Source: a virus
Taxonomy: Duplodnaviria > Heunggongvirae > Uroviricota > Caudoviricetes
IMG/VR virus record: IMGVR_UViG_3300028048_000107
Span: 76,254-92,075 of that record
Length of the DNA stretch: 15,822 nucleotides
Direction: 5' to 3' (one strand)
A model generated the notes under the pieces. That model was not told the DNA's origin. It did no database searches and worked only from the letters and a program-made list of their open reading frames with translations. This document shows positions 1 through 15,822 of the stretch, piece by piece (the first letter of the stretch is position 1; each line of letters opens with the position of its first letter). The position numbers were made by a program, and so were the translations under genes.

Positions 1-3000
1 AACTTATCAAAATCATCTATCAAGTATATAATGTTATTTTCTATTTTATCCAATATACTATTATAAATATATTCTTTAGTTTTTACCTTCCTAATACCAA
101 ATCTATTATCAGAACACTTAGCATACAAATTAGATAAACTAATTGTACCAAAACCTCTTTCCTCTTTAAGTTCTCTATAAGGATTTATTATTCTAACTGG
201 CTTATATATATTAGTATTATCAGTATTTATCTCATATATATAAGAATAATCTATATCTGAAGCAACATATGGAAATATTATTCCCCAATAATAAGGATCT
301 GCTAATTTATGAGCAAATAAAACTTCATCATTAGAAATACTACCATCAAATGATGCCAAATACTTCCACTCACCATCAGAGCCTCTAAATACAAAATTTG
401 TTACTCCCGAATCAGGTTCTGCTGAAGGATATATAGGAGAAATATTAGATGTTTTTGTCCCAGTAAGATTCAGAGAATATTTATTACCTTCTACATGTAC
501 AGTTACAGGTTTTGCATCTTTTCCTGGAGGCATATATGTATAACTATATTCTGTGTGAGTTATGTAATTAGCTCCTCCTCCAACATATAAAGGATATTTA
601 GAAGTATAATTATCTGTATCAGGACTACCAAATACAATAGTTTGAAATATAGGTTTTAAACTTGGATATCTATTAGAGGTTAGTTGATAGGTAATTGTTC
701 CACTATAAGCATCTCTAGTAAAATAAAAATAAACGCTGTCATAACTAAGCTTTTCTTTTTCTGAATAAACTATCCAAGGACAACCAGAACCATAAATAGG
801 ATAAGAATAATTATTATCTACATTAGGACTATTATCATCTTCTTTATGATAATTAATTAATCCTAACATACTTTTATTAGTTATAGGATCAATAACAAAA
901 TCATAAACTTCCTTACATGTTCCTCCACCTTGATAATATGAAGGAGATAATGGATCATATACTGTATGTAAATTAACGTCTAATATATCGGCACTCACAC
1001 CATCATATGCTTGTGTACCACCCTCTACAGTTCTTATCTTATCAAATCTATCTGAAAAAGGTAATTGAGTAAATGAAGCATAATAACATGGTGATTTTGT
1101 ATTAGACGTATGATGACTAAGCGTTATATGCCTATGCAAAGAACTTTCAAAAAAGAAATAGTTTAATCCAGCATCTATATATACCCAATCATCGTCTGTT
1201 GATAAATTTAATTCATCTACCAGCATTTTTACAGATGGCATATATGCTTGTGATATATAAGAACTTTCATCAAAATCCTTATAAATTAATTTGCTAAACT
1301 CCTTATAAGAACTTACACTATCATCATACATGCAAACATAATTATCTAGAGCAATAGGTATATTATGTTTAATACATGAGGCTTTCAGATCTAGATAAAA
1401 ATTATACAGTGTTTTTGAATATACAATCATAGGTATAAAGGCAACATTAAAAACATTATTTTCAAATGCCAAAATATCTGATGTCCATTTATCAATTAGA
1501 GATACTATCTCTGCCACTGTAAAACCATAAATACATAAAAATTCAAACCCATAGACAATTACTTGACCGCCACCACCAGTACCTCCAGCATAAAAAGTGT
1601 AAAAACTAGTCTCTAGCTCATCTAAAATACCTTTCTTAGTTAATAATGGGTATGTTATAGGTCTACTAAACACAGAAGCATGATTAAACCCAAAATCTAG
1701 AGGATAATAATTATTATCAAATCTTGGGTCAGCCCAAAATTTAGGCCCACCATATTTTGTCTCTTTATAAATAGAGTCATTGGCTATAAACCCAAACAAA
1801 CAAAGTATCCCTGTAAATCCTCTAACAGCAAAATAAATCCCATCTTCTATACCTTTCTTGAGAATAGATTCCATTAAAGCTTCATAATTTGTATCATAAC
1901 TTGGTTGTATTACATAATCAGGAGGTAATGTATAAGTAATCTCCTTATATTCCGCATTATGAAAATAAGCACCTAATTGAATACGTTCCCAAATAACGTC
2001 TGCAAAATACTCTGTAAGACAAAAATCACTACTACTAATAGGATATTTCCCCCAAAAAATATTATCAGGTAATTCTGTACATATAGCCATATTTCTAAAG
2101 TCATCAACAGAAGGGAAAGATTCTAAAATATATTTTCTACAATCATAATATTGTATTCTATCTCCATAACCTTTAGATTCAATATACTGAACAATAGTTA
2201 AATCATTGCTACTTAAATCACCAGTCAATGATTGTACATATGCTTCATTAGTTATAATATTATCAACTACATCACATAAACGTAAAAATGAAAAATCATA
2301 AAATTTAACATAAAAATCATATTCAACAGCATCTTCATAATCACTATCAATATTACTTAAAACATCAACTATATTTGGTGAATCCCATGGATTAAAATAA
2401 TTATATAAATGCTCTGCCCCAATTAAAATATAGTGCCTAGTCTTAAATGGGTAAGCCTTACTAAATGCTTCCATATCACTAACATCATCATAATCGCTTA
2501 TACCTAAACTAGTATTCCACTCATGCATATAGGTGCTCATACTGTAAATAAAACCATGAATATCAGATCCATTTTTCAAAGAACTATAAAGTCCATAAGC
2601 TTCTAGATAGTGTTCGGATGAGCCATGAGGCATTGGAGGGCCAAAAGCAAATGTACTTACAATATCTGGGTAAGTATATACAAAAACGCCATTCTCTTTA
2701 CGAGGCCCTTTACGAGATGTCATAACACACTCATCAAAATCATGCTTATATCCAATATCAATATAATCAATATCATTTCTCTCTACAGCGTCATCAAAAG
2801 GTATTCTTATTGTAGATCCATATTTACTATTTAAATACTCTGGACTTGTACATAAATCCCACTCATTTAATCCTACATGATATCTTGTATAAAAATCAAC
2901 TAACTCATCGCCAATAAGATCAAATCTTTTATTATTTGCTCTGCCATATTCAAAAGCTACGCCATCAGAAACTTTATATTCAAAAATTTCAAAATCTGGT

Positions 3001-3983
3001 AATGGGTGTTCAAAAGATAAATCTATACCTTTCTTACTAGTATGTTTTATATACCATCTTAACCATATATATCCTGTTGTATACCATCTTAAAGTATCAG
3101 TAGCATTATTATCAAGACCTGCTTGAAACATAGATACAGAACCAGCTGTAGCCAACAACCCGTCTTTACGTGTATCATCAGCACCTGCTATAAGTTCAGC
3201 AGTACCTTCAATAAAATATTTAGGCAATTTAGCGTTAAACCCAGAAATATTAGCTGACATTACACCGTGTACTAATTCATGACATAATGTACGATCTAAA
3301 AACATGTTTGAACCTGCATAAGAATTTGCTTTGCCATTAGGATTTGTTAAATCCATATCTCCATATGCTGCTGGATTGGTATTAACAGCACACTCCATCT
3401 TATTAGTCTTAAATGTTGTTGTATCATAATATGACCTTACATATGCCATAATAATAGCTCCACCGCTAGAAGGAATATTATCTAACTGTATAGGCATTGT
3501 TGTAACAAATGAATTCTCATCAAACTTTAACCCATAAGCTTGCTCGACTAAATCAAAAGCACCTTTTAGCCACCACTTACTCATACACTTCATAATAAAC
3601 TGTCCAGATGGATTTAAGCTATTATATGGCGGATAAGTAACTGTAAGACCATTTATTACCTCAGTAGATGGAGGAACTACTAGTTCAGACACATCACCTT
3701 CTGGTACTATATCATATTTATCTAGTACTGGGCCACCAGAAGCATCAAAACCAACTATTGATCCAACATCATCATTTTCTAAATCTATATTACAACTATC
3801 CCATAAAAAAGCTTTGGGACTTGATGCTGACTGTATATCAGCAACAATAGCATCTGATACAGACTGTGCTGTAGGAAATTCACCATTAGAACAAAAATCA
3901 ATAGCTAAATCTAGTTTATTATCTGTTGGAGGCAATTCCACTAATTTTGCCATTAACTGTTTTAATTTATCTTGTGGTTTCAA
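1..3983 (-). CDS. Large putative virion/tail-associated protein (>=1327 aa, 3' end beyond window) with N-terminal gluzincin-type zinc metallopeptidase domain; absent from supplied ORF track
   Basis: Hand translation from TTG at 3983 (RBS GGGGGAGGT just upstream) is stop-free to position 1: MKPQDKLKQLMAKLVELP...WWLKGAFDLVEQAYGLKF...LDRTLCHELVHGVMSANISGFNAKLPKYFIEGTAELIAGADDTR...YPLYVGGG...NFVFRGSDGEWK...IDDFDK. HELVH at 3267-3281 (H235-H239); third ligand E259 in IEG. Distal motifs resemble the neighbouring 332-aa protein. Function is inferred. Confidence 0.9.
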   Translation of the reverse strand, partial: MKPQDKLKQLMAKLVELPPTDNKLDLAIDFCSNGEFPTAQSVSDAIVADIQSASSPKAFLWDSCNIDLENDDVGSIVGFDASGGPVLDKYDIVPEGDVSELVVPPSTEVINGLTVTYPPYNSLNPSGQFIMKCMSKWWLKGAFDLVEQAYGLKFDENSFVTTMPIQLDNIPSSGGAIIMAYVRSYYDTTTFKTNKMECAVNTNPAAYGDMDLTNPNGKANSYAGSNMFLDRTLCHELVHGVMSANISGFNAKLPKYFIEGTAELIAGADDTRKDGLLATAGSVSMFQAGLDNNATDTLRWYTTGYIWLRWYIKHTSKKGIDLSFEHPLPDFEIFEYKVSDGVAFEYGRANNKRFDLIGDELVDFYTRYHVGLNEWDLCTSPEYLNSKYGSTIRIPFDDAVERNDIDYIDIGYKHDFDECVMTSRKGPRKENGVFVYTYPDIVSTFAFGPPMPHGSSEHYLEAYGLYSSLKNGSDIHGFIYSMSTYMHEWNTSLGISDYDDVSDMEAFSKAYPFKTRHYILIGAEHLYNYFNPWDSPNIVDVLSNIDSDYEDAVEYDFYVKFYDFSFLRLCDVVDNIITNEAYVQSLTGDLSSNDLTIVQYIESKGYGDRIQYYDCRKYILESFPSVDDFRNMAICTELPDNIFWGKYPISSSDFCLTEYFADVIWERIQLGAYFHNAEYKEITYTLPPDYVIQPSYDTNYEALMESILKKGIEDGIYFAVRGFTGILCLFGFIANDSIYKETKYGGPKFWADPRFDNNYYPLDFGFNHASVFSRPITYPLLTKKGILDELETSFYTFYAGGTGGGGQVIVYGFEFLCIYGFTVAEIVSLIDKWTSDILAFENNVFNVAFIPMIVYSKTLYNFYLDLKASCIKHNIPIALDNYVCMYDDSVSSYKEFSKLIYKDFDESSYISQAYMPSVKMLVDELNLSTDDDWVYIDAGLNYFFFESSLHRHITLSHHTSNTKSPCYYASFTQLPFSDRFDKIRTVEGGTQAYDGVSADILDVNLHTVYDPLSPSYYQGGGTCKEVYDFVIDPITNKSMLGLINYHKEDDNSPNVDNNYSYPIYGSGCPWIVYSEKEKLSYDSVYFYFTRDAYSGTITYQLTSNRYPSLKPIFQTIVFGSPDTDNYTSKYPLYVGGGANYITHTEYSYTYMPPGKDAKPVTVHVEGNKYSLNLTGTKTSNISPIYPSAEPDSGVTNFVFRGSDGEWKYLASFDGSISNDEVLFAHKLADPYYWGIIFPYVASDIDYSYIYEINTDNTNIYKPVRIINPYRELKEERGFGTISLSNLYAKCSDNRFGIRKVKTKEYIYNSILDKIENNIIYLIDDFDK

Positions 3984-4002
3984 TTATACCTCCCCCCTTA
4001 AA

Positions 4003-5001
4003 CTAATTTTCTATTTCAATACAAAAATATGAATTATTACTCCTAGTATTGCCTGCATCAAATACCATATATTGCTTATTATCTAAAACTACAATTTGTT
4101 CTGCAGCTACATCTCTTGTACCAGAAATCCAATAAACATTACGTAACAATCCATTCATATCCACAGGATTAGTAGTCATTAAAATAACAGGTATAAGTAA
4201 AAAATCAATATTCTGAACTGAATCTTCTGCATAATTAGGCACTAATGCCTTATTATTACAAATATATGGAAACATATGACCTTGAGTAGTTGCACTAATA
4301 TTTTCTGAATAAGGCATCTCAAAAGATCTCCAAACACCATCAGCTCTTCTAAGCCAACCTGTATTATGAGTAGGAAATACAAAAGAACTAGTTAAGGTAT
4401 CTGGATAAAACCCACCTAAAAATTCTGTTTTATCTGTATCTGGATTGTAATATTCTTTTGATATTGTATTATTCCCTGCTACATAAGCTGGGTAAGGGAA
4501 CTGCTTTTCACTAGATATTGGTGAAAGTAATCCAACATGAAATGATTGATAATCAATACTTAATCTGCAAACAACTATAATTCTATAAGTATTTATAAAT
4601 ATAAAATATGTAAAATTCTCACTATCAACTAAACTAAATGTTGGTATAGCATACAGCCCACCAACAGGTACAAATTTTGGCTGTCCTGTATTCTCGTCCT
4701 CATATGTTTTATTCCACTGCATGATAGAACCAGGTTGTTCCCAATAATACAAATCGCTATCATAACCAGCAGACATATCTAATATCATCTGTCTAGGTTC
4801 TTCAGGGTCTATAGTAAAATTAACATATATATTATCGTTACTATCACCCACACCATGTAACATAACACTATTTCTACGTGTCACACCTTTATAAGTGGCA
4901 TTACCAGAAGCTACTACCGTCCACTGCTCAGTAGCAGCAGTATCTACAATTACATCTAACAAATCATATAAATTATCCGCTATTCCAGTAACGTAGGCCA
5001 T
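4003..5001 (-). CDS. Putative virion structural (tail-associated) protein, 332 aa
   Basis: Long ORF with RBS GGAGGGTGG; start abuts the upstream stop (TGA-ATG). N-terminus MAYVTGIADNLYDLLD..WTVV and YPAYVAG / LRRADGVW motifs resemble, from memory, virion proteins that follow tape measures in some siphoviruses. Confidence 0.7.
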   Translation of the reverse strand: MAYVTGIADNLYDLLDVIVDTAATEQWTVVASGNATYKGVTRRNSVMLHGVGDSNDNIYVNFTIDPEEPRQMILDMSAGYDSDLYYWEQPGSIMQWNKTYEDENTGQPKFVPVGGLYAIPTFSLVDSENFTYFIFINTYRIIVVCRLSIDYQSFHVGLLSPISSEKQFPYPAYVAGNNTISKEYYNPDTDKTEFLGGFYPDTLTSSFVFPTHNTGWLRRADGVWRSFEMPYSENISATTQGHMFPYICNNKALVPNYAEDSVQNIDFLLIPVILMTTNPVDMNGLLRNVYWISGTRDVAAEQIVVLDNKQYMVFDAGNTRSNNSYFCIEIEN

Positions 5002-5184
5002 TCAACTATCACCACCCTCCATCTTATGGAAAGAAAAAGCAATTTTTATTACTTTACCCTTCAACATAGGCAATTTACGAATATCTTCTTCTGTAGGTTC
5101 ATGATCAAACACAACAGTACCAGTAATATTTGTTGCTGTACCATCACCTAAATCACAAGTAACATTAAAATGTGTATTATACAT
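5002..5184 (-). CDS. Hypothetical protein, 60 aa
   Basis: ATG with RBS AGGAG, own consensus promoter, stop abuts the next start codon. Confidence 0.75.
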   Translation of the reverse strand: MYNTHFNVTCDLGDGTATNITGTVVFDHEPTEEDIRKLPMLKGKVIKIAFSFHKMEGGDS

Positions 5185-5215
5185 AAAATAACACTCCTAA
5201 ACTCGATTTACTTTC

Positions 5216-5244
5216 ATTATAGCATATTTTAAGGAATTTGTCAA
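5216..5244 (-). promoter_or_regulatory. sigma70/sigmaA promoter for the 60-aa gene and downstream tail genes
   Basis: TTGACA (5244-5239), 17 bp, TATAAT (5221-5216), with extended TG. Confidence 0.85.
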
Positions 5245-5265
5245 GCCCCTAAACTAAAAATAAAT

Positions 5266-5308
5266 ACAAAAATAGGGGAGATAACTCCGAAGAGAAACCT
5301 CCCCTATT
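5266..5308 (-). terminator. Intrinsic terminator ending the five-gene operon
   Basis: AATAGGGGAG...CTC-TTCG-GAG...CTCCCCTATT followed by TTTGTATTT; cUUCGg tetraloop; lies 10 nt after the exon 2 stop. Confidence 0.8.
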
Positions 5309-5318
5309 TCTAATACAA

Positions 5319-5471
5319 TCACATGTATCTTGACTTCCAAATGCAGTATACTTTCGTATCTTTTGCATCTGGGTCATCAATATAAGCTTTAGCCATATTT
5401 AAATATGTTTTAGTATCTTCACCTAATATTTTACTAAAATCTGAATGTAACATATTAAGTAAATAGTACCA
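5319..5471 (-). CDS. Exon 2 (50 aa + stop) of the IStron-interrupted conserved phage hypothetical protein (148 aa spliced)
   Basis: TGG TAC TAT... gives WYYLLNMLHSDFSKILGEDTKTYLNMAKAYIDDPDAKDTKVYCIWKSRYM*. It begins right after the terminal G of the element, has no start or RBS of its own, and joins in frame to ...KYNKFD of exon 1. Confidence 0.9.
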   Translation of the reverse strand, partial: WYYLLNMLHSDFSKILGEDTKTYLNMAKAYIDDPDAKDTKVYCIWKSRYM

Positions 5472-5612
5472 CTGAAACCTCTCACGACTAAAGTCGCGAG
5501 GTTCTTAGAAATTACTCTCTAAGCTTTCTTTCATAAGAAAGATTCTCGGTCAATGACTCTATCGAGCCAAGTCTCTCCGAGCTAACCCCGTAAGTCCTAC
5601 GGTTTTTATATT
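5452..5612 (-). ncRNA. Predicted TnpB omegaRNA (reRNA): scaffold to 5472 plus guide from exon 2 (UGGUACUAUUUACUUAAUAU)
   Basis: After the tnpB stop: AACCGTAGGACTTACGGGGTTAGC...GAATC...GAACCTCGCGACTTTAGTCGTGAGAGGTTTCAG, the typical IS605 right-end/omegaRNA layout. The 5' boundary is uncertain and may overlap the end of tnpB. Confidence 0.75.
5481..5500 (-). repeat. IS200/IS605 right-end subterminal hairpin
   Basis: CTCGCGAC-TTTA-GTCGTGAG, 9 nt from the element end; matches the left-end hairpin at 16/20 positions. Confidence 0.8.
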
Positions 5613-6785
5613 TTACGCTAATTTTAAACCCTCATTTAAAATGTTTATTGAAGCATTTATGTCTCTATCATGCTGTGTTTTACAACTTGGACATGTCCAC
5701 TCTCTTACATTAAGATTTTTTGTGTCCTCATTCTTATATCCACATACATGACATGTTTGACTTGATGCAAAGAATGTATCTATTTTAATTAGTTTCTTAC
5801 CATACCATTCACATTTGTATTTAAGTATTTCTACAAACTTACTCCAAGATACGTCTGAAATCGCTTGTGCAAGTTTATGATTTTGTAGCATATTCTTAAC
5901 CTTAAGCGTTTCTAAGCAAATAATATCATAAGTTCTTACTAATTCAGTAGTATACTTTTGAAGAAAATCTTCTCTCATATGTCTAATATGTTCATGAAGT
6001 TTTGCTACTGCTAACTTATTCTTCTTCCAACGATTACTACCAATTGATTTTCTTGATAATGCCCTTTGAAGTTTTTTAAGTCTTTTTAGCTCTTTCTTCA
6101 AAAACTTTGGATTTTCTTTCTTTGCTCCATCAGAAGTTATTGCAAAATCCTTTAGACCTAAATCTATACCAACTTTCCTATTAGTTTTTGGCAATGGTTC
6201 TAATACTACATCAGTACAACATATTGATACATAATACTTTCCACTTGGTTCTTGTGAAATAGTTGCATTCAATATTCTACCTTGTAATTTTATCCTATCT
6301 CTATACCTAACTTTACCAAGTTTAGGTAGTTTGATATATTTACCAATTACTTCTATACTATTATTAGTAAAAGTTGTCTTGTAAGATTTCCAGCCATCTT
6401 TCTTAGATTTAAATTGAGGATGACCATTAAGGTCAAATCTTGTAGGCTCTCTCCCAATCTCAACTAAATGTGCTAATTTCTTTGGGGTATATTTTGGCCC
6501 TTCCTTTTGAATCTTGAAAAATCTATCATATGCTTCACTAAGGAACTTAGTAGCATTTTGCAATGCCCACTTATCTGGCTCTTTAAGCCAAACAAGTTCC
6601 TTCTTTAATTTAGTAAGTTCCCTACTCAATTTAGCATACCCAAAACCTTTTTCGCCAGACTCAAAAGCCTTTTCCTTTCTATCTAAGAAATGATTGTAAA
6701 CGTATCGAGTACAACCAAAAGTCTTTTGCAATAATATTTCTTGTTCTTTTGTTGGATATATTCTGACTTTAAATGCTTTTTCCAT
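5613..6785 (-). CDS. tnpB: RNA-guided endonuclease TnpB (IS200/IS605 family), apparently intact
   Basis: N-terminal KAFKVRIYPTKEQ...FGCTRYVYNHFL; RuvC-I VGIDLG, RuvC-II LETL, Zn ribbon CHVC/CPSC, RuvC-III DRDINAS; RBS GAGGTG. Confidence 0.97.
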   Translation of the reverse strand: MEKAFKVRIYPTKEQEILLQKTFGCTRYVYNHFLDRKEKAFESGEKGFGYAKLSRELTKLKKELVWLKEPDKWALQNATKFLSEAYDRFFKIQKEGPKYTPKKLAHLVEIGREPTRFDLNGHPQFKSKKDGWKSYKTTFTNNSIEVIGKYIKLPKLGKVRYRDRIKLQGRILNATISQEPSGKYYVSICCTDVVLEPLPKTNRKVGIDLGLKDFAITSDGAKKENPKFLKKELKRLKKLQRALSRKSIGSNRWKKNKLAVAKLHEHIRHMREDFLQKYTTELVRTYDIICLETLKVKNMLQNHKLAQAISDVSWSKFVEILKYKCEWYGKKLIKIDTFFASSQTCHVCGYKNEDTKNLNVREWTCPSCKTQHDRDINASINILNEGLKLA

Positions 6786-6806
6786 TGTACTCTCACCTCG
6801 AAATAT

Positions 6807-6835
6807 AGTATAACATATTTTGAGCCAAAAGTCAA
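6807..6835 (-). promoter_or_regulatory. Intron-internal promoter for tnpB/omegaRNA
   Basis: TTGACT (6835-6830), 17 bp, TATACT (6812-6807), extended TG, about 20 nt above the tnpB start. Confidence 0.75.
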
Positions 6836-6859
6836 GTAAAATATAAAAACCTTTGTCGT

Positions 6860-7284
6860 GTTTTGTGAGGTTTGTCGTTCCTGTAAAAGCGTTACCCCTT
6901 ACAGAGTTCTCTTATGAACTTCCTGTAGATTTCCTACAGGCACAGACTATATCTTATCCATGCCACAAAATAAATTTGTAGTTTAGGTCTATTTATGTCC
7001 CTAGCACTTACTAGGTACTTCCCTCAAGAGGAATAGTCGTTGAACTAATTTCTTAGCTACTGATTGTCCATTTTTTAACATTTAGGATTTAACCTTATGC
7101 TATGCAGTTAATTATTTTTATTTTCATAACCTACATTTAGATTTAACTGCCTTTAGGAGTTTCCAGTAATTAAAATAGTATTGCATAGAATAATATTCTA
7201 TGACTATGTACTTATTTCTAAATACACTGACTAGTTTGTTCGCCTAACTCATGACTGAATTCACGAGTGTGCGGCTCACAGTTA
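6860..7284 (-). ncRNA. Group I intron catalytic core, subgroup IA2-like
   Basis: P AATTACTGGAAACTCC, Q GGACAATCAGTAGC, R GTTCAACGACTA, S AAGATATAGTC. P7 GACUA/UAGUC, P3 CUAUUU/AAAUAG, P7.1 and P7.2 hairpins, P9 with GAAA loop. IGS GUCAG (7231-7227) pairs with exon UUGAU including the U.G pair; P10 ACUA/UGGU. Confidence 0.93.
7248..7267 (-). repeat. IS200/IS605 left-end subterminal hairpin, located in the intron P1 loop
   Basis: CTCGTGA-ATTCAG-TCATGAG, 17 nt inside the element; sequence-similar to the right-end hairpin. Confidence 0.75.
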
Positions 7285-7578
7285 ATCAAACTTATTATAC
7301 TTTAAGTTTTGAGAGTTTAATAGTTGAGTTGTTTGAGATAAATCCCAATGCTCACCTTTTGTTCCGTCTACGTTATCCATCTCTGCAACAGCGTATTTCG
7401 ATAAATTTTCACTAAAATGCTTTCCAAATATTGCTTCATGTACTGTTAACATTGCTTTTACATATGCATCTTGATTAACATATCTCATTTCCCCTATGCT
7501 TTTCATGACAGCATCGTAAAACTTCTTCTGCAAAGTTGGATTGCCCTCAATTGCTTTCCAATATTCCTTTTCTTCCAT
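7285..7578 (-). CDS. Exon 1 (98 aa) of IStron-interrupted conserved phage hypothetical protein
   Basis: The track's 98-aa ORF ends TTT GAT|TAA, where TAA is the first 3 nt of the intron. The spliced product reads ...GTKGEHWDLSQT...KYNKFDWYYLLNMLHSDF..., a continuous motif I recognise from gut-phage hypothetical proteins (from memory). Confidence 0.9.
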
Positions 7579-7580
7579 GA

Positions 7581-8021
7581 TTAACTTACCCTAAATATTG
7601 TTAACGTACCTGCTAACAATGTACCTGCTTGCCCCAAAAATTTAACTTCTAATGATGCATTATTATTTACCATAGGACAAGATGGTTTAACCTGTACTAT
7701 AGTTTGAAAATTTATATTTGCAATTGCTGTATCCGCAATAGAAGTTGCTCTTGCTTGGGCATTAGGTATAGCAATGCCATTATTATACAATTGAAAGGAG
7801 AATGTGCCATCACTAGAATCCACAGTAGATGCTGCACCAGTATTATAACCAGTAGCATTAAATTCTACTACATAATATCCTGGTCTTGTTATACTTACTA
7901 CTGGTGTTCCAGCTACATGAGTTATTTTACAACAAGAATCTACATTGTTTGTATTAAATACAACACTATCTCCAGTGTTTAGAGAAACACCTAAATCACT
8001 TATAGTATATGTTTCTAACAT
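7581..8021 (-). CDS. Hypothetical all-beta protein, 146 aa (possibly a BclA-CTD/C1q-like jelly roll)
   Basis: RBS AAGGAGG; alternating beta-strand pattern (GYYVVEFNA, FSFQLYNNG, INFQTIVQV, LTIFRV). Fold is a guess. Confidence 0.75.
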   Translation of the reverse strand: MLETYTISDLGVSLNTGDSVVFNTNNVDSCCKITHVAGTPVVSITRPGYYVVEFNATGYNTGAASTVDSSDGTFSFQLYNNGIAIPNAQARATSIADTAIANINFQTIVQVKPSCPMVNNNASLEVKFLGQAGTLLAGTLTIFRVS

Positions 8022-8040
8022 TACTTTATTACCTCCTTAC

Positions 8041-8074
8041 AAAAATATAAAGGGGAAGAATTAAATCTTCCCCT
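8041..8074 (-). terminator. Intra-operon intrinsic terminator/attenuator
   Basis: AGGGGAAGA-TTTAAT-TCTTCCCCT followed by TTATATTTTT. Confidence 0.75.
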
Positions 8075-8096
8075 AAATCTATATTAAAATCTGCTA

Positions 8097-8921
8097 TTAG
8101 GACAACGTACAACCACAACCATTAGCAGAAGCGTAAGGAGAACCTACAGTGTATGCAGGAACAGGATAAGGCTTTAATGCACTAACTAAAGCCTGTGTCT
8201 GTGCAGCATTATCAATCTGATTTCTTGCTGCTTGAAGATCTGACTGAAGAGCATAAATCTGATTATCTTTATCATTCATCTGCATAGTAGTTAATCTGTC
8301 AAGAATTTTCTGAGTATTTGCGTCAGACTCTGCTCTTGTAGCACATGCTTCAGTAGCTAACTGATATTTAACAGCTTCTATATTGTTATTTACACCACAA
8401 ATCTGATTCTGAGTTACATAGCCAAGATTAGCCATACCATTAGTAATTGCATTACCAGTTTGCACCATATTCATGTTTAGTGCATTAGTCTGTTCTGCAA
8501 TACCCATAGCAAGATTATTTGCATTTTGCATAATTGCCATATTAGTAGCATTTGTGTTCTGCAACATGCTATTATTGATATTAGCCATGCCACCCATAAT
8601 AGTAGTATTGATAGTATTTAGTCCTTGTAATTGATTATAACCAAGGGTGTTGATATCATTACCAATGTCACCAAGTTTAGCACTTAAATTCTGATACTGG
8701 AAACCATTATTGATGTCAGCCTGTGTTGCATAATTTGCAAGTGCTTGGTTGTTACCATTACCCCATGGGCCATAACCACCATTACCAAAACCACCCCAAG
8801 CCATTAAGAAAAATAGAAAAAATACAATCCACCCACTTCCATGACCAAAAAAGTCATCATTGTCGTTTCCTACATTGTATACAGGAGTAAGTCCACTCCC
8901 ATTGCTCATAAGATCTGCCAT
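8097..8921 (-). CDS. Hypothetical 274-aa protein: hydrophobic segment + Gly-rich linker + long N/M/Q-rich coiled coil + C-terminal GCGC
   Basis: RBS GGGAGG; WIVFFLFFLMAW (aa 31-42), GGFGNGGYGPWGNG, eight 11-residue repeats at aa 94-181, PYPVPAY..P...GCGC tail. Confidence 0.85.
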   Translation of the reverse strand: MADLMSNGSGLTPVYNVGNDNDDFFGHGSGWIVFFLFFLMAWGGFGNGGYGPWGNGNNQALANYATQADINNGFQYQNLSAKLGDIGNDINTLGYNQLQGLNTINTTIMGGMANINNSMLQNTNATNMAIMQNANNLAMGIAEQTNALNMNMVQTGNAITNGMANLGYVTQNQICGVNNNIEAVKYQLATEACATRAESDANTQKILDRLTTMQMNDKDNQIYALQSDLQAARNQIDNAAQTQALVSALKPYPVPAYTVGSPYASANGCGCTLS

Positions 8922-8995
8922 TTCACATCATCCTCCCGACAACTAGACAGATACAAAAAATACTTATCTATCAACACTAGTAGTAGTGAAAATAT

Positions 8996-9226
8996 TCAAT
9001 TATTATTTATACCAAACATTTGTTTTAATTGATCTAAATTCATTCCTCTTTGCTTACATACATTTTCTAAAATCTTCATTTGTGCTCTATGACTTTTTCC
9101 TTGTAACATTGATTGTGCTCTTTGGAACATAGGATTACTGCCAAACATTTGTTGCATCATAGCTTGAGGATTTCCAGAATTCATTAACATTTGAAGCATT
9201 TGTGCTGGATTAAATTGATTATTCAT
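8996..9226 (-). CDS. Hypothetical 76-aa Met/Gln/Asn-rich helical protein with NP motifs
   Basis: ATGA overlap with the upstream gene; RBS GAGGAG; NPAQMLQML, NPQAMMQQMF, NPMFQRA. Confidence 0.85.
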   Translation of the reverse strand: MNNQFNPAQMLQMLMNSGNPQAMMQQMFGSNPMFQRAQSMLQGKSHRAQMKILENVCKQRGMNLDQLKQMFGINNN

Positions 9227-9627
9227 TTCTTTTTCTCCTCCACATTCCCACCAGTCAAACTATTAAGCATATCTTCTAAATCAGATACTCTCTTTTTTAG
9301 CTTAGATAGTTCTTCATTAACAGGGTCTAGTTTACTATCTTTTACATCTTCCAGTACATAATGTTTTATTACTGAATTACCTTGCATATCAATACATTTA
9401 GTAAATATTGAATTACTAGCTGGATGTGGAAAATACGTTTCAGACCCATCCATATCTACAACACTTGCTTTTACCTCATCTAAAGATGATACTAATCTAC
9501 CTTTAAGACACATCATTGGTTGTTGTGGCATTTGCTGAAACTGCTGTTGCATTGCCTGTTGTGGCATCATTTGCTGTTGAGGCACTGCATATCTATTTTG
9601 CATATAATTTGGATACTGATTATACAA
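9223..9627 (-). CDS. Hypothetical 134-aa protein with Gln-rich N-terminus and C-terminal coiled coil
   Basis: TTG start with RBS AGGAG; 14 Q in the first 39 aa; globular core LKGRLVSSLDEV...YFP; VNEELSKLKKRVSDLEDML. Confidence 0.85.
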   Translation of the reverse strand: MYNQYPNYMQNRYAVPQQQMMPQQAMQQQFQQMPQQPMMCLKGRLVSSLDEVKASVVDMDGSETYFPHPASNSIFTKCIDMQGNSVIKHYVLEDVKDSKLDPVNEELSKLKKRVSDLEDMLNSLTGGNVEEKKK

Positions 9628-9663
9628 GTAATCATCTCCTAGAAATCTATTTTAATGACAAAC

Positions 9664-9703
9664 CAAAGAAGTCCATACTGAATCTACAGCATAGACTTCT
9701 TTG
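9664..9703 (-). promoter_or_regulatory. 17-bp RNA hairpin in the operon 5' leader
   Basis: CAAAGAAGUCUAUGCUG-UAGAUU-CAGUAUGGACUUCUUUG, fully paired on the minus strand with two G.U pairs. Confidence 0.65.
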
Positions 9704-9772
9704 ACCAGCTTTCAAAATACCTATAATACTCATATCATATGTACTTTAAAAACTTATCCACCTTATACTTAT

Positions 9773-9801
9773 ATTGTACCACATATTTCTGATTTTGTCA
9801 A
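9773..9801 (-). promoter_or_regulatory. sigma70/sigmaA promoter of the five-gene operon
   Basis: TTGACA (9801-9796), 17 bp, TACAAT (9778-9773), extended TG. Confidence 0.8.
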
Positions 9802-9804
9802 ATT

Positions 9805-9990
9805 TTAAATAAAGGGCTGTTTTCCTTTCTTTTTTGCCTTTACTGATCTTTGACCTTCATTATATGCGAATTTTTCTATATACTCTACTAGATGTTTAAT
9901 TTTATGGAAATTATCATCAAAGCCTGTAAGCTTCTCTAACCTCCAAATTAATTCATCCCAACATTGCTCTGAACTTTTTAGTTTACTCAT
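9805..9990 (-). CDS. Hypothetical protein, 61 aa
   Basis: ATG with own promoter and RBS AAGGTAG; its stop TAA is part of the next promoter repeat. Confidence 0.8.
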   Translation of the reverse strand: MSKLKSSEQCWDELIWRLEKLTGFDDNFHKIKHLVEYIEKFAYNEGQRSVKAKKKGKQPFI

Positions 9991-10012
9991 CTTCTTTCTA
10001 CCTTCTATTTAT

Positions 10013-10041
10013 ATTATACCACATTTTTATAAATTTGTCAA
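10013..10041 (-). promoter_or_regulatory. sigma70/sigmaA promoter
   Basis: TTGACA, 17 bp, TATAAT, extended TG. Confidence 0.88.
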
Positions 10042-10044
10042 ATT

Positions 10045-10200
10045 TTAAACATCATTACCAACAATATATATCTCATCATCATATACTTCAAGATCATCTA
10101 TATCAGCAAGAATATAATTATTATTTGCTACTATCTTTAATTTAAGTTCATCTTCTGGCTCACAAAACGCCAACTTTTCCATTAGTTCTTCTACACTCAT
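10045..10200 (-). CDS. Small acidic hypothetical protein, 51 aa (below track cutoff)
   Basis: MSVEELMEKLAFCEPEDELKLKIVANNNYILADIDDLEVYDDEIYIVGNDV*; own promoter and RBS AGGGTG; stop is part of the next promoter repeat. Confidence 0.8.
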   Translation of the reverse strand: MSVEELMEKLAFCEPEDELKLKIVANNNYILADIDDLEVYDDEIYIVGNDV

Positions 10201-10220
10201 CTCTTTCACCCTATACTTAT

Positions 10221-10249
10221 ATTATACCACATTTTTCAAATTTTGTCAA
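10221..10249 (-). promoter_or_regulatory. sigma70/sigmaA promoter
   Basis: TTGACA, 17 bp, TATAAT, extended TG. Confidence 0.88.
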
Positions 10250-10255
10250 ATTTTA

Positions 10256-10354
10256 ACAATAAAATGAAAGTTTAAACATATTTAATATAATTGCTACATC
10301 AATACTACAAATAATTAATATGATTATTTAAACTTTCAATTTACCTTAACATAC
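10256..10354 (-). ncRNA. Candidate ~100-nt hairpin small RNA
   Basis: Lies under a perfect promoter with no usable ORF. TGAAAGTTTAAA (10338-10327) pairs with TTTAAACTTTCA (10276-10265), plus CATATT/AATATG; ends in TTTTATT. Confidence 0.45.
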
Positions 10355-10360
10355 AACTAT

Positions 10361-10389
10361 ATTATAACACAAACTAAGAAGTTTGTCAA
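10361..10389 (-). promoter_or_regulatory. sigma70/sigmaA promoter
   Basis: TTGACA, 17 bp, TATAAT, extended TG. Confidence 0.85.
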
Positions 10390-10418
10390 GTTTATTCTTA
10401 ACTACCTATCTATATATT

Positions 10419-10447
10419 ATTATACCATACTTTTTATAGTTTATCAA
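10419..10447 (-). promoter_or_regulatory. sigma70/sigmaA promoter, tandem with the previous one
   Basis: TTGATA, 17 bp, TATAAT, extended TG; followed by RBS-like AGGTAG with no start codon. Confidence 0.7.
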
Positions 10448-10458
10448 GTTTTTAGTCC

Positions 10459-12078
10459 TTAATAATACTTCTCCCATTTAGTATAACCAGATCTCCATAC
10501 CTTACATGCACCACTATCTAACATTACACAATCATCTATATCTAAAGTATCATCTACCTTTTCACCACTAAGATACCAATAATGTTTTGGTATGCACTGA
10601 CAAACATCAATAAATCCCAACGACTTATATATTTCTCCATTAAAATAATCATTATCTGAATAGTACACAATATACTTAGGATTAAAATCTTGCTCAAAAT
10701 GATTCAACAACTTATTAGCACCATCAAATATGTTCAATCCATATTTAGTGAAATACCCGTGAAGCTCATACTGATCACATTCAATGCCGTTCATACTCAA
10801 GTTACCAAATGACATTACAGAGATAAGATCACCACCAAAAAATAGCCCATAATTTATACTGTTAAAATATGTACACCCATGTATATGATACATACTAATA
10901 AAGTTATCAGCTCTGTCATCATCTATCAATAAACATTGACAATCTTTTGCATGTATATTATCAGCATGATCATTTAAAACACAAGATAAATAATTCTTAA
11001 TTTTTTCTTGATTATTGTGCCAATCTATATCAAATATAGAAATAAGATGTACACCTTTTGACTTAGCCAATAAAAATTTATCTCTATGATAATATTTAGG
11101 CTTATCGTCAAAAATGGCACCTAACGATGAATGCCACTCAGAACCATTATACTCAATACCAATATTCTTGTTTACAATAAAAATATCAATTTCTTTGCCA
11201 TCTAAAATAGTTTTATTATGAATTTCTAGTATAATATCAGGAAAATTAACCTTTAACCACTCACATATTTCATGTTCTGCATTTGATCCTCTATGCTGAA
11301 TAAATCTACACCCACATGAAGTTGTTGCTCCACTTCTTAACTTATAACTATCAACAATAACCTTAGTTTTAGCTGAACATGAACAAGTACAATTCCAATA
11401 AGAATGCCCATTGATGAACCCCTTAAATGAATCTACATGCAACATGCCAAACACTTTCCCAGTCAAATCAATAAACCTTGAATGATGTCCATGCTTCCTA
11501 TTGCATATCGAACATGCTACAGTTTTACCATTACGTAACAATGAAGAATATGCAATAAAATAGTTACCGCAATCACACTCACACAACCATTTATCGCCAT
11601 ACAAATGATGCTTAACCACTAAATTACCAAATCTACTACCTTTAATGTTAATAAAATTAACAGAGTGCTTTTTTAGTGCGTGTTTATCCCTGCATACAGA
11701 GCATTCAGTAATCTTTTTTAACATCTTCTCATTAACAACTTCTTGATTCCCACAAGTACATCTAACCAAAATATAATTATTTGTCTTTACCCTCTTCACA
11801 AACCTAACATATATTAAATTTCCCCACACACTTCCTTGTAATCTCTGTATAGTTTTAGACAAAAGCCTAGCTTTCTTCTCACATCCACAAGACAACCTAA
11901 CTCCACCAGTTAATGCGTCAGCTCTAACACTTATAGGTTCACTACCACAATCACATTTACATATCCAGTAACTTCTTGTGCATTTATTACTATTTAAATC
12001 ACTTCTTTCTTTATCATATTTAACCACAGTTAACTTTCCAAATTTTTGTCCAACTAAATTTTTAAAATTCCCATTCAA
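10459..12078 (-). CDS. Free-standing Hef-like homing endonuclease (four Cys-rich repeats + Vsr/DUF559-like nuclease + C-terminal domain)
   Basis: Repeats of the form L.G..FG.L.V...W.C.CDCG...L..G...SCGC occur four times; then EHEICEWL...EIDIFI..KNIGIEYNGSEWH...HRDK...KGVHLISIF; then GANKLL..F...IVYYSD...GEIYKSLGF. Start moved to TTG 12078 because GAGGTGG lies 6 nt upstream (track start was 12093). Confidence 0.75.
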   Translation of the reverse strand: MNGNFKNLVGQKFGKLTVVKYDKERSDLNSNKCTRSYWICKCDCGSEPISVRADALTGGVRLSCGCEKKARLLSKTIQRLQGSVWGNLIYVRFVKRVKTNNYILVRCTCGNQEVVNEKMLKKITECSVCRDKHALKKHSVNFINIKGSRFGNLVVKHHLYGDKWLCECDCGNYFIAYSSLLRNGKTVACSICNRKHGHHSRFIDLTGKVFGMLHVDSFKGFINGHSYWNCTCSCSAKTKVIVDSYKLRSGATTSCGCRFIQHRGSNAEHEICEWLKVNFPDIILEIHNKTILDGKEIDIFIVNKNIGIEYNGSEWHSSLGAIFDDKPKYYHRDKFLLAKSKGVHLISIFDIDWHNNQEKIKNYLSCVLNDHADNIHAKDCQCLLIDDDRADNFISMYHIHGCTYFNSINYGLFFGGDLISVMSFGNLSMNGIECDQYELHGYFTKYGLNIFDGANKLLNHFEQDFNPKYIVYYSDNDYFNGEIYKSLGFIDVCQCIPKHYWYLSGEKVDDTLDIDDCVMLDSGACKVWRSGYTKWEKYY

Positions 12079-12098
12079 AATATACCACCTCAAGCATT

Positions 12099-12144
12099 AT
12101 TATAACATATAGGGAACATAATGTCAATCTATGTTCCCCATATG
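12099..12144 (-). promoter_or_regulatory. Perfect sigma70 promoter whose -35 box sits in the loop of a 15-bp inverted repeat
   Basis: TTGACA (12127-12122), 17 bp, TATAAT (12104-12099); arms 12144-12130 and 12120-12106 with one G.U; begins 1 nt after the tape-measure stop. Confidence 0.85.
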
Positions 12145-12145
12145 G

Positions 12146-15100
12146 TTAAAATCTACTTGTAACACTGGCATATCTTCTTGAAAAATCAAGCATAATGCGC
12201 TGTCCTTCTGGTGAACGCAATAATTGCTTCATACCCTCTTGTTCATCTCTAACTAATGCCACACTGATATTTGCTGTATTACTAATGTTCGTGCCTACGT
12301 CTTTTCCGAAGTTACTCAGCCCACGAGCAGTTTGTTCCTGTGCCAACTCACTAACTAGACCTCCAGAAGCATAATGGCGAACTTTTGGTCTTATCATTGC
12401 AAAAGTACCATTGTTTACAGACTCCATAAAATTTCGTCCATATCTATCTACCATAGATTTTCTTACTACAAATTCACCATTTGATAACATCGCTGGTATA
12501 CTATCAGAAGTACTTGTACCTGGTCCACTTATATAGCCACCTTCAGCATGACCACCCAATCTAAATGCAATACTTGATAATGCTTGTGCAGATGCTTTGG
12601 CTTGAATTTCTAACTGCATAAATGCTGTTTGTAATCCTGTAGTTAAAGTAGACCCTATAGCTTGTATTTCTGCTGAAGCTGTTTGTGCTGATACAGACAG
12701 ATTCTGCATAGCTTGTTGTGCTTGCGGTGCATTAGTATCTGCTACTGTACTAGTAAGTTTTTGTGCAATATCAGTAGCAGCAGTAGTACTCTGATCTAAT
12801 GAATTAGAAAATCCAGATAGTGATATATCAGAAGTTTGTTGTAATTTCTGATTAAACTGATCTATTGCACTACCATTAAATGATTTCCCACCAAAAGTTA
12901 CTGACTGATTACCTATACCAAATTGTGAATTTGCTAATTCTGGTAATTGATAGGTTGTCTTAGCTTGTCCCATTATAGGGCTAGTTAAAGTTGGAAGAGA
13001 TGTACCACTATATGTTGCTCCTATTGTAACACCAGTAGTATTTACCCTACTTCCACCAATACCAAGTGCAACACCATTTAACGCATCAATTATAGCCTGT
13101 CCTGCACCAGTAATACCAGCAGCTACTTTTTGACCAGTGGTATCTAAAGAAAGTGAATTTGGATCATCAACATTCCAGCCACCAAACCATTGATTCATTA
13201 AAGATTTTACCATCCATTTAGCTGACATCTGCTGAATTTCTTTTAAGAAACTAATCGCAAGATTTCTCAATGCCTCTCCAAGATTTTCTGCTTCATTAAC
13301 TCCATCTGTTAAGAATGTTACTAAGCCATCTTCTAGTGCCTGTTTTGCTGTTTTTCTTAAATCATGCAAATAATTGGGATATTGTTCAGCAACAAGTCTC
13401 ATCTTCTCTTTAGCTGCTGTAGTATCCCACAATTGAGATTCTATATTCACAAGATCTCTATATGCCTCTTTTGCCTCATTTATTTTACCAGCATTTAAAG
13501 CTGTATCATATACTGCTTTAGCAGAGTCGCGTAATCTTCTAAGTTCTGCTTCATGATCACTATAAATGCTATACAATTGCTGTGCTTGTATGGCTTTTAA
13601 CTCTCTGTCACCAAATTCTCTTTGCAAACTAGTAAACTTATCAGATGTATCAAATAAATCTTGTGCATGATCAAAAATTTTATTTATCCCATCTACCCAT
13701 GAATTAACAACTTCAAAAGATTTATCTTTTAGTGTTCTAACCTTGTTCATTGTCTGCTGATATGCTTGCATATTGCCTGCTTTTAGATATTCTTGTGCTT
13801 GAGTCATTAGACGCTCTAGATAGGTAAAAATACCCCAAACACCATTTTCTACGCCACCGTTATCACCATTTATATTCCAGAAATAATTTATAGCATTATT
13901 TATTCTTCCACCAATAGCAGATATTGGTAATCTACCAACTTTTACCTCAGTTAGCATCAATTTAAAGTCATCTTCTATTTTATTTAAATTATAATCAATA
14001 GTCTTTTCTGTAGCAGAAACAATAAGATCTGTCATTTTTCTCTGATACCTAACTTTTATCTGCTGTATCATAGAATCTCTCTCTGCTGGTTCTAACATCT
14101 GAACATTCTTACCAGCAATTTCCTCATTCATTTGAGCTACTAATGCATCTAATTGTCTTGAATACTGATCAAATAAAAATGACTCATTTTCAACAATTGC
14201 TTCTCTAAGTCTTTTTTGAGCATCTTTAACCATTTCTTGAAGTTCATGAGAAGCTTCTGTAGTCATTGGCTGGGTTAACTGAGTAGAAGCTAAACTACCT
14301 TTAGAATATCTATTAAATGCTTCTGTACCTGTTTCACTATTTGTCAATAATCTACCTTCACCAACATACCCCTTACCAAAAGAAGCATCAATATGGTTGC
14401 CTCCCTCTATTACACCAGCAACACCATATTTATTAAATATTCTAGCCAAGACATCATAATCAACTCCAGTATGGTCATAATCTATCTTATATCCATATTT
14501 ATGCCCCCATGGAGATGAATTTGATGGATGATTCCCAGCTGTAGCTATATTTATACTAAGCTTTTTACCGCCTGTAGCTTCAGAATACTCCTTTGCTATT
14601 AAATTATGTAAATCCTTTACGTATTGTTGTAAATTTCCTAAATCAGAAGCTATTTCATTTGGTCTTAAAGTATTTTCTATATCTGTATATCTAGTATCTA
14701 TCCCATATTTATTGTACTGTGAAGGAATAGTTTGTACTTGAGATGGCCTTTCTTTAGCCTTCTGCAAATCAGAAGCTACATAAGCTAAATTCTTCTGTCT
14801 AGCTATTCCTTGACCCTCTTTATCAGCAGGACGCTCAAAATATTTAGTAAAAGCATATGTCATAGCTTCTGCTGTTTGCCCATGCTCTGTCCAATACTTT
14901 AATACCTCTGCCCATGCTTCCCTCTCAGTAGTCCATAACTCATTAAGAAGATAATTTCCTTGTGTTAATATATGAGATATTTCACTATTATTTGTACTAG
15001 CAAATCCTTCTAGCCCAGTCCACCACCTATCTTCATGCCACTGTGCTATACCATAAGAAGTTCCTTTATCTCCAACAACATTTGTAAGAAGATCTCTAGT

Positions 15101-15822
15101 TGACTCGCCCATAAGTGAAGCTATAATCCCTCGTGCCATAGCATCATTCATGCCACCAGTTGTAGTAAACAGTCTATATAATATTTCTGTATTTGACATG
15201 CCAGATGTGTTTTCAGCAGTAAGGGGGCCATTTATGGGCTTAACTGCATTATTACTATTAAACATCGTATCCGATGACAATTTTATATCTGCCCATGTAT
15301 CCGCAGATTTCTTAATAAAATCTGCTATTTCCTTTTGTGCTCTTGTAGTCTTTTCTACTGCTCTAGTATACTCCCTTATTTCTCTATTTACAGTATGCAG
15401 TGCTTTTAATTGGTCTGCCTGATTTTCATATGGCGTAGCAAGTATTGCAGCTTTTTCTGCCTGTGCTTCCTCTAATCTTGCTTGTGCTTCTTCTGCCTCT
15501 ATCTGAGCTTTTTGAGTATAATAATCTTTTATAGTCATAAAGCCCTCATCAAAAGCAATTTTATTTTTAGCAAGAGTTTCTTTTAGTTCTGCTATATGGT
15601 CTTTTAATTGTTCTTTTAACCCCTGAATATGCTCCTTCATTGCTTTTTGAGCATCTTTTATTGCTTTTTTACGAGCTTTTTCATCTTCTTTATCTTGAGC
15701 AGTTCCTTTCATTCTTGGAACATCCCTACCTTTAGGAATATCCCTATTTCTCGCTCTATCTATCAAATCAATTACTTTTTTAGTTAATTTTCCAGATTCA
15801 CCCAGATAAGTATCAAATCCAT
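12146..15822 (-). CDS. Tail tape measure protein, C-terminal part (5' end beyond window), with phage-tail-lysozyme-like and M15-like domains
   Basis: Frame stays open from 15766 to the window edge (GFDTYLGESGKLTKKVID). Long helical A/Q/K/E-rich protein; ARGIIASLMGES..GDKGTSYGIAQWH..R (lysozyme-like); HKYGYKID..NHID (M15-like); C-terminal GHAEGGYISGPGTSTSDSIPAMLSNGEFVV, typical of siphovirus tape measures. Confidence 0.88.
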   Translation of the reverse strand, partial: GFDTYLGESGKLTKKVIDLIDRARNRDIPKGRDVPRMKGTAQDKEDEKARKKAIKDAQKAMKEHIQGLKEQLKDHIAELKETLAKNKIAFDEGFMTIKDYYTQKAQIEAEEAQARLEEAQAEKAAILATPYENQADQLKALHTVNREIREYTRAVEKTTRAQKEIADFIKKSADTWADIKLSSDTMFNSNNAVKPINGPLTAENTSGMSNTEILYRLFTTTGGMNDAMARGIIASLMGESTRDLLTNVVGDKGTSYGIAQWHEDRWWTGLEGFASTNNSEISHILTQGNYLLNELWTTEREAWAEVLKYWTEHGQTAEAMTYAFTKYFERPADKEGQGIARQKNLAYVASDLQKAKERPSQVQTIPSQYNKYGIDTRYTDIENTLRPNEIASDLGNLQQYVKDLHNLIAKEYSEATGGKKLSINIATAGNHPSNSSPWGHKYGYKIDYDHTGVDYDVLARIFNKYGVAGVIEGGNHIDASFGKGYVGEGRLLTNSETGTEAFNRYSKGSLASTQLTQPMTTEASHELQEMVKDAQKRLREAIVENESFLFDQYSRQLDALVAQMNEEIAGKNVQMLEPAERDSMIQQIKVRYQRKMTDLIVSATEKTIDYNLNKIEDDFKLMLTEVKVGRLPISAIGGRINNAINYFWNINGDNGGVENGVWGIFTYLERLMTQAQEYLKAGNMQAYQQTMNKVRTLKDKSFEVVNSWVDGINKIFDHAQDLFDTSDKFTSLQREFGDRELKAIQAQQLYSIYSDHEAELRRLRDSAKAVYDTALNAGKINEAKEAYRDLVNIESQLWDTTAAKEKMRLVAEQYPNYLHDLRKTAKQALEDGLVTFLTDGVNEAENLGEALRNLAISFLKEIQQMSAKWMVKSLMNQWFGGWNVDDPNSLSLDTTGQKVAAGITGAGQAIIDALNGVALGIGGSRVNTTGVTIGATYSGTSLPTLTSPIMGQAKTTYQLPELANSQFGIGNQSVTFGGKSFNGSAIDQFNQKLQQTSDISLSGFSNSLDQSTTAATDIAQKLTSTVADTNAPQAQQAMQNLSVSAQTASAEIQAIGSTLTTGLQTAFMQLEIQAKASAQALSSIAFRLGGHAEGGYISGPGTSTSDSIPAMLSNGEFVVRKSMVDRYGRNFMESVNNGTFAMIRPKVRHYASGGLVSELAQEQTARGLSNFGKDVGTNISNTANISVALVRDEQEGMKQLLRSPEGQRIMLDFSRRYASVTSRF

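Follow-up and report, generated by a model that had tools for sequence, protein, structure and literature searches.

Here, we describe an element that is very probably a non-autonomous group A (CdISt1/IS605-type) IStron, inserted in a DUF7841 gene of a tailed phage and acting by the splicing and TnpB mechanism proposed below. It occupies positions 5472..7284 of the 15,822-nucleotide stretch of viral DNA that was analysed (the window, part of IMG/VR record IMGVR_UViG_3300028048_000107); all coordinates of the element and its exons are window positions on the (-) strand. The hallmarks of group A were found together: an IA2 ribozyme at the 5' end, insertion at TTGAT, a U·G within the paired internal guide sequence (IGS) stem, a TCAG terminus, an IS part that follows P9.2 and GAACGA and has an enclosing stem, and a TnpB of the IS200/IS605 type. 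Splicing of the element, cleavage by its TnpB, and homing between co-infecting phages are activities that we infer.

The insertion is precise. The IStron of 1813 bp, ending TTTCAG, lies in sense orientation within a 148-aa DUF7841 gene, a gene of unknown function in the phage structural region, and is missing from the sister alleles. Translation, Pfam, and allele comparison delimited both exons. Exon 1 (7285..7578) has 98 codons and ends TTTGAT, with its last five bases, TTGAT (7285-7289), representing the IS605-type target or TAM and the 5' strand of P1. Exon 2 (5319..5471) has 50 codons and the stop, and is followed at its 3' side by a hairpin with a T-run (about 5280-5318). The unspliced reading frame is halted by an in-frame TAA, the first codon of the intron, and joining of the exons in silico yields a stop-free 148-aa protein with ...KYNKFD-WYYLLNM... 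across the junction. On the Pfam DUF7841 profile, exon 1 covers positions 3-56 and exon 2 positions 64-109, and an intact allele covers 3-109 continuously (81.7 bits).

Uninterrupted DUF7841 genes were detected in IMG/VR records L005 and L006 and in metagenome contig L176, a possible duplicate of the L005 assembly. At the predicted junction, these genes read ...TTTGAT|TGGTAC... (AAGTTTGAT|TGGTACTATTTACTTAATATG), and the predicted spliced junction GAU|UGG reproduces this sister sequence exactly. The protein encoded by exon 1 is 99% identical to that of the uninterrupted alleles, and the upstream flank is 95-100% identical in sister phages without the element; the filled allele is known from one record only. 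Because these empty alleles were available, the boundaries of the element are exact except for one ambiguous T. Comparison of the filled and empty alleles, together with the hallmarks, confirmed the kind of element, its exact boundaries, its TTGAT target, and its TCAG end as put forward in an earlier note on this DNA. That note had staked its reading beforehand on homologues running continuously across FD-WYY, as the uninterrupted genes do, and had suggested looking in related phages for an empty allele, which indeed occurs there with a perfect TTGAT TAM.

The IA2 ribozyme core (6881..7226) gave no match in Rfam at gathering thresholds, and the group I model RF00028 was silent also at E<=10, where a sub-threshold LOOT RNA over P8-P9.1 was the sole match. 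Because the group I model gave no match, the structure was built by hand. It comprises P2 (with a GAAA loop), P2.1, P3, P4, P5, P5a, P5b, P6, P7, P7.1, P7.2, P8, P9 (GAAA), P9.1, and P9.2, and shows a P3/P7 pseudoknot and tetraloop-receptor-like motifs. When this structure was scored on 22 related phage introns, with P3 and P7 bracketed separately, the proportion of paired cells in the alignment was 76.9%, compared to 65.9% in shuffles (none of 500 reached the observed value), and the covariation score was 0.262 versus 0.117 in shuffles. Pairing in P3, P4, P5, P5a, and P7 was 94-100% across the 22 introns, fell to 33-47% in slid controls, and was accompanied by compensatory changes in five of the six P3 pairs and all eight P5a pairs.

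The IGS, UAGUCAG (7227..7233), was recognized from its pairing with the exon and from relatives. Exon UUGAU and intron UA pair with it to form a P1 of 7 bp in which a U·G occupies the 5' splice site; six relatives retain this helix with its U·G, and a single compensatory change occurs (L112). Inside the P1 loop, a subterminal imperfect hairpin (ACTCGTGA / TCATGAGT; 7247..7268) marks the left end, as judged from its fold and from related phage IStrons; this hairpin and the right-end hairpin (5478-5501) both fold as DNA and are conserved in relatives. A GAACGAC motif (6874-6880) adjoins AAACCUC (6867-6873), which pairs with GAGGUUU (5475-5481), the two being the 5' and 3' arms, respectively, of a 7-bp stem around the ORF region. 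This stem covaries with relatives on both arms, including a one-base indel in each, and its placement after GAACGA agrees with the published description of group A (PMC4227781). Enclosing stems of 6-10 bp are typical of this group, in which ATTAT or TTTAT can take the place of TTGAT as the target. The element finishes with ...GGTTTCAG at 5472, the terminal G of the TCAG terminus being the omega-G and the predicted 3' splice site. Accordingly, the IA2 core, IGS, P1, and end hairpins claimed previously hold, the core by virtue of the hand-built structure with its covariation, whereas the group I model that had been named as a check failed to recognize it. The P10 claimed alongside them did not hold: the candidate has only 4 bp (UGGU/ACUA), is not conserved among relatives, and was dropped as evidence.

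The intact tnpB (5613..6785; 390 aa) is the only ORF in the element matching any protein family, and no protein homing endonuclease was found among the element's ORFs. It contains all three OrfB/TnpB domains of Pfam (HTH_OrfB_IS605, OrfB_IS605, and Cas12f1-like_TNB) and aligns with ISDra2 TnpB end to end (E 2.7e-98). Its RuvC triad D208/E292/D375 aligns with D191/E278/D361 of ISDra2, and the CxxC...CxxC zinc finger is kept as CHVCG...CPSCK. The putative omega-RNA scaffold and right end (5472..5612) are situated in the tnpB 3' UTR and comprise a nexus stem-loop (5588-5602), SL1 (5545-5581), and the right-end hairpin; these stems are conserved with compensatory changes in seven elements, and all of them are intact here. 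A 41-nt insert in the omega-RNA (5504-5544) is unique to the window copy and absent from its closest relatives. Likewise, about 20 extra TnpB residues (about 99-120, after position 98) occur neither in ISDra2 nor in the closest relatives. Either insert could impair activity.

Exon 2 is predicted to supply the omega-RNA guide with its initial 20 nt (TGGTACTATTTACTTAATAT; 5452..5471). Allele comparison revealed the identical sequence (20/20) directly 3' of TTGAT in the empty sister alleles, which bears out the suggestion that the flank provides the guide. Inside the intron, a promoter-like motif, TTGACT-17-TATACT with a TG (6807..6835), is located downstream of both the ribozyme and the enclosing stem's 5' arm, and precedes the tnpB ATG by 21 nt. 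A profile search of the 92-kb record identified neither a Y1 (PF01797) nor a serine transposase, neither sister record contained a TnpA gene, and tnpA would not fit into the stretch from P9.2 to tnpB; hence, the element is non-autonomous. An intact tnpB unaccompanied by tnpA had been read correctly in the earlier note.

ISDra2 TnpB performs RNA-guided cleavage with a TTGAT TAM (PMC8612924), and for IStrons, TnpB-driven homing and a conflict between splicing and omega-RNA have been described (bioRxiv 10.1101/2023.11.20.567912). In the mechanism that we propose for the phage element, read-through transcripts of the host operon would fold the ribozyme, with exon UUGAU and the IGS making P1. The enclosing stem would loop out tnpB and set the terminal G in the active site, and exon ligation at GAU|UGG would restore the 148-aa protein. 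Transcripts from the internal promoter, which would lack the ribozyme, would act as tnpB mRNA and omega-RNA precursor, with exon 2 probably furnishing the guide through its first ~16-20 nt. TnpB-omegaRNA would then cut any copy of the gene in which the guide sequence directly follows TTGAT, i.e., the empty allele, whether in a sister phage, co-infecting or resident, or at the donor site after excision. Recombinational repair off an IStron-bearing genome would copy the element in, resulting in RNA-guided homing and retention, and reaching a new site would require a Y1 TnpA in trans. One might go further and view the TnpA-less IStrons of phages as RNA-guided homing introns that are at the same time weapons between sister phages. 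In these, the internal promoter would yield ribozyme-free tnpB and omega-RNA while read-through transcripts splice, the conflict between splicing and guide production known from bacterial IStrons would be avoided, and co-infecting phages with the empty allele would be converted or excluded. We offer this broader proposal tentatively and consider it rather doubtful.

Ordinary single-strand transposition of the IS200/IS605 kind is a reading to be taken seriously, even if it falls somewhat short of probable. In this case, copies in the host chromosome would provide a Y1 TnpA in trans, for instance at a prophage stage, and TnpB would only prevent loss, without homing from phage to phage. Intact and family-conserved hairpins at both ends and the canonical TTGAT insertion site are in line with it, as are two further TnpB elements at unrelated sites in the same genome, which indicate that new sites have been reached. 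Moreover, one of the sister records is classified as proviral, meaning that phages of this lineage may at times reside in the chromosome of a host. However, TnpA was found neither in the window's record nor in the two sister records, and a scan of bacterial contigs with one genome per species detected no TnpB above 58% identity, so that neither a chromosomal source copy nor a host can be named. Comparison of the flanks with a single sister (L006) showed no clear co-conversion tract; therefore, arrival by homing rather than transposition is not supported by these flanks. Transposition and homing are compatible, and both can operate.

That inter-phage competition is the main selective effect appears unlikely. 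TnpB-omegaRNA would then destroy co-infecting IStron-free sisters in a form of RNA-guided marker exclusion, rendering the element beneficial to the phage and not merely tolerated. This would fit with the perfect TAM and 20-nt target in sister phages, with a tnpB that has its own promoter-like site, and with the accumulation of several nuclease-bearing mobile elements in the genome, and marker exclusion is an established concept for the protein homing endonucleases of T-even phages (reviewed in PMC13565253). Nevertheless, one cut in a sister genome would more often lead to repair and homing than to exclusion, and only four related loci are known. A very unlikely reading is that of a relic, immobile and decaying, which may still splice, leaving the gene usable, but has a TnpB or omega-RNA that no longer works: the absence of TnpA and the unique inserts of 41 nt in the omega-RNA scaffold and 20 aa in TnpB would be expected of a relic, but tnpB has an uninterrupted frame and retains each of its catalytic and zinc-binding residues, every scaffold stem is intact, and the 95-100% identity of the upstream flank in element-free sisters points to recent gain.

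The window element shares with CdISt1/CdiIStron and group A IStrons (PMC4227781; 10.1101/2023.11.20.567912) the 5' IA2 intron, the IS part after P9.2 and GAACGA, the short enclosing stem, insertion 3' of TTGAT, the U·G in a continuous IGS stem, the TCAG terminus, the IS605-type TnpB, and the omega-RNA in the tnpB 3' UTR, a likeness drawn from published descriptions. It differs from CdISt1 in residing in a phage genome instead of a bacterial chromosome, in the loss of tnpA without visible remnant, and in the 41-nt scaffold insert. CbISt3 and CbISt4 of Clostridium botulinum phages c-st and D-1873 (PMC4227781) are likewise phage-borne IStrons with IA2 introns and TnpB. Unlike the window element, they belong to group B, being IS607-type with a serine TnpA, GG-ending targets, a CGG terminus, and a long AU-rich enclosing stem. 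ISDra2 TnpB-omegaRNA of Deinococcus radiodurans (PDB 8EXA, 8H1J, 8BF8; PMC8612924) is homologous over the full length, and in both elements the TTGAT target adjoins the left end, but ISDra2 is intron-free, has tnpA, and is devoid of the ~20 extra TnpB residues. With T4 td/I-TevI, nrdD/I-TevII, and the Twort introns, the element has in common the IA2 class, the location in protein-coding phage genes, and the logic of cutting the intron-less allele in co-infection. In contrast to these introns, its nuclease is a TnpB, predicted to be RNA-guided, which is encoded downstream of P9.2 and not within a peripheral loop, and its target would be read by flanking exon sequence, so that the element would re-program itself at each new site.

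The earlier note had singled out the phage setting and the transposase-free state as notable, but the literature shows that neither is new. Its background on IStrons was right in treating the element class as known, but confining them to chromosomes or plasmids was incomplete, since IStrons of C. botulinum phages c-st and D-1873 were reported in 2014 (Tourasse, PMC4227781). In C. difficile 630, none of the eight copies has tnpA, so that its absence is the rule there (Zedaveinyte et al., 10.1101/2023.11.20.567912), and homing by TnpB was explicitly proposed for TnpA-less IStrons in a 2026 review (PMC13565253). TnpB homing being already established, novelty had been overstated, and the window element does not change how IStrons are known to work. 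Its value is that of a natural case, specified in full, on which RNA-guided intron homing can be tested, with one filled phage and sisters carrying a perfect empty target.

Group A IStrons appear to be common in uncultured phage genomes, considering that about one-tenth of the sampled phage contigs with the same intron core have a tnpB just downstream. They have escaped annotation, as the standard group I model of Rfam does not recognize them. A megablast search of the collection of deposited phages returned no match, and matches appeared only in distant mode, among them an unannotated IStron in Clostridioides phage ES-S-0173-01 (CP067352.1, 63179-64998) with 68% DNA identity over 66% of the element. 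This IStron was compared by DNA only; similar IStrons in five IMG/VR contigs (L014, L074, L112, L116, and L088) encode TnpB proteins 43-56% identical to that of the window. All six have a TTGAT or ATGAT target, the same hairpin family at both ends, the IGS UAGUCAG, and a GAGGUUCAG end, and no description of them was found in the searchable literature. They interrupt other host genes, and the window copy has, in addition, known empty sister alleles. The same genome carries another IStron, whose empty site in sister phages reveals insertion after CATGA(T/C) and a TTTCAG end. Because it has an 18-nt repeat at either end, group B/IS607-type had been considered, an assignment that was rejected, as the empty sister site shows these repeats to be the end hairpins.

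On the minus strand, a 98-codon exon 1 ORF (7285-7578) ends ...AAG TTT GAT and runs directly into TAA, and an open stretch, exon 2 (5319-5471), starts TGG TAC TAT. The two match consecutive parts of one Pfam family, DUF7841 (profile positions 3-56 and 64-109), and joined encode a 148-aa protein without stops. In a peptide-pattern scan of viral contigs, exon 1 was 99% identical in two viral records, both with a continuous gene reading AAGTTTGAT directly followed by TGGTACTATTTACTTAATATG, and the intact allele gave an unbroken DUF7841 match of 81.7 bits. Scanning viral and metagenome contigs for junction words yielded the empty allele three times, counting one metagenome contig that may duplicate the assembly of one viral record, and no second filled copy. 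Since the empty alleles are uninterrupted at the exon junction, the insertion comprises 1813 bp (5472-7284, minus strand), to within one ambiguous T. The earlier note's identification of this insertion, carried by a 92-kb IMG/VR virus record, as an IStron was correct. The element is real and well-formed, and it has every in silico-testable feature that defines group A IStrons.

An Rfam search of the element did not recognize the ribozyme, the group I model giving no match even at E<=10; published IStron work likewise required its own covariance model (10.1101/2023.11.20.567912). The element contains the classical R and S core motifs, CAACGACUA ... AAGAUAUAGUC, a pair that an exact-pattern scan also detected in more than 100 viral contigs. 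The structure was derived by comparing the window element with three relatives and then counted on an alignment of 22 introns drawn from the viral contigs matching this pair. Paired cells amounted to 76.9% vs 65.9% in shuffles, a value attained in none of 500 shuffles, the covariation score was 0.262 vs 0.117, and pairing fell to 33-47% when the 3' partners were shifted by one to three columns. P3 (96.8% paired, compensatory changes in five of six pairs) interleaves with P7 to form the group I pseudoknot. P5a reaches 94% pairing, and all eight of its pairs show compensatory changes; P4, P5, and P7 are 94-100% paired, and P7.1, P7.2, P9, P9.1, and P9.2 are all present, as expected for class IA2. 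P1 pairs exon UUGAU and intron UA with UAGUCAG (element positions 52-58), with a U·G at the splice site; it is kept in six related elements, one of which (contig L112) shows a compensatory change. The P10 proposed earlier amounts to a 4-bp possibility absent from the relatives. A sub-threshold Rfam match to LOOT RNA (RF03000; window 6905-6989, minus strand; 30.9 bits vs a cut-off of 46.4, E 0.0023) spans P8, P9, and P9.1, and the LOOT motif may be an IA2 intron relative or fragment.

Directly after P9.2, GAACGAC is followed by AAACCUC (6867-6880, minus strand), whose partner GAGGUUU (5475-5481, minus strand) lies three bases before the 3' end. Relatives carry AACCUC/GAGGUU as their enclosing stem, and thus the two arms share a matching one-base indel; an adjoining position co-varies, being A-U in viral contig L014, U-A in bacterial contig L123, and U·G in viral contigs L074 and L116. 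Group A IStrons similarly possess a short stem enclosing the ORF region after GAACGA (Tourasse et al., PMC4227781). GAGGUU doubles, with GAACC, as the closing strand of the local right-end hairpin. Because it is common to both pairings, the intron and omega-RNA folds are mutually exclusive, as described for bacterial IStrons. Imperfect subterminal hairpins of the IS200/IS605 type are present at both ends and kept in relatives.

The tnpB gene (5613-6785, minus strand) encodes 390 aa with all three TnpB Pfam domains and both CxxC pairs. Its product shows full-length similarity to ISDra2 TnpB (E 2.7e-98), from which it differs by ~20 additional residues after position 98, and D208, E292, and D375 align with the catalytic D191, E278, and D361. 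Downstream of tnpB, the window copy has a nexus stem-loop, SL1, and a right-end hairpin that can be aligned with those of six relatives, with co-variation in both stems of SL1; unique to this copy is an insert of 41 nt separating SL1 from the right-end hairpin. The interval between P9.2 and tnpB contains no ORF, a Y1 transposase was not detectable in the 92-kb record or the two sister records, and a serine transposase was not detectable in the 92-kb record. This record (G000:C1) also contains minus-strand TnpB-like ORFs of 372 aa (41163-42281; 45% identical to the window TnpB) and 479 aa (48325-49764), and its 92 kb hold four tnpB-type genes and no TnpA of either type. Another mobile-nuclease gene, a 544-aa ORF (window 10459-12093, minus strand) ~3 kb upstream of the interrupted DUF7841 gene, matches PHROG HNH and homing-endonuclease families (E 1e-51 to 1e-53).

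A promoter-like TTGACT-17-TATACT with upstream TG (6807-6835, minus strand) lies downstream of both the ribozyme and the enclosing stem's 5' arm; comparable sites, by pattern match only, occur in seven of nine related elements. Beyond the anatomy and the filled/empty polymorphism, which we observe directly, we infer a mechanism from work on ISDra2 TnpB (PMC8612924) and IStrons (10.1101/2023.11.20.567912). Read-through RNA from the operon would splice, restoring the 148-aa protein, and transcripts from this promoter-like site would be incapable of splicing and supply tnpB mRNA and omega-RNA, with the start of exon 2 as the putative guide. Because the sister phages carry TTGAT and then a 20/20 match to the predicted guide, they are predicted TnpB targets, and repair templated by the IStron-bearing genome would insert a copy of the element. 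The upstream flanks are 95-100% identical to those of the sister phages over 4.3 kb, one replaced patch excepted. Downstream, similarity to a sister phage is lost after 285 bp, with complete divergence at a mosaic boundary at ~5194, and no co-conversion tract is evident in this flank comparison. The window copy may have arrived either by homing or through TnpA supplied in trans. The replaced patch (window ~8921-9009 vs 2464-2656 of sister phage L006) covers ~300 bp between two genes, at 42-48% identity. Four perfect or near-perfect TTGACA-17-TATAAT sites with TG occur at 10249, 10041, 9801, and 5244 (window 9759-10264 and 5216-5244, minus strand), three of them within short ~60-bp repeats seen in the sister-phage comparison.

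The novelty argued in the earlier note does not hold, since phage IStrons, TnpA-less copies, and the homing idea are all in prior literature. IStrons in the C. botulinum phages c-st and D-1873 were listed in 2014 (Tourasse et al., PMC4227781), although these belong to group B and the window element to group A. In C. difficile 630, none of eight IStron copies has a full tnpA (10.1101/2023.11.20.567912). Experiments have established TnpB homing for IS605 and IS607 elements, and a 2026 review (PMC13565253) holds that TnpA-less IStrons could spread via intron homing, with targets including co-infecting phages. Together with the empty sister alleles, the window element offers a clean natural system in which to test RNA-guided homing, and it is evidence that phage IStrons are common yet unannotated. 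A tnpB gene lies just downstream in 11 of ~100 sampled viral contigs that share this intron core, and the deposited Clostridioides phage ES-S-0173-01 (CP067352.1) contains an unannotated element with the same architecture; IStron annotation is missing from every one of these IMG/VR contig and phage records.

Contigs L014, L074, L112, L116, L088, L030, L077, L055, L054, L034, and L007/L062 each carry an IA2 intron followed directly by tnpB, and several related phage elements begin TTGAT/TAA and end GAGGTTCAG. Outside the window, the same phage carries a second IStron (G000:C1 ~50375-52535, minus strand), with an IA2 core 77% identical to that of the window element and a 495-aa TnpB-like ORF (50543-52030, minus strand). 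The hairpins at its two ends are identical, and its terminus is ...GAGTTTCAG. The site is empty in the sister phages (CATGAT/GTAGTAC) and reads CATGAC/CGATT... in this genome, and thus the 5' splice-site base is C. The closest TnpB found among bacterial contigs (58% identity) is that of L123 (CAUWBF010000010.1, an uncultured Clostridia MAG), which may itself be phage or prophage; this TnpB also lies within an IStron, inserted after CCGAT, and another IA2 intron core follows ~2.9 kb further on.

What the first reader, a model, noticed from the sequence alone, without database searches (positions are those of the whole stretch)
7285..9801. Five-gene operon of unknown function built from low-complexity Q/N/M proteins and a membrane-anchored coiled coil: candidate undescribed phage system
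Seen: one promoter, then Q-rich 134 aa, ATGA-coupled M/Q/N-rich 76 aa, 274-aa hydrophobic-segment + coiled-coil + GCGC protein, beta-rich 146 aa, and a helical acidic/aromatic 148-aa protein (spliced), closed by a terminator. From memory (unverified), this gene set recurs in this order as hypothetical proteins in many gut-phage genomes, with no assigned function. Inference: a self-assembling module, such as a cell-surface or virion fibre with a trimeric head, a membrane-inserting superinfection-exclusion or anti-defence device, or a condensate/amyloid-forming compartment.
Basis: partly seen in the sequence, partly recalled or inferred. Interest (0 to 1): 0.78.

Follow-up and report, generated by a model that had tools for sequence, protein, structure and literature searches.

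The report
Widespread uncharacterised phage membrane-stalk cassette
The five genes are real and are one copy of an optional gene cassette that many gut and rumen phages share; it is built around a protein with one water-repelling segment and a 27-nm helical stalk, and nobody knows what it does.

Summary
Promoter, five minus-strand genes (134, 76, 274, 146, 148 aa), ATGA coupling and a closing terminator are all present. Gene 5 is split by a 1,813-nt IStron (group I intron plus TnpB). Sister phages carry the uninterrupted 148-aa gene, which fixes the junction.

Two corrections:
- A conserved terminator follows gene 3, so the unit is [g1-g2-g3]-T-[g4-g5].
- Only g1-g2-g3 plus a small beta-rich fourth gene recur everywhere. 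The fifth gene varies.

The cassette occurs in about seven phage lineages: rumen phages, human-gut prophages, C. perfringens siphophages and crAss-like phages. It is present in phage 17DYC and absent from its near-identical relative phiCP13O, so it is accessory and not a core virion part.

- g3 has a short hydrophobic helix, one 181-residue hendecad helix and a Pro/Cys tail.
- g4 is weakly BclA-C/C1q-like.
- g5 (DUF7841) gives a confident model with no fold match among solved structures.
- No defence, lysis or enzyme family matches.

Best reading (about 0.4): a stalk complex assembled in the cytoplasm and anchored in the host membrane, acting on envelope events.

This scan met the same cassette at least 13 times on other DNA, always with unknown function. 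I found no paper on it.

The parts
9773..9801 (-). Promoter of the cassette: TTGACA, 17 nt, TG-n-TACAAT.
   Evidence: 11 of 12 matches, TG present; sequence.
9223..9627 (-). g1, 134 aa. It has a Q/M/P/Y-rich N-terminal low-complexity stretch, a conserved small domain (G-R/K-x-V...MDGS...FP...IYxK) and a short C-terminal helix. Family phrog_21718.
   Evidence: (E 1.6e-8). pN 0.26 against pS 0.76 versus L006. Fused to g2 in L103.
8996..9226 (-). g2, 76 aa, M/Q/N-rich helical protein with conserved NPxx motifs. Its start is ATGA-coupled to the g1 stop.
   Evidence: (48% identity to the C. perfringens phage homologue). dN/dS 0.19.
8097..8921 (-). g3, 274 aa, the signature protein (phrog_16490). 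It has an acidic N-terminal 29 aa, a hydrophobic helix at 30-41 flanked by Gly/Trp, a Gly-rich linker, one continuous helix at 68-248 with hendecad periodicity, and a Pro-rich tail ending GCGCTLS.
   Evidence: E 8e-18; 379 homologues; AlphaFold2; 3.67-residue periodicity, p about 0.002.
8051..8074 (-). Internal intrinsic terminator directly after g3.
   Evidence: -17.3 kcal/mol, z -3.9. A terminator-like hairpin follows g3 in 42 of 70 distinct homologous loci, against 29 of 210 control windows.
7581..8021 (-). g4, 146 aa, beta-rich with 3 Cys. It is weakly BclA_C / C1q-TNF-like and related to phrog_20016.
   Evidence: PF18573, E 8.4e-5, 22.9 bits, below the cut-off of 38. (phrog_20016, E 6.3e-5). 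(hhalign to the gut-prophage fourth gene, E 2.5e-4 over 120 columns). (PDB 9H38, E 0.0019).
7285..7578 (-). g5 exon 1, 98 codons, ends ...AAG TTT GAT. This is the first half of DUF7841.
   Evidence: (PF25223, 49.4 bits, profile positions 3-56).
5472..7284 (-). IStron, 1,813 nt, inserted in g5. It contains a group I intron core (7231..6923), its own promoter (6835..6807), tnpB (6785..5613, 390 aa) and a structured right end. It starts after TTGAT and ends in G.
   Evidence: RF00028, 37.3 bits, E 1.9e-7, full-length model match, below the gathering score of 50. (OrfB_IS605, Cas12f1-like TNB and HTH_OrfB_IS605 domains). (empty site in sister phages reads TTTGAT|TGGTAC).
5319..5471 (-). g5 exon 2, 50 codons plus the stop. 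This is the second half of DUF7841.
   Evidence: PF25223 positions 65-109; identical to the sister-phage gene.
5264..5316 (-). Terminator that closes the cassette.
   Evidence: -27.3 kcal/mol, z -6.8, followed by a U run.

Best explanation
This is one copy of a mobile, optional accessory cassette (a moron) shared by phages of gut and rumen anaerobes.

Shown:
- Five real genes lie behind their own sigma-70-type promoter.
- They form two tiers separated by a conserved terminator, [g1-g2-g3]-T-[g4-g5]. The first three products should therefore be made in excess of the last two.
- g5 can be complete only if the IStron splices out of the mRNA.

Inferred:
- g3 is the scaffold. Its short Trp/Gly-flanked hydrophobic helix sits in the host cytoplasmic membrane.
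- Its single 181-residue hendecad helix (about 27 nm) pairs with copies of itself into a parallel coiled-coil stalk.
- Its Pro-rich, Cys-bearing tail is the docking site for the small beta-rich fourth protein. Here that protein is a C1q/TNF-like head.
- The docking would resemble the way proline-rich leader peptides dock into ExsF trimers of the exosporium.
- g1 and g2 are co-translated and fused in one relative. They would act as Met/Gln-rich helpers that hold or deliver g3.
- g5 (DUF7841) is a partner of the position-4 protein.
- g1, g2, g4 and g5 have no export signal and the proteins are cysteine-rich. The assembly is therefore most likely built on the cytoplasmic side, with only the acidic N-terminal 29 residues of g3 outside.

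Likely role, with the least certainty: an accessory device at the membrane of the infected or lysogenic cell. It would control an envelope event, such as exclusion of superinfecting phages or the timing and completion of lysis. It is probably not a part of the virion.
For: Real, selected genes: pN is far below pS for all five.

Recurrence:
- The same order is found in sister phages, in a different phage at another genomic site (L006) and in L007.
- Human-gut prophages carry g1-g2-g3-g4b-x211 in 62 of 80 loci. Those 80 loci come from one subfamily and are not independent.
- C. perfringens, lemur and rodent phages carry g1-g2-g3-x119.
- crAss-like phages carry DUF7841-g3.

Accessory nature:
- Phage 17DYC has the cassette. 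phiCP13O, 93.95% identical by PMC10353432, has no hit to any cassette gene.
- The cassette sits at the att-proximal end beside lysogeny genes in prophages.

Two tiers: a terminator follows g3 here and in 42 of 70 distinct loci, against 14% of control windows.

Stalk: the AlphaFold2 model has a single helix at 68-248, with 3.67-residue periodicity at p about 0.002.

Cytoplasmic assembly: no hydrophobic N-terminus in g1, g2, g4 or g5. Cysteines are conserved in g3. Firmicutes tend to exclude cysteine from exported proteins; this rests on my own knowledge.

Links between parts:
- g1 and g2 are fused in L103.
- The x119 position-4 domain is fused to DUF7841 in P0163.
- Cys in the g3 tail tracks Cys in the position-4 protein. 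The one lineage with no tail Cys has a Cys-free partner.

ExsF-type docking of proline-rich peptides into TNF-like trimers: PMC12357932.
Against: - No function is shown for any protein.
- The hydrophobic core is only 12-13 residues and has no flanking charges. Membrane insertion and topology are therefore guesses.
- The C1q/TNF assignment of g4 is below Pfam's cut-off, and g4 was not folded.
- The Cys co-variation rests on about ten lineages, with a single informative zero.
- In this phage and in L006 the cassette lies inside the tail-gene block, next to the tape measure. This would also fit a virion-associated role.
- In crAss-like phages it lies next to holin and Rz-like genes, which fits a lysis role better than exclusion.
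- No known exclusion, defence or lysis family matches.
Confidence: 0.4

Rival explanations
1. Extracellular or virion-attached fibre. g3 trimers capped by the C1q/TNF-like g4 would form a cross-linked (Cys/Tyr/Gly-rich) adhesive fibre on virions or on released material. This would give gut phages a host-independent ability to stick to mucus, particles or cells.
For: - g4 hits BclA_C, the PHROG families 'collagen like minor tail' and 'virion structural protein', and F-BclA.
- The cassette lies in the tail-gene block here and in L006.
- Every carrier retrieved here comes from a gut, rumen, faecal or sewage sample.
- Tails rich in Gly, Tyr and Cys resemble cross-linked structural proteins (own knowledge).
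Against: - The cassette is optional between near-identical phages.
- It is found in siphophage-, myophage- and crAss-type genomes with unrelated virion parts.
- In prophages it is placed beside the att site and lysogeny genes, far from structural genes.
- No attachment domain to any capsid or tail protein was recognised.
Confidence: 0.2
2. Lysis accessory of the spanin kind. g3 (membrane anchor, long coiled coil, Pro/Cys-rich end) would span the envelope and help to disrupt it at the end of infection.
For: - The architecture resembles an i-spanin, with an N-terminal hydrophobic helix and a helix of about 27 nm.
- The cassette is adjacent to holin, endolysin or Rz-like genes in crAss-like and rodent-gut phages.
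Against: - There is no lipoprotein partner. No lipobox or signal peptide occurs in g4, g5 or in any embedded ORF.
- The cassette occurs in phages of the single-membrane host C. perfringens.
- Here it lies about 30 kb from the holin-like small membrane genes.
- The crAss-like locus already has its own Rz-like candidate.
- Close relatives lyse without the cassette (phiCP13O).
Confidence: 0.12
3. An undescribed anti-phage or anti-defence system carried as prophage cargo. g3 would be a membrane sensor or effector, and g4 and g5 its specificity or effector subunits.
For: - The cassette sits in the cargo slot next to attP and immunity genes, beside Ltp-type exclusion lipoprotein and antirepressor genes.
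- It has its own promoter and terminators.
- Position 4 and position 5 are swapped between lineages.
- DUF7841 has conserved Asp, Asn and Lys residues.
Against: - There is no PADLOC match beyond noise.
- No nuclease, NTPase or other effector domain was found.
- The low-complexity, Cys-rich composition is unusual for defence proteins.
- The cassette is also present in late-gene regions of probably virulent phages.
Confidence: 0.15
4. Condensate or amyloid former. The Q/N/M-rich g1, g2 and g3 would act mainly through prion-like self-association.
For: The composition is Q/N/M-rich. The N-terminus of g1 is Y/Q/P/M-rich in all lineages.
Against: - The N/Q-rich part of g3 is a confidently predicted regular helix with strict hendecad periodicity, not a disordered region.
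- g1 and g2 keep conserved motifs and are under purifying selection.
Confidence: 0.05

Closest known systems
BclA / F-BclA with ExsF (BxpB): exosporium fibres of the Bacillus cereus group (PMC12357932; PDB 9H38, 9H3D)
   Same: Both have a small C1q/TNF-like beta-jelly-roll protein, a long fibrous stalk, and a short proline-rich peptide that could dock into the trimer. The g4 profile hits 9H38 (E 0.0019) and Pfam BclA_C (E 8.4e-5).
   Different: The stalk here is an alpha-helical hendecad coil, not collagen. The head is a separate 146-aa gene, not fused to the stalk. The proline-rich peptide is at the C-terminus of a protein with a hydrophobic anchor. Carriers include phages of non-sporulating hosts. 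The sequence scores are below the family cut-off.
Two-component spanins (lambda Rz/Rz1); comparison from my own knowledge
   Same: Both have an N-terminal membrane helix followed by a long coiled coil with cysteines and a proline-rich far end. In some phages the cassette lies close to holin and endolysin genes.
   Different: There is no outer-membrane lipoprotein partner. The cassette occurs in phages of single-membrane hosts, is optional, and here lies far from the lysis genes.
Phage morons and lysogenic-conversion cassettes, including superinfection-exclusion genes such as Ltp; own knowledge
   Same: It is a self-contained transcription unit with its own promoter and terminators. It is inserted at module junctions or next to attP, and is present or absent between close relatives.
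   Different: Known examples are one or two genes with a recognisable lipoprotein or membrane protein. This is a four- to six-gene set with a fixed order and no member of a known exclusion family.
Catalogued families without function: Pfam DUF7841 (PF25223), phrog_16490, phrog_21718, phrog_20016
   Same: g5, g3, g1 and g4 are members or near-members.
   Different: These are bare sequence families. Neither the cassette nor any function is recorded. I found no paper that mentions DUF7841 or phrog_16490.
IStrons (CdISt1 of Clostridioides difficile and relatives; PMC4227781; bioRxiv 10.1101/2023.11.20.567912)
   Same: The element in g5 has a group I intron at the 5' end and an IS605-family tnpB. 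It is inserted after TTGAT, ends in G, and its removal restores the reading frame exactly.
   Different: It has no tnpA and sits in a phage accessory gene. Another finding of this scan covers it; here it matters only as the reason why g5 is in two pieces.

Membership tests
Pfam DUF7841 (PF25223) | Score above the curated cut-off (25.2 bits) over the whole 114-position domain | tested here: met
   Exon 1 scores 49.4 bits over positions 3-56. Exon 2 scores 21.5 bits over positions 65-109. The uninterrupted sister gene is annotated PF25223. phmmer found 863 clusters.
phrog_16490 (g3) and phrog_21718 (g1) | Significant match to the PHROG profile | tested here: met
   g3 E 8e-18 and g1 E 1.6e-8.
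BclA C-terminal domain / C1q-TNF-like head (PF18573) | Score above Pfam's gathering cut-off (38 bits) | tested here: not met
   22.9 bits, E 8.4e-5. Supporting but weak: the L007 homologue is listed as 'BclA_C (weak)', and the profile hit to 9H38 has E 0.0019.
BclA C-terminal domain / C1q-TNF-like head (PF18573) | Trimeric beta-jelly-roll fold | not tested
BclA-type exosporium fibre | Collagen-like GXY stalk and exosporium leader in the same polypeptide as the head | tested here: not met
   g4 has about 10 residues before the domain and no GXY repeats. The stalk candidate g3 is alpha-helical.
Two-component spanin (i-spanin plus o-spanin) | N-terminal membrane helix followed by a coiled-coil domain | tested here: met
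   Hydrophobic helix at 30-41 and helix at 68-248. Topology was not determined.
Two-component spanin (i-spanin plus o-spanin) | Partner outer-membrane lipoprotein gene (lipobox), embedded in, overlapping or adjacent to the i-spanin gene | tested here: not met
   There is no same-strand embedded ORF of 40 aa or more in g3. g2, g4 and g5 have no hydrophobic N-terminus.
Two-component spanin (i-spanin plus o-spanin) | Position in the lysis cassette | tested here: not met
   Here the cassette lies between the tape measure and the distal-tail genes. The holin-like small membrane genes lie about 30 kb further along the transcription direction. It is adjacent to lysis genes in some other phages.
Known anti-phage defence systems (PADLOC-DB 2.0) | Match of any cassette protein to a defence-system model | tested here: not met
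   Only coiled-coil noise was found (ZorA tail E 0.0011 for a homologue; cyclase E 0.013). No coherent system appeared.
IStron (group I intron plus IS200/IS605 element) | Group I intron core at the 5' end | tested here: inconclusive
   RF00028 gives a full-length match at 7231..6923, 37.3 bits, E 1.9e-7, but below the gathering score of 50. It was not listed at E of 1 or less in the whole-window scan.
IStron (group I intron plus IS200/IS605 element) | IS605-family TnpB gene, and precise insertion whose removal restores the host gene | tested here: met
   OrfB_IS605, TNB and HTH domains. The empty site TTTGAT|TGGTAC in sister phages gives the exact 148-aa gene. Splicing itself cannot be tested here.

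The most novel reading that the evidence does not exclude
The cassette encodes an undescribed phage nanostructure: a homo-oligomeric, right-handed (hendecad) coiled-coil stalk of about 27 nm, anchored in the host cytoplasmic membrane. Its Cys- and Pro-rich tip carries exchangeable small beta-rich heads (C1q/TNF-like or others) and a DUF7841 partner with no fold match among solved structures. Phages of Bacillota, Bacteroidota and possibly archaea would use it as a common device to control what passes the membrane of an infected or lysogenic cell, that is, superinfecting DNA or the lysis trigger. This would be a new class of phage-encoded envelope machinery, about as widespread in gut viromes as some defence systems.
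Probability: 0.3. Interest if true: 0.8.

Novelty: categorically new. Interest (0 to 1): 0.6.

Why it matters
A cassette shared by very many gut and rumen phages, across host phyla and virion types, must do something generally useful. Yet none of its proteins has a known function and no paper mentions it. It is a well-defined target:
- It has cultured carriers: C. perfringens phages 17DYC, PMQ04 and XP41-N3, and, for DUF7841, Bacteroides fragilis phages.
- It has a natural cassette-free control, phiCP13O.

Working it out could reveal a new way in which phages handle the host membrane, through exclusion, lysis control or adhesion. It would also give a function to several 'dark matter' families (DUF7841, phrog_16490, phrog_21718, phrog_20016).

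This window adds four things to the earlier sightings:
- the conserved internal terminator;
- natural fusions that link g1 to g2 and the position-4 protein to DUF7841;
- the co-variation of cysteines between the g3 tail and its presumed partner;
- a copy in which an IStron makes g5 dependent on RNA splicing.

Tried and rejected
- **Complex prediction.** g3 residues 196-274 x3 with g4 x3 gave no verdict (score 0.00, controls not run). It is not used for or against binding.
- **Fold searches with the g5 model.**
  - Foldseek against PDB: best E 0.85.
  - VIA-align against 48,161 chains: best Z 5.1 over 53 residues.
  - BFVD returned only other DUF7841 proteins.
- **PDB profile searches.** g2 gave only a designed protein. 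g1 gave only coiled-coil noise.
- **Family libraries.** NCBIfam and PADLOC gave nothing meaningful. Pfam on longer DUF7841 proteins showed no fused known domain.
- **Rejected weak hits.** GerD, NPV P10 and MtrB hits for g1 and g2 come from low complexity or coiled coils.
- **g2 as an STI1/ubiquilin-like chaperone.** The Met/Gln-rich composition suggested a chaperone for the hydrophobic segment. This stays an idea only.
- **Window against the phage collection.** Megablast gave no match.
- **Locus searches.**
  - The search for related loci with the diverse g3 alignment failed because no stretch was conserved enough.
  - With the neighbouring 332-aa structural protein it found no relatives. Presence or absence in this phage's own lineage beyond the sister phages could therefore not be surveyed.
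- **Endolysin families.** Amidase_2, Amidase_3 and GH25 were not found in the genome. The lysis module was located only through holin-like small membrane ORFs.
- **Papers.** Searches for DUF7841, phrog_16490 and BclA with prophage and coiled-coil found nothing relevant. No virion proteome of a cassette-carrying cultured phage was found.
- **Spore-coat add-on rejected.** Carriers include crAss-like phages, and the DUF7841 gene also occurs in phages isolated on Bacteroides fragilis.
- **Fifth genes compared.** The fifth gene of the gut-prophage version (x211) is unrelated to DUF7841 (hhalign E 0.28).
- **Upstream small genes.** The 61-aa and 54-aa genes upstream are lineage-specific and not part of the cassette.


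Full report
**Setting.** The window is the last 15.8 kb of a 92,075-bp single-contig virus record (CheckV completeness 87%). Every gene of 100 aa or more but three is on the minus strand. In transcription order the window holds:
- a tape-measure-like protein with a tail-lysozyme domain;
- a 544-aa HNH endonuclease;
- two lineage-specific small genes;
- the five genes of the finding;
- a 60-aa gene, a 332-aa structural protein (phrog_687) and a giant tail-module protein.

Near-perfect TTGACA-17-TGnTATAAT promoters precede most of these units. I did not check that.

**Observation.**
- promoter 9801..9773;
- g1 9627..9223 (134 aa, TTG start behind AGGAG);
- g2 9226..8996 (76 aa, ATGA overlap with the g1 stop);
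- g3 8921..8097 (274 aa);
- g4 8021..7581 (146 aa);
- g5 exon 1 7578..7285.

Exon 1 stops at TTTGAT. The frame resumes at 5471 (TGG TAC ...) and ends at 5319. Sister phages with 98% identical g3 carry an uninterrupted 148-aa gene reading ...AAGTTTGAT|TGGTACTAT.... The two exons match Pfam DUF7841 positions 3-56 and 65-109.

The insert has these features:
- a group I intron core (RF00028, 37.3 bits, E 1.9e-7, full-length match but under the gathering score);
- its own promoter;
- a 390-aa TnpB with OrfB_IS605, TNB and HTH domains.

It follows TTGAT and ends in G. That is the IStron design described in PMC4227781 and bioRxiv 10.1101/2023.11.20.567912. Another finding of this scan covers it.

A strong terminator follows exon 2.

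Against the cassette of a different phage (L006, 51-75% protein identity), all five genes have pN of 0.16-0.32 against pS of 0.56-0.76. They are coding and under purifying selection.

**Recurrence.** g3 has 379 relatives at E of 0.001 or less in the word-indexed protein collection. None has a Pfam domain or a name. I found the gene set in about seven lineages.

1. Sister phages carry g1-g2-g3-g4-g5 at the same site without the IStron.
2. L006 carries the same five genes in the same order, but between the tail-tube region and the tape-measure chaperones of another phage.
3. L007 carries a 76-aa gene of uncertain identity and a 75-aa gene in front of g3, then a BclA_C-like gene and a 143-aa gene.
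4. In human-gut prophages (more than 571 IMG/VR contigs for one subfamily alone):
   - the order is g1-g2-g3-g4b-x211 in 62 of 80 loci;
   - five more loci have an extra gene;
   - most of the rest are cut by contig ends;
   - the 80 loci are close relatives and not independent;
   - g4b is phrog_20016, which g4 also hits; the two profiles align over 120 columns at E 2.5e-4.
5. C. perfringens siphophages carry g1-g2-g3 at 33-48% identity, followed by a 119-aa Cys-rich beta protein that I call x119.
6. Lemur and rodent gut phages carry g1-g2-g3-x119.
7. crAss-like phages that read TAG as Gln carry DUF7841-g3-144aa-188aa beside ring and muzzle genes. Many other crAss-like phages have DUF7841 next to holin and LysB/Rz-like genes.

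The fixed core is therefore g1-g2-g3 plus a small beta-rich fourth gene. That fourth gene comes from at least three families. The fifth gene is DUF7841 in some lineages and an unrelated 204-248-aa protein in others.

**A conserved two-tier layout.** A terminator-like hairpin with a U run follows g3 in 42 of 70 distinct loci, against 29 of 210 control windows from the same loci. It occurs in lineages whose g3 is only about 31-33% identical to the window's. No promoter lies between the hairpin and g4 here. g4 and g5 must therefore be read by terminator read-through and should be made in smaller amounts.

**Accessory, not core.** C. perfringens phage 17DYC has antirepressor, g1-g2-g3-x119, then a 175-aa gene. 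phiCP13O shares 93.95% nucleotide identity with it (PMC10353432). It has the antirepressor and the 175-aa gene but no hit to any cassette profile.

The position of the cassette varies:
- In human-gut prophages it is the outermost block next to host DNA or the integrase, beside antirepressor, Ltp-type and HTH genes.
- In other phages it follows the receptor-binding protein or the lysis genes.
- Here it lies among other mobile items (HNH gene, IStron) between the tape measure and the distal-tail genes.
- The holin-like small membrane genes lie about 30 kb further on.

This is how a moron behaves. It is hard to reconcile with an integral virion part.

**The proteins.**

*g3.* The AlphaFold2 model, built with 89 sequences, shows:
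- a disordered acidic N-terminus;
- a helix at 30-41 (WIVFFLFFLMAW, flanked by Gly);
- a disordered Gly-rich linker;
- one unbroken helix at 68-248, with pLDDT up to 93;
- a disordered tail.

Hydropathy along the helix has a sharp 3.67-residue (hendecad) period, with p about 0.002 by shuffling and no heptad signal. A lone helix of about 27 nm must pair with copies of itself or with partners. The family conserves Cys175, Cys193 (CCC in most lineages), P251, P253, P255 and a C-terminal GCGC-type motif.

*g4.* It is weakly BclA_C-like: Pfam 22.9 bits, PHROG 'collagen like minor tail' at E 0.0011, and PDB 9H38 at E 0.0019. 9H38 is the C1q-like head of F-BclA (PMC12357932).

*g5.* The sister-phage copy differs by one residue. 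Folded with 66 sequences, it gives pLDDT 96 as a compact eight-helix domain. It has no convincing relative in the PDB. Asp, Asn, Ser and Lys residues are invariant or nearly so. The family has 863 clusters at 50% identity.

*g1.* It has a Y/Q/P/M-rich head, a conserved small domain and a terminal helix.

*g2.* It is Met/Gln-rich with conserved NP motifs.

None of g1, g2, g4 or g5 has a hydrophobic N-terminus.

**Links between the parts.**
- g1 and g2 overlap by ATGA and are one ORF in L103.
- The x119 domain is fused to DUF7841 in P0163, at 56% identity to the C. perfringens phage x119.
- Cys content of the g3 tail goes with Cys content of the position-4 protein. The counts are 2-5 against 2-7 in nine lineages, and 0 against 0 in the single lineage whose tail ends in ...AGTTII. 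This suggests the tail and the fourth protein meet, perhaps through disulfides or a shared metal site. It is anecdotal.
- In the exosporium, proline-rich leader peptides dock into clefts of the TNF-like ExsF trimer (PMC12357932). The g3 tail (PYPVPAYTVGSPY...) could bind a C1q/TNF-like g4 in the same way.

**Mechanism, with what is shown and what is inferred.**

Shown:
- a selected, mobile, optional, self-contained unit in two tiers;
- a scaffold protein with one hydrophobic helix and a 181-residue hendecad helix;
- partners without export signals;
- an IStron that makes g5 depend on splicing.

Inferred:
- g3 is inserted with its acidic N-terminus out and its stalk in the cytoplasm.
  - Exported proteins of Firmicutes tend to avoid cysteine (own knowledge).
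  - The partners are cytoplasmic.
- It forms a parallel coiled coil.
- The fourth protein caps the tail.
- g1 and g2 handle the hydrophobic scaffold.

Guessed: the device acts on an envelope event of the infected or lysogenic cell, either exclusion of other phages or control of lysis.

I give this reading about 0.4. The rivals:
- a virion or extracellular adhesive fibre, 0.2;
- an undescribed defence or anti-defence cargo system, 0.15;
- a spanin-like lysis helper, 0.12;
- a prion-like condensate, 0.05.

**Comparison with the known.** The cassette matches no characterised system. There is no PADLOC or NCBIfam family, no enzyme domain and no lipoprotein partner for a spanin. I found no paper on DUF7841 or phrog_16490. 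The nearest things are:
- the BclA/ExsF anchoring logic, which shares a fold and a docking principle but has a different stalk and context;
- spanins, which share the architecture of one component only;
- morons in general, which share the genomic behaviour.

**Earlier sightings.** This scan has met the same cassette on other DNA at least 13 times, each time with function unknown. This window is not the first sighting. It adds:
- the conserved internal terminator;
- the two natural fusions;
- the cysteine co-variation;
- the 17DYC/phiCP13O presence/absence pair;
- an IStron-split copy.

Noticed in passing
window 5472-7284 (-): An IStron (group I intron core 7231..6923, own promoter 6835..6807, tnpB 6785..5613) splits g5 exactly after TTGAT. 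The sequence after its right end (TGGTACTATTTACTTA...) is the sequence that would follow TTGAT in the empty site, as expected for a TnpB guide. Another finding of this scan covers the element.
   Followed up: partly
window 6905-6989 (-): A weak LOOT RNA (RF03000) match (30.9 bits, E 0.0018-0.014) lies inside the 3' part of the group I intron region. The LOOT motif may be a piece of such introns rather than an sRNA here.
   Followed up: no
window 12127, 10447, 10389, 10249, 10041, 9801, 5244 (first bases of the -35 boxes, minus strand): A series of perfect or near-perfect extended-10 promoters (TTGACA-17-TGnTATAAT) stands in front of almost every unit, including the tail genes. This phage seems to use host sigma-70-type promoters for its late region too.
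   Followed up: no
window 10459-12093 (-): A free-standing 544-aa HNH homing-endonuclease gene (phrog_559, E 8.6e-53) with its own promoter lies between the tape measure and the cassette. This junction of the tail module collects mobile elements.
   Followed up: no
window 3-3983 (-); genome 75896-80236: A giant tail-module protein (1,446 aa in the genome) has no Pfam or PHROG match at all.
   Followed up: no
L103:7256-7921: In one prophage (NCBI assembly contig), g1 and g2 are a single 221-aa ORF. The same prophage lies directly after a truncated sigma-factor gene following spoIIGA and sigE-like genes. This suggests integration into a sporulation sigma gene, as with skin-like elements.
   Followed up: partly
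P0163 (243 aa, metagenomic protein): A natural fusion joins the Cys-rich beta protein that occupies position 4 in C. perfringens, lemur and rodent phages (x119 family) to DUF7841.
   Followed up: partly
L010/L011:5366-7982: crAss-like contigs that need TAG read as Gln carry DUF7841 (199 aa) directly upstream of a 307-aa g3 homologue. These lie next to a candidate Rz-like gene and the ring and muzzle tail genes.
   Followed up: partly
P0185, P0206 (DUF7841 proteins of 327-377 aa): Long DUF7841 forms carry an RGG-rich linker and a further conserved domain (NRRKLVD...ISC.GE...) plus a coiled coil. No Pfam family matches these extensions.
   Followed up: no
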